From Candidatus Heimdallarchaeota archaeon (lineage in GTDB: Archaea > Asgardarchaeota > Heimdallarchaeia > Heimdallarchaeales > Heimdallarchaeaceae): a stretch of DNA of 64,000 bases. The notes under the pieces are model-generated. The model saw nothing but the letters and a program-made list of their open reading frames with translations. It ran no database searches and was not told where the DNA came from. The DNA lies in assembly GCA_019057375.1 (NCBI GenBank), contig DXJF01000053.1, positions 1 through 64,000 on the forward strand, written 5' to 3'. This document shows, one piece after another, positions 1 to 64,000 of the stretch (position 1 is the stretch's first letter; each line of letters starts with the position of its first letter). Both the position numbers and the translations under genes were made by a program.

Positions 1-36
1 GAAATAGCATAACCCCCCTATATAGTGACCCTAATA

Positions 37-43
37 TTTAAAA
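37..43 (+). promoter_or_regulatory. candidate archaeal TATA box for the thiamine ABC operon
   Basis: TTTAAAA about 30 nt upstream of the ATG at 72; spacing fits a leaderless archaeal transcript. Confidence 0.35.
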
Positions 44-71
44 TCTCTCTCACATGTGTTAGTATGATAAT

Positions 72-1289
72 ATGAGGAAGATCTTCACACTTTGTCTAGT
101 CTTTATTATGCTTTTAACGTCTGTTGGCATGGAATCCAAAGCTTTGAATCATGCTGTTGAAGATTATTCCTTAGTTATTTATACCTATGATTCTCTTCTT
201 GCTGACCCTGGTTATGATTTCATTTCTGGATTCTCAAACTATAGCGGAATTCTTGAAGATGATATACAAGTTATACTGTTATCTGATGCAAATTCAATAG
301 TCACTCAAGCTGCTCTGGAAAAGGATAATCCTGTAGCAGATGTTTTGATTGGGATAGATAATGTTCTAATACATACTGCAAAAGAAGAAGAGATTCTTCA
401 ATCTTATGATTCACCAGCACTGTCAAACATATCTCAGATGATTATAGATAATCTTGATCCTGAGAAATATGTCTTACCTTATGATATGGGCGTTATAGCC
501 TTATGGCATTCAGTAAACAGAATTAATATAACAACTAATCCAGAGTTAGCTAATCTGACATTAGATGATATATTAGATTATGATTTGGCTAAGAAACTGG
601 TTGTTCAGAATCCTAATTTTAGTTCCCCAGGACTCGGTTTTTTACTATGGACAATAGCTGTATATGGAGATTCTAATATAGGTTTTGAAGGATTATTAGG
701 TCAAAATTGGAGAGATTGGTGGAAAGAAGCTAAAAAGGACCTTAGAATAGTTTCAAGCTGGGGAGATGCATTTAGTATCTATTATACTGAAGAAGAAAAT
801 CGACCAATGATGGTTTCTTATGGAACTAGTCCAGCTTATGATGTTTGTCATCCCATCTATGGTGTGGGTGAAGGTAACCCCCCACCTTCAGCAGCATTAC
901 TTTCTCATGAACATAATTTAGATAATGCTTGGTTACAAATTGAAGGAATAGGATTAGTGAATAATTCTCCTCACCCTTATGCTGGTAAACAGTTTATTGA
1001 CTGGTTCTTGAGTAAAGATTTGCAAGATAATATCCCACTAAACAACTGGATGTATCCTGTTCATAATAATGCAACTATTTCCAGCTGTTTTATAGATAAT
1101 TCAATTAATCCAAATGAAGTTGATATTCTTAATAATCTAATATCTTCAGAACTTCTAAAAGAAAATCTGGAGGGGTGGAAGCGTGATTGGAAGACTGAAG
1201 TAGCCCCTTTCAGTAATTTCCTGGGAATTGTTCTATCAATATTAACCGCTTCAATTGCTTATGTTATAATTAAAAAACATAAAAACTGA
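72..1289 (+). CDS. thiB: thiamine ABC transporter substrate-binding protein (ThiB/TbpA family), C-terminally membrane-anchored
   Basis: ThiB-like motifs YTYDS, PxADVLIGIDN, PYDxG, SSPGLGFLLWT, SYGTSPAY, QIEG, NWMYPV; N-terminal signal peptide; C-terminal TM helix with basic tail. Confidence 0.85.
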   Translation: MRKIFTLCLVFIMLLTSVGMESKALNHAVEDYSLVIYTYDSLLADPGYDFISGFSNYSGILEDDIQVILLSDANSIVTQAALEKDNPVADVLIGIDNVLIHTAKEEEILQSYDSPALSNISQMIIDNLDPEKYVLPYDMGVIALWHSVNRINITTNPELANLTLDDILDYDLAKKLVVQNPNFSSPGLGFLLWTIAVYGDSNIGFEGLLGQNWRDWWKEAKKDLRIVSSWGDAFSIYYTEEENRPMMVSYGTSPAYDVCHPIYGVGEGNPPPSAALLSHEHNLDNAWLQIEGIGLVNNSPHPYAGKQFIDWFLSKDLQDNIPLNNWMYPVHNNATISSCFIDNSINPNEVDILNNLISSELLKENLEGWKRDWKTEVAPFSNFLGIVLSILTASIAYVIIKKHKN

Positions 1290-1304
1290 GAAGGCGGTAA
1301 ACAG

Positions 1305-3050
1305 GTGCATAGATCTATTCAAAAGAAAGCTAGAAATTTCGAAGGATTATCAAATAAGTTCATTATTAGCTTGTCAATTATAGCATTAATTTCCTTTCTT
1401 TTAGCCTTTTTTTATATTCCCATAGTTAGAATATTTCAAACAGCATTAAGTTCAGATTCTGGAAATGGTTTTCAGGTTTTTTGGGAAACTCTGAGTGATC
1501 CTTTTAATCTAAAATTCTTGGGTTTTACTTTGTTCCAGGCGTTTTTATCGACTGTACTGTGTTTATTAATTGGATTACCTATTGGATATTTCTTTGCAAA
1601 ATATGAATTTAAAGGAAAAAAACTGATTGTCAATTTGCTCACTATTCCTTTCGTTTTACCACCAGTTATTGTATTAATTGGATTTACAGTTACATATGGT
1701 CAAGGAGGATGGGTAAATCTACTCTGGCAGAATATAACAAATTCTAGCAATGTTCTAGTTGCTATTGACGGAACGGTTCAAGGAATAATCCTCGCACATG
1801 TTTTTTACAACCTTTCTGTAATTATAAGACTAACAATTCCTGCTTGGCAAAATATAGATAATGAACAAATTGAAGTTTCATCAACCCTTGGGGTTGGGAA
1901 AAGTAAAACCTTCCAGAAGATAATCTTTCCACAAATAAAAAATGCAATTATATCCTCATCATTATTAGTTTTCATTTATACATTCAATAGTTTTGCAATT
2001 GTAATGAAGCTAGGAAATTTCAACTTTTATACACTTGAAGTATTAATCTATGAATCATTTGATTTGTTAAAATTTTCAGAAGGAGCTTCCCTTGCTGTGA
2101 TTCAACTAGTTATTAATAGTCTAGTAATAATTCTCTATTTGGTTGTTGAACGTAAATCAAGAAAAATGGCAGAAGGTAAAGAAAAGGGTCTTAAAACTGA
2201 AAGACTCTCTTTAAAAGGAAAAAACTGGAAAAGTATAGTTAGAATATCTCTTTCCATAGTTTTTGTTTTTATTGTGATTCTCTTTTCATTTGCTCCAATT
2301 ATAGCTATCTTTGTAAAATCATTTATTCCAAAATCTTCTGTTGATTCCCCATTTTGGGGATACTCACAGATTTTTACTCAGCAGAAAATAACTCCTCTCA
2401 ATACGAACACGATTAGGCTTTTTGGAAATACCTTGTTGTTTGCTACTGTAGCTGCCGTTATAAGTCTGATACTCTCTGTTTTGATAGTTTTTGTACTTAG
2501 AAATAGATATCATAGTATCAAAAAATACCAAAGATCAGTTTCAGAAAGCTTAGTTTCTTATCTCATAATTCTACCAATGGCAACATCTTCGATAACTTTG
2601 GGATTAGGGCTTTATCTTAATTATAGCGGGTTGAATTCATATTATAATTCAGTCTGGATTTTCATAATAATGTCTCATGTTCTAATCAGTATACCTTTCG
2701 TAACGAGATCAATTTTAGTTGCATATAATCGAATTGATGTTGAATTGTTGAACGTTGCTTCATCTTTAGGAGCTTCTAGAGTGATGGTTTTTAGAAAAAT
2801 TGAGTTTCCATTGATAAAAAGAGGAATTATTGTTGGAGGAATTTTTTCTTTTGCGATTAGTTTAGGAGAATTTGGTGCTACTTTTCTTCTAGCAAGAGCT
2901 AATTATGAAACATTATCAATAGGTATATACAATCTGTTAGGTTCTCAAACACTACAAATTTCAACTGCAATGGCAAGTGTTCTAATATTGATTACAGCTT
3001 TATGTTTCTATTTGATAAACAAATTTGGAGATATTGAATTGAAGGTGTAG
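1305..3050 (+). CDS. thiP: thiamine/iron(III)-type ABC transporter permease (two fused TM modules)
   Basis: about 12 TM helices; LTIPFVLPPVIV, LAHVFYN and two EAA-like loops (EVSSTLG, NVASSLGA); follows thiB; GTG start. Confidence 0.85.
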   Translation: MHRSIQKKARNFEGLSNKFIISLSIIALISFLLAFFYIPIVRIFQTALSSDSGNGFQVFWETLSDPFNLKFLGFTLFQAFLSTVLCLLIGLPIGYFFAKYEFKGKKLIVNLLTIPFVLPPVIVLIGFTVTYGQGGWVNLLWQNITNSSNVLVAIDGTVQGIILAHVFYNLSVIIRLTIPAWQNIDNEQIEVSSTLGVGKSKTFQKIIFPQIKNAIISSSLLVFIYTFNSFAIVMKLGNFNFYTLEVLIYESFDLLKFSEGASLAVIQLVINSLVIILYLVVERKSRKMAEGKEKGLKTERLSLKGKNWKSIVRISLSIVFVFIVILFSFAPIIAIFVKSFIPKSSVDSPFWGYSQIFTQQKITPLNTNTIRLFGNTLLFATVAAVISLILSVLIVFVLRNRYHSIKKYQRSVSESLVSYLIILPMATSSITLGLGLYLNYSGLNSYYNSVWIFIIMSHVLISIPFVTRSILVAYNRIDVELLNVASSLGASRVMVFRKIEFPLIKRGIIVGGIFSFAISLGEFGATFLLARANYETLSIGIYNLLGSQTLQISTAMASVLILITALCFYLINKFGDIELKV

Positions 3051-3052
3051 AA

Positions 3053-4123
3053 ATGGTTAATGTAAAATTAAATAATTTATCTATGAAATACGAAAAAAAG
3101 CTAATAATCGAAAATTTTGAAATCGAAATTCTAGACGGAGAATTACTGGTTCTTCTAGGAGCAAGTGGATGTGGAAAGACGAGTTTATTGAAGATTATTG
3201 CAGGTATAATAGAGCCAGAAGAAGGAACAGTGATTTTTGATGATGAAGATATAACCAACTATACACCTCAAAAGAGAAAAATAGGGTATGTTCCCCAAGC
3301 ACAGGTTCTTTTTCCACATATGAAGGTTGAGCAGAATATCTCCTTTGGTTTAGAAGCTCATAAATTGTCAAAAGAATTGATAAAAGAAAGAATCACATGG
3401 ATTGCAGAGATCACACAAATTCAAGACCTATTGAACAGATTTCCAAGTGAAATTAGTGGTGGACAAAAACAAAGGGTAGCTTTAGCCCGAGCATTAGCAA
3501 TTAAACCAAATTTGTTGCTTCTGGATGAACCACTGTCAAGTATTGATGCTTCTGGTAGAGAATCCCTAGCTTTAACGATAAGAAGAATACAAAAGGAGAC
3601 TGGCATTACAACACTATATGTCACTCATAACCAAGAAGAGAGCAGATTAATTAGCGATAGAGTGGCTCTAATGTATGACGGGAAGATTCAACAAATAGGA
3701 AGTGTAATTGAGGTAGATAGAAATCCTAGAAATTATCTAATAGCCAAGATTATGGGGTCTTCAAATGTTTGGCCAGTTGATTATCTAGAAACTAATAATG
3801 GTAATTCCTTGGTTTCAACTCCAATTGGTTTAATCACTCTTCCTTACGAAGTTAATAGAAAAATAACTGGAATAAGAATACCTCCTTCATCTTTTAAAAT
3901 TGTAAGTACTCTTTCTGAAGATAGCAAAGTTATAGAATTTATTGGTAGAATTAAATCTATCATAGAAAAAGATGATGAAAATTTCAGGATTGTAGTTGAT
4001 CTTAAGGATGCTCATCTTGAATACATCAAAGTTGATTGCAATAAGGAAATGCTTAATATAGTATCTGCAGCAAATAAAGAAATACAACTACAGGTTCTCC
4101 CATCTGAGGTCATTCTAATTTGA
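3053..4123 (+). CDS. thiQ: ABC transporter ATP-binding subunit (ThiQ/PotA-like)
   Basis: Walker A GASGCGKT, signature ISGGQKQR, Walker B LLLLDEP, H-loop VTH; third gene of the operon. Confidence 0.85.
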   Translation: MVNVKLNNLSMKYEKKLIIENFEIEILDGELLVLLGASGCGKTSLLKIIAGIIEPEEGTVIFDDEDITNYTPQKRKIGYVPQAQVLFPHMKVEQNISFGLEAHKLSKELIKERITWIAEITQIQDLLNRFPSEISGGQKQRVALARALAIKPNLLLLDEPLSSIDASGRESLALTIRRIQKETGITTLYVTHNQEESRLISDRVALMYDGKIQQIGSVIEVDRNPRNYLIAKIMGSSNVWPVDYLETNNGNSLVSTPIGLITLPYEVNRKITGIRIPPSSFKIVSTLSEDSKVIEFIGRIKSIIEKDDENFRIVVDLKDAHLEYIKVDCNKEMLNIVSAANKEIQLQVLPSEVILI

Positions 4124-4935
4124 TTCCTGAAAACTTGAAAACTGATATAGAAATAGCAATCATTGAACTATCTAAAAATTATCAGCAATTCAGCTGGCAA
4201 CCTATTGAAAAGGGCTATACGAATGAAAAATATCTAATTTCAGGGAATGAACGAGAGCCTTTAGCTGTCTGCAAAATATTTTCTAAAAATGAAATTTACC
4301 AGTCTGAATTAAGATTTGAACGAGAAAAACACTCCTTAGAACTATTTGGTGGAGACATTGCTCCAAAGATAATCTGGGAGAACAAATCTGGAATTTTAGT
4401 TTATGAATATTTGTTGGGACAGGAGTTGCATTTAGTCGACTATGACCTATTAGATCCTTTGGAAATAACTAACATTATTGAGAAAATTCACCGCAAGTCT
4501 AAACAAAAAAAGAATGCAATTAAAGAAGATGTAATTGAATATTATACAAAAATTGCTCAACTTTATGAGTCTTCAAGTGATGAGTATCCTCCAAAGCTGA
4601 TTGAAAAACTGAAGAAGTTAACCCATGGACAAGTAGAGATTTTAGATGAGTATTCTGAACATTTAACTCACGTTCATGGGGATCTAATACCTGCTAATTT
4701 CATTGTTAATGAAGGTAAAATCAAACTTCTAGATTGGGAATTTTCAAGACCAGAGCTTACATTTTTTGATTTCCAGTATTTTAATTACTATGCTGAAGCA
4801 CATGATATTCCCGTTAGGTTGAACATTAAAGCCGAGATTAAAAATTTCTATTCTGATATTATTGATGTTCTTGAACGACTTTGGCGACATGGGTATTTGA
4901 AGAAGAATAAAAGTATCTTCTATCACATTGATTAA
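4120..4935 (+). CDS. APH/choline-kinase family phosphotransferase, candidate thiamine kinase
   Basis: GYTN loop, Brenner motif HGDLIPAN, LLDWEFS; 4-nt overlap with thiQ implies translational coupling; TTG start. Confidence 0.75.
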   Translation: MIPENLKTDIEIAIIELSKNYQQFSWQPIEKGYTNEKYLISGNEREPLAVCKIFSKNEIYQSELRFEREKHSLELFGGDIAPKIIWENKSGILVYEYLLGQELHLVDYDLLDPLEITNIIEKIHRKSKQKKNAIKEDVIEYYTKIAQLYESSSDEYPPKLIEKLKKLTHGQVEILDEYSEHLTHVHGDLIPANFIVNEGKIKLLDWEFSRPELTFFDFQYFNYYAEAHDIPVRLNIKAEIKNFYSDIIDVLERLWRHGYLKKNKSIFYHID

Positions 4936-4973
4936 CCCTAAATATATAAAAACAAGTTAGGTTTCTCTTTTCT

Positions 4974-6191
4974 ATGGAAGCTGAAATTGTTTATTTTGAT
5001 CCATCTGTTCCTAAATTCTTAGCATCTAAAATTTTGAAAACTTTATGGAAAAAAGTAGTTTTTTCTCGTATGGGACCTATCATTCATAAGAAAAACTATT
5101 CCTTTGAATTAGAAAATCCGAATGAAGTTCTTACTAAAACTCTTATAGGTGGAATTTGTGGATCAGATTTGCATCTTATTGATCTGGATTTTGCTTTAAA
5201 TGTTGCACCTACGATTGTTCCTTCACCCTCTCCTAGACATATGGGTCATGAGTGTGTATGTCAAATTGTGGAAATAGGTAAGGAAGTTTCTAAATTGAAA
5301 AAAGGGGATAGAGTTGTTGTACAAAAAGGTCCATCTTGTTTTCTGCACCAACAAGATAATCTATGTCCTCGATGTGATGAAGGCGATTTCTGGTTATGTG
5401 AAAAAGCAGGACAGTTTGCAGACTTTACTGAATATGATGCAGCAGGTGGTTGGGGAACAGGTTTCAAATATCATGAAAATCAACTGGTTGCTCTACCAGA
5501 TGAAATTACTAATGATCAAGCAGTCTTAATTGAACCTCTTTCTTGTTCTCTACGAGGAGTTTTAAGAGCTAAACCACAAGCTGAAGATAATGTACTAGTT
5601 ATTGGTGCTGGAACAATTGGATTGTGCACTCTAGCAAGTATTAAAGCTATAAACCCTGATGCAAATACATCTGTTATGGCTAAATATGATTTTCAAGCTG
5701 AAGCAGCAAGAAAACTTGGGGCTGATGAAGTCATAATAGGTAAAAATATTGAAGATTACTTGGAGGATAAAACAAACGCAGTAAAATATCAAGGGTACTT
5801 TAGTAATAAAACATTTTTAGGTGGATTTGATATAATTATTGATTGCGTAGGAACAGCTTCAACAATCCAAAATTCGTTGAGATGGGCCAAAGGAAAAGGG
5901 AAGGTGATGGTACTAGGTATTGATTTGAAACAAGGTAAGTTGGATTATACGTCAGTATGGTATCAAGAAGTAGACTTGTTAGGGTCTTTAATCCATGGAA
6001 CTGAAGACTGGAAAGGAGAAAAGAAATCAACATTTGAAATTGTTATTGAATTGCTTAAAACCAAAAAGATTCCTCCTTCAATATCGGAAATTATTACTCA
6101 CAGATACAGTATATCTGAATTCAGAGAAGCAATTAAAGTTGCTTTCAATAAGAGAAAAAGTCATGCAATTAAAGTTATCTTCGATTATTAG
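4974..6191 (+). CDS. zinc-dependent medium-chain alcohol/sugar dehydrogenase (MDR family)
   Basis: GICGSDLH, GHE, structural-Zn cysteine cluster, LIEPLSC, Rossmann GAGTIG. Confidence 0.9.
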   Translation: MEAEIVYFDPSVPKFLASKILKTLWKKVVFSRMGPIIHKKNYSFELENPNEVLTKTLIGGICGSDLHLIDLDFALNVAPTIVPSPSPRHMGHECVCQIVEIGKEVSKLKKGDRVVVQKGPSCFLHQQDNLCPRCDEGDFWLCEKAGQFADFTEYDAAGGWGTGFKYHENQLVALPDEITNDQAVLIEPLSCSLRGVLRAKPQAEDNVLVIGAGTIGLCTLASIKAINPDANTSVMAKYDFQAEAARKLGADEVIIGKNIEDYLEDKTNAVKYQGYFSNKTFLGGFDIIIDCVGTASTIQNSLRWAKGKGKVMVLGIDLKQGKLDYTSVWYQEVDLLGSLIHGTEDWKGEKKSTFEIVIELLKTKKIPPSISEIITHRYSISEFREAIKVAFNKRKSHAIKVIFDY

Positions 6192-6193
6192 AC

Positions 6194-9100
6194 TTATTTT
6201 TCGAGCTCTTGAGCAGCTAAAATTATTTTAGTTGCTTGTCTTCTAATTTGACTAATTTGTTCTCGAATTTCTTCTAAAGGTTTCTTCTTTACCAACAGAG
6301 ACTTCAACTGGTCGATATGTGAATGTAAGAATTCTTGGTAAGCTAATAACAATGTACCAAATTCTAAATCAGTTAAGACTGTAATTAATAAATTCTCAAA
6401 TCCACCCCTAGCTTTTTCGTTCTTCAGTTGAATTCCATGAATATAACCTAACATTGATTCATTTGGAAGAGTAATAGAACCAAGTCTTCGTCCTTGAATT
6501 GTTTCTTCAAATCCTAATGCAGAAAACGCTTGATCTCCCACTTTTAATATGAAATTTTCAACTTCTAAAGTCATTCTAGAACCATATTCATAACCTAAAG
6601 AATGCTCTGTAATTATAGGAACTGCACCCCTACGTTGGTCAAAGATGGTTAGAAATCCTCCAGGACATAATTCATTTAGTTTCATTGTCACATCTTGATC
6701 TTGTATTTTTGACAAGATTATCTCAAATGGTGTAGATTTAACTGTTCGATAAACAATGAAAGAAACTATCGCTAAAGCTAAAACACTTCCTCCAATTATA
6801 ACATATAATAACCAGCTCGCTAGAACAGGAGGTTTAATAGTTATAATAATTTCCTCTGAATCCTTAACAATAGAATCAAAAATAGAATCTCCTTCAAAAG
6901 ATGTTGAAAAGGTTATATAATCTATTTCCTCTGTCATTTCAAATGAAACTGATGCTAGTCCATTTGTGTCTGTTGTATCAGTCAAGTTCTCTATATAATC
7001 ATGATTTCCATTAGCAGCATAAACATTAGATACACTTGATTTATAGAAAATATAGATTATAAATCGAATTTCTAGTCCTTGGACAGGAGTTCCATTTTGG
7101 TATGTGAGTGATGCAATTAGTACTAGTTGTGAACCCTCAATAATCTCCAGACTAGAAGCTTCTACAGTTAGTATAAGAGTTAATGGTATAACTTCGTAAT
7201 CAAACGAAAAGGAATCGTTGGTTTCGCCATAGTAGAAATCAGATTCAGCTTTTATTAGTAAAGTGTAATCCCCCTTAGTTATTCCATGTAAATATGGATA
7301 GAATTCAAAAGAATAAACATTGCTTCCCATATCTTGGAATACAACGAGTTGACTATTAACATAGATGTTTTTGATGATCAATTCATTCAATAACTCATCC
7401 TCAAGTGTTATATTTACTTTGAAACTCTTCCCATATAGAATTGAAACGTCATTTTCCAGAATCGTTAAACTTCCTTCTTTTCTTCCAATATCTAGACTAA
7501 CAACCATTGTGTGTCTTTTTACTCCTAATTGAGAGAATTCGAAAACTAAATCTGTTAGACCAATATTGTTCGCATAAATTGAAAATTCAAAAGTTATATT
7601 ATCAATTGTATTGTTTAAAACTATTAAATTCAAATTGTTGTTCAAACTTTCATTATGCCAGATTAAATTAGATACAGAAGTATTATCCAAACCATCAAAG
7701 ATTGATATTGTGAAGTTGAAAGTGTCTTTGTAACTTAATTGATGAGTTTGACTTAATAAATCGATTGGGTCAAGTACATCTATAGTTATATCATCTATAA
7801 AGAAATTGAAGGTTTTAACAATTGAATTAGAAGAGGTTAGATTTCCTGTGTTGTCATTCAGTGTAATAGTTAAATTATGGAAACCATCTGAAGTTGGAGA
7901 ATTAACTATCCATGTAGTCTCATTGGTTGGAGCATCTTCTTCTATATCCCAATAATAAAATGATGTATAGTAATCACTACTAATATTTGTGAACCAAATT
8001 TCTGCATTTCCACGAATTGCATATAGGTCAACATTATTGATTTCTACCCATTGAGTTAAATCTTCATCATAAATGAAAGCATCAAAATTTGGAGGTTCGA
8101 TATCTATGATAAAACTGAAACTATAGGTTTGATTATTTCCTACAATGTCTTCAGCAAAAATTGACAAAAGCGCTATAGAACCATTCGAATATAATACCTC
8201 AACTGGACCTTCTAAATCTACTTCTCCTAGAATTGAAGGATAAAGATTCTGCCAGAATCCAGGGAGTGCATCCCAAGAATATTTTACTGTTTTTAGTGTA
8301 TGTTCTGATATATCTTCTACAAGAAGCGATATTGTAGTTATATTATTGATTTTTGTAAATTCAGTGATTGTTTCTGAATCTAGTTCTACCTCCGGTTCTT
8401 GACTGTCAATGGTCAGAACAATTGGTATTATTGCTGCTTCATTTCCTAAGGAATCACTTGCATTAATATACAATGTTGAGGTTCCATCAACGAAATTTAA
8501 GATGAAAGAATCAGTGAAATTATCATAAACAGATCCTACCCATGAGAATGTACTAAGTATTTGACTATCATCATCTAAAATTGAAACAGTAACTAAAGAA
8601 TCAGCAGGTATATAGTAGATTCCATGTGCTTCAACTAAGGCATCAATACTAAGAATTTCAATTGTGGGTGCTAAAGTGTCTATGGTGATAATAAACGATA
8701 TAGTGGCATAGTTATTTGCTATATCAGATACAAAGAGAGTTAGATTGTAGGTTCCATCTAAAAGCTCTAGAAGATCAAATTCATGTGGGTAAATTAATGT
8801 TTGATTTTCTATTCCATCAATTGACATAATTACATCTAATTGTGAAAGTGAAGTAAAATTATCGTTAAAAGTAAATTCTAGAACATCAGAGTTTAAAAAT
8901 CTCTTATTGTTATACTCATCCTTACTAGTAAGAATCTCAGGAGCTTCTTGATCTAAAGTAAATTTAAACAAAAAGACATGCTCCTCATCAAAAGTGTCGA
9001 ATGTTCTGATTGTCAAATAATGTTCTCCAACAGGAAAATCTGGAAGAACATTAGTTTCATTTAAGAATAATGTTGAATTGAAATAATAAGCATCCTTAGT

Positions 9101-10885
9101 TCCATTTAGTTCTCCATTAGAGTTCCATTCAAACATTATCGTACCATTTATACCTGTGAGGGTAACTTCAATAATCTCTCCTCCTTGATAGTATGAATCG
9201 TCGTTAGCATTTCTCAATTCAACTAACAATGCATTAATATTTGATGTAAACCGATACTTAAGACTGATAGCATTCCCATAATTATCTATAGCAGAAACAT
9301 AGAGCAGGTGTTGACCAGAAGATTCAGGCAAATAAGTTCTATAGATGGTTCCATCAAATGGATACCAAGTGAAATTATCCCTAGTATCCCACTTATAGTA
9401 TGCTTGAACTACTCCTCCAGGATCTGTGATATTAACATCTATACCTTTTCCAGCTGGTTGTAGGGTATTATTAACTAAATTGACAAGCTCAATATTAGGC
9501 GTTGTCCCATCAAATTCAAAAACATAAAAGAATACTTCAGTACCAAAATCATCGAATGTTCTAATCGTGAGATTGTGCAAACCTGAGAATGCTGGTGCAA
9601 TTATTTCATATTCTGGTGACGTTAAATTCGTTTGCGTTCCACTTAGATCCCATTCATAAGTAGCATAATCTATACTAAAGACATTAAAATCTATTATATC
9701 TCCCTCACCAATTACAGAATTGTTGTTTGGGCTTTGAAGAACTACATTGATTGTTGATACATCGTAACCAATTTGATAAATTAAGGTTTCATTATTGTTA
9801 TATTCATCTAATGCGCGTATTTCTAGATTATGCCATCCCATAGTAAATGGTAAATTTGTGGTTGTTGAAGTGTCAAAACTTGTGAATGATCCAAAATCCC
9901 ATCTGTAAGCGCTATCTACAGCTCCAGATACATCAATTGAAATGGTTTTGTTTTCTTGATAAACTGTATTATTTGCAAAACCAGAAACAGAAATATCTGG
10001 GTAAGAAGAATCAAACATTTTAAACTGAACACCTAGCAAATAATCTGTTTTAGCAATATTATAATTATTTGAGTACTCACCATCATTAATACTCCAAACT
10101 AAATTTCCAGGACCTTGATCTCCTGCTAAAAGATACATTCTTCCAGTTCTTTCTAGTGTTGAAAGTTTAGCTTCATAAACTATTTTGAGTCTGAAACCAG
10201 CAGGAATTGTAACAGGAGAACTTAAAGTTGAGCTATATGTTTTCTGTTGTGTGGACATCTGTTCGGGAAGAACATCTACTATAGACAATATTTCACTTGT
10301 GGAAGAATCTGTAGAATTGAAAAGTAAAAGTCTAATTCTGAAAGTAACTACTTGGGTTCCTTCTCCACTAGTAAAATCAGTGCTTAGGAAAGTCATAAAA
10401 TGAACTTTGCCATCAATATAGGTTTCATCTTCAAAAACAGGACTAAACATTGCAGATGCTGGATAGGGCCAATCTCTATCTTTTAAATAATAATAAGTCT
10501 CATTTTGATCAGGCCAAAGGTCTGGGTTTAATTGATAGCTACTATCGATTCTGTGATTAAGTAAATGAGGACTATCCCATCCTTCATCTTCTATATCCTC
10601 GTAAGTTACCCACTCTACAACTTCTCCATCAGAATCTATATCAATAAAATCTTCTTGCGAAAAGAATCCTCTCAATTGATAATCTCCAGGAGTTTCTATT
10701 TTCTTAATCTTGTAATTTAACACTTCATCAGGTGTTTCTAATTCCTTCTCATCAATTGTGTCAGAGACATTATCGAAAAAACTATCTTCTTCTATCTCTG
10801 ATATTGTCGGTACATAATATATAGATGAACTTAAACATACTAAAATTAATAAAATAGAATATGCTGATGAAGCTTTCTTCTGCAT
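6194..10885 (-). CDS. 1563-aa single-pass surface protein: signal peptide, Ig-like beta repeats, TM helix, cytoplasmic uDENN/longin-like domain
   Basis: hydrophobic N-terminus; recurring YxWD...GxHxLxIxxxD units rich in N/T/D/S; TM WLLYVIIGGSVLALAIVSFIVY; tail with IFDQRRGAVP and KARGG. Confidence 0.8.
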   Translation of the reverse strand: MQKKASSAYSILLILVCLSSSIYYVPTISEIEEDSFFDNVSDTIDEKELETPDEVLNYKIKKIETPGDYQLRGFFSQEDFIDIDSDGEVVEWVTYEDIEDEGWDSPHLLNHRIDSSYQLNPDLWPDQNETYYYLKDRDWPYPASAMFSPVFEDETYIDGKVHFMTFLSTDFTSGEGTQVVTFRIRLLLFNSTDSSTSEILSIVDVLPEQMSTQQKTYSSTLSSPVTIPAGFRLKIVYEAKLSTLERTGRMYLLAGDQGPGNLVWSINDGEYSNNYNIAKTDYLLGVQFKMFDSSYPDISVSGFANNTVYQENKTISIDVSGAVDSAYRWDFGSFTSFDTSTTTNLPFTMGWHNLEIRALDEYNNNETLIYQIGYDVSTINVVLQSPNNNSVIGEGDIIDFNVFSIDYATYEWDLSGTQTNLTSPEYEIIAPAFSGLHNLTIRTFDDFGTEVFFYVFEFDGTTPNIELVNLVNNTLQPAGKGIDVNITDPGGVVQAYYKWDTRDNFTWYPFDGTIYRTYLPESSGQHLLYVSAIDNYGNAISLKYRFTSNINALLVELRNANDDSYYQGGEIIEVTLTGINGTIMFEWNSNGELNGTKDAYYFNSTLFLNETNVLPDFPVGEHYLTIRTFDTFDEEHVFLFKFTLDQEAPEILTSKDEYNNKRFLNSDVLEFTFNDNFTSLSQLDVIMSIDGIENQTLIYPHEFDLLELLDGTYNLTLFVSDIANNYATISFIITIDTLAPTIEILSIDALVEAHGIYYIPADSLVTVSILDDDSQILSTFSWVGSVYDNFTDSFILNFVDGTSTLYINASDSLGNEAAIIPIVLTIDSQEPEVELDSETITEFTKINNITTISLLVEDISEHTLKTVKYSWDALPGFWQNLYPSILGEVDLEGPVEVLYSNGSIALLSIFAEDIVGNNQTYSFSFIIDIEPPNFDAFIYDEDLTQWVEINNVDLYAIRGNAEIWFTNISSDYYTSFYYWDIEEDAPTNETTWIVNSPTSDGFHNLTITLNDNTGNLTSSNSIVKTFNFFIDDITIDVLDPIDLLSQTHQLSYKDTFNFTISIFDGLDNTSVSNLIWHNESLNNNLNLIVLNNTIDNITFEFSIYANNIGLTDLVFEFSQLGVKRHTMVVSLDIGRKEGSLTILENDVSILYGKSFKVNITLEDELLNELIIKNIYVNSQLVVFQDMGSNVYSFEFYPYLHGITKGDYTLLIKAESDFYYGETNDSFSFDYEVIPLTLILTVEASSLEIIEGSQLVLIASLTYQNGTPVQGLEIRFIIYIFYKSSVSNVYAANGNHDYIENLTDTTDTNGLASVSFEMTEEIDYITFSTSFEGDSIFDSIVKDSEEIIITIKPPVLASWLLYVIIGGSVLALAIVSFIVYRTVKSTPFEIILSKIQDQDVTMKLNELCPGGFLTIFDQRRGAVPIITEHSLGYEYGSRMTLEVENFILKVGDQAFSALGFEETIQGRRLGSITLPNESMLGYIHGIQLKNEKARGGFENLLITVLTDLEFGTLLLAYQEFLHSHIDQLKSLLVKKKPLEEIREQISQIRRQATKIILAAQELEK

Positions 10886-10969
10886 GAAATCCCCTTATAT
10901 AATAAATTATGTCATTTACTCTAATAAATCTTAATATACTCACAATAAAAACAGGGTAATTATTGATAT

Positions 10970-11512
10970 TCAGACGTCAATACTGCTTATTACTTCAAAG
11001 ATAGTTTCATCATAAATTGATGTTTGAAACATAACTGAATCAAACGTTTTACCTACATTAAAAGTACTTTTAATTTCATTGAGAATTTCAGATTTCTTTT
11101 CCTCTGCAACTAAATCAATTTTATGAGCTAAAATAGTGATTTTAGCATTATTGTTATACTCTAGAGCAAGTGAACATGCTTGGTTATAGTAATAAAGAGC
11201 TTTCAGAAAATGATGACGTTGTGAAGAATCAATAACAAAAATCAGATTTTTTACATCTGAATAAACACTTTCTTTAAAGTTTGAAAATGATTCTTCTAGA
11301 AATGGAATTTGTCCTCCAACTTCAAAAACACTAATAATTTTTCCTGAAAAATCTATTTTCTTCTTTTTAATACGTCCTGTTGCTTGATTCTTTAAAGTAG
11401 ACTCAGGTAGAATACCCTCAAAAACTACTTGAATAATTGATGTTTTTCCTGATTGTGAAAGTCCGACAAAAAGAATCTTTTCTACATGATCTTCTGTGCT
11501 TATGTAGTTCAT
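10970..11512 (-). CDS. Rag/Gtr1-like small GTPase, G-domain only
   Basis: G1 GLSQSGKT, switch I QATG, G3 FEVGGQ, G4 HKID, G5 TSIYDETI resembling RagA TSIWDET and RagC TSIYD. Confidence 0.85.
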   Translation of the reverse strand: MNYISTEDHVEKILFVGLSQSGKTSIIQVVFEGILPESTLKNQATGRIKKKKIDFSGKIISVFEVGGQIPFLEESFSNFKESVYSDVKNLIFVIDSSQRHHFLKALYYYNQACSLALEYNNNAKITILAHKIDLVAEEKKSEILNEIKSTFNVGKTFDSVMFQTSIYDETIFEVISSIDV

Positions 11513-11572
11513 CTTATCAATCCATTAGAATATTAATCAAAACAAAGAAATAAGTATTTTCATATTGACCCT

Positions 11573-11597
11573 AAAAATGGACTGGTTCTCCATTTTT
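11573..11597. repeat. 9-bp inverted repeat (hairpin or operator)
   Basis: AAAAATGGA-N7-TCCATTTTT in the divergent intergenic region upstream of the GTPase. Confidence 0.6.
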
Positions 11598-11647
11598 TGG
11601 TAACATATTAGGTTTCATAACAAAAATTAATTATGTTAACATGAAAA

Positions 11648-11875
11648 GTGGCTTCTCTTAGGGTTAGAATACACAGGATAGTGTCTTGGTCTTTGGTTGA
11701 GTCTTTCTTTGCTACGATTATAACTGGATATGGAATGACACAGAATTGGTTCAAGAATCATTATCAAGTATCAAAAATTCTTAGATGGATAGATATCTTG
11801 GTTTTTAATTCATGCCTTCTCATCTACAAGTATCTGATTTTCAGAAATTTTATTGGTTTTCAGAATACTATATAA
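11648..11875 (+). CDS. small membrane protein, possibly a degenerate remnant
   Basis: 75-aa ORF with GTG start; hydrophobic segment HRIVSWSLV...IITGYG; C-terminal half is a poor fit to a TM helix. Confidence 0.3.
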   Translation: MASLRVRIHRIVSWSLVESFFATIITGYGMTQNWFKNHYQVSKILRWIDILVFNSCLLIYKYLIFRNFIGFQNTI

Positions 11876-11914
11876 GCAAGGAATCCTATGTATACACTAC
11901 TGCATTCATAAGAG

Positions 11915-12487
11915 ATGGATTCAATGAGTGATGAAGAAAAGCCAAAAAAGCTTGTTTTTCAGTTTGATACTACCAGTATTCTAGACATTGTAGGAAAATG
12001 GTTTGAATCTAAGATGATCCATTATAGTGATGAAATGTTCAGTGATTACTATGAACATGTTAAAGGGAGACTTCTAACAAGTGAAAGTTTCAACGATTAT
12101 CTCTTACTCAGGGTTAATGAGCTAATTTTCAAACTATTAGGAGACTACCATGGAAAGAAGAAAGAGACTTACAAAGATGTGGCAGAGGAAGAGGATGAAC
12201 TGGTCCCTCAGTGGTTCTTAACTGAAAGATATAATGAAATTCAAGAAATGTTTTCATCAAAATTCTTCAAACATTCATTTACAGAAGTAGACATTGAGTA
12301 TGATAGTGCGATGAAAATATTCAATGCAACCCTTTATTTAGAGAAGGAAATTGATAGTAGTAGCTATGAAATTCTTTTGAACGATGTTCGCTCATATCTA
12401 AAAAATAGAATAACCTTATTGAATTTCAATCATGGAAAAGTTCTAGGTCCTAATATTCTAGAGATTACTTTTGGAATTGATTGGTAA
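11915..12487 (+). CDS. hypothetical protein, acidic
   Basis: 190-aa ORF with normal codon pattern; no recognisable motif. Confidence 0.75.
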   Translation: MDSMSDEEKPKKLVFQFDTTSILDIVGKWFESKMIHYSDEMFSDYYEHVKGRLLTSESFNDYLLLRVNELIFKLLGDYHGKKKETYKDVAEEEDELVPQWFLTERYNEIQEMFSSKFFKHSFTEVDIEYDSAMKIFNATLYLEKEIDSSSYEILLNDVRSYLKNRITLLNFNHGKVLGPNILEITFGIDW

Positions 12488-12493
12488 TTTAGA

Positions 12494-13570
12494 TTACGTT
12501 TCCATGAAATTATTGGGTTTTTTTTCCGTTTCTTTAGCGTTAATGAATGATAATGTTGATACTGTAACTAGTAAAATAATAGCTCCTGCACCTTGGTACC
12601 AATTAAGAGTTGCTCCTAGGAAGATAAAATTTACTAAAATGGCCAACAAAGGAAAAGCTAATTCTGCTAAACCAGCAATGGTTGCTTTTGATCTTCTAAG
12701 ACCGTAATAATATAAGGCTAAAGGTAATATTCCTCCAGTAAATATAGTTGAGAAAAGGATACATACAATCATAGGCCATTGCCAGCTCCATGGTCCAAAA
12801 ACACTCACAGATTGACCGAGCATGCCATAGTAATCTTTGTTGTAAGTAAATAAAGCTATATTGAAGATTAGTAGAAATAGAAATCCACCGACATAACGGA
12901 GCAAGGTCAAATCCCAATAATCTACTTTCTTTGTCAAGATTCTACCAAAAACTGTTGAACCTCCCCAAAGAGTTGCTGCTATTAAGGAGCACAAAATGGC
13001 TATTAAACCAGAATAATCGAAGGTTTGTGTACTTGTGATTATGTCTGGAGTTACAATTAGTCCTATTCCAACTAAAGATAAGACTAAAGCTCCCCAAAAC
13101 CATTTGGTTGGTCTTTCTTTAAGTATAAAATAAGCAAAAATAAAAGTAATCAATGGTTGAGCTTTTTGTAATAAAATAGCAATTGTTGGATTGCCTAATG
13201 CGAATGAAATTAAGAAGAAAAACAGACCAAGTGCTGAACCTCCTACTGAGATGAAAATAACAGAAAACCATTCAAGTTTAGTGAAACTCTTCATTGCTTC
13301 TTTCAGTTTTCCAAACCCACGTGTGAAGAGTAATATTGGAAACAAAATAAATAATCCCAAGAAATGTTCTAAAAGTGTAACAAATGATGACATTCTTGGA
13401 AATGCCATTGTACCTTTTAATCCTGTAGTTCCTAAGAAAGGAGCTCTAAAGAGAACAGGATATCTTACTGGTGCATCAAATGCTCTAGCAGCATTTGCTA
13501 GAGATACAAACGCTGGACCAATTTTTTTTAATATGGGTTCATCAGTTTTTGACATCTGTTTACAGCTCAA
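12494..13570 (-). CDS. EamA/DMT family transporter
   Basis: two roughly 5-TM repeats; LLQKAQPLIT, LWGGSTVFGR, ELAFPLLAIL. Confidence 0.9.
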   Translation of the reverse strand: MSCKQMSKTDEPILKKIGPAFVSLANAARAFDAPVRYPVLFRAPFLGTTGLKGTMAFPRMSSFVTLLEHFLGLFILFPILLFTRGFGKLKEAMKSFTKLEWFSVIFISVGGSALGLFFFLISFALGNPTIAILLQKAQPLITFIFAYFILKERPTKWFWGALVLSLVGIGLIVTPDIITSTQTFDYSGLIAILCSLIAATLWGGSTVFGRILTKKVDYWDLTLLRYVGGFLFLLIFNIALFTYNKDYYGMLGQSVSVFGPWSWQWPMIVCILFSTIFTGGILPLALYYYGLRRSKATIAGLAELAFPLLAILVNFIFLGATLNWYQGAGAIILLVTVSTLSFINAKETEKKPNNFMET

Positions 13571-13661
13571 TTATCACATTATATCTTTATGAGACATTAT
13601 ACGAAAATAGCATCTCATTTTTAAGTTTTGTTTTCCATATATGGGTAGTCGAATTTTGTTA

Positions 13662-15389
13662 TTATTTTTGAACTATGATTTTCTCATATATTTCCTGATA
13701 CATAAAAACCAATGATTCAGTAGTTAGTTCTTTTTCAAACATTCTTCGCATCTTATTTTCAGGTTTTCTTCTTTGGATTAGTTTAACGATTCTAACATAA
13801 AGAGATTTCCAGAATGGCCAAAGAGTAACAAGTTTAATCAAGAATAATAGGAATTTAAGGAAATATTTACCAAATGATAGAAAGAATTTCTTGAAACTAA
13901 AATCCAAATCTTCTTTGAAACTAAATTCTTTACCCTTTTGTTTTACTGATTGATATGTTTCTATTAAATTCTCCTTAATTTCCGAGTACCTTTTACCAAT
14001 GTATTTATGGATCTGAATAGTACCCTTAGAGAAAATAGTTTTTACTAAAGTAAAAAGCAAGTGTTTGATGTATAACAAAACAGCTAGAATAATCAGTAGA
14101 AATGGCATTAAGATTGCCAGTAAAGATACTCCAATAGACTTTAAAATAATAACAAATTTTGGTAGAGGTCTGTAGATATCTTCAAGGTATTGTTCAGCTC
14201 CAAGAGCTAAGGAAATGGCAAGTTTATTGGATTCTATATCTGCCATAATTTGATTATATTTTTCTTCTTGTTGGTTAATTCCTTTTAATGCTCCTGTTAT
14301 AAGAATTGATTTAATAGTTTCTTCTTTAAGTCCCTCTTTCTTTCTTTTTCTATTTAGCGTATAGAATACTTCTTCAGCTTCCTCAACAGTTAATCTGTTT
14401 CTTATTGCAAATCTTTCTAAAGCTTCATTTCTTCTCCATGGGACAATTGACTCTTCTTTAGCCCAAATTAGTAAAGCGAAGGTTCTGGATGTAGAATCTT
14501 TTACTTTCGCTAAATCAAATTCTGATAGAGGGATATCGATTTTCTTGAGAAGTTTTTCAAGCTCTTTTTTCGATCTGTCAGGAACGTGTTTAGTATCTAG
14601 GGCTAACAGACCTTCGACTTTTTTCTTCACTTCATCTAGCTCTATTTTAATATCAAGCTTGAATTCATCAAAGGTTTCACTAGAAATTGGTGGTGAAGAA
14701 AGAAAAGAAAAGGAGGATCTTGCAGCATAATAAGGAATAGCAAAAATATTTTCTAGATCTTGGTAGATTGAAGCCCATCTGTAAGCTCCCATCTTCAATA
14801 GATATTTACTTGAGTTGTGAAAAACAACATAAATAGGTCCAAATAAGGTTACTACCCAGGAAATTAAGAGCATTAATGTACCTAATAACATAATACTTAC
14901 TACGGGAGGTAAATAATTATTAAGATATCCTACAAGTCCTTTTCCCCAGATAATTGTAGGGATTAGAACTAAAATAATAGGCGATATTCCCATGCTCATT
15001 GCTTGACCGATAGTTCTACGTAAAGGATAAGCTTTCATAACTTTCTGGCCTCTTAATTCAAGTTCATCAAGCTCATTTGCAACTTCGGATATCTCTTTTG
15101 ATTTCTTGCCTGCCATTATTTCAGATATTGGAAGGGTGATTTTTCTCATCATATTGAAGAATGGAACATATTCTCGTAAAGCTTTTGGTATAAAAATATC
15201 AAAAACTACTATCGCAAACTTTGCACCAATAGAAATCATAGAAATAAGGAAAGCAATAATTGAAAATGAAATCTTTCTGTCTTTAGATTCTTCCTTCAAA
15301 GCTTCTTTATCTACTTCTTCTCCTTTGACATCTTCTTCTTGTTCTTCCAAAATTTCCTTTGATTCACCCTTATTTTCTGAAGAAGCCAT
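13662..15389 (-). CDS. uncharacterised membrane protein, paralogue 1 of a 3-member family
   Basis: PKALREYVP, AYPLRR, FGPIY..FH, MGAYRW, LENIFAIPY and ESLVFMYQEIYEK shared with 15448-17619 and 36233-37948; several TM segments. Confidence 0.85.
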   Translation of the reverse strand: MASSENKGESKEILEEQEEDVKGEEVDKEALKEESKDRKISFSIIAFLISMISIGAKFAIVVFDIFIPKALREYVPFFNMMRKITLPISEIMAGKKSKEISEVANELDELELRGQKVMKAYPLRRTIGQAMSMGISPIILVLIPTIIWGKGLVGYLNNYLPPVVSIMLLGTLMLLISWVVTLFGPIYVVFHNSSKYLLKMGAYRWASIYQDLENIFAIPYYAARSSFSFLSSPPISSETFDEFKLDIKIELDEVKKKVEGLLALDTKHVPDRSKKELEKLLKKIDIPLSEFDLAKVKDSTSRTFALLIWAKEESIVPWRRNEALERFAIRNRLTVEEAEEVFYTLNRKRKKEGLKEETIKSILITGALKGINQQEEKYNQIMADIESNKLAISLALGAEQYLEDIYRPLPKFVIILKSIGVSLLAILMPFLLIILAVLLYIKHLLFTLVKTIFSKGTIQIHKYIGKRYSEIKENLIETYQSVKQKGKEFSFKEDLDFSFKKFFLSFGKYFLKFLLFLIKLVTLWPFWKSLYVRIVKLIQRRKPENKMRRMFEKELTTESLVFMYQEIYEKIIVQK

Positions 15390-15447
15390 TATTATATAAT
15401 CACTTATACAAATTTTAAAGTTGTGAAACTATCAATTGATGAAAGAA

Positions 15448-17619
15448 TTATTCTAATTTTGAAAGTAGTAAATCTGTTATTAGTAACTTATCATAAATTT
15501 CTTCATACATTGCTATCAAAGATTCTGTGGTTAACTCTCTTTCAAAATCTCTTTTCTGTATTTCTTCAATACTTCTTCTTGTCCATATTCGGCTGATAAA
15601 GCTATAAATTCCTTTCAAAAATAACCAGATAATCATTGGAATGAGCTTAATCAAAAATTTGAAACCTTTTTTAAAGATTTCAGCAAAATCAATATTCAAA
15701 TCTCTTTTCCAACTGAATGTTTTTCCTCGTTTCTGAACGTTATCATAGGTTGTGGTTAATGTTTCAGATATTTCCTTAAATCTTTGAGAGAAGAATTTGA
15801 TTATTTTTCTTGTACCTATAGAAATTATTGCTCTAAATGAATAAATAATTACATGTCTAATATATTTATAGAAAATGTATAACAGCATTCCAAAGGGCAT
15901 AAAAGGCGCAATAAGAGAAATTCCCAATTTCTGTCCTAATTTTCTATACCAAGGTCTATAGGTAAATTCATCCTTGATAAACTGTTGAGCACCAAGAGCT
16001 AATGCAATTGCTAATTTATTATATTCAACATCTGGCATTATTTGTTTGTATTTTACTTGCTGTTTTGCAACTCCCTTAAGGGCTCCTGTAATAAGAACAG
16101 ATGAAAAAAGGTCGTAGCTTATATACCCTTCCTCTATTTTTGTAAGAATCACTTTGAATGCTTTTTCAACTTCTTTTCGACTCATATTATTCTTCTTTGC
16201 AAATCCTGCTTTAGCTTCTTGTCTCATCCATGGAAAAATAGAGGATTCTTTAGACCAGATAATTAAAGCAAAAGTCCTTCCAGTTTGCTTAGTTATTTTT
16301 GAAATATCTAACTCATTTAATGATAATTCAGCTTCAGTTAGTAGTTTTTCTAAGTTATTTTTCGACCTTTCCGGAACGTTTCTTGGATCAAGAGAAAGAA
16401 GCTGTTGAACTTTTTGTTTCATAGCATCTACTTCCTCCATAATTTCTAATCTAAAATCCACCAACGTTTCCGTAGATACTGGTGGAGCATCAAAGAAGCT
16501 GAAAGAGGATTTTGCAGCATGGTAGGGTAAAGAGAAGAAGTTTTCTAAAGTTCTGTAAATGTTTGCCCAGCGATATGCTCCCCATCTCATAAGATATAAG
16601 CTGCATTGATGGAATAAAGCGTAAATAGGACCAAAAATTGTAGCAATCCAGGAAACAACAAGTAATCCTGTTCCAAAGAGAGTAATTGTCCAGATAGGTT
16701 TAATATTAAACCAATATTCAAATACATATAGTAAATCAAGATATCTTAAATAGTTGGGAGAACCTAAAGGACCGAGAGTAGACAATTGCTCAAATGTAAA
16801 GAAAAAGATAGCATAGCCAATACGGAATATCCTGACAACAAGTGTAGGGATTGCAATTATAATAATCGGAGTTCCAATCGCTACATTGATTACTTCACCA
16901 AACGCTCTCCTAATAGGATAAGCTTTCATCATTCTTTGTTCTCTTAGAACTATTTCGTCCAATTCCTGCGAAACTTCTAGAATTTCTTTAGATTTTTTAC
17001 CAGAAAGAAAATTAGCAACTGTTACAGCATATTTTCTGTACATCTGAAGCAAGGGGACTAATTCTCTTAAACCTCTGGGAACAATTATGTCAAATAATAT
17101 TAGACTTAACTTTCCAAAAGCTGTAACAATAGTGAAAAGAACTGCTAGAATAATGAATGAAATTTTAATCAATTCAGGGAATACCTTGACTTCTAAAGTT
17201 TGCCAAAAAGCTTTCAATTTCTTTATAGTATATTTTCTTAGTTTGGGAGGGTATATTATATAGAAGAAAATCTTCAGAAATTTTAAAATAGGCCAGATAA
17301 AAATGTAGTATTCAAGCAGGAGTAAGAATCCAATCGGAGTATAGTAGTGAAAAACATATTCATTCAGAAAAATCCATAATTCCTTACTTTTGATTTTGAA
17401 CCAAATCCAAAATTTTCCAGCCCCCTTTTGTAGTTTTTCTTGAAATGAAATGGAAGTTTTTTTTATTTTTTCAATTTGTTTGAATCCAAATTCTTTGATC
17501 CGCGAAGAAAAACCTATCTTTTTTCGTTCATCAATTTCAATTGTTGGTTTTTCCTTGTTTGACATTTCAAAACCCTTTCTTACTAAATCAATGATTCTTC
17601 TGTTAGATTTTTTACTCAA
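15448..17619 (-). CDS. uncharacterised membrane protein, paralogue 2 (longer N-terminus and loop)
   Basis: PRGLRELVP, AYPIRR, FGPIYALFH, WGAYRW, LENFFSLPY, ESLIAMYEEIYDK. Confidence 0.85.
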   Translation of the reverse strand: MSKKSNRRIIDLVRKGFEMSNKEKPTIEIDERKKIGFSSRIKEFGFKQIEKIKKTSISFQEKLQKGAGKFWIWFKIKSKELWIFLNEYVFHYYTPIGFLLLLEYYIFIWPILKFLKIFFYIIYPPKLRKYTIKKLKAFWQTLEVKVFPELIKISFIILAVLFTIVTAFGKLSLILFDIIVPRGLRELVPLLQMYRKYAVTVANFLSGKKSKEILEVSQELDEIVLREQRMMKAYPIRRAFGEVINVAIGTPIIIIAIPTLVVRIFRIGYAIFFFTFEQLSTLGPLGSPNYLRYLDLLYVFEYWFNIKPIWTITLFGTGLLVVSWIATIFGPIYALFHQCSLYLMRWGAYRWANIYRTLENFFSLPYHAAKSSFSFFDAPPVSTETLVDFRLEIMEEVDAMKQKVQQLLSLDPRNVPERSKNNLEKLLTEAELSLNELDISKITKQTGRTFALIIWSKESSIFPWMRQEAKAGFAKKNNMSRKEVEKAFKVILTKIEEGYISYDLFSSVLITGALKGVAKQQVKYKQIMPDVEYNKLAIALALGAQQFIKDEFTYRPWYRKLGQKLGISLIAPFMPFGMLLYIFYKYIRHVIIYSFRAIISIGTRKIIKFFSQRFKEISETLTTTYDNVQKRGKTFSWKRDLNIDFAEIFKKGFKFLIKLIPMIIWLFLKGIYSFISRIWTRRSIEEIQKRDFERELTTESLIAMYEEIYDKLLITDLLLSKLE

Positions 17620-17620
17620 G

Positions 17621-19591
17621 TTATTTTACAAGATATTGACTTATATGTTTTTGTGCATCCCTTTTTTCGTCTTCATTTATTTTAAACAAACCATAAACTA
17701 AATCGTCTACTTCCTCATCTACTGAGGAAATCAATTCTTCATGCTTAAGCAAAATGTTCACTTTCAGAACAAGCAATTCATTTAGTTGATCGTTAGGTAC
17801 TATAAAAGGTAAATCATGAAGATACATAGGAAGATAATGTAGATATTTTCCAGTTATCTCAGTACTTGAATACATTATAGAATACAAAAAGCTGAACAAT
17901 TCGGAATTTAAAAGAGAAAGAATAAGTTCAAGACTAATGTTTAAGTCCTTAGCTTTTTGAGTCAAGTGTCCTAGTAAGAAAATATCTTTACAAACATAAC
18001 CCTCAGTATCTAGTGTTGCTCTCATCCTTAGGGCATGTTGACATATAATTATCTTCTTTGATGTAAATATATCAATTTCAGGAAAGTTATTCTTCATTCC
18101 TTTTGCTTTCTCATGATCATAGTCCAAATAGTAACCTTTCCAGTTAATACCATATCGTTCAACTTCTCTATTTCCACCAAATGGTTTACCACCTAGAAAT
18201 TTCCTGGATTTAGTACTAATTGATTTTTCAAATACAAAATGTTCTCGTAATCCTCTCCGATGGAATGAAATTGACCATCTAAATCTAACTAAATCTCCTA
18301 ACCTATATTCAGAGTCATTGTAAATCTTCTCTATTATTGAAAGGGAAGTTGAATCTGGAAGAAAAATGGTTTTGTTTGTAGTTTTATGAAAAAAATCTGC
18401 AGAAACATATTTACACTTTGATTTGATGTTCATTGTTTGTAATTCTTCATAATCGACGTTTTTGGCGAGTTTGATAGTATCATCATTCAATCTATTCTTA
18501 TCTAAAATAAGTATGATAGGATAAACAGCTGGACGAAAGACATTTTGATGAGTTATATCAACAATTTCTGAAATAAGATTATGTTCAAGGAAATATCTTC
18601 TCATTTCTTTTGAATATCTTGAACTAAGAAATTTACTGGGGATTATATATCCAAGTTTTCCATTAGCTTTTAGCAGATCTGTACCAAGTTCTAAAAAGCA
18701 AGAATAAACATCAAAATGCCCTCTAGCAGCTTTAGGGAAATTAAGTAAGCAAATCTTCTTAATCAGTTTATCCATCCGTTTTGCTTCAATATAAGGTGGG
18801 TTACCAACTACAAAATCATACCTCTGATTCTTTGCTTTCCTAACTTCAAAAATATCTTTCTCTCCTTGTTTGTCCACAGAGTTTGTTAGATAAATGTTAG
18901 GAGTGAAGGATATTTCTAAATTATATCTCTCTTTAAATCGTTCAATTAGTATTAGTGATATATTAAATTTAGAGATATAGACTGCTAGCGGGTCAATATC
19001 AAATCCAAAAACATACTTTTGAATATAATTTGATATTTCATTTACAGTGAATTTTTCTTTATTTTGCTCAATCAGTAAGTCTATTGCTTGCGCTAGAAAT
19101 AATCCTGAACCTGATGATAAGTCAATAATATTTTGTGTATCAATTATAGAATATCTGTTAGGAAATCCTACTTGATGAAGAATGTAATTTATTACGGAAA
19201 TTGGAGTAAAAACTATTCCTTTTCCTTGCTTAGCTGTTTTTGTTAAAATCTTCTGATATAGATTCCCTAAAGGGTCCAAACCAATTTTATTGCCGAACTT
19301 ATTTCTTATTTCAATTATTTTAGGGTAGATCTGAGAAAATTGGTCATATTTTTCAATATCATATAAAGAAGGGAAAGCTCTCGAAATCTTTGAGATTTTC
19401 TTCTTAAAAGATAGAGTAGGTTCAATCAGGTTGTATTTTTCAGCACAGGATGTCAGATATAAACCCCCAAGAACCTTGAAGCTTCTTAACAGCTCATCTT
19501 CATCAAAGAGCTTGTTCTTTAGAATCAAGTTATTAATTTGAAAAAGAATTTCTTCAAGATGATTAAGAGAACCCAATAGATTATCAGACAT
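17621..19591 (-). CDS. N6-adenine DNA methyltransferase (Eco57I/TaqI-like gamma class) with C-terminal specificity domain
   Basis: GIVFTP, motif I DLSSGSGLFL, GFDIDP, motif IV GNPPY; TaqI_C-like tail ILSLLNSELF. Confidence 0.9.
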   Translation of the reverse strand: MSDNLLGSLNHLEEILFQINNLILKNKLFDEDELLRSFKVLGGLYLTSCAEKYNLIEPTLSFKKKISKISRAFPSLYDIEKYDQFSQIYPKIIEIRNKFGNKIGLDPLGNLYQKILTKTAKQGKGIVFTPISVINYILHQVGFPNRYSIIDTQNIIDLSSGSGLFLAQAIDLLIEQNKEKFTVNEISNYIQKYVFGFDIDPLAVYISKFNISLILIERFKERYNLEISFTPNIYLTNSVDKQGEKDIFEVRKAKNQRYDFVVGNPPYIEAKRMDKLIKKICLLNFPKAARGHFDVYSCFLELGTDLLKANGKLGYIIPSKFLSSRYSKEMRRYFLEHNLISEIVDITHQNVFRPAVYPIILILDKNRLNDDTIKLAKNVDYEELQTMNIKSKCKYVSADFFHKTTNKTIFLPDSTSLSIIEKIYNDSEYRLGDLVRFRWSISFHRRGLREHFVFEKSISTKSRKFLGGKPFGGNREVERYGINWKGYYLDYDHEKAKGMKNNFPEIDIFTSKKIIICQHALRMRATLDTEGYVCKDIFLLGHLTQKAKDLNISLELILSLLNSELFSFLYSIMYSSTEITGKYLHYLPMYLHDLPFIVPNDQLNELLVLKVNILLKHEELISSVDEEVDDLVYGLFKINEDEKRDAQKHISQYLVK

Positions 19592-19655
19592 ATTAGTGTG
19601 AACAAATAAAAAGGGTTAATTCTAAAAGTTTTCTGAGAGTAGTTATTTAATTTGG

Positions 19656-20147
19656 TTAAATGTATCGCATTTTAAGTCTTTGAAACTTTGATGCACATAT
19701 GTTACATAAAGTAGAGGGTTTTTGTATAAGAACTTCAAAACTATCAGTTCTTTTCATTAAACATTCCTCAACGCATGGTTTCAAACCTAAAACTATCCCA
19801 ACGTGAAAAGCTACTTCTTTGGCTATAAGTGTTCTAGTTGCCATTCTAGCCGTAGATACAATTGTTCCTTTGATAGTCTCACCATATCCGAAAACATACT
19901 CAGTATTAACAATTAGTGATTGTTCGATTAACCAAAGAAAAAAGGATAATCCTTCTGATTGAGCATTATTTAGAAGTAATTGCGCATCAAAAGCGTTTCT
20001 TTCAGTATTCCAGGCTACTTGTCGAGGGATTCTAACACCTACAGATCTGAACTGCATTTGATAGATATCACTAAGGAACCTCTCAACATGTTCTGAGACT
20101 TCATCAGCGATTTTTTCACAATAATAAATTTTGAAATCCCTAGGCAA
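19656..20147 (-). CDS. archaemetzincin-like protein lacking the zinc-binding motif
   Basis: AWNTERNAFDA, YVFG, IVSTAR, then KEVAFHVGIVLGLKPC...CLM...KPSTLCNIC; HExxHxxGxxH absent, cysteines kept. Confidence 0.7.
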   Translation of the reverse strand: MPRDFKIYYCEKIADEVSEHVERFLSDIYQMQFRSVGVRIPRQVAWNTERNAFDAQLLLNNAQSEGLSFFLWLIEQSLIVNTEYVFGYGETIKGTIVSTARMATRTLIAKEVAFHVGIVLGLKPCVEECLMKRTDSFEVLIQKPSTLCNICASKFQRLKMRYI

Positions 20148-20235
20148 GACTAATCTGTTTATACAAGGGTATTTTTATCTAATAATTGTTATGATACTCT
20201 CAATAGAAACAAATTAACTGCTGAGTTTATTTTTT

Positions 20236-20703
20236 TTATTTTTTACCAGAAAAAGTATATATTCCATAAGATACGATTTCTTCCTTTAAACCCATTTTAA
20301 CTTTAATTTCTAGCTGTTTTGCATTCCTGTGGTAAGTAAATTCCTTAACAATTTTCATATTGGGAGGTAGATTATATCCCGATTCGAAATCACTAGTTAG
20401 AATAGCCTGTTTTTTGCTAGATTTTATAATTAAATTGGATGTTTCAATATAACCTTCAGAATTAAAACTGATTAGTTTCATCTGTTCTCTAGTTTTGTCA
20501 AAAAAGAGAAAATTCCTTTCAAGTAACTTCTCGGGTTTAACGGAGGATTTTATTTGCTTAATTTCTATAATATCTATTCCAAATTTTCTACATTGTAAGT
20601 AGGACTCAGAATCTATCCCGTAAGCAGAATGAGTGCCTCTCCATAAACCATAGATCCAATCAAGATCATCGATAGGGTTTGAAAAATCCATACTTAAAAA
20701 CAA
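20236..20703 (-). CDS. hypothetical protein, possibly a nitrobindin/DUF1794-like beta-barrel
   Basis: N-terminal DDLDWIYGLWRG resembles the LxWLxGxWxG start of calycin-like barrels; beta-rich pattern. Confidence 0.55.
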   Translation of the reverse strand: MFLSMDFSNPIDDLDWIYGLWRGTHSAYGIDSESYLQCRKFGIDIIEIKQIKSSVKPEKLLERNFLFFDKTREQMKLISFNSEGYIETSNLIIKSSKKQAILTSDFESGYNLPPNMKIVKEFTYHRNAKQLEIKVKMGLKEEIVSYGIYTFSGKK

Positions 20704-20742
20704 AGGAATGAATTTAAAAACTCTGTTATAAATGAATTCTTA

Positions 20743-21468
20743 ATGAATAAAGCTAAGAAAATAGATTTAGAGAAATGCAAAGTTCTAGATTGGGAATTGG
20801 ATGAATCTTTGTTGATTGAAGCACTCACTCATCCAAATTATCACCCACCAAACCAAATTATTTTAAATTTCGAAAGATTGGAGTTTCTAGGAGATTCGAT
20901 ATTAGATACTCTAACAGCTGAATGGCTCTATAAAGAAACCAAAGAAGATGTTGGTATTTTGTCTCAACTAAGATCTCTCTTAGTTAGAACCAATACATTA
21001 GCAGAAGTAGGAAAGGAATTAGGAATTGAAAAGAAATTAAGAACTGGTTCTAATTACAAAATAGTTGAAACTGATCTAGAAGATAGTTTAGAAGCTATTT
21101 TTGGAGCTTTTTATCTCTCTAAAGGCGTAGATGTAACAAGAGAATTTTTTAACAAACTATTTCTCAAACGACTTCAGCATTTTAAAAATGAGATAAATGA
21201 TGAAATAGGGAGAGAAAAAATACTTAAACTAACAGTTTGTGAGCATAATCCCATCAATCAACTTCAGGAATTTTTCCAAAAAGAGGGATTAGAACTTCCT
21301 GAATATTCTCTTTTAAAGAAAAAAGGGGATGATCACGAACCCATTTTCTTTATGCAATGCAGAGCAAAAATAGGCGAAAAGGAATATTTAAGCTCTGGAA
21401 AAGGATCAAACAGAAAGTCAGCTAAACGTGATGCTGCTGAGAAAATGAGTAAGAAACTGAAAATTTGA
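20743..21468 (+). CDS. rnc: ribonuclease III, bacterial type (RNase III domain plus dsRBD)
   Basis: ALTHP, signature NFERLEFLGDSIL, DSLEAIFGAFYL; dsRBD NPINQLQE...GKGSNRKSAKRDAA. Confidence 0.93.
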   Translation: MNKAKKIDLEKCKVLDWELDESLLIEALTHPNYHPPNQIILNFERLEFLGDSILDTLTAEWLYKETKEDVGILSQLRSLLVRTNTLAEVGKELGIEKKLRTGSNYKIVETDLEDSLEAIFGAFYLSKGVDVTREFFNKLFLKRLQHFKNEINDEIGREKILKLTVCEHNPINQLQEFFQKEGLELPEYSLLKKKGDDHEPIFFMQCRAKIGEKEYLSSGKGSNRKSAKRDAAEKMSKKLKI

Positions 21469-21563
21469 AGAAAAACTTTACCCCATTAGGTGAAAATTAA
21501 AAAGGAAAAAAAGTAGAAAGAAATTGAGGAATAAGAATCTTATCACTAGTTAATAGTTAAAGT

Positions 21564-21734
21564 GTGATACTTAAACCTAATGAGTTATTCTATCTCCAAA
21601 AACCTTTTACAGTATTCAGAAAGATCCTCTCAAGACTCATCCTAAACCAACGTAACATTGAAGCAATTGATGAATATCCAGCTTTTAAAAAATCATTAGA
21701 TGAATGGATTTGGGCAGCGACAGGAGAACTCTAG
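21564..21734 (+). other. possible 56-aa small ORF or gene remnant, below the ORF-track cutoff
   Basis: GTG-ILKPNELFYLQKPFTVFRKILSRLILNQRNIEAIDEYPAFKKSLDEWIWAATGEL-TAG, translated by hand. Confidence 0.3.
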
Positions 21735-21900
21735 TTATTTGAATATCATTTAATCTTTAGATTCTTATTTAAACTCAGAATGCTACTAAACACTAACTTC
21801 AGTTTATATCTTAAAGTTGCCTAATGAAATTAGAAAAGAATAGGATAATACAATTTCAAAGTAAATAGCAAAAAAGTTTTGAGAAAATCTTTTAACATAC

Positions 21901-22284
21901 TTATTTTTTCTCTAAAAATGTGATTCTCAAGATTTCTGTTCTCTTCTCTGAATGATTTATTAATGTATAAAAAGTTTCAGGATCAAATATAGCAAAATCC
22001 CCCTCCTTTAACAACTCTTTTTGTTTTTGTTCTCTGTCAACCACTTCAATTTCTACTTCTCCTACCATTATATATATGACCTCTATTGCTCCCTTTTGAG
22101 CAAATATGAATTGTGAATCTCCCGGTGGTATGATAATTTTATTGATTTCAAATGGGTGTTTCCCTGGGAAAAAACGCTTACATTTCTCCATGCATTCAGA
22201 GTATTTGCTCTTGATAGATGTATAGTCACTTTTTCTTGTTATTAGCATGCTAATAATCTCTTCTGATAATTGCAGTATTTTCAA
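21901..22284 (-). CDS. cupin-domain protein
   Basis: IIIPPGDS...EVIYIMVGEVEI...LLKEGDFAIFDP...YTLIN; cupin pattern without the metal-binding histidines; TTG start. Confidence 0.75.
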   Translation of the reverse strand: MKILQLSEEIISMLITRKSDYTSIKSKYSECMEKCKRFFPGKHPFEINKIIIPPGDSQFIFAQKGAIEVIYIMVGEVEIEVVDREQKQKELLKEGDFAIFDPETFYTLINHSEKRTEILRITFLEKK

Positions 22285-22411
22285 TGAAAGGTATTAAAGT
22301 GTTAGTGTAACTATATATGCCCCCTATGCCTTTTTCATGATTTTTAGTGCTTTATTATTAAACAAAAAATTCTATTCTCTAAAAGAAAAAAAGAAGAAAT
22401 TTACAAATAAA

Positions 22412-22447
22412 CCTTAGAGAATACATCAATACAAACCTTCTCTAAGG
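22412..22447. repeat. 10-bp perfect inverted repeat with 16-nt spacer
   Basis: CCTTAGAGAA-N16-TTCTCTAAGG. Confidence 0.7.
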
Positions 22448-22525
22448 CAGATATATGTCAAATAAAAATCTTACCGAAAGTTTATATTTTTCATTCAGTA
22501 AGAAAATTTATGGGAGCGATTTAAT

Positions 22526-23833
22526 ATGATTAGAGCTACAATATTTGAAATAAAAAACTTAATTCGATCAACTTATGAGGTGCACATCTTTCTTTTCAAG
22601 TATAGGTTGGTTTATTACACAGGTATAATTCTGTTTTTTATTGGTTTAATATCAGATTTAATTGATTTTCCAGATCGTAATATTATATCAATAATCATAT
22701 TTTCAATTTCAATTTTTGTTTCTATTCTTTCATTAATTTTAGATATTCGGAGGAGTGGAGAAGAAAAAGAAAAATATAGTGAGGATGTGCCAAATGATCA
22801 CGTTACAAAATTAACGAAACTCAATATAACAGACGAGTACACTAACAGTGGTTATATAATTAAGGATTTTTGCAACAAATATGTAGCTCTGTATTCTGAT
22901 AAAATTAATAAATTAATTAGAAATGAAAACCTCAATAACTCCTTTGAAATCATAAAATCAAAAGCCATTCTTCCAAGTGCTGCAAAATTGTTTGCTCCAA
23001 AAATTATAAAGGATAGATTAACAGAAAGAAGAGGGACATTTTTTAATGATAAGAAAATTAGGCTGCGAACTGACTTAACCTCCACAAATAATAAATCTAA
23101 ATCTCCCATACAATTACAGAAAACAGATTATTACTCAGGAATATGTACAAATGAAATGACAGGTAAAGAAGTTAAAAGAAAAGAGAATAACGATCTTGTA
23201 GAAACAATTTACGATGGTTATAGTTTTTTCTGTAATAATAACACTCTCCTTAAACTAGAAGATAGTAATAATAAATGTTCAAACCATATTGGAGTTTCCA
23301 CACTAGCTATATCAATGGATAAGAAAATTGTTATTTCAAAACAATCAGGAAGAACAATTGTGTATCGTAATAAGTTAGTACCTACTGGTTCTGGCTCAGC
23401 AGATTATAGAGATTTTAAATCCAAACAAAATAAATTCAATTTTAAAACCACCCTTATTAAAGCAATGAATCGTGAATTGTTGGAGGAAACATCTCTTAAG
23501 AAAGAAAAAGGCTTAGAGGTTAAAACTAAGCTAATAGGATATGCAAGATTATTAGATCGAGGAGGGAAACCTGATTTCTTTGGAGTATCTTTCCTCAATG
23601 TTAATTTTGAAAAAATAAAAGTAAGTGGAGTGGAAAAATTATATATTGATATTCATAAAGAAATCGAAGTTATGGGATATACAGTAAAAGATTTCCTCAA
23701 AAGTATTGAATCTTATGAAGAGAAGAATAAGCAATGCTTTTCTTTGCCCTTGTACTTAAACATTCAGTTTTTAAAACAGTTTATAGAGGAAAACAATGAA
23801 TTATTTTTACAACATTTTGAAGAAAGAAACTAG
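22526..23833 (+). CDS. two-TM-anchored divergent Nudix-fold protein
   Basis: two N-terminal TM helices; C-terminal HIGVSTLAIS.D, TGSGSAD, AMNRELLEET (Nudix-box-like), GGKPDFFG. Confidence 0.7.
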   Translation: MIRATIFEIKNLIRSTYEVHIFLFKYRLVYYTGIILFFIGLISDLIDFPDRNIISIIIFSISIFVSILSLILDIRRSGEEKEKYSEDVPNDHVTKLTKLNITDEYTNSGYIIKDFCNKYVALYSDKINKLIRNENLNNSFEIIKSKAILPSAAKLFAPKIIKDRLTERRGTFFNDKKIRLRTDLTSTNNKSKSPIQLQKTDYYSGICTNEMTGKEVKRKENNDLVETIYDGYSFFCNNNTLLKLEDSNNKCSNHIGVSTLAISMDKKIVISKQSGRTIVYRNKLVPTGSGSADYRDFKSKQNKFNFKTTLIKAMNRELLEETSLKKEKGLEVKTKLIGYARLLDRGGKPDFFGVSFLNVNFEKIKVSGVEKLYIDIHKEIEVMGYTVKDFLKSIESYEEKNKQCFSLPLYLNIQFLKQFIEENNELFLQHFEERN

Positions 23834-23968
23834 GAAAATTGAAGAATTTATCCAATCCGCAAAGCGTATCTAAAGAAACAACAAATATGATTCCGTTAAG
23901 AAATTCTAACTCCAGTTTCAAATCCCGATTAAAATCTTATCACAAGAAAATTATAAAAACTCAGTATA

Positions 23969-24535
23969 TTATGTTTCTTGATTATCTTTTTGAATTAATG
24001 GTTCTTTAACTCTCTTCCACTTATATCTTATTTTTGATCTTACAATTATATTCACGATTTGATAAATACCTTGTACAATTTTTTCCATTTCTTCATTTAG
24101 TTTGTCTTTAATATTATCTACAGGATCACCAATAATATCATCAGAAATAATTTCACTAAATGTTCTCCAAGCTTCATAGATATTGTTAATTTCTTCATTA
24201 TTCTCAGAAGAAATTTTAAGCTGAATATTCATTTTATTTCGGAGTATATCTAAATCTATCTTGAAATTTGCAAGGGAGAATGCGATCATTTTATATGTTT
24301 CAGCAATTTTTTTCTGACTGATTTTCTTCTTATCTGTTCTAAGAACAAGCTATTTACCACTATCTGAAACTAAATCTCCACTTTTCCTTAGTAATCTACA
24401 AGTTTCAGTTGTTAGAGCTTTTGTAGTTTTTATGGTGTGTTGTTTTTTCTGATATCGATTAGCAATAAAACCAGCGAGTAGGACAGCAATTATAGTACTT
24501 CCACCTGTAATTATACTAGGTAGCCATTCTATCAT
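23969..24535 (-). pseudogene. N-terminally anchored helical protein interrupted by one in-frame TAG at 24350-24352
   Basis: ORFs 24350-24535 and 23969-24289 share a frame and are separated by 60 nt of open codons (LVLRTDKKKISQKKIAETYK). Confidence 0.65.
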
Positions 24536-24819
24536 AAGCTACTATTCACTGTCCTGCATTATCCCAGTCTGATGAAATTAGTTTAATCTCTTCCTCTAAA
24601 TTGTTTCTAGCTATAGTAATTTCTAGTTTCATTTTTCAACCTCTCTGCTTTTAGAAGCTTTAATATTATTATTTGCTTCTGCCTAAAACTTTCATATCAT
24701 TCTATTTAAACCTTCCAAATAATATGCCATATTAATGCTGATGTATTCTCTTTTCTTGTTAACAATTCTTATATATCTACTTACGAAGGGTTTTCTTTGT
24801 AGAGTAAGTTGAGGAGTTA

Positions 24820-25074
24820 ATGAAGTTGTCAATATATGAAGAAGTACATAAATTAAGGAAGGAAATCATAGAATTGAAAAGGATGCAAAACAATTTTCTT
24901 GACATCTTAGATGGTATCATGAAGATGGTTGACTATACTAATCAAGAGTTATTAAGAGTCTTTAACGAAGAAAATGTATCTGAAGGGAGAGAAAAAAGGG
25001 AATTAAGAGAATATAACAAAGAACTCATCAAAGTTTATGAACATCTTAAAACAATGAAGAAACTTGAAGTGTAA
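24820..25074 (+). CDS. small coiled-coil hypothetical protein
   Basis: 84 aa, GAGGAG RBS upstream of the ATG, heptad-like E/K/L pattern. Confidence 0.65.
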   Translation: MKLSIYEEVHKLRKEIIELKRMQNNFLDILDGIMKMVDYTNQELLRVFNEENVSEGREKRELREYNKELIKVYEHLKTMKKLEV

Positions 25075-25235
25075 CCATTTAGAAATAAATTATTTAAACT
25101 CAAATATTACATTCATTGATTTTCTTGAAGTGAGAAGAAGGAAAAAAAATGAGCCACCAAAATAGAAAATTATGTGGTGAAAAATGAATGTTCAAAAAGT
25201 ATTTAAAGAAAGTATGTGGTTTTACAGTGATTTGA

Positions 25236-25466
25236 ATGGGATTACGATACAAATTGCAATTTCTAGATTTACATACAGCTATACTTCCTGAAGAAGGTGT
25301 TGAAATACTCGATAAACAAATCAAAGATTTTTTTGAAAACCTTCCAGAAGGATATTCAATTAAAGATTGGAAGATAACAAAAAATACAGAAAGAGGAAAA
25401 GAAGCAGAGATTGTAAACTTTGATAGAATTTATCTACTTCTAGAAAAAAAGATGAAGGGACAATAA
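25236..25466 (+). CDS. small hypothetical protein
   Basis: 76-aa ORF with protein-like composition in a cluster of short ORFs. Confidence 0.5.
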   Translation: MGLRYKLQFLDLHTAILPEEGVEILDKQIKDFFENLPEGYSIKDWKITKNTERGKEAEIVNFDRIYLLLEKKMKGQ

Positions 25467-25717
25467 ATGAATGAAAGAGAAACTGATTAAACAATGGTTC
25501 ATTGACCAGAAGGATAAGGAACTGAAGGATTTTATGAGACCGAAGAAACAATCAGAATTGGAGGATTTAATGTAACTCTATTTTTCGATACTTCTTCCAT
25601 CTTCACTATTTTGCGAAAAGAGTTAGAAATTGAGCATTAGCAATGAAATTAAATTAAAAATTGAATACAATAATGAAGTCATTAGGTTTAAGTATCAGTT
25701 TATCTATTACTTAGTAG

Positions 25718-26545
25718 ATGAATGAACCTCAAATTGATTCGTCAAAAGCAATAGAATTTATTAGAAATAAAGGAAATGAGGTAGAAAAACTTAAACTAGC
25801 TTTGATGCTTGGAGAGAAATCTGTAACAAAAGAGGTGGTAAAGGAACATCTCAATTTACAAAATTCTGATGGAGGAATACCTTTCAGAATGAGAGAAGAT
25901 TCACTAAGCACTATAGGCCCAACTATAACTTTTTTCAAAGACTTTTTAGTTCTAGACATGAAAGATGAAATCGAAGATTATCTCTCCAAAGCAGTAAACT
26001 TCCTACTACTGAATCAAGATGAAGAGGGATACTTCGAAGAACCTCAAAGCATAAAGAATTTTGAACCTTCACTTTGGGAAACTCCAGGAACAGATCCGAA
26101 CAGAATTTATTGCACTGCTATTGTGATTAATTTCCTATTAGGTTTAGGAGATGAGACATATCTAAACTTCATAATTAAAGGTCTAGACTATTTATCAAGA
26201 AACTGGAGAGATGATACGGGCTTTAAAAGTTATCCACACGCATTGTGGAATGCAATTCCAACATTTATTGCAATAAAAGGAGAAAATGACTGTATCTCAA
26301 GAAGAGGATTAGAGATGCTTCAAACATTTAATTTAGAGAACTATCCTTCTTCATCATTAGTTTGGATGGTTGAAAGTTTCATCAATGCTGGACTGGAGAA
26401 CCACAAATTTGTCACTCGTTTACTAGATGTTCTTTTACATAGACAAACTAGTGATGGTAAATGGGAATCAGAAGATGGAGAAGAATATGATTCTACTACA
26501 ACTTTAACAGTTTTACTAGTTTTAAAGAAGCTAAAATACATCTAG
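25718..26545 (+). CDS. prenyltransferase/squalene-cyclase repeat (alpha/alpha barrel) protein
   Basis: QW-like repeats LQNSDGG, NQDEEGYF, RQTSDGKW; terminal YDSTTT. Confidence 0.75.
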   Translation: MNEPQIDSSKAIEFIRNKGNEVEKLKLALMLGEKSVTKEVVKEHLNLQNSDGGIPFRMREDSLSTIGPTITFFKDFLVLDMKDEIEDYLSKAVNFLLLNQDEEGYFEEPQSIKNFEPSLWETPGTDPNRIYCTAIVINFLLGLGDETYLNFIIKGLDYLSRNWRDDTGFKSYPHALWNAIPTFIAIKGENDCISRRGLEMLQTFNLENYPSSSLVWMVESFINAGLENHKFVTRLLDVLLHRQTSDGKWESEDGEEYDSTTTLTVLLVLKKLKYI

Positions 26546-26598
26546 ATTTCAACATTTTATAGAGAATATTTTTAATTGAACAACTAATTTTCACTTAT

Positions 26599-27549
26599 AT
26601 GATTATTGATGGACATACAGATGTACTATGGGCTCTGACTAGAGAAAACAGAAAATTTTCTGAAGAATCAGATATAGGGCATGTTGATCTTCATAGATTA
26701 AGAAAAGGAAGAGTTTTTGCAGCTTTCTTTGCAGTATTTCCTGCTAGGAGTGATTTTGACATTTATAGAGGTGTGGATCAATGGTTCTCTTTAATTGAAG
26801 ACCAAGATAATAGTATTCTACAAGTAAAGACAGTAGAGGATATAAATAAATGTAAAATGAATGATAAAATTGGAGCTGTTTTGCATTTTGAGGGTTCTGG
26901 TGGGATAGATAGTGAATTTTTGACTTTGAAGAATTATTACAGATTGGGCTTAAGAAGTATTGGTCTAAGTTGGTCTAATGTTAATAGATTTGCTACAGGA
27001 GTTACATTTAACATGTTATCAGGAGAAAGTTTTGAACAGGAAAGAGGGTTGACAGATACTGGTAAGGAATTGGTAAAAGAATTAAATAATTTAGGTATAA
27101 TTGCTGATGTCAGTCATTTGAACGAGAAATCTTTTTGGGATGTAATCGACCAAACTAGTAAGCCTATAATTGCATCACACAGCAATGTTTATGCTATTTG
27201 TAACCATCCAAGAAATTTGAAGGATGAACAGATTCGAGCAATTGCTGAAACTAATGGAACAATAGGTCTTAATTTCTGTGTATCTTTTCTTTCTGATAAT
27301 AAGAAAAAAGATCAAATTCAATTAGAAGATTTGAAAAAACATGTTGATTATATTGTAGAATTAGTAGGAATCGACCACATTAGTTTCGGATCAGATTATG
27401 ATGGGGCTACAGTACCTGATGTTGTCAAGGATGTTAGTTATTATCCTGTATTAGTTGATTATCTGGAAACAAATGGGTATAATAAAGAAGATTTACAAAA
27501 AATAGAATCTCAGAATTTTCTGAGAGTTATGAAAGAAGTCTGGAAATAA
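26599..27549 (+). CDS. membrane dipeptidase (peptidase M19, renal dipeptidase family)
   Basis: IIDGHTD, HVDLHRLRKG, HFEG, DVSHL, ASHSN, RNLKDEQI, GSDYDG. Confidence 0.92.
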   Translation: MIIDGHTDVLWALTRENRKFSEESDIGHVDLHRLRKGRVFAAFFAVFPARSDFDIYRGVDQWFSLIEDQDNSILQVKTVEDINKCKMNDKIGAVLHFEGSGGIDSEFLTLKNYYRLGLRSIGLSWSNVNRFATGVTFNMLSGESFEQERGLTDTGKELVKELNNLGIIADVSHLNEKSFWDVIDQTSKPIIASHSNVYAICNHPRNLKDEQIRAIAETNGTIGLNFCVSFLSDNKKKDQIQLEDLKKHVDYIVELVGIDHISFGSDYDGATVPDVVKDVSYYPVLVDYLETNGYNKEDLQKIESQNFLRVMKEVWK

Positions 27550-28017
27550 TCATTCTTCTTCTTTTTCAATTTCTACAAGCTCTAGTTGTCGTCCATATCC
27601 AGAATCAATTTCATCTATAATTCCAGATTCAATTAGTTTGTCTACTCTTTCACGAATAATCCTTCTAGAAGCAGATCCTCTCTCTTTTCTAACTTGTTCA
27701 GTTAATTGTGAGATATTTAGTCTTTTTTTCTTGTCTAAAGCTACAATTATAGATTTTGAGATTGAATCATATTTTAGATCAGGAAATCTTTGCAAAATAG
27801 TGTCTTTTAGTGTTAGAGTTTGTGAAGCAACCGTTAAAGGAACTTTTGAAAATTGTAAAGTAGAAGTGAGAATTTGTAGTAAATTCATCATCTGTTTTAG
27901 TTCTGGGTTATTGTCTGAAACTTTGTGCTGTAGATTGTTTATTTGAAGAATCACATAATTGATTTTTTCTTCAAGTTCTGATATTCTACTATCTAACGCT
28001 TTTTCATTTTCGGACAT
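27550..28017 (-). CDS. coiled-coil plus winged-HTH putative transcriptional regulator
   Basis: N-terminal heptads; C-terminal SIIVAL...LNISQLTEQV...SRRIIRERVDKLIESGII. Confidence 0.7.
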   Translation of the reverse strand: MSENEKALDSRISELEEKINYVILQINNLQHKVSDNNPELKQMMNLLQILTSTLQFSKVPLTVASQTLTLKDTILQRFPDLKYDSISKSIIVALDKKKRLNISQLTEQVRKERGSASRRIIRERVDKLIESGIIDEIDSGYGRQLELVEIEKEEE

Positions 28018-28042
28018 AGATGAAACCTTTCTTGCTTGAATC

Positions 28043-28312
28043 TTAACTTACTTCTTTTCTCATTTTCAAAATACTGCTAAAACTGAAAAGTTTAGTGAAA
28101 TCCTTGTAGGATTCAGCTATTTCTTTTCTTAGTAGTTTTGGAATACCACCTTTCTTAAGCTCTTTTTTTAGTGCTCTTTGATTTCTGATTCTCTTTATCG
28201 GATTCGTTATGATATAATATAATAACATTAATGGAAGAACTAATATTAAATAAGAAATATAATTGATAGATACTACAATTGAATATAATTTATCTGTCAA
28301 TATCGACACCAA
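28043..28312 (-). CDS. small single-TM membrane protein
   Basis: 89 aa, TM ISYLILVLPLMLLYYII followed by a basic tail; co-oriented in a 3-gene cassette. Confidence 0.6.
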   Translation of the reverse strand: MVSILTDKLYSIVVSINYISYLILVLPLMLLYYIITNPIKRIRNQRALKKELKKGGIPKLLRKEIAESYKDFTKLFSFSSILKMRKEVS

Positions 28313-28321
28313 CTATTTCTT

Positions 28322-28669
28322 TTAATCATCGTCGTCTGATCTTACATTAATGTTAGATTTCAGAGCTTTTCCTACTATATCGAAAGATTTAGAGAAATTC
28401 ATGATTATTTCTCTTACCATATCCTCAGGTAATCCTTGCCCTGTAAGCTGCTCATGTAGAGCAACGATTCCTTTACCATAATTGGTAGCTATTTCAGGAT
28501 CATAGATTGCTGAAAAGATATTCTTGATTAGTGCAGGAACCTCTCCAGAAACCGCGCCAAGAAGTTCTTTTATCTCAGCAGCATCAGTAATTTCTTTAGA
28601 TTTACCTTTTGATTTAACTTTTTTCTCTATTTCTTCTCCAAGTTTTTCTCCTAATTCATCAAAGTTCAT
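28322..28669 (-). CDS. hypothetical helical protein
   Basis: 115 aa, GGTGA RBS upstream; first gene of the cassette. Confidence 0.75.
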   Translation of the reverse strand: MNFDELGEKLGEEIEKKVKSKGKSKEITDAAEIKELLGAVSGEVPALIKNIFSAIYDPEIATNYGKGIVALHEQLTGQGLPEDMVREIIMNFSKSFDIVGKALKSNINVRSDDDD

Positions 28670-28704
28670 TCATTTCACCTTAAGTTTTGTATGCTTATAT
28701 TGAT

Positions 28705-28742
28705 TGGTCACAGATATTTAAGATGCTGGTCACTATTGACCA
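28705..28742. promoter_or_regulatory. palindromic operator candidate flanking a TATA-like box
   Basis: TGGTCA-CTAT-TGACCA at 28727-28742, extra TGGTCAC half-site at 28705-28711, with minus-strand CTTAAATA between them. Confidence 0.6.
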
Positions 28743-28767
28743 CTCAGTTTTCGTATTCTTAAGTTTT

Positions 28768-30138
28768 TCAGATTAAATGCTTTCTTCTTTCAATAATTAT
28801 TGAAAGGATTATTGACAAAACAAAAGTACAAATCGCGAATCCTAAAGCAAAGCCTAACATTCCTATTAACCCTTTTGACGATCTATCAGCTACAAAACCC
28901 ATTAGTAAGGTTGCCGAGATTGAACCAGCAATTCCAATTGTGTTGAATAGACCAAATGCTGTTGCTCTTCTAAGTTTATTTGAGAAAGTTCCAACTAGAC
29001 CAGTTAGACAAATAGTTGAGATTATATACGTTGGGAAGCTATAGACTATCAGACCTAGAGTAACATTTAGAGGGTATAATGTCATTAGTAAATAGATAAG
29101 TATTTGTAGAAATGTGAAAGAAATAACAGCTGAAGTAATTTTTCGTATTTTTGCTAATCTTCCTAATAGTAATGATAATACAACTCCAATCGTGGTCGTA
29201 CCTATTAGAAAATAGCTGAAATAAACTGCAGGTGCTCTTAGAAAATCTATGAAATAGAGTGAAGCATATGACCAAAAACCTCCTGATGTAGCATTTTGAA
29301 AGAAAGCAATTAACATTAGAACAACAAAAATAAGTTTAAACTCCGATAGTTTTCCTATTTTCTTTGATTCTTGTGCTTTCGCTTGTTTTTTCTCTCTTCT
29401 TTCCTCTTTTGTGAAAAGTATAAAAATTGAAGCAATTGCACAGCTTACAATTGCTATGAACAATTGAACTCCTTGAGCTGGATGATTTACTAATTCATCG
29501 GAGAAGAATTTTGAAAGTACGCTTGCGAAGTTTAGAATACCATTTGTAGGTGTTTGAGCATTCAGACTAATAATTGAACTGACAGATGAAGAAGAATACC
29601 AGTTTAAGCTGAAAGTAGCTGCATTGTCGTGAATTAGTGCAGCAATAGGACTGGCGACCAACCAAGCTAAGCTAAATGTTGCTGCTATCTCCCCCAAGAT
29701 TACTTCTTTCTTCTTAGAAGAAGTTAGAGTGGCATAAGAATAGATATTTGATGTTTGTCCTGAAATGAAGATGTAACCTACTAGCATCACAGCTAGAAAA
29801 GCATATGGATTATTAATGAACATCAAAGTGAAATACATCAAACCTGCTGCAATAAATCCCATAAAGACAAATCTTTTATTTCCAAATTTATCACTCATTA
29901 TCCCCCATAATGTAGTTCCAATAACTATCACAAAATAAGGAATTATAGCTACAAAGCCTAGAATAGAATACTGTTCTACATTAAAAATTTGAGTTAACCA
30001 TATTGGCGCATATGGTGAAAACATTGCTGTAGACATACCAAGAAAGAAAATTCCTGTAAGAATAAGAATCTCATTCCTTTCCATGAAAAAGAATTTCTTC
30101 TTAGCCATTTCGGTATTCACAAAATTTAAGATTTTCAC
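28768..30138 (-). CDS. MFS transporter
   Basis: about 12 TM helices, motif A WGIMSDKFGNKR. Confidence 0.9.
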   Translation of the reverse strand: MKILNFVNTEMAKKKFFFMERNEILILTGIFFLGMSTAMFSPYAPIWLTQIFNVEQYSILGFVAIIPYFVIVIGTTLWGIMSDKFGNKRFVFMGFIAAGLMYFTLMFINNPYAFLAVMLVGYIFISGQTSNIYSYATLTSSKKKEVILGEIAATFSLAWLVASPIAALIHDNAATFSLNWYSSSSVSSIISLNAQTPTNGILNFASVLSKFFSDELVNHPAQGVQLFIAIVSCAIASIFILFTKEERREKKQAKAQESKKIGKLSEFKLIFVVLMLIAFFQNATSGGFWSYASLYFIDFLRAPAVYFSYFLIGTTTIGVVLSLLLGRLAKIRKITSAVISFTFLQILIYLLMTLYPLNVTLGLIVYSFPTYIISTICLTGLVGTFSNKLRRATAFGLFNTIGIAGSISATLLMGFVADRSSKGLIGMLGFALGFAICTFVLSIILSIIIERRKHLI

Positions 30139-30238
30139 AGTTTAATAAGTTTTATTACGTTTCTTTCCAAACTAAACAGAAGCGAAAAGTTGATATTATT
30201 ATCAATTTATAATCCTATGAAAGAGTGTTCGATCAGCA

Positions 30239-31411
30239 ATGAGCGAAAATGAACCTACAAGTGTTAAAGAAATATTAATTGAGATAAAGACGCTCTCAGA
30301 AATTTGTGTAGATTTATCATTTGCATCTTTACTTTATTCTGATAAATTAGTAGCTGAACAAGTTTTAATTTTAGAAGAAAAAATAGATGGTTTGTACAAA
30401 AATCTATTGGATAGATTGTCAGTATCAATAAAAAGCTTAAATCTAGCAGAGCAGCTGAGGATTTATTATATAATCGGTGAGGCTAACAATTTAATTTCTG
30501 ATTCAGCAGCTGATATGGCATCATTAGTTTTATTGGATTATGATGTTTCAGATGAGCTTAAACATATTCAACAACACATGGATCAAATTGTAGACCTAAT
30601 CCGTTTAGATGAAAAGTCCTGTTTATGTGGAAAATCAGAGATTGGAGCTGATTTGCATGATCTAATCGGAATTGACGTGATAGGAATTATAAGATCAGAG
30701 AATGAGCTCTTGCTTAACTATGATGAAGTGATGCTTGCTGGGGATTTGCTCATCTTTAGAGGACCCTTAGAATATGTAAATCAATTCATAGAATTAGCAA
30801 GCGGAAGAACTAAATCAGTCGAAGAAGCGAGAGAAAAGATTATTTCTGAAGATTTAGACCATCCAAAAGATGAATTGAAGTATCATCAAGACTTGTTAGT
30901 TACGATGAAAGAATCAGCTGAGTTAATTGTTGATTTAGCTTATCTTTATGCATTAGAAGATTTACCAGAAGTGAAGAATTTAATCATGACAACTGAAGAT
31001 AAAGTGGACAAACTACAATTCGAGCTCATTGAAGAAGTTCTACGATTGTATAAGCAAGATCTGATGAACGATAAAACTCTAATGGCTTATCTAAGGATGG
31101 CCGATTCTTTTGAGGAAATAGCTGATGCAGCAACAAAAATAGCTTTTGGAGTTACAATGAGACATAAACCTTATTCCCTTCTAGAAGATGTAGTAGATGA
31201 TTCATCTGAAGCTTTAGATTACATTCATGTTGCGAGAGGTTCTCATTATATAGGGATGACTGTACGAGAAGCTGAATTAACAGATGATTTCTTTCAGATA
31301 TTAGCTTTAAGAAAGAAAGGGCAATATTTCTTCTTCCCAAAAGATGAAGCAAAGATTCATTTAGGTGATGCTTTGCTAATCAAAGAATATTCTAGTCCTG
31401 AAGATGAATAA
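30239..31411 (+). CDS. tandem PhoU-like / TrkA-C (RCK_C) domain protein
   Basis: two copies of [E..VDLAY/F..L...E..VD.L...E..AD.A] each followed by a TrkA-C-like segment (DVIGIIRS; QILALRKKG...GDALLI). Confidence 0.75.
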   Translation: MSENEPTSVKEILIEIKTLSEICVDLSFASLLYSDKLVAEQVLILEEKIDGLYKNLLDRLSVSIKSLNLAEQLRIYYIIGEANNLISDSAADMASLVLLDYDVSDELKHIQQHMDQIVDLIRLDEKSCLCGKSEIGADLHDLIGIDVIGIIRSENELLLNYDEVMLAGDLLIFRGPLEYVNQFIELASGRTKSVEEAREKIISEDLDHPKDELKYHQDLLVTMKESAELIVDLAYLYALEDLPEVKNLIMTTEDKVDKLQFELIEEVLRLYKQDLMNDKTLMAYLRMADSFEEIADAATKIAFGVTMRHKPYSLLEDVVDDSSEALDYIHVARGSHYIGMTVREAELTDDFFQILALRKKGQYFFFPKDEAKIHLGDALLIKEYSSPEDE

Positions 31412-31413
31412 AA

Positions 31414-32244
31414 TTAAAGCAGAAGTTTTAACCACTCAACTAGATCAGAAAAAGCTTTATCTCTTTTTTCTTTAGTTTCTGTATACATTTCATGTTTGGA
31501 ATCTTTATACATTTTTACTGTAACATCTGAATTTTCCAAATCATCAATTAACTCATCCAGATCTACTATCATTGTGTCAAGTTCTCCTTTTTGGATTAGT
31601 ACTGGAATTTTTATTGAACTGATTTTATCTTTTACATCTTTGTAGTGATCAATCAAATTCAAACCATAGGACGCTGAAGCTTGTTTGTAATTAATTAAAG
31701 GATCAGTAACATAATCCTGAACAGATTCTGGATCCGAGGATATTTCTTCAGGTATAATCCCAGCAGGACCTTTAAAAGTTGGAAGAATTTTATTCATAAG
31801 CCTTGCAAGAATATTAAGAGCTGGAGGTAGAGGTGGAATTCTAGCACCAGATCCTGATAAAACCAATCCAGTTATCTCCTCTTGATGTTTGATTGCATAA
31901 CGTTGTGCAACTAATGATCCCATTGAATGACCTATAACAACAATTGGTACATCTTTATGATTATTTTGTATAATTTTTGTCAAACTAAAACAATCGACAA
32001 CATAATCATCAAGGCTTCTAATATGATTTCTTCTTCCTTCACTCTTTCCATGACCTCTATGATCATTCCCATAAACTGCAAATCCGTTGTCTGTAAGGTA
32101 TTTTACAAGGTGCTTATACCTTCCTGTGTGTTCAACTCCCCCATGGATTATCTGAATAATTGCATTAGGTTCCTTATGAATCCAAGCTTGATAGAAAATC
32201 CTGTGGTTTTTTCCACCTACAAAATAATCTAGTTTATGCTCCAT
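31414..32244 (-). CDS. alpha/beta hydrolase, lysophospholipase/monoglyceride lipase family
   Basis: IIHGGVEHTGRY, DHRGHGKS, nucleophile GHSMG, terminal KHEM. Confidence 0.92.
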   Translation of the reverse strand: MEHKLDYFVGGKNHRIFYQAWIHKEPNAIIQIIHGGVEHTGRYKHLVKYLTDNGFAVYGNDHRGHGKSEGRRNHIRSLDDYVVDCFSLTKIIQNNHKDVPIVVIGHSMGSLVAQRYAIKHQEEITGLVLSGSGARIPPLPPALNILARLMNKILPTFKGPAGIIPEEISSDPESVQDYVTDPLINYKQASASYGLNLIDHYKDVKDKISSIKIPVLIQKGELDTMIVDLDELIDDLENSDVTVKMYKDSKHEMYTETKEKRDKAFSDLVEWLKLLL

Positions 32245-32275
32245 AAAAAAAGTAAGAAGAAAGTACTCTTTAAAT

Positions 32276-33175
32276 CTAATTGTCCAATTCAGTTTTTTCT
32301 AAAACAAAATTGCTAAGTTCGATTAACATATTCTGAATTTTTTGAACTTCTTTATCTTCTGAATCAATTTCGAGTACTGATTTCTTTTCAATCATAGCTT
32401 TAACAAAAACGGGATTATAAGGTATCTTCTCTATTATCGGAAATGTTTCTTGAAATTCTTTTTCTATTTTCTGTGAAATATCCTCATTAATGTCAGATTG
32501 GTTAATAATAATGTATCCTGGAATTTTAAATATTTTTAACAGCTGTAGAATCCTATCTAAATCATGATAACCTGATAGTGTAGGCTCTGTAACAACTAGT
32601 GCTAGATCAGCTCCAACTAATGAACTGACTACTGGACAACCTATTCCTGGAGAACCATCAATTAAGACTAGTTTTCGCCCTTGTTCCTCAGCTGTTTGTT
32701 TTGCAACTTTTCTTACTTCAGCAACTAACAAACCGGAGCTTTCCTCTCCAGGATAGAGTCTAGCATGAATCATCTTTCCAATTCGAGTGTCAGAAATATA
32801 GTATTGACCAGATATGTTGTCTAGCATTTCTATTGCTGAAATTGGACACATATGATAGCAAGCTGCACATCCTTCACATTTAGTTGGATTTACTATAAAA
32901 TCATCAGAAATTGAATCAAATCTACAAGTTTCTAAACAAATCCCACATTCTGTACATAAGTCTAAATCAATTTTAGCTTTCTTTAATCCTTCAAAATCGA
33001 AAGAAACAGTTTTTACTGGCTCAAATATTAGATATAGGTCTGCTGCGTCTACATCAGCATCTGCAAGAATAATCTTATCTTGAAGATTGCTTGCTAAAGC
33101 AGCTATAATTGAACTTTTCCCTGTTCCTCCCTTTCCAGAAATAACTGTTAATTGTTTGATTTTCTCTTCTTTCAT
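32276..33175 (-). CDS. MinD-superfamily P-loop ATPase with inserted 2x[4Fe-4S] ferredoxin domain
   Basis: SGKGGTGKS, DADVD, CTECGICLETC, CEGCAACYHMC, DGSPGIGCPV. Confidence 0.9.
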   Translation of the reverse strand: MKEEKIKQLTVISGKGGTGKSSIIAALASNLQDKIILADADVDAADLYLIFEPVKTVSFDFEGLKKAKIDLDLCTECGICLETCRFDSISDDFIVNPTKCEGCAACYHMCPISAIEMLDNISGQYYISDTRIGKMIHARLYPGEESSGLLVAEVRKVAKQTAEEQGRKLVLIDGSPGIGCPVVSSLVGADLALVVTEPTLSGYHDLDRILQLLKIFKIPGYIIINQSDINEDISQKIEKEFQETFPIIEKIPYNPVFVKAMIEKKSVLEIDSEDKEVQKIQNMLIELSNFVLEKTELDN

Positions 33176-34008
33176 TCTAAAGCCTCCCCTATATCAACAA
33201 TCATTTTTTTAAGTTTTGAATCCATTTCAGGAAGAACATTTAAGAAAGGAACTCCTTTAGAATAGTTCTTGGCTATTTCTAGATCGAAAGGAATTTTGAG
33301 AAGAACAGGTATTTCTTCCTTTTGACAGAACAATTCTAATTCCTCATTTCCTACCCCATCTTTGTTTATAACTACTCCAAACTTCTTTTCCAGAATCCTT
33401 AATGTTTTTACAACCATTTTCATATCAGAAAGTCCAAATGGTGTTGGTTCGCTGACTAAAATGACGTAATCTGAATCAATAACCGTTTCAACCATTGGAC
33501 ATGAGGATCCAGGGGGTGAATCAATCACGATAATGGGTTTATCTTTAGAAATTAATTGTTTTAACTGAGAAATTACAGGAGTTGATAGTTCTTCACCTAC
33601 TATCAATGATCCGAAATTAAAGAGAAATTCTTTATTTTCACCTTCGTAGAGATAACCAATGGTTCTAGGTACTTCAGTGATAGCATTTTCAGGACATATT
33701 TTGCTACATAATCCGCAACCATGGCACATTTTTTCAAAAACAAGAATCTGATCTGGAACTTTCATAAGTGCATTATATTCACAATTTGAACTACAAGCAC
33801 CGCATAAAGTGCACAAATCATAATTAATCTCAGGAATAGGAATCTTTGCTTCTGCTACTAGTTTAGTATCTAAGTCCAGAAATAAAGAACAATTAGGCTC
33901 ATCAACATCTGCATCAAGAAGCTGAACGTTCTCTAATGTCATCGCTAAACTAACAGCAAGAGAGGTTTTTCCAGTTCCTCCTTTGCCGGAAACTATTGTT
34001 ATTTGCAT
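33172..34008 (-). CDS. MinD-superfamily P-loop ATPase with inserted ferredoxin domain (partner paralogue)
   Basis: SGKGGTGKT, DADVDEPN, CTLCGACSSNC, CHGCGLCSKIC, DSPPGSSCP. Confidence 0.9.
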   Translation of the reverse strand: MQITIVSGKGGTGKTSLAVSLAMTLENVQLLDADVDEPNCSLFLDLDTKLVAEAKIPIPEINYDLCTLCGACSSNCEYNALMKVPDQILVFEKMCHGCGLCSKICPENAITEVPRTIGYLYEGENKEFLFNFGSLIVGEELSTPVISQLKQLISKDKPIIVIDSPPGSSCPMVETVIDSDYVILVSEPTPFGLSDMKMVVKTLRILEKKFGVVINKDGVGNEELELFCQKEEIPVLLKIPFDLEIAKNYSKGVPFLNVLPEMDSKLKKMIVDIGEALE

Positions 34009-34025
34009 TGGTTGTTTCCTTCAGT

Positions 34026-34382
34026 TTAGTGTTTACATCCGTCGTCGTGTGTAGCTTTGTGCAATTTGCCTTCCTTAAAGAAATCAATAGTTTCTTTGAG
34101 TGTCCCCACTGCACCCATATATACGTGTAATCCAAGCTGTGCTCCTAAAGCAACTGCTCTAGCACCAGCTCCTTTACAAAATACTCCATTACATTTGTCA
34201 GCTAAAAACTCCATTGGAAGCCCAACACCACCTTTGTGATCGCTTCTGTTTTCAATCATATTTATTGTGTCTGTTTCTTCATCCCATATAGCAAAATAGG
34301 GCACATGTCCAAAGTGTTGTCCTACAATAGAATTCCAATCATCATTATTATCTAAAGGTACTGCATATTTCATTTTTTTCAC
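34026..34382 (-). CDS. NifB/NifX family (FeMo-cofactor-binding-like) protein
   Basis: YAVP...HFGHVPYF...GAGARA. Confidence 0.85.
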   Translation of the reverse strand: MKKMKYAVPLDNNDDWNSIVGQHFGHVPYFAIWDEETDTINMIENRSDHKGGVGLPMEFLADKCNGVFCKGAGARAVALGAQLGLHVYMGAVGTLKETIDFFKEGKLHKATHDDGCKH

Positions 34383-34721
34383 CTATAATTTTCTTAATTC
34401 ATCTTTTTTCCATTTATCTATTAAATTTTTGACAGGAATTGGTTCTCCCTGAAAAATTGTTATTTGCGCTGCTCGAAGTGCACCGTCTGCATTGGGTCCC
34501 AATTGAGGGACTATCACAGATTGAATTTGCTTACTACTTAGAAACTCAACAGCTCTCGGACCTGCTCCACCTCGTGCTCCAACTGCTGGGTTAGCAACCA
34601 CAACAGATGAATCATCTTCTGTATCAAAAATGCAGAAGTAGCTAGCTCGTCCAAATCTTTCAAACATTATCGGATTGTCATCTTTTGATGATACTGGTAT
34701 AGCAACTTTCAAATTATTCAT
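34383..34721 (-). CDS. NifB/NifX family protein (start revised to the ATG at 34721)
   Basis: KVAIP...RFGRASYF...NP...GGAG...GPNA; revised start overlaps the DUF134 stop by 8 nt. Confidence 0.85.
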   Translation of the reverse strand: MNNLKVAIPVSSKDDNPIMFERFGRASYFCIFDTEDDSSVVVANPAVGARGGAGPRAVEFLSSKQIQSVIVPQLGPNADGALRAAQITIFQGEPIPVKNLIDKWKKDELRKL

Positions 34722-35010
34722 CTTCCTTTTCTTCAGGCTCTTCAAACAAAATAGCTTTTGTACTGAAAAATGCCTCAGCAATTTTAGAATGAGCAGTAGC
34801 CAAATCTCGGCTGAAAGAAGCTTGGGATATACCCATCTTTTCAGCAGCAGAATTCTGTTTAATCGATAGAAAATCAGAGTAATAAAGAGCAGTGATTTCC
34901 TCTTTGGTTAAAGTAATCTGTTCTAAATCTTTCATGGGTACGGCTAAGGGCTTAAAGACGTGTCCTTCGTAAGAAATGCAACGTCGCTCTATTTTGCGAT
35001 TCTGAACCAT
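34714..35010 (-). CDS. DUF134 / UPF0251 HTH DNA-binding protein
   Basis: RCI...FKP...ITLTKEEITAL...QNSAAEKMGISQASFSRDLATAHSKIAEA. Confidence 0.85.
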   Translation of the reverse strand: MVQNRKIERRCISYEGHVFKPLAVPMKDLEQITLTKEEITALYYSDFLSIKQNSAAEKMGISQASFSRDLATAHSKIAEAFFSTKAILFEEPEEKEDE

Positions 35011-35049
35011 GATAAACGATTTATCTAATTAACTATATAAGACTATAGG

Positions 35050-35067
35050 TATGAATAATTATTCATA
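35050..35067. promoter_or_regulatory. perfect 18-bp palindrome, candidate DUF134 operator
   Basis: TATGAATAATTATTCATA equals its own reverse complement; 40 nt upstream of the DUF134 start. Confidence 0.65.
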
Positions 35068-35164
35068 GAATTTAACTTATGTCAATTAGAAAGATTTATC
35101 TTGTTTGATAGAAAGAAACAAAAAGACACAAGGATGCAAAAACATAATTTAGCAGAGTGATGGT

Positions 35165-36172
35165 TTGTCATTAAAGGGATTCATAATTAGAAGAGTGTTA
35201 TATATTGTTCCAGTTATGCTTGGAATTACTTTGATGAATTTCACTCTAATCAATGTCAGCCCAGGAGATCCAGTTATAGTTAGACTTGGATTGATTCACT
35301 GTGATAATCCAGAGTGTTATAATAATGCATACAATCGAGAAGCAATAGAAATGGGATTGATGGACAGAGATTTATACACAATTCCGTGGTTCACAAGATA
35401 TGTGGATTATGTTAGTGATTTACTGCGTTTTGACTTTGGAAACTCTTGGTACAACACACAAGCAGGGATAGGGATACCTATATCGAAAATAATTGCGGAT
35501 CATGCATCGTATACAGTGATACTAAACGTTATTTCGTTTGTACTATCATTAGTATTATCTACAGCAATAGGTGTGGTTTCAGCAACAAGAAGAAACAGTT
35601 TCTGGGATAGATCACTAACTATAGCGATGTTATTGGGATACTCGATGCCTCTGTTTTGGATAGCTAAGCTGTTTATGTTCTTATCTTTCAAATTATTTAA
35701 TTTTACTGGAGTAACAAATAAGGATGCGTTTGTGAAGCCACTATTACTTAATCCAAGCTTCTACAAATATCTGATATTACCAACACTAGCATTGACTTTG
35801 GGGCATCTGGTTTTTATGGCAAGATTGATTAGATCACAATTGCTGGAAATATTAAGGCAAGATTATATAACAACAGCAAGAGCGAAAGGAGTTAAAAGCA
35901 GAGGAGTAATTTACAAACACGCATTCAGAAATGGATTGCTTCCAATAGTAACAATAGTAGGAAATTCTTTACCAGGTTTACTAGCAGGGTCTGTGATGAT
36001 TGAAACTGTGTTTGGGTGGCCTGGGTTAGGCACTTACTTTCTGGAAGGAGCGCTCTTCAGGGACTACCCCATGATGATGGCAACAAATACGATCTTTCCG
36101 TTTCTTTTCCTTGTAGCACGTTTACTTACGGATATCACGTATGTCTTTATTGACCCAAGGGTTAAATACTAA
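35165..36172 (+). CDS. dppB: peptide/nickel ABC transporter permease (DppB/OppB family), orphan
   Basis: FIIRR..., PGDP, FDFGNS, SMPLFW, LPTLAL, DYITTARAKG, HAFRN, DPRVKY; TTG start; no partner ABC genes adjacent. Confidence 0.9.
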   Translation: MSLKGFIIRRVLYIVPVMLGITLMNFTLINVSPGDPVIVRLGLIHCDNPECYNNAYNREAIEMGLMDRDLYTIPWFTRYVDYVSDLLRFDFGNSWYNTQAGIGIPISKIIADHASYTVILNVISFVLSLVLSTAIGVVSATRRNSFWDRSLTIAMLLGYSMPLFWIAKLFMFLSFKLFNFTGVTNKDAFVKPLLLNPSFYKYLILPTLALTLGHLVFMARLIRSQLLEILRQDYITTARAKGVKSRGVIYKHAFRNGLLPIVTIVGNSLPGLLAGSVMIETVFGWPGLGTYFLEGALFRDYPMMMATNTIFPFLFLVARLLTDITYVFIDPRVKY

Positions 36173-36232
36173 TCCTCTTTTCTTTAATTTTTAGTATCAC
36201 AAAATTAAAAATATAGTTCATGCTACGCTTTA

Positions 36233-37948
36233 TTGTACATGAAAAAATTCTTTAGCAATATCCTCACAGCTGTACTTACTCCCTTCCTTTGGGTACTTGG
36301 TGTTCTTCTCTATTTTATTGTAGTTCTTGCTAAGGTTTTCTTTTTTATTTACGAACTTCTCATTCCTCGAGGTCTTCGTGAGTTAGTTCCTATACTCAAC
36401 CTCTGGAGGAAGTACTTAATTTATATTTCTAACCTCTTCTCTAATCCTGAAAAAATGGAATTAGTTAAATTTGAGGAAGAGATTGAAGAAGTTGTTATGA
36501 AAGAAGATAGGATTAACAAAGCTTACCCTATTCAAAGAGGTGTTGGAGAAACTTATGACCATCTCCTAATTATTGTTTTAATTGTTGCAGCTTCCATTGT
36601 TTTGATTGGTAGCCAAACCATCAGTTTTGATGCCCTTATTGATGGGATTATCAGTAGAAGTGATTGGTTGAGCTCACTTGGTGATAAAGCTCTTTGGGTA
36701 GTTATAACTCTTATTGGTGTAGTCTGTTCAACCGTTATGGGTATGCTTTCTTTTGTAGCAACAATCTTTGGACCTATCTATGCTATTTTTCATCGTTCCA
36801 GTTTAAGACTAGTTCAAATGGGAGCTTACAGCTGGGGTTCTTTCTATCAACGACTTGAAAATCTATTTTCCCTTCCATATCTTGCTTCTAAAGCTAGTTT
36901 TTCCTTTTTTGAAGCCCCTCCTGTTGATGCTTCTACTTATGAGGAATTCAAACTTGATCTTGTAAGTGATCTAACAACTTTACGAGAGAGATTTACAAAC
37001 ATTGTTAGTGTTTCTTCTTTTTCTTTACATGAAAAAACTAAGAATCTCTATGAGGAATTTCTTTCATCAGAGACTGAAGATAGACTAGATATGAATAATA
37101 TTGAGGATTCCATCTCTCGAATCTTCTCACTACTTCTTTGGCAGAAAGAAACCAATGTGCTTCCTTGGACAAAAGAACCTGGTTTAGCTAGTTTTGCTGA
37201 GAAAAATTCCATGAAATACCGAGAAGCTAAGCAAACTTTCAGTTTCGTGAGAAAAAAAATAGATGAGCAATTTGTATCAAAAGAGTTTTTCAGTTCTATT
37301 CTTCTTAATGGTTCGTTGAAAGGAATAATGAAAGTTGAAGAAAAATACAATCTCCCCTTTAGTGATTTAGAATATAACCAATTAGCATTTTCTATAGCTT
37401 TAGGCGGACAAAGGTATTTTCTAGACCATCTTTCTAAAGAGAAATTTTTCAAACGAGCTTTAAAGAAGCCCAGAAATATGGTGGTTGGTTTCTTCATGCC
37501 ATTTGTTGAATTCTTCCTGATTTTCTACCATTATGGAAAACACATTGGAAATCAATTCAAGATGATGTTTTCTAAAAACTGGACAAAGAGATCTGCTGTC
37601 TATCTTGGATCTAAATTTATTGAAATCCAAAAAGGATTAAACTCATTACTACTTGCTGATGAACCTCATGAGGAATTAGACGAAGCAACAAAAGCTGAAG
37701 CTAAAGAATCCCTTGGTATGCTTTGGAAGGTCTTATTATTCATCTTCAAAGTTATATTAGCCCTCCCCCTAAGTCTTTACTATTTTGCTAAACTGTTCTA
37801 TCAGCTCGTTTCCAATATCTGGAGAAAGAGAAAACCTGAGGAGAGAATAAAACGTAAATTCGCTAAAGAGATAGCTAAAGAAACAATTGTTGCAATGTAT
37901 GAAGAAATTCATGAAAAGTTGGTAATGGAGACCTTTCTCTATTCATAG
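36233..37948 (+). CDS. uncharacterised membrane protein, paralogue 3
   Basis: PRGLRELVP, AYPIQR, FGPIYAIFH, MGAYSW, LENLFSLPY, ETIVAMYEEIHEK; probable start is the ATG of MKKFF at 36239. Confidence 0.85.
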   Translation: MYMKKFFSNILTAVLTPFLWVLGVLLYFIVVLAKVFFFIYELLIPRGLRELVPILNLWRKYLIYISNLFSNPEKMELVKFEEEIEEVVMKEDRINKAYPIQRGVGETYDHLLIIVLIVAASIVLIGSQTISFDALIDGIISRSDWLSSLGDKALWVVITLIGVVCSTVMGMLSFVATIFGPIYAIFHRSSLRLVQMGAYSWGSFYQRLENLFSLPYLASKASFSFFEAPPVDASTYEEFKLDLVSDLTTLRERFTNIVSVSSFSLHEKTKNLYEEFLSSETEDRLDMNNIEDSISRIFSLLLWQKETNVLPWTKEPGLASFAEKNSMKYREAKQTFSFVRKKIDEQFVSKEFFSSILLNGSLKGIMKVEEKYNLPFSDLEYNQLAFSIALGGQRYFLDHLSKEKFFKRALKKPRNMVVGFFMPFVEFFLIFYHYGKHIGNQFKMMFSKNWTKRSAVYLGSKFIEIQKGLNSLLLADEPHEELDEATKAEAKESLGMLWKVLLFIFKVILALPLSLYYFAKLFYQLVSNIWRKRKPEERIKRKFAKEIAKETIVAMYEEIHEKLVMETFLYS

Positions 37949-38000
37949 ATAACAAAAACTTAATGTAAATCTATTTTTATTTGAAGCTAGGGTAGAAGAA

Positions 38001-39098
38001 ATGGACAACAAAAGGTCTAAACTTCATGAATTGGGATTCCAAGTAGGAATTTTAGAGAGAGGGGAGAGAAATTCTATAGCAGATGTACCTGATGTTACAG
38101 TTGGACATAGTACAATAATTGCTGGAGAAGGTGAATTAAAACCAGGTTTTGGACCCATTAGAACAGGTGTAACAGTAGTAAAACCTCACTCAGGAAATAT
38201 CTATCGCGATAAAGTTAGAGCAAGTTCATATGTCTTTAATGGGTATGGAAAAACAACTGGTTTAATTCAAGTTGAGGAGCTGGGAAATATTGAATCCTAT
38301 ATTGGATTGACTAATACACTGAATATTTCCAAAGTTACTGATGCTTTATTAGATTATCATCTTGAGGAGAACCCTGATATCGGAATAAAAACTTCTACAA
38401 TAAATATTGTAGTGGGAGAATGTCATGATGGATATCTAAATGATATTCAGGGAAGACATGTTCAAAAGATTCATGTTCTTAATGCGATAGAAAGTACTTC
38501 TTCAGATTTTGAAGAAGGATCTGTGGGCGCAGGGACAGGTATGACAGCTCTTGGATTTAAGGGAGGAATTGGGAGTTCATCTAGAATTATTAAAGATGAA
38601 GAAATAGAATATGTTGTAGGAACTCTTGTATTATCTAATTTTGGTAGAAAAAATGATTTGACTATTTTAGGTCATAATTTTGCTAAGTTCATTGAGGAAA
38701 GTGAGAAAGAAGAAGCATCAAAAGAAGACGATGGTTCAGTAATAATTGTAATTGCTACTAATGCCCCATTAAATGCTAGACAACTAAATAGATTAGCTAA
38801 GAGAGCTCCTTTAGGACTTGCTAATACAGGCAGTTACGGTTCTCATGGTTCCGGGGATATTGTAATCGTGTTCTCAACTGAAAACAAAATTAACCATGAT
38901 AATAAAGAAAAGACTTCGACCATGAAATTAGTAAATGAAGAAACAAAGGCTTTCCGAGATTTACAAAGAGCTGTTGTTGAAACAACTGAAGAAGCTATAC
39001 TCAACTCCCTATTAAAAGCAACAACTATAATTGGTAGAGATAATCACAAGAAAGAAGCTATTTCGATTAAAAAAGTCAAAGAAATTCTGTCAAAGTGA
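38001..39098 (+). CDS. dmpA: DmpA-like L-aminopeptidase/D-esterase (peptidase S58, P1 family)
   Basis: NSIADVPDVTVGH, RTGVT, NGYGK, ECHDG.LNDI, EGSVGAGTGM, GFKGGIGSSSR, autoproteolysis site DGS, GSGD. Confidence 0.9.
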   Translation: MDNKRSKLHELGFQVGILERGERNSIADVPDVTVGHSTIIAGEGELKPGFGPIRTGVTVVKPHSGNIYRDKVRASSYVFNGYGKTTGLIQVEELGNIESYIGLTNTLNISKVTDALLDYHLEENPDIGIKTSTINIVVGECHDGYLNDIQGRHVQKIHVLNAIESTSSDFEEGSVGAGTGMTALGFKGGIGSSSRIIKDEEIEYVVGTLVLSNFGRKNDLTILGHNFAKFIEESEKEEASKEDDGSVIIVIATNAPLNARQLNRLAKRAPLGLANTGSYGSHGSGDIVIVFSTENKINHDNKEKTSTMKLVNEETKAFRDLQRAVVETTEEAILNSLLKATTIIGRDNHKKEAISIKKVKEILSK

Positions 39099-39107
39099 CA
39101 GAACAAA

Positions 39108-40154
39108 TTAATGATAGATTATGTCTCTAGAAATTTCTGCTAATGTAGCAACACCAGTCATTTTCATTGCTTTAACCAAGGTTTTTTGCTGTAATTCAAA
39201 GAAAGCTTTCACACCTTCAGCTCCACCACCAACAGCTGCTCGAACAATATCACGTCCAAATAGTACTGAGTCAGCTCCAATTGCAAGCATTTTGAGAACA
39301 TCATAACCAGTTCTTACACCGCCATCAGCAATTATGGTTGTTTTCCCTTTAACTGCGTCTACAACATCGAATAAAGCATCTGCAGTACCTACAGTGTGGT
39401 CAAGAACTCTTCCTCCATGGTTTGAAACAACTACAGCTGAAACACCAGCTTCTAGAGCTGATATTGCATCTTCAGCACACATTACTCCTTTAACCATGAA
39501 TGGAAGTTTTGTTGACTTAACTAGTTCTTTTATATCACCAATTGATTTACGAAAAACTGGTTTGTTATGAGCTGCCATAATTGTGCTTCCACATCCATCT
39601 ACATCAATTCCCACGGCTAAAGTTCCACCTTCTTCATACATTTTAAAGACTTTCTTCAAGGTTTCTTGATCTCTAGGCTTGCTAATCTTAACACCCCAGC
39701 CTTCAGCAGCTATACAAATAGCATCATAACATGGCATAAAATCCCAATCATAGGTGAAAGTATCTCCACGCCAACCAATTGTCCCAGCTTGTTTTGCTCC
39801 CAAAACAGTTGCTTTGCAGAACTCTGGTTCAGTGATAACACTATCACCACCAAATGAATTAACCCCAGTAATTGAAGCTCCCATAATTGGCATAGTTAGC
39901 TTATGACCAAAGAAATCATAGCTTGTATTAGGGGAATAATCCTCACCAATAACTCTCATCTTAAGGTTAAGATTAGCTAATGCACTGACATTATTTTTGA
40001 AAGCTACACCTGAACCTACCCCTCCAAAACCTATTGGAGAGCCATAACTGTGACCTTGGCATATTTTATTGTTGTCTCCGTCACAGATTCTATATACTCC
40101 ACATTTTCCTTTCATCTTTTGTTTTGCAATTTGTCTATGCTCTTCAACGGACAT
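39108..40154 (-). CDS. FMN-dependent alpha-hydroxy acid dehydrogenase/oxidase
   Basis: KGVM, VVSNHGGRVLD, DGGVRTGYDVLKMLAIGAD. Confidence 0.92.
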   Translation of the reverse strand: MSVEEHRQIAKQKMKGKCGVYRICDGDNNKICQGHSYGSPIGFGGVGSGVAFKNNVSALANLNLKMRVIGEDYSPNTSYDFFGHKLTMPIMGASITGVNSFGGDSVITEPEFCKATVLGAKQAGTIGWRGDTFTYDWDFMPCYDAICIAAEGWGVKISKPRDQETLKKVFKMYEEGGTLAVGIDVDGCGSTIMAAHNKPVFRKSIGDIKELVKSTKLPFMVKGVMCAEDAISALEAGVSAVVVSNHGGRVLDHTVGTADALFDVVDAVKGKTTIIADGGVRTGYDVLKMLAIGADSVLFGRDIVRAAVGGGAEGVKAFFELQQKTLVKAMKMTGVATLAEISRDIIYH

Positions 40155-40330
40155 TTGAATTCCTCTTTTATCCTATTATAATTGGGTTTCTTTTTATACA
40201 ATTTAAATCCTTTTTCCTTTTTCAAAATTAAACAGTCTGGTGATGAGTTTCATTTAGTTAAAATTTCACATAATGTTACCAAGAATTTTTAAATGAAAAG
40301 TAATAGCAAACTAGTGAGTGAATTCTGCAG

Positions 40331-41830
40331 ATGAATGAAACCATAGCTTTTGTTCAAACACCTAAGGATATAGCAAAATTGATGATTTCACTTATTTCGG
40401 AAAACAAAAAAATTCAGAAAAACATATCTATTCTAGATTCAGGCTGCGGTAAGGGTATCTTCCTTAAAGGTCTTCAAGAAGCAGGATTTACAAATATTGA
40501 GGGAATTGAACTAAGTAAAGATTTGTATGAATTCTGTCTGAAGAAGTTCCCGAATATCCAACTTTACAATGATGATTATTTAGATTGGTTAAGTCTAAAG
40601 GAATACGACCTCATAATAGGTAATCCTCCTTATACTCACTATAATTCTCTTCCCAGATCTAGTAGATCAAAAGTTGTAAGAATTGTAGGAAACAAAGAGT
40701 CAGATATTTACTATGCATTCATTTTGAAATCTATTGAATTGTTGAAAGAAGGAGGAGAATTAATTTTCATTGTTCCATATGGTTTTTTCTTTAATACTTA
40801 TGCCAAGGTGATTAGAGAGAGAATAATCGATAATGGTTATCTGGAAACAATTATAGATTTGGATGAAACCAGATTATTTGAAGATGAAAATCCTGAAACG
40901 CTTATTTTTAAATTTGTTAAGAAATCTTTGGAATCTAAGCAGAATATTAGAATACTTAGGATAAAAGAAAGAAATTTCAAACCAAATACCATCAATAATA
41001 AAGCAGTTGAATCGTTATCAAATAGTAAAGAAAATGAGGTTTTTACATACTACGAAAGACAGATGTTTACTCATGAGAATGAAGTATGGACAACTTATCC
41101 TGAAAAAATCTTTTCTGATTTTTATCTTTTGAAAGAAGTATGTTGGATTGGAGTTGGTTTGGTTTCAGGATTTGAACAAGCTTTCCTTCTTGATGAGGAA
41201 GAAAAATCTCTATTAAATGATGAAGAAAAGGAATTTTTAGTAAGGTCAATCAAATCAAAACATTGTCAAGGATATTGGACAGATGGTTTTGAATATTATT
41301 TATTGATTGATAAAAGGATTAAATCTGAAGAAGAACTGAAGAGATATCCTACCATTCATAGGAAACTTATCTCACATAAGGATAGTATGACAGTTAGATA
41401 TTTTCCTGCCAGTAACAAATGGTTTCATTGGCAAGCTTTAAGGAATTATGAGAAGCTGAGATCCTTTATTGCTCAACCCAAAATTTTTGTACCAAGTTTA
41501 GATAGAAGCACAGAGAACAGATTCAGTCTAACTGAAGAACCGTATCTACCATCTGGAGATGTACTTACACTGGTTCCACAGCAAAAGGATCCTTTCTTTT
41601 TATTAGGCTATCTTAACAGTAAATTCTTTAGGGAATATTATCTCTCTGCTGGTGCAAGGAGAGGGCATAGAATCTCATTCACTCAGCGAATTATGAGTAA
41701 TGTAAGAATTCCCGTTTTTGATCAAGAGACAGAAAATGGAATAGCTAAAATAGCAAAGAATATTTTTGACGGAAAGAATACTGCAAAAAGAAAGGAAATA
41801 GACGAAATTATTTCAATCAATCTCAAATAG
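40331..41830 (+). CDS. N6-adenine DNA methyltransferase (gamma class)
   Basis: VQTP, motif I LDSGCGKGIF, motif IV GNPPY, SDIYYAF; C-terminal LGYLNS. Confidence 0.9.
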   Translation: MNETIAFVQTPKDIAKLMISLISENKKIQKNISILDSGCGKGIFLKGLQEAGFTNIEGIELSKDLYEFCLKKFPNIQLYNDDYLDWLSLKEYDLIIGNPPYTHYNSLPRSSRSKVVRIVGNKESDIYYAFILKSIELLKEGGELIFIVPYGFFFNTYAKVIRERIIDNGYLETIIDLDETRLFEDENPETLIFKFVKKSLESKQNIRILRIKERNFKPNTINNKAVESLSNSKENEVFTYYERQMFTHENEVWTTYPEKIFSDFYLLKEVCWIGVGLVSGFEQAFLLDEEEKSLLNDEEKEFLVRSIKSKHCQGYWTDGFEYYLLIDKRIKSEEELKRYPTIHRKLISHKDSMTVRYFPASNKWFHWQALRNYEKLRSFIAQPKIFVPSLDRSTENRFSLTEEPYLPSGDVLTLVPQQKDPFFLLGYLNSKFFREYYLSAGARRGHRISFTQRIMSNVRIPVFDQETENGIAKIAKNIFDGKNTAKRKEIDEIISINLK

Positions 41831-41893
41831 CTAATTTATTTCAAGTCAGACTAAAGTTTTTAAAGGGGAGGATTCTCACTATATGGGGCAAGT

Positions 41894-42514
41894 ATGGGCA
41901 ACCTAAATGGAGGGTCTAGCACAGATTGGAAATATTATGATACTGTAAATTACATTATGTCCCAACAATTTTTTGAGAAACCTCACTTTATTATAGATAG
42001 AAGAGCATCTAAGAAAATTAAGATTAAGAATAGCGGGGTTGTCATTGACAAACTCATAGAAATTGTGAAAGAAAATATTGATCCTTATGAGAGAGGAGAG
42101 GATGAGGAATTCATAGGTCAACTTGCATCAAAATTTAATATTCGTGCAAGGGAGATTTTTGAGAGATATAATAACAAGATGAATAATCTAGAAGAAATTC
42201 AAAAACAAGATAAAAATTTCAATCTGATGGTTGCATTAAGTGTAATTATAGAGTATTTTCAAAAAAGAGCAACTGTAACAATCCATAAGCAGCTTAGGGA
42301 TGATTTGAAAAACAAGTTCGTTAATAACAGTTTCAAAAAATCTTTAGATTTTTTACATCAGACAGCTGATGATGATTTTTCTTTATTACTAAATATTGGT
42401 GTTCTAATGAAATATGCTAAAGTTACTAAAACAGAAATTTCTTCAAAATATTTTGATAAAAAACTGAAAATAGTATTAAAAAAACTACTAAAATCTGATT
42501 TTACTATTAGTTAA
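41894..42514 (+). CDS. hypothetical protein downstream of the methyltransferase
   Basis: 206-aa basic, helical ORF; no clear nuclease motif. Confidence 0.7.
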   Translation: MGNLNGGSSTDWKYYDTVNYIMSQQFFEKPHFIIDRRASKKIKIKNSGVVIDKLIEIVKENIDPYERGEDEEFIGQLASKFNIRAREIFERYNNKMNNLEEIQKQDKNFNLMVALSVIIEYFQKRATVTIHKQLRDDLKNKFVNNSFKKSLDFLHQTADDDFSLLLNIGVLMKYAKVTKTEISSKYFDKKLKIVLKKLLKSDFTIS

Positions 42515-42610
42515 ATTTTCCAATCAATGTTAATTCTTTTTACTTCTATTAGATTCATGTAAGCCTCCCCAACAAGTATTTAAAACGTTAAACCTAGATT
42601 TGAGAGATTA

Positions 42611-44518
42611 GTGATTCAAATGGTGGATGATGAAAGGAAACAACTAGAAAACTTGATTCTGTATCATAAAAGGAAATATTATGATGATGAACCAGAGATT
42701 TCTGATGCGGAATACGATAGTCTAGAGGATAGATTAAAAGATATTGATCCTGAAAACCCTGTTTTGTTTATTGTTGGTACTCCTTCAGGAGGTAATGTGA
42801 TTCATGATCCTCCTATGCTTTCATGCCAAAAAGCCAAAACTGTGGATAAAATCATTTCTTGGTCTGAAAATCGACCATTAATGATGGGTTACAAAATAGA
42901 TGGTTTATCTCTGAAAATAATTTACCAGAATTCTAAGCTGATTCAAGCTGCTACCAGAGGTTCAGGTACTCTAGGTGAGGATATAACATTAAATATATTG
43001 AAAATTCAGACGATTCCTAAAACAATACCATTTAATGATAGAGTAGAAATTCGAGGTGAGCTCTTTATGCGAATCTCTGAATTTAACAGGATAAATGATT
43101 CCTTACCTGAAGAAAAAAAATACAGTAATCCTAGAAATCTCGCAGCTGGAACTGTTAAACAAAAAGATGCACGCGTGATGGAAGGACGCGCACTTAATTT
43201 CAAGGCATTTGAACTACTGAAATGGAATGACCAAGCAACTACAGAAGAAAAAGCTTCAACCTTGAAAACTTGGGGATTTGAAACTTCTGATTACCTTACT
43301 ATAGATTCACCAAATTACGAGGAAGTATCTAAACATTTCAAAAGTGTAGAGAGTGATAGAGATAATCTAGACTTTGAAATTGATGGAGTTGTGTTCAAGT
43401 ACAACTTAGCTTCAGATAGAGAAGAAGTTGGTGCAACAGATCATCATCCCCGATGGCAAATAGCCTTGAAATTTGAAAGTAAGGGTAAATCTACAAAACT
43501 AAATGCAATTACTTGGCAAGTTGGAAGAACATCTGTTTTAACTCCTGTTGCTGAATTAGAACCTATTGAAGTTTCTGGTGCTGTAATAAGCAGAGCAACA
43601 TTGCACAATGCTGATTTCCTGATTAAGCTAGACGCTAAACCTGGTGATTTTGTTTATGTTGAAAGATCCGGAGAGGTAATTCCAAAAATTATTAGTGTTA
43701 CAGCGAAGAATTCTACTGGAAAAGTAAATCTACCTGATCAATGTCCATCTTGTGGTGCTAAAACAGTGAAATCAGGTGTAAATCTTCTCTGTGGAGGAGA
43801 TTCATGTAGGGGAAGAGATATTCAACTGATTAATTCATGGATTCGAAAAACAGGCATTGATGGAATTGGCAGTAAAAGTTTAGAGAAACTTTATGACACT
43901 GGTTTAGTTAAACATTATTCCAGCCTTTATGCTCTCAACGAAGACCAATTAGTTACTCTTTTAGGTAGAAACGGTGCAAAGATCTTTTCCTCAATAGAGA
44001 GTACAAGGGAACTCCCTTTTCGAACATTCCTAGCTGGTTTAGGGATTGAGTCCTTGGGACAAACAATGGGTAAGAAACTTGCCAATAATTTTACTTCTCT
44101 AGATGAACTTAAAGAAGCTTCTATCGAAAAACTGACTAGCCTTGAGGGAATTTCCGATATTACTGCTAGGAATATAAGTAATGGCATAAATCAAACGGAA
44201 CGATACGAAAAATTGTTCAAAAATGGTTTGAAGATTATCTATCCTGAGAAAAAAGATATACAGATCACTAATAATAAAGAAACACAACAAGTGAGTTCAT
44301 TAAAAATATATGTTACAGGAAAAGTAGAAGAATATACAAAAATTGAATTGAGAGAGTTAATAGAAAACAAAGGAATAATCTGGGGTTCAGGTGTTTCCAA
44401 AAGCTTAGATTATTTGGTACTTGCTGAAAATGCTGGAAAAAGTAGACAGGAACAAGCAAAAGCTTTGGGAGTAAAGATGATTAAATGGGAAGAATTTCAT
44501 TCGAAATATATTGAATGA
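42611..44518 (+). CDS. ligA: NAD-dependent DNA ligase
   Basis: YYDDEPEISDAEYD, HDPPMLS, KIDG adenylation site, ATRGSG, EIRGE, NPRNLAAG, DGVVFK, WQVGRT, zinc finger, HhH, BRCT. Confidence 0.96.
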   Translation: MIQMVDDERKQLENLILYHKRKYYDDEPEISDAEYDSLEDRLKDIDPENPVLFIVGTPSGGNVIHDPPMLSCQKAKTVDKIISWSENRPLMMGYKIDGLSLKIIYQNSKLIQAATRGSGTLGEDITLNILKIQTIPKTIPFNDRVEIRGELFMRISEFNRINDSLPEEKKYSNPRNLAAGTVKQKDARVMEGRALNFKAFELLKWNDQATTEEKASTLKTWGFETSDYLTIDSPNYEEVSKHFKSVESDRDNLDFEIDGVVFKYNLASDREEVGATDHHPRWQIALKFESKGKSTKLNAITWQVGRTSVLTPVAELEPIEVSGAVISRATLHNADFLIKLDAKPGDFVYVERSGEVIPKIISVTAKNSTGKVNLPDQCPSCGAKTVKSGVNLLCGGDSCRGRDIQLINSWIRKTGIDGIGSKSLEKLYDTGLVKHYSSLYALNEDQLVTLLGRNGAKIFSSIESTRELPFRTFLAGLGIESLGQTMGKKLANNFTSLDELKEASIEKLTSLEGISDITARNISNGINQTERYEKLFKNGLKIIYPEKKDIQITNNKETQQVSSLKIYVTGKVEEYTKIELRELIENKGIIWGSGVSKSLDYLVLAENAGKSRQEQAKALGVKMIKWEEFHSKYIE

Positions 44519-44552
44519 TCTACCTTTTTTTATAATCGATTTCATCCCTTTT

Positions 44553-45182
44553 TCATAATTTCATAGTAATAGTAATTCCATCTCTTAAAGGTAGAATAGA
44601 TGATGAAACTCTTTTATCTGAAAAAGCTAATCTGTTATACTCTCTTGAACCTGCTGTTTGATAATCTTTCTTTCGTTTTTGAGCGACTTTTCCACACCAC
44701 AAAGTATTATCAGTTATCAATAATCCTCCTTTTCTAAGCTTAGGAATTGCTTTCTCGAAAACTTCAGGATAATCTTCTTTTTCTACATCATTAAATATTA
44801 TATCAAATTTACCCTCAATTTCATCTAGAATTTCGATTGCATCTCCAGTTCTAAAATCAATCTTTGTTTTAACCCCAGCTTTTTTGAAATATTTCTCAGC
44901 AAGCAGTTTATTTTCCTTCGTGAAATCTGTACAGATTATTTCTGTTGTCTCATCCATCCTTTCTGAAAACCATAAAGCTGAATATCCAAAACCGGAACCT
45001 AGTTCAAGAATTCTTCTAGCTTTAATCAATCTTGCATATTGATTTAACAATACACCAACAAGTGGTTCAATTATAGGGAAATCTATGCTTGTTGCATAAT
45101 TTTCCACTTCTGTATATATTGAAGCACGATTTTCTAGAAGATCTGTCATATACTTCTCCACCTTAGGATTAGTAATTTTCAT
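44553..45182 (-). CDS. SAM-dependent O-methyltransferase (COMT/CCoAOMT-like)
   Basis: ILELGSGFGYSALW, FDIIFND..K..Y, GGLLITDN.LW.G, LPLRDG. Confidence 0.9.
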   Translation of the reverse strand: MKITNPKVEKYMTDLLENRASIYTEVENYATSIDFPIIEPLVGVLLNQYARLIKARRILELGSGFGYSALWFSERMDETTEIICTDFTKENKLLAEKYFKKAGVKTKIDFRTGDAIEILDEIEGKFDIIFNDVEKEDYPEVFEKAIPKLRKGGLLITDNTLWCGKVAQKRKKDYQTAGSREYNRLAFSDKRVSSSILPLRDGITITMKL

Positions 45183-45312
45183 GATTCAACGCTAACTCAA
45201 AGGAATAAAAATGCTAACTTCTTCCAAAAAATTTCATAATTATAAAATCAATGAAACTTGGAAAAAGAAATAGATTTATAATAACTCTAAACTACATTTA
45301 TTCGATAACACA

Positions 45313-45627
45313 ATGAATTTCGCTGATATCAATATTCCTGGGGAAGTAGTAACTGTCGAAGGTGAAAAAAAGGCTAATGAAATTATTATGCTAGCCTTAA
45401 GTACATGTCAATGGTGTAAAAAGGGGAAACAATGGCTGAAAGATAACAATTACACTTACAGTTATCTTGACATTGATAAAGTTCCTTTTGAAGATAAAAG
45501 AGAATTCAAAAGAGCTGTCAGTAAGCATTTCAATGCGATGGTTAGATATCCTTTCTTAATCGTTGACGGAGATAAATTCTACGCTGGTTTTAACATAGAA
45601 AATTGGAAAGAAATGTTTCTCGAATAG
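45313..45627 (+). CDS. glutaredoxin family protein
   Basis: LSTCQWCKK (CxxC), cis-Pro YP, ..GF. Confidence 0.88.
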   Translation: MNFADINIPGEVVTVEGEKKANEIIMLALSTCQWCKKGKQWLKDNNYTYSYLDIDKVPFEDKREFKRAVSKHFNAMVRYPFLIVDGDKFYAGFNIENWKEMFLE

Positions 45628-45628
45628 G

Positions 45629-45973
45629 TTGATATTCATGAAAGAGAAAACTATAGATGATGTTACAAAATATATAAAACAAGTAGCTCAAAAGAGAAAT
45701 TGGATCTTACATCCAAATGATGATGGAACACTTGATATGCTGATTGAAGGATTAAGAGACTATTTTAACAGGGTAGGATACTTTAACTGTCCATGCAGAG
45801 ATTCATATGAAAATATGAAAATTGACAGAGATATTATTTGTCCTTGCGATTATGCTCAACCTGACATAGATGAATTTGGACGTTGTTATTGTGCTTTATA
45901 CTTCGACACTAACTATTCATTTGATTCTGAAATCGAAATGATTCCTGAAAGAAGACCTGTAGAAAAGTGGTAA
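45629..45973 (+). CDS. ftrB: ferredoxin:thioredoxin reductase catalytic subunit
   Basis: CPCR, ICPC, CYCALY motifs; immediately after glutaredoxin. Confidence 0.88.
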   Translation: MIFMKEKTIDDVTKYIKQVAQKRNWILHPNDDGTLDMLIEGLRDYFNRVGYFNCPCRDSYENMKIDRDIICPCDYAQPDIDEFGRCYCALYFDTNYSFDSEIEMIPERRPVEKW

Positions 45974-46064
45974 ATCCTCTTATTTCTACTCTAAATTATT
46001 CTAGAGCGTTTTTTTGCATTTTCGTTAGTCAATAAACTTAATAAGTAAGCGATAAAAATTTACT

Positions 46065-46877
46065 TTGAAGAAAATGGATAGAATAGGCAACTATACAATT
46101 AAGCCATTCAAACGTAAATTACAAGCTGAAGTTACTGAATTCTCTCGAAATAGATATTATATGACTGGTTTAATGGAATTAGACGTAACTGAAGCTAGAA
46201 AAATATTTGCATGTTATAAAAATCAAAAAGGTGAAAACCTTTCATTTACCTCTTGGGTTGCTAAATGTGTTGGTATAGCTGTTAACGAAAATAGAGAAGT
46301 CCATTCTGCTAGGAAAGGTAAGAAGATTATTTTTTTCGAGGATGTAGATCTTTCAATTCCAATTGAAAAAATAATCGATGGTAAGGCTTTTCCATCCATA
46401 TTGGTTCTTAGAAAAGCTAATGAAAAGAGTGTTCAAGAGATACATAATGAGATAAGAGCAGCTCAATATCCAGATAAGGATGATATAACAACCAGTATGT
46501 CTAAGAAACAGATAAACATGCTCTTTTCATTACCACGAACTGTTCGCACTCTCATTTTCTGGAGACGATTACGTAGAAACCCCTTCTTCTTGAAAAAACT
46601 CAATGGAACAGTTCAGCTCAATCCTCTTGGCATGTTTGCAAAGGGAATCGCAGGATGGGCTATTAATCTCGGACACCATCCTCTAAGTGTTATTATTGGT
46701 GGAATATCAGAACAACCTCGTTTAATTAATGATAAGCTGGAAAACAGAGAATTTCTCAATATAGCTTTAAAAGTGGATCACATAATGACAGATGGAGCAC
46801 CTGCAACTAGGTTTGCTAGAAGACTAGCTGACCTTCTACAAACTGCAGGTTTTCTAGAAGGATTTTGTGAGGAATAA
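46065..46877 (+). CDS. stand-alone 2-oxoacid dehydrogenase E2-like acyltransferase catalytic domain (no lipoyl domain)
   Basis: ELDVTEAR, SFTSWVAKC, VDLS, DHIMTDGAPATRF (HxxxDG); TTG start. Confidence 0.85.
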   Translation: MKKMDRIGNYTIKPFKRKLQAEVTEFSRNRYYMTGLMELDVTEARKIFACYKNQKGENLSFTSWVAKCVGIAVNENREVHSARKGKKIIFFEDVDLSIPIEKIIDGKAFPSILVLRKANEKSVQEIHNEIRAAQYPDKDDITTSMSKKQINMLFSLPRTVRTLIFWRRLRRNPFFLKKLNGTVQLNPLGMFAKGIAGWAINLGHHPLSVIIGGISEQPRLINDKLENREFLNIALKVDHIMTDGAPATRFARRLADLLQTAGFLEGFCEE

Positions 46878-46966
46878 TTGATTAAATAATTTCTTCATTT
46901 AGATTTAGTTTATTCTTATTCTATTATTTCTATATTAAAAAATACTCCTTTTTGAAAATTCATTCT

Positions 46967-47200
46967 TTAAATCTCTTGAGTAGATTCCTCATTTTTTTTT
47001 CTTAATAGCTCTTATTGCTAACCAAGCTGGAACTAGAGCCAATACTGAAAATAATATAGAGAATTGCATTGCAACAGGATAACTGAAAACTCTTTCCTCA
47101 GCTAAGTTAGCTATGAACCAAGAACCTAGAGTCAGTTAACCTATTTGATAAACTCATAAACTAATAGTAAGAAAGACATATTTCTGTGTTTAAGAAAGCT
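46967..47200 (-). pseudogene. remnant of a membrane transporter C-terminus (MFS-like)
   Basis: hand translation YVFLTISL*VYQIG*LTLGSWFIANLAEERVFSYPVAMQFSILFSVLALVPAWLAIRAIKKKNEESTQEI*: two TM helices, basic tail, internal stops. Confidence 0.5.
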
Positions 47201-47431
47201 TCAACAAACCACTAAGAGGACTTGAATGAAAATGAAGTGTTAAGACTTGCTGAAAGAGAAAAAACTAATTTTAATCTCTTCTTTTAATCTGAACTGGATG
47301 TATCAAAAAATCACTTTATAAATTACTAAAGATCAAAATCAAACAAAAATATACCTCATCATTTCACAAGATTTGAACATAGTCTCTAAAGACAGTTTTG
47401 AATAGAAAAAAGAACGTAAGTTATGAGAATT

Positions 47432-48148
47432 CTATAGCTTACTACCACAAGATGTACAAAACTTAGCATCTAAGTCTTCATTAAATCCACAATTTGGGCA
47501 CACTTTTAGACCTTGTGAAGTTTGACTAAATACAGGAGGTGGTTGTTCTGCTGTTTGATAAGTTTGTTGTGGTTCGTATGTTCTTTGCGGTTGATATGTT
47601 TGATAAAGTTGCTGTTGATAGTATACTGGTTCAGTTTGCATTTGCTGTCTTCGTCTTCTTCTGAAAACAACTGCACCAATTATAATGGCGATAACACCTA
47701 GACCAATTAGACCATAAATCCAATCTCCAGGTTCTAGGTCAGAACCTCCAGATACATCATAACTTTGAATGGCAGAAATCGTATAGGAAACAGTTGATAA
47801 ACCGAAATTGATAATTACAAAATCATAACTTCCTGAACTTAATATTTCTGTAATTGTAGTAGATGTTATATTTGAGCTATATGCATGCCAAGATGGTTCA
47901 GGTCCACCATCATTCCATTCTTCAAAATCTCCACCCCCACATATTACTACATCTACAGTATCCGAAGAAGTAACAGTAACTCGAACAGTTGTTGAGGATT
48001 GAGATATTGTTCTGGTATATAAAACAAAATATCCTGAAGGCAATGTATCAGAATCAGTAAATAGATCAGTGGTAGTAGTTTCAGCATTTACGAGTATTGA
48101 ATATGAGAAACATAATATCAACACGAAGACTAGTGCTTTAACTTTCAT
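47432..48148 (-). CDS. single-pass membrane protein with extracellular beta domain, P/Q/Y-rich linker and C-terminal zinc ribbon
   Basis: signal peptide from MKVKALV (start revised to 48148), TM WIYGLIGLGVIAIIIGAVVF-RRRRR, CPNCG...FCTSCG. Confidence 0.85.
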   Translation of the reverse strand: MKVKALVFVLILCFSYSILVNAETTTTDLFTDSDTLPSGYFVLYTRTISQSSTTVRVTVTSSDTVDVVICGGGDFEEWNDGGPEPSWHAYSSNITSTTITEILSSGSYDFVIINFGLSTVSYTISAIQSYDVSGGSDLEPGDWIYGLIGLGVIAIIIGAVVFRRRRRQQMQTEPVYYQQQLYQTYQPQRTYEPQQTYQTAEQPPPVFSQTSQGLKVCPNCGFNEDLDAKFCTSCGSKL

Positions 48149-48400
48149 TCTATAACCCCTTTTTCTAGTTATACTTTGATTCATATTTAAAGTGGGTATA
48201 TTAAAAAGAAACGGTATTAAAAAATTACTCAAGAAAAATGCTTAAATTGATTAAATAACATTTTAAATATTTTCTAATTTTGAATCTTTTTTCCTGCTTA
48301 AACAATCTAATCAATTAATATTTCATGATTAGTTGTGTTTACTTCTTGAACGAAAATCTCATATAATTTTAGATAAAAATAAAAAAGAAAAAGAGGAAAT

Positions 48401-49768
48401 TTAGCTACTTACAGTGTGACCATCTATTGTCAAAGTAGAACTTTCTAATGGAAAGGGTAAATCAACAGGATCTGATCCGATATGCTGAATTTTCATCAAT
48501 GATTCAAAGAAATTTCCTGCGATACTTACTGGTTTAAGAGGATGAACAATCTCTCCTTTCTCAACCAAATATGCATTAGTTGCAGTTATAGAGAAATCTC
48601 CAGTAATCATATTTGAATGTCCCATACCCATTGGAAAACCTTCAATGAAAATAGCTTTATCATATGCTGCAATTTGCTCGTCTTTGTTTTTAGTGCCAGG
48701 TTGTAGAACAAGTTTGTTAGGTGATATGGCAGGCATATTTTCATAACGTGTTGGTTCATTTCTTTGAGCATTTCCAGTACTTTTAGTTCCGAAAATTGGT
48801 CCATAGAAATTGTCAAACAGAAAGCTCTTTAGAACACCATCTTTTACTATTTCAGTTTTACCTATAGTTGTTCCTTCAGCATCAATAGCTTCTGAAGAAA
48901 TCTTTGTTGGAATAGTACCATCATCATTCAATTGGAAATCTTTGGTTGCAATTTGTTCATTCAATTTATGCATCAAAGGATTTTGTTTTTCGACTACAGT
49001 TCCACCATTAAGTCCTACTTGAAAAGTTGTGCTCAATAACATTGAAGCTGTTAAGGGTTCCCAGATTGTAGGGAGTTTAAGAGATTTTCCGAGAGGTTTT
49101 GAACCTAAGTGTTTGAATGCTTTATTGATCGCATTCGAACCTAATCCACTTAAATCTTGTATAGTTCTGCCAACTTTGAAGTCAAAAGCTGTTGAACGTT
49201 CTCCTTGACCCATAGCAACAGAGTACACTGTTCCATAATGAGCAGTATTAAGAGAGGAGACAAGACAGCCTTCAGTTGTTGCTACAGCAAAACCACCCCA
49301 TTGAGTGCCCACTTCGATATCTGCGCCAACTAATCTTTGATCATCAATATCTGCTTCTTTAACTAAACTAGCTAAATGTCCAACAAGAGTTTCAGTGTCA
49401 AGTTCAGTAATATTTGTATCTAGAATTCCTTCTTTTCCAGGTTTACTATCAGAAATAAAACCAGAAAATCGTGGATCTTCAGGACGGTTTTTTGCAATCT
49501 TATGTGCATTAGCCAAAGTCGATTTAATGGAATCATGTGCAAACCCTGCACAAGTAGCAAAGCCAACTTTTTTACCTTCGGCAACACGGATGCCAATTCC
49601 TTGAAGCATACCATCTCGGCATTCAGTTTTTCCTTTAGAATACTTCACTTCAGTTAGAGAATTCTTGATGATGTAAGCTTCAGCAGTTTGAATACTCATA
49701 TCTTTTGCATACTTTAGAGCTAAATCAGCTACTTCCAGTATTTCAGAACGTAATTTTTCTAGTACCAT
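48401..49768 (-). CDS. pmbA: PmbA/TldE family protein, copy 1
   Basis: GIGIRV, DDGT...DAEG, LFDNFYG, STGNA, GDFS; no HExxxH. Confidence 0.9.
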   Translation of the reverse strand: MVLEKLRSEILEVADLALKYAKDMSIQTAEAYIIKNSLTEVKYSKGKTECRDGMLQGIGIRVAEGKKVGFATCAGFAHDSIKSTLANAHKIAKNRPEDPRFSGFISDSKPGKEGILDTNITELDTETLVGHLASLVKEADIDDQRLVGADIEVGTQWGGFAVATTEGCLVSSLNTAHYGTVYSVAMGQGERSTAFDFKVGRTIQDLSGLGSNAINKAFKHLGSKPLGKSLKLPTIWEPLTASMLLSTTFQVGLNGGTVVEKQNPLMHKLNEQIATKDFQLNDDGTIPTKISSEAIDAEGTTIGKTEIVKDGVLKSFLFDNFYGPIFGTKSTGNAQRNEPTRYENMPAISPNKLVLQPGTKNKDEQIAAYDKAIFIEGFPMGMGHSNMITGDFSITATNAYLVEKGEIVHPLKPVSIAGNFFESLMKIQHIGSDPVDLPFPLESSTLTIDGHTVSS

Positions 49769-49769
49769 T

Positions 49770-51185
49770 TTATTCGCCTCCGACTAGTACTTCATCGACA
49801 ACGATGCTAGGTCCACCGAGTCCAACTGGTAATGGATATTGGCCACCTTTTCCACATCCACCAAAGTAAGATGTAAAGAGATCCATTTCTTTTCCTACAC
49901 CACTAATTTGGCTGATGAAATCCAAAATTTGACCTGATAGTGCTGCATCTTTTATAGGTGTTGTAATTTCGTTATTTTCTATTAAATAACCTCTGCTACA
50001 TTTGAATAAGAATGCTCCATCTAAGCCAGCTTGACCGCCAGATGTACCAACTGCATAGATACCGTCACCAACCATTTCAACTGATTCTTCTATACTAAGA
50101 TTTCCTGGTTTGAAGTATGTATTTTTCATCCTTGGGATACTTGGGTACATGAATGTAATTGCCCTACTATTACCTGTAGTTTCAGTGTTCATCTTGTTTG
50201 CTGTACTTCTATCGTGAAGATATCCAACTAGCATTCCTTTGTCCATCAAAACAGTCTTTCCTGTTTTAGTTCCTTGATCATCATACGGTAAGAAGAATCC
50301 TCCATATTCAGAGATACCTTCATCAATAATGGTCGCATGTTCGCTTCCTAACTGTTCTCCAACTCTATCTGATATGGGAGACATGCCTGTTATAACAAAG
50401 TCTGATTCTGATAAGTGACCAAAACTTTCATGAGCTAGAACTCCTGCCATTCGTGGTCCAACAAGGGCTTTTTGTTTTCCACCTGGTGCTGCTACTGCTT
50501 TTGTTTGCTCATTGCAGTATTTTCCAGCATTTGTACCAATAGTTTCTGGATCTTTTCCTTTTAGTTTGAAATATTCCATCCCTTGTGATTGTCCTACTCC
50601 ATCAGATCCTCTTGCCTGAGTTGTTTCAGTCATTGCTATTGCTACAATTCGCATATCAAACAAAAGTGGTGTCCAGTAGATTTCAGATTGTTCTGAGTTT
50701 ACAAACAGTTTATTTCCCCAAAGTTCTCCCCATAATCCAATCGTAGATTGGGCATCAACTTGTTCTTTTGCACAAGCTACTCCTCGTTTTAACATATCTA
50801 GTTTTTCTTCAAATTCAACATCCATTGGATGTATTTTTACCTTATGTTCAATAGAATCCTTAATGATAGGTCTATCTGAATATTTATGTTTGAATGTTAA
50901 AAGGGATTCAGTAGATTTAGCTATTCCTAAAGCTCTTTTTGTTGTTTCTTTTAAAGCATCAGTTTCTAGTATTGGTGTAAAGGAATAACCAGGTGACCCA
51001 TTAATGCAGGTCATAATTCCTATTCCTCTACGTTGTTTTGTGGAAGATTCTTTGACTTGTTCATTTGTATAATTAATAGTTGTCAAAGTCAAATCATCAT
51101 ACCTTGCTTCAACAAAATCAGCTCCAAGTTTATGACCATGATCTACTGCTTTATGTAAAAGATCTAAGACATAATCTTTCTCCAA
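49770..51185 (-). CDS. tldD: TldD family metalloprotease, copy 1
   Basis: LAHESFGH zinc motif, YDDQG, TGNSRA, PRMKNTYF, GCGKGGQ; TTG start with GGTGA RBS. Confidence 0.92.
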   Translation of the reverse strand: MEKDYVLDLLHKAVDHGHKLGADFVEARYDDLTLTTINYTNEQVKESSTKQRRGIGIMTCINGSPGYSFTPILETDALKETTKRALGIAKSTESLLTFKHKYSDRPIIKDSIEHKVKIHPMDVEFEEKLDMLKRGVACAKEQVDAQSTIGLWGELWGNKLFVNSEQSEIYWTPLLFDMRIVAIAMTETTQARGSDGVGQSQGMEYFKLKGKDPETIGTNAGKYCNEQTKAVAAPGGKQKALVGPRMAGVLAHESFGHLSESDFVITGMSPISDRVGEQLGSEHATIIDEGISEYGGFFLPYDDQGTKTGKTVLMDKGMLVGYLHDRSTANKMNTETTGNSRAITFMYPSIPRMKNTYFKPGNLSIEESVEMVGDGIYAVGTSGGQAGLDGAFLFKCSRGYLIENNEITTPIKDAALSGQILDFISQISGVGKEMDLFTSYFGGCGKGGQYPLPVGLGGPSIVVDEVLVGGE

Positions 51186-51243
51186 TTTTATTCACCTTTT
51201 TGGTTTAAATATTTTTTGAATTGTTGAAAAATTACTAGAGGAA

Positions 51244-51273
51244 TTTATAAAAGTATGCAAAACCAGTTGGTTT
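51244..51273 (-). promoter_or_regulatory. TATA-like box and upstream palindrome for tldD copy 1
   Basis: minus-strand TTTTATAAA at 51244-51252; AAACCA-GT-TGGTTT at 51260-51273. Confidence 0.45.
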
Positions 51274-51330
51274 CAAACTTAAACCAATAATAGTTAAAAT
51301 AATTTAAAAAAAAGAAAAGAAATTTTTTTT

Positions 51331-52707
51331 CTAATCTGAAATTGTGTGTTTGTTATATGTTATTGCAGGAGCATCTATTGGCCAACCTGATACTTCTCTA
51401 TCAGAACCAATAGTTCTAATGTCATTGAGTGTTTCAAAGTAATTTCCAGCTATACTTATGTTCTTCAACGGATGAACAACTTCTCCTTTCTCAATTAAGA
51501 AAGCATCATTGGTAGTGATGCCGAAATCACCTGTTATCTGATTTGAGGTAAACAAGCCTATTGGAGTACCTGTTAGTAGAATTCCTTTGTTAATTTCACT
51601 GATTTGCTGATCTAAATTTTTTCCAACTTCTTTAATCAATAATTTGTTAGGTTCAACATTTGGAACATTTTCATATGGAATTCCACCAAAGAAACCCCCT
51701 CTAGAAGCATTCCCAGTTGTTGCTTTATCTGCTGCTTCTCCAAACATTTTATCGAAAAGGAAAGTTTTCAGAATACCATTGTCAATAACAGTTGTAGTTT
51801 GTTTAGGAGAACCTTCTGTATCGATTGCTCTTCCAGCTTCAGATTCTGGATTTTGTCCATCATCTATTAATGTCAATTCTTTAACAGCTACTTGTTGGTC
51901 TAGTTTATCTCCCCATGGATTGCTTTTTTCAACATAGGATGATCCAGATACACAATTGATGAATGAGAAAGCTAAAAATGCTGCAGATTCACGTGGTTCC
52001 CAAACTGTTGGTAAAACCTCTGAACCTCCAAAAGCCTTAGAACCAAGAGAGTTTAATGCTTTTTTCAATCCATTTGAACTGATACCTTCAACTGGTTTTA
52101 TTTCTCTTCCTTGAACAAAATCCCCAGCAGTTTTTCTATCACCTGCTTCTGTTACCACCGAGAAACTGTTTGCTGCATAAGTTGTGACCAGAGATGAAGC
52201 TAAGCATCCTTCTGTAGTTGCTACTGCATATCCTCCATATGAGAAGTTTACTCCATAGCTAATAGATACAAGTCGTCTATCACTCAAATCAATTTCTTGA
52301 CTCATTAAATTACAAGTTTCAATCATTGAGTCTGAATCAAGTTGAAGTATCTCAGGATCAAGGATACCTTCTTTAGCTACATTTGTACCAGCTACAAATC
52401 CATTAAACATAGGATTCTTAGGACTGACATTAGCAATACTATGTGCATGTTTAAGAGTTGATTTTATAGTTTCTTTTTCGAAACCTGTACAACTAGCAAA
52501 ACCAACTTGTTTCCCTATTGCAACTCTAAGCCCTATACCTTGAATCAGTCCATCTCTACTGTCTATCTTGCCTTTATTATCTGTTAAATTGGTGTTTGAG
52601 AGATTATAGACATAAGCTTCTGCTGCTGGGATATTTAGATCCCTAGCATATTTAATTGTTTGATCAGCTATGTGAAGTATCTTATCTCTAATTTCATTTA
52701 AAGTCAT
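51331..52707 (-). CDS. pmbA: PmbA/TldE family protein, copy 2
   Basis: GIGLRV, DDGQ...DTEG, TTGNASRG, GDFG; no HExxxH. Confidence 0.9.
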   Translation of the reverse strand: MTLNEIRDKILHIADQTIKYARDLNIPAAEAYVYNLSNTNLTDNKGKIDSRDGLIQGIGLRVAIGKQVGFASCTGFEKETIKSTLKHAHSIANVSPKNPMFNGFVAGTNVAKEGILDPEILQLDSDSMIETCNLMSQEIDLSDRRLVSISYGVNFSYGGYAVATTEGCLASSLVTTYAANSFSVVTEAGDRKTAGDFVQGREIKPVEGISSNGLKKALNSLGSKAFGGSEVLPTVWEPRESAAFLAFSFINCVSGSSYVEKSNPWGDKLDQQVAVKELTLIDDGQNPESEAGRAIDTEGSPKQTTTVIDNGILKTFLFDKMFGEAADKATTGNASRGGFFGGIPYENVPNVEPNKLLIKEVGKNLDQQISEINKGILLTGTPIGLFTSNQITGDFGITTNDAFLIEKGEVVHPLKNISIAGNYFETLNDIRTIGSDREVSGWPIDAPAITYNKHTISD

Positions 52708-54125
52708 TATTGGGCACCTCCAACGAGAACTTTATCCATAATCATGTCAGGACCACCGAATCCAACTGGAAGACCACCTTGGCCTCCCTTGCCACATCCT
52801 CCGAAATACCCTGTTTTAATGGTAACCTCTTTAGTTCCACCTTCAACATATTTCAGAAGCTCTAGAATATTTCCAGAAAGAGCTGTGTTCTTAATTGGTT
52901 TAGTTACTTCTCCATTTTCGATCAGATATCCTCTACTGCAATTGAACATGAAATTACCATCAAGCCCAACTTGACCACCTGACATATCAACTGCATAAAC
53001 GCCTGTATTTACATGTTCGACAGCTTCTTCGAAAGTTAAATCTCCTTTCTCAAAATAGGTGTTCTTCATCCTAACTATTGGATTAAACATGAAATTGATT
53101 GCTCTACTATTACCAGTTAACTCTGAATTCATTTTCTTAGCTGTTCCTCTGTTGTGCAAGTATCCTTTAAGTATACCTTTCTCAAGAAGTACTGTTCTTC
53201 CAGTTTTTATTCCTTGGTCGTCATAAGGCAGATACAGTCCTCCATAAGGAGAAACTCCTTCATCAATTATGGTAACATGTTCACTACCTAGTTCTTCACC
53301 AACTCTATCTGCAATTGGGGATTGACCTGTAACAACAAAATCTGCTTCTGATAAATGACCAAAACTTTCGTGCACTACCACTCCACCCATTTGAGGTGAA
53401 ACTAAAGTCTTTGTTTTTCCAGAAGGTGCAGCTACTGCTTCTAATTGTTCCTTGCAATATGTTCCTGCATTAGTTCCCGTTATTTCAGGAGTTGTTTCTT
53501 TTTCTTCGAAGAATTCCAAACCTGTTGAAGCTCCCCATCCTGTGAAACCCTGGGATTGTTTTCCTTCACTTATTACAACTCCACCCATCCTGATATCAAC
53601 CATCAGAGGAACCCAATAAAGCTCAGTTCCTTCAGAATTAACTAGATATTTCTCTCCATAGATTTCTCCGTACAAACCTATGGTTGTAGTAACTTCAAGT
53701 TGTTCTTTGACTGCTGTTACTCCACGTTTAAGCATATCGAGCTTATCTGCAAACTCAAAATCTTTGGGGTGTTTTTTTACCTTTACTTCAATCTTTTCCT
53801 TGATAGTAGGTATTGAATCAAAGTCTAATTTGATTTTGTTTCGACTATCAGTAGATTTAGCAAGTTTCGCTGCTCTAATAGTTGCTTCTTTTACACCTTC
53901 TAAAGTTAACTCTGGTGTGTAAGAATAACCAGGCGTTCCTTGATAGTATGCCATTATACCTATGCCTTTTCTGCTGAGAGATGATGATTGCTTAATAATT
54001 TCATTTGTGTAGTTGATAGTTGTTAAATTAAGATCATCGTATCTAGCTTCAATAAAGTTGACTCCTAGATTTTCTCCCTTCTCAACAGCTTTATGCAATA
54101 GGTCTAGAATATTTCCATTTTCCAT
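52707..54125 (-). CDS. tldD: TldD family metalloprotease, copy 2
   Basis: VVHESFGH, YDDQG, TGNSRA, VRMKNTYF, GCGKGGQ; 1-nt overlap with pmbA. Confidence 0.92.
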   Translation of the reverse strand: MENGNILDLLHKAVEKGENLGVNFIEARYDDLNLTTINYTNEIIKQSSSLSRKGIGIMAYYQGTPGYSYTPELTLEGVKEATIRAAKLAKSTDSRNKIKLDFDSIPTIKEKIEVKVKKHPKDFEFADKLDMLKRGVTAVKEQLEVTTTIGLYGEIYGEKYLVNSEGTELYWVPLMVDIRMGGVVISEGKQSQGFTGWGASTGLEFFEEKETTPEITGTNAGTYCKEQLEAVAAPSGKTKTLVSPQMGGVVVHESFGHLSEADFVVTGQSPIADRVGEELGSEHVTIIDEGVSPYGGLYLPYDDQGIKTGRTVLLEKGILKGYLHNRGTAKKMNSELTGNSRAINFMFNPIVRMKNTYFEKGDLTFEEAVEHVNTGVYAVDMSGGQVGLDGNFMFNCSRGYLIENGEVTKPIKNTALSGNILELLKYVEGGTKEVTIKTGYFGGCGKGGQGGLPVGFGGPDMIMDKVLVGGAQ

Positions 54126-54263
54126 TTAATTACCCCTGTTGTAAAATGTGTATTTCAAACGGATGTGGATTTGGATATTTATAAATAATTTCTATCAGTT
54201 GCAGAAGGAGTTAACAAATTCCTTCTAATTCCTTAAACTGAAACAAATTCAGTAGTAGGTCGG

Positions 54264-54281
54264 TGTGCATACTTTTGCACA
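54264..54281. promoter_or_regulatory. inverted repeat, operator candidate
   Basis: TGTGCA-N6-TGCACA in the divergent intergenic region. Confidence 0.4.
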
Positions 54282-54450
54282 TACTTGATTTTAAGAAACT
54301 GGTTGATAAAACGCTTAGAAGCTGGTTTTTACAGTTTTAGTTTCTTTTCATTATTGATTTTTAATCACTCTTTTCTATAACTATTCTTTTGTTCTTATCA
54401 AAATCGCCTAAGAGAAATTTACTTATATTGCTCTTATTTGAATTATTTAG

Positions 54451-55857
54451 ATGTTTAACCTAAAGATATCACTTGTAACTTCGACTGGATTACTATTAGC
54501 TTCAAAACCAGAGGACGTAGACTACACCAAGCAAATCTTAGCAACAGGTCTAATCACTGCTTTAATCTCATTCTCAAAAGAAGTACACCACAGAGAATTG
54601 CAATCAATATCTTATCATGATAGAACTGTTTCTTTCATAAGAGTTCATGATTTTGTTTTAATTCTTGAAACAATTGATGAAGAATCCACATTAACTGAAG
54701 ATATTTTAAGACAGTTGCTTGAGAAATTAAAAACATGTACTAGTCCATTATTAGAGGTAGCAGACCCAGATACTATCACAGAAGGAGAAGCATCAATAAT
54801 CTTAGATAGGTGTTTGAAAGATATTCAATTGTTAGATATCTCAATTTCAGAACGACCTTTGAAATCAGCAGAAATTGCACATTTCACTCTAGTTCATTCT
54901 GACAAAGGTTGGAAGATAAGGGATCAAGTTGGTTCAGGATCACATATTTCTATGATAGCTTTGATGTTAGATACTCTTAAAGCTAACGAGAAATTTCAAG
55001 GAAATATAACAGGAATTCTAACTTTTATAGAAAATGAAAAAAGTTTAACCTACACCATTATTGATACCGATGGTGAAAAATCTAGAGTTGGAATTCTAAA
55101 ATTTCCTCAAAGTCTGAATCTAGTTCTTTTTAGATTATTTAATGTTATGAACAATCATCTTACTTCACTGAATGACAAAAAGGAAAAATTCAGTATGGAA
55201 GAGATTCTTCACAAAATTATGGAAACTGAAGATCCTGGAAATAGATTATCAAAAATCGATATGGAAGATCTTTCCCCAACTTTCTTAGATAGAACTGTAA
55301 GTCGTAATCTTGACAAAGCAATTTACTCAGCTATTATTGGGGAACCTGTTTATGTAATTGGAGATAAACCTACTGTGAAGCTAGTGATTGATTCAATGTC
55401 TCTATTTACTCAACATTTACAGACTTTTGTCAGCCATTGGACTGCAGAAGAGGATATAACAAAAATTGGTAAATGCGACCTACAAGTAAGATTTTGGGGT
55501 ATGTCATCATTAGTCTACAAAAAATTTGTTGAGAAGGAGCTAATCTCTGAAAAAGATACCAATATCAATCTAGAGACAACTAAGGTTACAGGAGAAAAGT
55601 CAAGTAATCATTTCAAAAAATTATTTGATACAATTAAGAAACTGTCTATTACCGAAGTAGTTACTAAAATAGTTTATGATTTGGAAAAATTAGTTGATTT
55701 ATCATTGGATTTAACAGCTTTAGCATTGCTAGATAAAGAAAAAGCTAAAGCTAGATTAAAAGATATTTCTTCATCAAAGAGGTATGCTTCAAGCTTCTTC
55801 AAAAAATCGCTAGAGTTAGCAGTACAAAGGAATCCTCTACTAGATTTCTTAACTTAA
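54451..55857 (+). CDS. longin plus DENN-like protein, paralogue A
   Basis: N-terminal longin pattern ISLVTSTGLLL...GLITALISFSKEV...LQSI; C-terminal LDKAIYSAIIGEPVYVIG...VIDSMSLF. Confidence 0.7.
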   Translation: MFNLKISLVTSTGLLLASKPEDVDYTKQILATGLITALISFSKEVHHRELQSISYHDRTVSFIRVHDFVLILETIDEESTLTEDILRQLLEKLKTCTSPLLEVADPDTITEGEASIILDRCLKDIQLLDISISERPLKSAEIAHFTLVHSDKGWKIRDQVGSGSHISMIALMLDTLKANEKFQGNITGILTFIENEKSLTYTIIDTDGEKSRVGILKFPQSLNLVLFRLFNVMNNHLTSLNDKKEKFSMEEILHKIMETEDPGNRLSKIDMEDLSPTFLDRTVSRNLDKAIYSAIIGEPVYVIGDKPTVKLVIDSMSLFTQHLQTFVSHWTAEEDITKIGKCDLQVRFWGMSSLVYKKFVEKELISEKDTNINLETTKVTGEKSSNHFKKLFDTIKKLSITEVVTKIVYDLEKLVDLSLDLTALALLDKEKAKARLKDISSSKRYASSFFKKSLELAVQRNPLLDFLT

Positions 55858-55869
55858 AGTCATTTTTAT

Positions 55870-56628
55870 CTATTCTTCTTTTCTGACAAAATATCTATAT
55901 CTATACTTTTCTCTGAAATTTAGTTTTTTGTATAAAGAAATTGCAGGTGTGTTTTTAGCTTCAACTTGCAAGTACATAGTTTTCAATTTGTTTATTTGAG
56001 CATAAGATAGCATCTTTCGCATAATAGACTCTCCTACACCCTTCCTTCGATAACTTGAATGAACATTTAAATCATATATGCCAATATATTCATTGTCGAT
56101 TAAACCTAATACAATACCTATAATCAAATCATCTCTGAGCACTGAGCAAGTTATTTTTTGGTTAGATGTTCTAGAAATTATCCTTCTGAACCCCTCTAAT
56201 TTAGTAGAATCCATTTTTGTAAGATTATACAATGATTGAAACCAAGTTTCATTTACGTTCTCTTCTATTAAACAATCATAACTGTTCATAGAAGCTTCAT
56301 AATTCAGTTGTTCTATTTCCATTGCCATAACAATTGTTTCATCTATCATTCTGAATCCCTTATCTAGAAGTGTTTTTTTCAGATTACTGGGTGCATAGTA
56401 GTCCGGAATCTGGAAGATAAGAGGTAAATTGTTATTATTATATAACTTCTCTACAGCTGTAATATCATGTTCAAGATCAGTCCCAGAATATGCTAGCGGT
56501 AAAACACTATTTGCTCTCTTAGTAACTCCTTCTGATAATCTTATCATCCATCCTTTATAGAGCACTGAATCTCTAGCCTTCCATGCATTATTTGTCAGTT
56601 CTTGAAATTGAAGTACTTCTTTTTTCAA
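55870..56628 (-). CDS. GNAT family N-acetyltransferase
   Basis: GVTKRANSV; acetyl-CoA motif VHSSYRRKGVG; LQVEAKNTPAISLYKKLNF; TTG start. Confidence 0.9.
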   Translation of the reverse strand: MKKEVLQFQELTNNAWKARDSVLYKGWMIRLSEGVTKRANSVLPLAYSGTDLEHDITAVEKLYNNNNLPLIFQIPDYYAPSNLKKTLLDKGFRMIDETIVMAMEIEQLNYEASMNSYDCLIEENVNETWFQSLYNLTKMDSTKLEGFRRIISRTSNQKITCSVLRDDLIIGIVLGLIDNEYIGIYDLNVHSSYRRKGVGESIMRKMLSYAQINKLKTMYLQVEAKNTPAISLYKKLNFREKYRYRYFVRKEE

Positions 56629-56711
56629 CTAGACACCTTTTCATCTTTTAGAATGATATTTGTCTTTCCACTAAAGAAATTTACTTAAAGGAGATAAACA
56701 CATGTTTTGGT

Positions 56712-58121
56712 ATGCGAAGCCTTCAACTATCATTAGTCACATCTTCTGGAATATTGTTGGCTTCCAAACCTGAAACTCTCTCAGAAACACAACATATCTT
56801 AGCTTCTAGTCTCATAAGTGCAATCATAACATTCGCAAAAGAAGTTTATAGACAAGAGCTTCAATCGATTTCATATCATGATAAGAACATCTCATTTGTT
56901 CAAATTTATGATTATATAATTATTATTGAAACAAAGGTAGAAGAAACACTTTTTTCAGATAGGCAACTCGCTCAAATTATTGAACAAATTCGTATTAGTG
57001 CTGAACCTTTACTTTCAGAGAGAGATCCCGATCTCCTTTCTGAAGGGGAAGCAGCTTTAATTTTGGAACACACACTCCATGATTTGTCCAATTTACCACT
57101 TTTCTTTGCGAAAAATCCTCTAAAAAGTTCTGAACCACTTTTATTTAATTTGGTTAGGTTTGATGAAACTGATATAGAAATTATCGAATCTGTAGGCAAG
57201 AAAGAAGATGCAAATGAGATACTAGATATGTTGAAGAGATATAATCTGAATACAGAATTTGAAGGAGAATTAACAGGTATTCTTTTATTAACTCCAGAAA
57301 AGAAATACTCGGCTTTAGTAATCGTTGACGCAAAAGGACCTCAAACAATTCTTGGAATTCTAAGATTTCCTCGAGAACTAGACTATATAGCTTTCAGAAT
57401 TTTTCCTCTAATTCAAGAAAAACTAAAGATAATTTCAGAACAAAATAATCAATTTGAAATGCTTGAAATTCTAGATATCATTCAAAATATTGAAGATACA
57501 GGAAATCATTTCTCTACAGTTGATGTAGAAGATCTGTCACTAGCTTTTCTGGAAAATGCAATAGGGGATGAACCTGATTCAATTCTATATCCAGTTATCA
57601 CTGGAGAAAATGTAGTTATTGTTGGGGATAAATTAACTTCTAGAATGGTGATTGACACCCTTTCAATCTTTAATCAACATATTGCTTCAGAAATAATCCA
57701 ATGGATGGATGAAGAAATAGATGAAGTTAATGAAAACGTTAATCTGAATAATGGTCTATTTGGTATGTCATTACCTCAATTTAAGAAACTAAACTCTTCA
57801 GGAAAGATACCGGAAGAAGCAACAATAGTCAATCTAATTGATGGTGAGATTAAAGGACATAATGAGAGCACTCACTTTCTTGCTCTTTTTGAAAAACTTA
57901 AAGATCAAGATCTGGACAAGGCTTCAGTTATTATTTTCAATGAATTGAGAAAATTAGTATCAATGTCTTATATTATAACCTCATTCTCACTATATGATAA
58001 AGAACAATCTGAAAGGCTATTTAGGAAGCTATTTCAACATTCAGGATTTCCAGCAAGTTTTGTTAACAAAGCAACAGAATTAGCATTGAAGAGAAATCCA
58101 CTATTAACAAAGATTGTTTAA
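56712..58121 (+). CDS. longin plus DENN-like protein, paralogue B
   Basis: colinear with 54451-55857: LSLVTSSGILL...SLISAIITFAKEV...LQSISYHD; ILYPVITGENVVIVG...VIDTLSIF; RNPLL terminus. Confidence 0.7.
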   Translation: MRSLQLSLVTSSGILLASKPETLSETQHILASSLISAIITFAKEVYRQELQSISYHDKNISFVQIYDYIIIIETKVEETLFSDRQLAQIIEQIRISAEPLLSERDPDLLSEGEAALILEHTLHDLSNLPLFFAKNPLKSSEPLLFNLVRFDETDIEIIESVGKKEDANEILDMLKRYNLNTEFEGELTGILLLTPEKKYSALVIVDAKGPQTILGILRFPRELDYIAFRIFPLIQEKLKIISEQNNQFEMLEILDIIQNIEDTGNHFSTVDVEDLSLAFLENAIGDEPDSILYPVITGENVVIVGDKLTSRMVIDTLSIFNQHIASEIIQWMDEEIDEVNENVNLNNGLFGMSLPQFKKLNSSGKIPEEATIVNLIDGEIKGHNESTHFLALFEKLKDQDLDKASVIIFNELRKLVSMSYIITSFSLYDKEQSERLFRKLFQHSGFPASFVNKATELALKRNPLLTKIV

Positions 58122-58145
58122 CCTACACATTTTGTGTTGCTACCT

Positions 58146-59576
58146 CTAATCTTCCTCTAATTCTATTGTTTTCTTGTGTAAAACGTGTCTTTCCCAATCA
58201 AAAGTTATTTGTCCATCTTCATGCTTTGTAAAGGGGATATCAAGTGTCCCATAATCTGTAATGATGTAGAAATCCATTACTTCAGGATCATCATTTTTAG
58301 GTATTAGAGGTGTAACAGATTTATCTGGCCAGTTATCATCTATAACGAAAAGAACAGAACCTTTTTGTTCTATTTTGAAAGTGATTGTCTTTTTGTAAGC
58401 TTCATATCTACCACATAAACTTCTGTAATGTCTCTTTCTCTTGTAATAAGGTATCTCTTCTTCTGGATCCTTTCCTAGTAATAATGCAAAAGCTGTGAGC
58501 ATTAAATACAGTGGACTCCAGTTAACGTTCTGCAATTGAGCATAAGTTAGATTTAATTCCGGAATAAAACCAACATACCCTCCTGAAACGCCAGACATTC
58601 CACCATGATATATTAATTTATAACCAAAAAAGTTTTCAAAAATCCTCCAACCATACCCATAAGCTGGTTTAGCACCTGGACAAAAGTGTGGATATTTTGA
58701 TTGTATATTTCTATTATGAGGATTCAACATTTCTTTACTCAATGATTCATCTAGAACTTTTTTTCCATTGAATGTTCCACCATTCATATGACAGTGAAGA
58801 TAATTTGTAATTTCTTGAACGCTTGAAATCAATCCTCCGGCACCTGCAATGAAAGGTCCTGATAATAAATCTGTAGTTTCTCTTTCAATTTGTTTATCCT
58901 TCACGTTATAATTAAAACCCCTTGATGAATCTTTATCCTTTTTTACATCTTCAAGAGAAAAAGTACTTCTATTCATTTCTAAAGGTTGTAAAATATTCTC
59001 TTTGACATATTCCTCAAAAGATTTTCCACTAACTTTTTCAATAATTTGACCAAGTAAAGCAAAACCACCATTCCAATAATAATATTTAGTATTTGGTGGA
59101 CTGAGAACTTCAGTTTTTGCATCATTTACATGAAAAAAGAAATCACCCCAATTACCTAGGGGAAATTCTGGAGCCTTACCTTTGAATAATTGTTGATTTA
59201 TTTGTGAGAAGTAAAAAGTCATTAGTGAGGGAATCCCAGATGAATGACTCATTAAATGGAGAATCTTTATTGGATTATCTTTAAATCCTAAATCTACTGG
59301 GATATATTTTGAGATTAGATCATTAATATCTAATTTGCCAGCTTCATGAAGTTGTAAAATTGCCATACAGGTTACAGATTTTGTTATTGATGAAACACCA
59401 TAGAGCGTTTCTACAGAAGCTGGTTTTACATCTCCCCTTTCTCTAACTCCAAAAGATCTCTGATATATTGCTTCTCCATCTTTTGTCACAATAACTGACA
59501 TTCCAGGAATCTTTAGATCCCTCATTACTTTAACAGTTTCATGTTCAAATTTATCCCTAAACAACTTAAGATTCAT
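58146..59576 (-). CDS. serine hydrolase, beta-lactamase class C / D-peptidase family, with C-terminal extension
   Basis: SxxK (SITK), LMSHSSG, YxN (YWN), AGAGGLIS, YGYGW, HGG. Confidence 0.9.
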   Translation of the reverse strand: MNLKLFRDKFEHETVKVMRDLKIPGMSVIVTKDGEAIYQRSFGVRERGDVKPASVETLYGVSSITKSVTCMAILQLHEAGKLDINDLISKYIPVDLGFKDNPIKILHLMSHSSGIPSLMTFYFSQINQQLFKGKAPEFPLGNWGDFFFHVNDAKTEVLSPPNTKYYYWNGGFALLGQIIEKVSGKSFEEYVKENILQPLEMNRSTFSLEDVKKDKDSSRGFNYNVKDKQIERETTDLLSGPFIAGAGGLISSVQEITNYLHCHMNGGTFNGKKVLDESLSKEMLNPHNRNIQSKYPHFCPGAKPAYGYGWRIFENFFGYKLIYHGGMSGVSGGYVGFIPELNLTYAQLQNVNWSPLYLMLTAFALLLGKDPEEEIPYYKRKRHYRSLCGRYEAYKKTITFKIEQKGSVLFVIDDNWPDKSVTPLIPKNDDPEVMDFYIITDYGTLDIPFTKHEDGQITFDWERHVLHKKTIELEED

Positions 59577-59738
59577 ACTACCACAGTCAGTTATGTTTAT
59601 TTATACACTTATAAAAATAACATATAGTTTATAACATTTTTGTTAAACATTAATTATTTTCCCGAAAATCTTATATATACTTATACAAATTCACTAACAA
59701 GTGCTTTGGCTAAAGGTCAAAGATACGAAAAAAAAGGA

Positions 59739-61493
59739 ATGATAAATTTGAATAAAAAATTCTTAAAACTATCACTATTTTTTATGGCATTTTTAATGAG
59801 TTCGGCTCCTTTCTTTGCAGCAGTTGGTCAACAACCTTTCGTAGGTGGTAGACTAGTTGTACCTTTAAGTGCAGACATTCATGTTTTGACTCCATTTGAA
59901 TATGGTACTACATATGAGGGTTATGTTCTTGGTCATATGTATGATTCTCTTGTACAATACGATGTTGACAATCAACCTCAACCAGTTCTTTGTGAAAGCT
60001 GGTGGTATAATTCAACTTATGAGAAATGGATTTTTACATTGAGAGAAAACACTTTCTGGCATGATGGAGAAGTATTAGATACAGCAGATGTGTACTTTAC
60101 TTGGACAACATTTTTGGATGATCCAACAATATCAAGAAGAAGTTGGCTTTACAATTATGTAGATGAAATTACTGTGCTTAATGCTACAGCCATTCAAGTA
60201 GAATTCACTTATGGACCAAAGCCACAAGATGTTCTCATTGAATTTGCAGATGCATGGATAGTACCTGAACACCTCTGGAATGATAAGGATGTTACTACTT
60301 ACGCTAATATTGAGAATCCTATAGGAAGTGGACCCTTTGTCTTTGAAGAATGGTCTCCTGGTCAATATTTCAGACTCTCAAGAAATGCGAATTATTATCT
60401 TGATGGACCTTGGGTAGAAGAAAAGATACTCCAAATAGTCCCAACAATAGAAGCAGGATTTTATGCACTTAGCGTTGGTGAACTTGAAACTCTAACAGAT
60501 GTTCCTCCAGAGCTTGAATTAGTAGCTCAAAATGATCCAAATATCGATTCTCATGAATATCTCGATGATTATATCATGTATTTAGGAGTTAATCATCGAC
60601 GATGGCCAAATAACGTTACTGCTTTCAGACAAGCTATTCTACAAGGAATAGATAGAGATGCAATCATTGAAATTGCAGGATTTGGCAGAGGATTAGAAGC
60701 TCCTGCATCTATGAGCTTACCTTGGGGACCCTACTACGATGATACAATACCTGATTATGCTTATGATGTCTTAGCAGCAAATGCTACCTTAGATAGTATT
60801 GGTATAACTGATTCAGATGCAGATGGTTACAGAGAAGGTAATGGTACAGAACTAACGTTCAGACTACTAGTGAGTGGTGAATACCAACAATCAGTTGATA
60901 CAGCTACAATTATAGCAAGCTATATGAGAAAACTTGGTATTGAAGTCATTGTTGAACCTCTATTATGGGCCAATGTCTGGAAAAGAATAGGCGGACTTGG
61001 TGGCACATATGCTGAGAAATATGACTATGATTGGTGTTTCGCTGGTTGGGTAAGTTTCTGGAGTGATATGCATCCTAATTGGGCAGCTTGGATGTTCAAT
61101 GAAGACCTGAAATGGGGAAGTGATAACTATAATATCCCAGGTTGGGAAGGTGCTTATCGTACTCAAGTGACCGACTTAACTAATGAAATTATGACAGAAA
61201 CAGATGAAGGCGTTGTTCTAACCAAGCTTGATCAAGTTCAACACATTATAGCTCAAGAATTGCCATACATACCAGTCAGAGTTATGGGTCGTATAGCTCT
61301 TTATAGAAATGATTCATTTACAGGTTGGGTAAAAGGTCCAACTACAGGTTTAGACAACTGGGAATCATGGCTAGCTGTTCATTTAGTAGAACCAGAAGAA
61401 GGAGATGGATTCCAAGTTATGACTGCTGTGATTGCAGTAGGATTTCTACTTGTTGGATCTTTCTTACTAAAACGACGACGACGCTTGAAATAG
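59739..61493 (+). CDS. dppA: peptide/nickel ABC transporter substrate-binding protein (family 5) with C-terminal anchor
   Basis: start revised to MINLNKK at 59739; LRENTFWHDGE, PIGSGPF, NANYY, QELPYIP; C-terminal DGFQVMTAVIAVGFLLVGSFLL-KRRRR. Confidence 0.92.
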   Translation: MINLNKKFLKLSLFFMAFLMSSAPFFAAVGQQPFVGGRLVVPLSADIHVLTPFEYGTTYEGYVLGHMYDSLVQYDVDNQPQPVLCESWWYNSTYEKWIFTLRENTFWHDGEVLDTADVYFTWTTFLDDPTISRRSWLYNYVDEITVLNATAIQVEFTYGPKPQDVLIEFADAWIVPEHLWNDKDVTTYANIENPIGSGPFVFEEWSPGQYFRLSRNANYYLDGPWVEEKILQIVPTIEAGFYALSVGELETLTDVPPELELVAQNDPNIDSHEYLDDYIMYLGVNHRRWPNNVTAFRQAILQGIDRDAIIEIAGFGRGLEAPASMSLPWGPYYDDTIPDYAYDVLAANATLDSIGITDSDADGYREGNGTELTFRLLVSGEYQQSVDTATIIASYMRKLGIEVIVEPLLWANVWKRIGGLGGTYAEKYDYDWCFAGWVSFWSDMHPNWAAWMFNEDLKWGSDNYNIPGWEGAYRTQVTDLTNEIMTETDEGVVLTKLDQVQHIIAQELPYIPVRVMGRIALYRNDSFTGWVKGPTTGLDNWESWLAVHLVEPEEGDGFQVMTAVIAVGFLLVGSFLLKRRRRLK

Positions 61494-61515
61494 AAATGTT
61501 ATAATCACAAAAATC

Positions 61516-61537
61516 AAATCCAGGACAACCTGGATTT
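61516..61537 (+). terminator. stem-loop between the substrate-binding and permease genes
   Basis: AAATCCAGG-ACAA-CCTGGATTT followed by T-rich tracts. Confidence 0.6.
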
Positions 61538-61665
61538 ATCTATTTTTCTTCATTTACTTTTTAAATTTACTATTTAGCTTAATTTAATTTATCTAAACAT
61601 ATAGTTTTTCCCGAAAAATTTAAAAATATTTCAATTATAATAGATTTAGAAATGGAGTTATAATC

Positions 61666-62904
61666 ATGTCTGTAATGGATTTTTTTCAACGTGTATACTC
61701 TCCTATATCTGGATTCTTTGAAGAAATATACGATTTTTTATCTGAAATTCTTCAAAAGGAAACAATATACAAAGAAATACAAAAAGAAGATGTCTTCTCA
61801 CAAAGAATCTCTAAAAGGTTTTTGATAATCGGATTTTATCCACGTATCTCCCCTCTTTGGTATATTTTATTGATAATAATATCATTAGTAAATTTCTGGC
61901 GAAATAAAAGACTTAGGAATTATGTTTTAAAGAAATTATTTTTTGCTGTGATTGCATATTTCATCGCAATTATTGTTGTTTTCATTATTTATCATGTATT
62001 ACCAGGGAATCCAGCGGATCTTTTTGCTATGGATCCGCGCGCCGATCCAGCACTAAGGGACGCATTGCTACAGAGATGGGGACTAGACCAACCATTAATT
62101 AATCAATTTTTCATATTCCTAAGAAATCTTTTTCAAGGAGACCTAGGATATTCTTTTCTTCATAAAAGACCTGTTTCTGAATTGATTGGTGAAAGGCTTC
62201 CATGGACTCTTCTTCTGCTTGGTTCATCATTTGTTATTAGTGGTGTTGTAGGTATACTTCTAGGTTCTGTTGTTGCATGGAGAAGAGGTTCTAAACTAGA
62301 TACAACTTTTGTTTTAACTTATAATGTTTACAATGCAATTCCTTTATTCTTTACAGGGATGATTTTCATCGCAGTTTTTGGATATCAAGCTAGGATTAAT
62401 AATTGGCCATTCTATTTCCCGATTCTAGGTGGAAAAACGCCTTGGATTAATATTGAAACCTCAGGTTTCTTTCTGGTCTTGCTTGATGTTCTTTGGCATT
62501 TAGTACTCCCACTTACAGTTCTTGTTATCTATGGAGTTTTAAGTTGGTCGTGGTTCATGCGAGGAAATCTTATTAATGTAAAGACAGAAGATTACATTCA
62601 AACAGCAAAAGCCAAAGGTCTTAGTGACACACAAGTGCTTTTTAGACACGGTTTTAAAAATGCATTACTACCTGTAATTACGAATATAGGAATGAGCATT
62701 GGTGGGTTAATAGGAGGATCCGTGCTTGTTGAAACAGTTTTTGGTTATCCAGGAACTGGTTCAATGCTTTATGAAGCTATTTTGTACGGAGATTATCCTC
62801 TTCTTCAAGGATCTTTCATTATTATTGCAGGTATTACATTGCTGGGACTCCTTTTAGCAGAAATTGCTTATGGTTTCATCGATCCAAGGATAAGGAGTGA
62901 TTAG
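61666..62904 (+). CDS. dppB: peptide ABC permease (DppB/OppB) with about 80-aa N-terminal extension
   Basis: PGNP, GDLGYS, RLPWT, EDYIQTAKAKG, HGFKN, DPRIR. Confidence 0.92.
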   Translation: MSVMDFFQRVYSPISGFFEEIYDFLSEILQKETIYKEIQKEDVFSQRISKRFLIIGFYPRISPLWYILLIIISLVNFWRNKRLRNYVLKKLFFAVIAYFIAIIVVFIIYHVLPGNPADLFAMDPRADPALRDALLQRWGLDQPLINQFFIFLRNLFQGDLGYSFLHKRPVSELIGERLPWTLLLLGSSFVISGVVGILLGSVVAWRRGSKLDTTFVLTYNVYNAIPLFFTGMIFIAVFGYQARINNWPFYFPILGGKTPWINIETSGFFLVLLDVLWHLVLPLTVLVIYGVLSWSWFMRGNLINVKTEDYIQTAKAKGLSDTQVLFRHGFKNALLPVITNIGMSIGGLIGGSVLVETVFGYPGTGSMLYEAILYGDYPLLQGSFIIIAGITLLGLLLAEIAYGFIDPRIRSD

Positions 62905-62915
62905 GAGGAATAAAT

Positions 62916-63842
62916 ATGGGCATGAAAATAATTGGAAATATCTTGGATTCAATAAATATTAATAATATGAAACGTAGACTGAGAAAACTGAATGCTTCCT
63001 TTAAAATATTTAGGAGAAACTGGATGGGAGTAACGGGTTCAATTTTATTGCTAGTTATTGTAATTTTAGCAATAGGAGGACCTAACTTAACAAAATACGA
63101 CTCACATGCAGACGCTACAGTAATAGATCGACTCTTACCACCAAATTGGGATCACTTGTTAGGGACAAATAGATATGGACAAGATGTTTTTACAATTCTT
63201 TTAGATAGTCTAAGAATATCTTTACTAGTTGGGATTCTTGCTGGAGGTCTAACAGTTGTAATAGGAACCACTATAGGAGTCGCAAGTGCATATATTGGAG
63301 GATGGGTCGACAATTTCATTATGAGAATAACTGATGTAATTTTAGTTCTCCCAGCATTACCTTTAATGCTTGTATTAGCTTCCCTACCCTTCTTATGGGG
63401 GAGAACACACTGGTCAGTTATAGCATTCGTTTATGTTATTGTTTTTTGGCCAGTTTCCGCTAGAATTATACGAGGACAAGCCTTATCTCTTAAACAACGA
63501 GCTTTTATTACAAGTGCAAGATCTGCAGGAGCTGGTAAATTTTACATTATTTTCAAACATATATTACCAAATGTTTTTCCTCTAATGCTCACCATGGTCA
63601 TAACATCAATGAGACAAGCTATTCTTTATGAAGCATTCTTATCATATTTAGGGCTTGGAGATCCTTTAAATTGGACACTTGGACAAATGCTTCATGTTGC
63701 TCAACAACAAGCAGCTTTCGCTTCGGGAGCATGGTGGCTTTTCTTCCCACCTGGAATAGCAATTGGATTAATAACTCTAAGTTTCGCATTTATTGGTATG
63801 GCACTTGATGAAATAGTAAATCCAAGACTTAGAAAAAGGTGA
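62916..63842 (+). CDS. dppC: peptide ABC permease (DppC/OppC)
   Basis: HLLGTNRYGQD, IMRITD, FITSARSAGA, HILPN, EAFLSYLGLG, NPRLR. Confidence 0.93.
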   Translation: MGMKIIGNILDSININNMKRRLRKLNASFKIFRRNWMGVTGSILLLVIVILAIGGPNLTKYDSHADATVIDRLLPPNWDHLLGTNRYGQDVFTILLDSLRISLLVGILAGGLTVVIGTTIGVASAYIGGWVDNFIMRITDVILVLPALPLMLVLASLPFLWGRTHWSVIAFVYVIVFWPVSARIIRGQALSLKQRAFITSARSAGAGKFYIIFKHILPNVFPLMLTMVITSMRQAILYEAFLSYLGLGDPLNWTLGQMLHVAQQQAAFASGAWWLFFPPGIAIGLITLSFAFIGMALDEIVNPRLRKR

Positions 63843-63846
63843 TTAA

Positions 63847-64000
63847 ATGGCATTACTTGAAATTAAAAACTTAAAAACTTACTATCATACCAGCACAGGA
63901 GATGTTAAAGCAGTTGATGATGTCAGTTTCAAGCTAGAAAAAGGAGAAGTACTAGGTCTAGCAGGAGAATCCGGATGTGGAAAAACTACAACGTGTCTTT
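63847..64000 (+). CDS. dppD: peptide ABC ATP-binding subunit (DppD/OppD), 5-prime partial, cut by the window edge
   Basis: hand translation [48 protein letters not shown]. Confidence 0.92.

Follow-up and report, generated by a model that had tools for sequence, protein, structure and literature searches.

Two adjacent genes on the reverse strand were analyzed here in a 64,000-nt stretch of contig DXJF01000053.1 (Candidatus Heimdallarchaeota archaeon, assembly GCA_019057375.1), hereafter the window. One encodes a Rag/Gtr-like small GTPase, P0002, and the other a very long receptor-like membrane protein, P0001 (Table 1). Both had been proposed in an earlier sequence-only reading of this DNA, and the gene models held: the 1563-aa open reading frame was recovered exactly, and the 180-aa GTPase gene lies upstream of it in the same orientation, at a distance of 84 nt. 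A T5 run and a TATA-like, A/T-rich stretch occur in the spacer, as does the sequence AGGGGA, 8 nt before the ATG.

Table 1. Features of the P0002-P0001 locus (positions in the window).
Feature	Positions	Strand	Basis or remark
Receptor-like type I membrane protein P0001, 1563 aa	6194..10885	(-)	stop codon 6194-6196
P0001 signal-like hydrophobic segment, aa 1-28	10802..10885	(-)	hydropathy window from residue 10
P0001 ectodomain, aa 29-1352	6830..10801	(-)	Ig-like repeats, sequons, no Cys
P0001 single TM helix, aa 1353-1380	6746..6829	(-)	hydropathy
P0001 cytoplasmic longin domain (predicted) and flanking helices, aa 1396-1563	6197..6700	(-)	AF2, fold matches, hhalign
FDQRRGAVP, aa 1415-1423; end of beta1, loop, start of beta2	6617..6643	(-)	alignment, hhalign
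ARGGFEN, aa 1492-1498; beta4-beta5 hairpin; R1493 codon 6407-6409	6392..6412	(-)	alignment, hhalign
84-nt spacer, GTPase stop to receptor start	10886..10969	(-)	sequence reading
Rag/Gtr-like small GTPase P0002, 180 aa, G domain only	10970..11512	(-)	Pfam Gtr1_RagA, alignment, solved relatives

Hydropathy revealed only two hydrophobic segments in P0001: a signal-like one at residues 10-28, and the TM segment, which is directly followed by YRTVKS. In the AF2 model of the tail, helix 2-13 is the C-terminal end of this TM helix. The ectodomain is acidic, lacks Cys, and carries 37 N-x-S/T sequons, compared to 17.9 +/- 3.7 in shuffled ectodomain sequences; the tail has a single sequon. Its Pfam matches are to Ig-like domains only (Big_13 at 3.1e-09, Big_3_3, and a weak PKD), with no recognisable sensor or ligand-binding module. 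The first 300 residues of the ectodomain had no family assignment in Pfam or NCBIfam, and a feature search of the ESM Atlas with the N-terminal 270 residues of the protein gave no usable match. The arrangement put forward earlier (signal-like segment, beta-repeat ectodomain, one TM helix, cytoplasmic tail) is thus borne out by the hydropathy profile and the Ig-like matches, and hydropathy and sequon counts together correspond to a type I single-pass surface glycoprotein. In this Heimdall-group Asgard archaeon, P0001 is predicted to be a glycosylated surface protein with a single membrane pass. Full-length homologues (16) were found in Asgard/Heimdall records. The tail is more conserved than the ectodomain; in P0012, for instance, the values are 58% and 34%. 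Relatives of P0001 reach 10,431 aa, and some are found in tandem arrays, adhesin-like.

P0002 has a G domain of the Rag type, with the Gtr1_RagA match in Pfam (1.3e-36, versus 3.4e-12 for Arf), the HKxD motif and the catalytic Gln. All 23 of its matches among solved-structure sequences were Rag/Gtr or Asgard Rag-like proteins, the best being human RagA (4e-23), with Gtr1 and RagC/D among the others. Its motifs read GLSQSGKTS (G1), EVGGQ (G3, where Glu replaces the usual Asp), HKID (G4) and TSIYDE (G5); in the alignment, the Rag-type HKxD and TSIYDE motifs are conserved and the switch II Gln (Q68) is invariant. The protein ends with the G domain: we did not find, using Pfam, the roadblock C-terminal domain that mediates obligate dimerisation in Rag/Gtr, nor does P0002 have a membrane anchor of its own. 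A 416-aa paralogue located beside the second receptor gene possesses a C-terminal domain of roadblock-like type and aligns with full-length RagA/Gtr1 over ~300 columns.

The cytoplasmic tail of P0001 was modelled by AF2 as a longin domain (pLDDT 89.9, pTM 0.85), with the element order alpha, beta-beta, alpha, beta-beta-beta, alpha-alpha-alpha, so that both the N-terminal helix and the C-terminal helices are present. The top Foldseek matches were an Asgard longin (8yqg, E 4e-06), the Lst4 longin and FLCN-FNIP2. In a second look at the structural comparisons, Z scores were 13.2 for 8yqg, 12.2 for Lst4, 11.6 for C9orf72-SMCR8 and 9.9 for GATOR1, and the comparison to folliculin in its active GAP complex (8dhb_J) gave Z 12.0 and rmsd 3.0 over 136 aligned residues. 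An exhaustive structure search, independent of Foldseek, returned the same top four (Z 12.7, 11.9, 11.7 and 11.6), followed after a gap by AP, SNARE and TRAPP longins with Z 8-9.7. Roadblock chains scored Z 6-7.5 over ~100 residues; a roadblock/MglB identity of the tail was set aside, given that these values are lower than those of longins. The longin/uDENN-type fold claimed for the tail thus finds its counterpart in the model, which is closest to the FLCN/Lst4/C9orf72-SMCR8 class. P0001 has no DENN domain: the protein ends ~70 residues past beta5, in three helices. We did not find any FNIP-like gene near P0001.

Two motifs proposed for this tail, and the codon of R1493, were located correctly in the earlier reading. 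We aligned 107 non-redundant tails; counts for the G-x-x-P region are out of 104. R1493, whose conservation had been predicted, is present in 107/107 tails, including some that share merely 25-30% identity with the P0001 tail; N1498 is equally invariant (107/107), and E1497 is found in 106/107. Across the FDQRRGAVP segment, F, Q, G1420 and P1423 are each conserved in 104/104 tails, and for G1420 and P1423 this again includes the tails with 25-30% identity. At position 1421, 83 of the 104 have P and 21 have A, P0001 itself reading G-A-V-P, and the family consensus for this beta1-beta2 segment is F-D-Q-x-x-G-[P/A]-x-P. In the model, R1493 is located between strands 109-119 and 127-137.

Searches of the tail in Pfam and NCBIfam returned no family, and there was no match to Pfam Folliculin (PF11704) at E <= 1. 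Sub-threshold matches to this profile were detected in 13/33 tails of relatives, always covering beta4-ARGG-beta5 (profile positions 51-103), the best of them at 20.2 bits for a cut-off of 23.3. Using hhalign, the receptor tails aligned with soluble Asgard longins of the Folliculin family that are Pfam-positive (97.3%, E 2.2e-11), with R1493 in the columns of their ARGG and G-x-x-P in those of their GP; it is through these Asgard longins that the link to FLCN R164 is made. Profiles of 17 and 33 tails produced chance matches only when run against all solved-structure sequences. A feature search of the ESM Atlas with the tail provided leads only: the best, at 0.89, is an Asgard cluster, and another cluster, in which NPR2 occurs on 19% of the members, scored 0.83. 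A soluble Pfam-positive form was present in 0/30 genomes of P0001's own family.

According to a recent survey, the GP motif and the arginine finger are specific to GAP longins, occur in Asgard longins, and are absent from GEF and scaffold longins (PMC12290439). By alignment, FDQRRGAVP is the putative counterpart of this GP motif, and R1493 is a candidate arginine finger. Judged from the predicted fold and the profile comparisons, the tail of P0001 is a longin domain of the folliculin/SMCR8/NPRL2 type. The proposal of a folliculin-type tail stands as to longin fold and conserved arginine; full membership of the folliculin family does not, given the missing DENN domain, the score below Pfam Folliculin, and a G-A-V-P where folliculins have G-P. 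The two motifs also bear on a possible inside-out control, in which P0001 would be mainly an adhesin or surface-layer component and the GTP-bound GTPase would bind its tail, regulating its clustering, turnover or placement. The Ig-like adhesin-type repeats, the dense sequons, the lack of a sensor domain, and the size and tandem arrangement of the relatives are all consistent with such a role; however, an effector site would need neither a conserved finger-type Arg nor a GP loop, and we regard this explanation as improbable.

Aiming to place the gene pair in its genomic context, we inspected the surroundings of the receptor genes. A Rag-like GTPase gene was the immediate neighbour in 27/34 informative receptor loci (a count that leaves out L049, from G066, which missed the intended tail match, and L038, which is too short), upholding the synteny anticipated for the two genes. 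The order seen here, GTPase then receptor, recurs in four other genomes or contigs (L007, L008, L009, L064/L065). The pair persists although the flanking genes differ (L008 compared to L007), spans two receptor subfamilies, and the type of neighbour follows the phylogeny of the tails. With a cut-off of E < 1e-30, the GTPase profile retrieves just five ORFs from the 3.47-Mb genome, three of which flank its two receptor genes, so that chance does not explain the adjacency. No GTPase gene was in view in the other 7/34 informative loci, nor in any of the 8 loci of family f5.

Matching Asgard GTPases with regulators on the basis of genome layout is difficult, and in strain MK-D1 the GTPase genes generally lie outside the operons of longin genes (PMC10933270, Tran et al.); the receptor family described here is a clear exception to this difficulty. 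The loci with no GTPase gene in view and the MK-D1 layout would both suit an incidental adjacency, with the tail helping to sort or secrete the surface protein, in the style of SNARE or adaptor longins, and having nothing to do with the GTPase. We consider this very improbable in light of the frequency of the neighbour, the survival of the pair across changes of context and in two subfamilies, and the concentration of the strong Rag-like ORFs around the receptors; in addition, SNARE and AP longins are structurally farther from the tail.

A complex of two tails with P0002, GTP and Mg was predicted with an ipSAE of 0.60 (0.60, 0.60 and 0.52 across runs), while the best control reached 0.01. The runs had at least 84% of contacts in common, and the pLDDT of the partner was at least 87. 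This result amounts to weak support: the ipSAE mark was passed by 58/80 solved complexes and 2/110 mismatches, and at 0.60 or below were merely 7 of those 80 solved complexes, plus both passing mismatches. Since similar complexes have already been solved, part of the score may derive from likeness to them.

Binding fits the synteny and the predicted complex equally well with or without catalysis, and the tail could instead be a non-catalytic longin platform, either anchoring the GTPase (in the style of Ragulator or SR-alpha/SR-beta) or acting as a GEF (in the style of TRAPP, Mon1-Ccz1 or DENN), its Arg being kept for binding or stability. Dimers of longin or roadblock proteins widely serve as GTPase platforms, in most cases as GEFs or scaffolds (PMC10933270), and P0002 has neither a membrane anchor nor a roadblock domain. 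Yet the Arg and G-x-x-P, reported as specific to GAP longins (PMC12290439), are both invariant here, and the fold is nearer to FLCN, Lst4 and C9orf72 than to TRAPP, AP and roadblock proteins by 2-5 Z units. A purely non-catalytic role thus appears rather unlikely to us.

The analysis shows the topology of P0001, the fold, motif conservation and Folliculin-family homology of its tail, and the conserved neighbourhood of its gene. As to its function, the explanation we find on balance probable is that it acts as a membrane-anchored folliculin-type longin GAP for the neighbouring Rag-like GTPase, with R1493 as its finger and under control of the ectodomain, or that it provides at least a docking platform for this GTPase. 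The longin tail, positioned on the cytoplasmic side of the membrane and probably a dimer, would bind the soluble P0002 encoded 84 nt upstream, an interaction for which computational support is weak. The invariant R1493, located in the beta4-beta5 hairpin beside the G-x-x-P loop, would be inserted into the nucleotide pocket of P0002, complementing the switch II Gln68 and stimulating GTP hydrolysis. Contact of the ectodomain with a ligand, another cell or a surface would alter its state or clustering, and this in turn would determine the place and timing of GTPase inactivation.

Several observations count against a GAP. There is no evident non-catalytic partner subunit; the Arg is kept in every copy, in contrast to eukaryotic heterodimers with their single catalytic subunit; most longin and roadblock platforms are GEFs or scaffolds; P0002 has Glu in place of Asp in G3; and the complex prediction was weak. 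The tail lacks a DENN domain and a Pfam Folliculin match, tail profiles retrieve no solved structure by sequence, the ectodomain lacks a recognisable sensor module, and 7 receptor loci and 8 f5 loci have no GTPase gene in view.

In nutrient signalling, Rag and Arf GTPases are controlled by the GAPs folliculin, GATOR1 and C9orf72-SMCR8, which have links to kidney cancer, epilepsy and ALS/FTD. The arginine finger is R147 in SMCR8 and R78 in NPRL2. In folliculin (FLCN) it is Arg164, and FLCN-FNIP acts as the GAP of RagC/D (PMC9473554). The longin fold of the P0001 tail is common to FLCN-FNIP1/2 and to yeast Lst7-Lst4, the Gtr2 GAP (PDB 8dhb, 6nzd, 6ulg, 4zy8; Z 11.7-12.2). The tail also resembles FLCN in its putative G-P-type motif at the beta1-beta2 turn, in the A-R-G on the beta4-beta5 hairpin, and in having a Rag-family GTPase as its likely partner. 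Unlike FLCN, P0001 lacks both a DENN domain and an FNIP-like partner, and its putative partner P0002 consists of the G domain alone, with no roadblock domain for dimerisation. Moreover, FLCN belongs to a soluble complex recruited to the lysosome, whereas in P0001 the domain forms the C-terminal end of a single-pass surface glycoprotein of 1563 aa. C9orf72-SMCR8 (an Arf/Rab GAP) and the NPRL2-NPRL3 dimer of GATOR1 (a RagA/B GAP) are likewise longin dimers with Arg finger and GP motif, structurally similar to the tail (Z 11.6 and 9.9); they are large soluble heteromers with the finger in one subunit alone, in contrast to the receptor tails, all 107 of which keep the Arg.

Among prokaryotic systems, the best structural match to the tail, 8yqg (Z 12.7-13.2, 140-143 residues, 18% identity), is the dimeric longin domain of a Roadblock-Longin protein of Lokiarchaeota, which is soluble and composed of two domains, unlike the membrane-anchored P0001. 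The bacterial Ras-like GTPase MglA and its roadblock-dimer GAP MglB offer a case in which, as here, a prokaryotic small GTPase gene adjoins that of a regulator of the roadblock/longin superfamily; MglB, however, is a soluble roadblock protein with no Arg finger and a weaker match to the tail (Z 6.3-6.6). Fusions of NPRL2-like longins have been reported in Asgard archaea (bioRxiv 10.1101/2020.10.19.343400), and a 2025 survey described Asgard "FLCN/SMCR8-type" longins with GP motif and arginine finger, leaving open whether their partner GTPase is ArfR or Rag (PMC12290439, Traffic 2025). These longins have the same motifs, fold class and archaeal group as the P0001 tail, but were described without membrane fusion, whereas in P0001 the longin follows a giant ectodomain with its TM helix, and the gene lies beside one for a Rag-like GTPase. 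Our literature search found no paper on the receptor-longin fusion or on its pairing with a Rag-like GTPase.

While the 2025 survey (PMC12290439) left the partner GTPase open, gene neighbourhood here points to a Rag-like GTPase as the likely partner. The folliculin-like build of the tail and the recurrent company of Rag-like GTPase genes suggest that the folliculin-Rag switch existed before eukaryotes, and that it was wired to the cell surface. One could go further and imagine that the ancestor of this switch was a Heimdall-group surface receptor-GAP, in which a longin with the arginine finger was attached to a giant surface glycoprotein and, upon extracellular events, inactivated a soluble Rag-like GTPase, the lysosomal nutrient-sensing module being its internalised descendant; we consider this scenario unlikely. 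The minimal pair, a tail of ~170 aa and a G domain of 180 aa, is easy to express, making the origin of longin GAPs directly testable. The fusion to a giant single-pass glycoprotein suggests that receptor-coupled small-GTPase signalling, usually deemed eukaryotic, also occurs in those archaea most closely related to eukaryotes.

The sequence-only reading had described a GTPase gene and a gene for a 1563-aa protein, co-oriented and 84 nt apart, and both ORFs are intact and lie as stated (the GTPase is P0002; the larger protein, P0001, is here called the receptor). The architecture proposed for the receptor, with signal peptide, ectodomain, one transmembrane helix and cytoplasmic tail, also held. 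There are only two hydrophobic segments (residues 10-28 and 1353-1380), and 37 N-x-S/T sequons lie between them (vs 17.9 +/- 3.7 in shuffles), with a single sequon in the tail. The ectodomain has no cysteines and gives Ig-like Pfam matches (Big_13, 3.1e-09; Big_3_3; and, weakly, PKD). Judged by these sequence features, the receptor has the composition of a glycosylated type I archaeal surface protein. No family could be assigned to the first 300 residues of the ectodomain, and domain searches recognised no ligand-binding module anywhere in the ectodomain. The receptor could be an adhesin under inside-out control, a reading we consider improbable. The records of the named homologues carry the label Asgard group or Heimdallarchaeota.

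Features of the window and of the related loci
Feature	Location	Strand	Basis or remark
ABC transporter (binding protein, fused permease, ATPase), choline/ethanolamine-kinase-like gene, zinc alcohol dehydrogenase	72-6191	+	
Receptor ORF, intact, 1563 aa	6194-10885	-	read from window sequence
Signal-like hydrophobic segment	receptor residues 10-28		hydropathy
Transmembrane helix, then YRTVKS	receptor residues 1353-1380		hydropathy
P0002, intact ORF, 180 aa, Rag-like GTPase	10970-11512	-	Gtr1_RagA
ORF, 190 aa	11915-12487	+	no Pfam match; divergent from GTPase gene
ORF, 723 aa, after the Eco57I/TaqI-type ORF	15448-17619	-	no Pfam match
Eco57I/TaqI-type (type IIG-like) restriction-modification methylase	17621-19591	-	Eco57I 9.1e-33
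Rag-like GTPase, 416 aa, convergent	L006 (contig C37 20000-39000), 3849-5099	+	
Protein with N-terminal Rag-like G domain, 686 aa, downstream of second receptor	L006, 5119-7179	-	
Second receptor, 1589 aa	L006, 7289-12058	-	36% identical
Ras-like ORF, 260 aa, directly upstream of second receptor	L006, 12061-12843	-	
GTPase-then-receptor arrangement	L007		153-kb contig of a genome assembly
GTPase-then-receptor arrangement	L008		metagenome contig; other flanking genes differ
GTPase-then-receptor arrangement	L009		
GTPase and receptor	L064/L065		53% and 54% identical; receptor cut by contig end
Conserved three-gene operon	L040-L047		genomes G056-G071, family f5

The AlphaFold2 model of the tail, built on an alignment of 17 tails, was confident (pLDDT 89.9, pTM 0.85), with the element order alpha (27-37), beta-beta, alpha, beta-beta-beta, three helices. 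Its top Foldseek match in the PDB was 8yqg (E 4e-06), a longin domain from a Roadblock-Longin protein of Lokiarchaeota, followed by the Lst4 longin and FLCN-FNIP2. VIA-align gave Z scores of 13.2 to 8yqg, 12.2 to Lst4, 11.7 to 6nzd_H, 11.6 to C9orf72-SMCR8 and 9.9 to GATOR1; against 8dhb_J (FLCN in the active GAP complex) Z was 12.0 (136 residues aligned at rmsd 3.0). A Foldseek-independent search of 48,161 representative chains returned the identical top four (Z 12.7, 11.9, 11.7, 11.6), above AP, SNARE and TRAPP longins (8-9.7) and roadblock proteins (6-7.5). By these three rankings the modelled tail is a longin domain, as the sequence-only reading had anticipated, nearest to the class forming GAP complexes.

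FLCN, NPRL2, SMCR8 and C9orf72 have in common a GP motif starting beta2 and an arginine finger, both absent from non-GAP longins; one class of Asgard longins carries both, and whether its partners are ArfR or Rag GTPases has been posed as a question (PMC12290439, Traffic 2025). In the tail model, the candidate arginine finger R1493 lies in the beta4-beta5 hairpin, between strands 109-119 and 127-137. Two protein searches together with 45 fetched loci gave 107 non-redundant tails, some of them only 25-30% identical to that of the window protein; R1493 and N1498 are kept in 107/107, E1497 in 106 and G1494 in 105. In the beta1-beta2 turn, F1415, Q1417, G1420 and P1423 each occur in 104/104 tails. 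An opening resembling F-D/H-x-x-x-G-P had been claimed here; its F1415 and G1420 are invariant, but position 1421, Pro in 83 of the 104 tails and Ala in 21, is Ala in the window protein.

The claimed alignment of R1493 with the folliculin arginine was borne out at the level of the family, although the window tail itself matched no family in Pfam. Thirteen of 33 tail-family members gave sub-threshold matches to PF11704 (Folliculin; best 20.2 bits vs a cut-off of 23.3, E 5.5e-4), always spanning beta4-ARGG-beta5-alpha (profile positions 51-103), and no other family recurred in more than two of the 33. Above the cut-off, PF11704 was found in soluble proteins of 180-490 aa in 61/400 Asgard genomes and in none of 14 control genomes; their sequences contain F-D-[DE]-x-x-G-P and A-R-G-G with the same spacing. 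When the receptor tails were compared profile to profile with twelve of them (97.3% probability, E 2.2e-11, 115 columns), GP columns paired with GP and ARGG columns with ARGG, so that R1493 is, by alignment, equivalent to the conserved arginine of Pfam-defined Folliculin-family longins. The tail is not folliculin proper, since it lacks folliculin's DENN domain, has no gene nearby resembling that of folliculin's partner FNIP, falls, in the window's copy, below Pfam detection, and carries the arginine in every copy, whereas eukaryotic longin-GAP heterodimers have it in one subunit only.

The Rag/Gtr-like identity proposed for P0002 was confirmed (Pfam Gtr1_RagA 1.3e-36, Arf 3.4e-12): all 23 matches among solved-structure sequences were Rag/Gtr or Asgard Rag-like proteins, headed by human RagA (4e-23). 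It has Rag-type G4 (HKxD) and G5 (TSIYDE) motifs, and switch II Gln68 is invariant in the orthologue alignment. G3 (residues 63-68) reads EVGGQ, with Glu instead of the Walker B Asp in 10/10 orthologues; a sister GTPase clade of ~191 aa keeps the Asp (DVGGQ). Eukaryotic Rags dimerise via a roadblock domain; P0002, in contrast, is a G domain alone.

The order of a small GTPase gene (174-184 aa) and then a co-oriented receptor gene recurs in L007, L008, L009 and L064/L065. Across 400 genomes of the phylum the tail was present in 64, including 21/30 in the window's family (Heimdallarchaeaceae) and 9/12 and 20/22 in two others of the class. Forty loci were fetched and scored with the tail profile and a GTPase profile; once duplicates, uninformative loci and family f5 are set aside, a Rag-like GTPase gene directly adjoins the receptor or tandem receptor array at 27 of 34 loci. 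Coincidence as the explanation of this adjacency appears to us very improbable. In the commonest form a single receptor, or up to three of them, is followed by a co-oriented protein of 550-690 aa bearing a Rag-like G domain at its N-terminus, and beyond it lies a convergent Rag-like protein of ~410 aa. In the tail tree the window protein groups with four others (SH-aLRT 88), and four of the five have the small upstream GTPase; the 25 tails with a long downstream GTPase cluster as well. Neighbour labels need 7 changes on this tree vs 22.9 in shuffles, which, since relatives share labels, shows clustering and not independent events.

In L011 (G039:C4, 2143-4091), which holds the closest relative of the L007 receptor tail, no GTPase ORF can be seen; upstream of the receptor lies a ~1.9-kb stretch with no long ORF, perhaps the site of a GTPase gene since lost or broken. 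The first gene of the f5 operon codes for a giant longin-tailed protein (2000 to >10,000 aa by open frame), the second for a ~1540-aa protein whose longin tail is of another subclade, and the third for a ~1000-aa protein without Pfam match; no GTPase gene was found within the fetched range. The presence of two tail subclades suggests that the operon's proteins may form heterodimers.

The assembly of the window's own genome (3.47 Mb, completeness 89%) includes, on another contig, a second receptor locus, L006, in which the stop of the Ras-like ORF is 3 nt from the receptor's start. The 416-aa protein matches full-length RagA and Gtr1 over ~300 columns (E 2.6e-14), and its model (pLDDT 70) shows a G domain and a C-terminal roadblock-like alpha-beta-beta-alpha-beta-beta-beta-alpha unit, ending in a conserved Cys/His-rich part. 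In L006 what appears to be a pair of GTPases of Rag architecture sits next to a receptor with a longin tail. At E < 1e-30 the GTPase profile matches just five ORFs of the genome, three of which flank the two receptors. As for other genes of the window, those at 72-6191 are convergent with the receptor and the same ones flank it in L007. The 190-aa ORF shares 65% identity with an ORF of 187 aa that occupies the corresponding place in L064, beside an EamA transporter gene; L007 also has a 187-aa ORF there. L008 lacks this ORF, so that its conservation probably reflects local synteny only.

A complex of two tails with P0002, GTP and Mg was predicted with ipSAE 0.60, 0.60 and 0.52 (best control 0.01), at least 84% of contacts in agreement between runs and partner pLDDT of at least 87. 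The benchmark mark was reached by 58/80 solved complexes and 2/110 mismatched pairs, and scores of 0.60 or below comprised only 7 of the 80 solved complexes plus both passing mismatches. Similar complexes have already been solved, and part of the score may therefore reflect likeness to them. The prediction weakly suggests that the tail binds the GTPase. We lean slightly towards the tail being a GAP for the neighbouring GTPase; that it serves instead as a non-catalytic platform or a GEF is possible, though fairly unlikely. For the GAP reading we infer a mechanism, including the catalytic step, dimer formation and a possible coupling to the ectodomain, in which the longin tail would be tethered at the inner face of the membrane, probably as a dimer, since 8yqg and, to our knowledge, all known longin GAPs are dimeric. 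It would bind the soluble Rag-like GTPase and supply R1493 in trans to Gln68, making hydrolysis faster. The tail, homologous to FLCN/SMCR8/NPRL2-type longins, would resemble them in its working.

Such longins were already known in Asgard archaea, from which Liu et al. (bioRxiv 10.1101/2020.10.19.343400) describe longin-DENN proteins of FLCN-like type, as well as NPRL2-like longins fused to two-component domains beside a non-Rag GTPase. The literature searched describes neither a giant single-pass surface protein with a tail of this kind nor the pairing of its gene with Rag-like GTPase genes. Soluble proteins above the Folliculin cut-off occur in 0/30 genomes of the window's own family and the receptor-tail form in 21/30; the tethered form may thus be the only folliculin-type longin of the Heimdallarchaeaceae.
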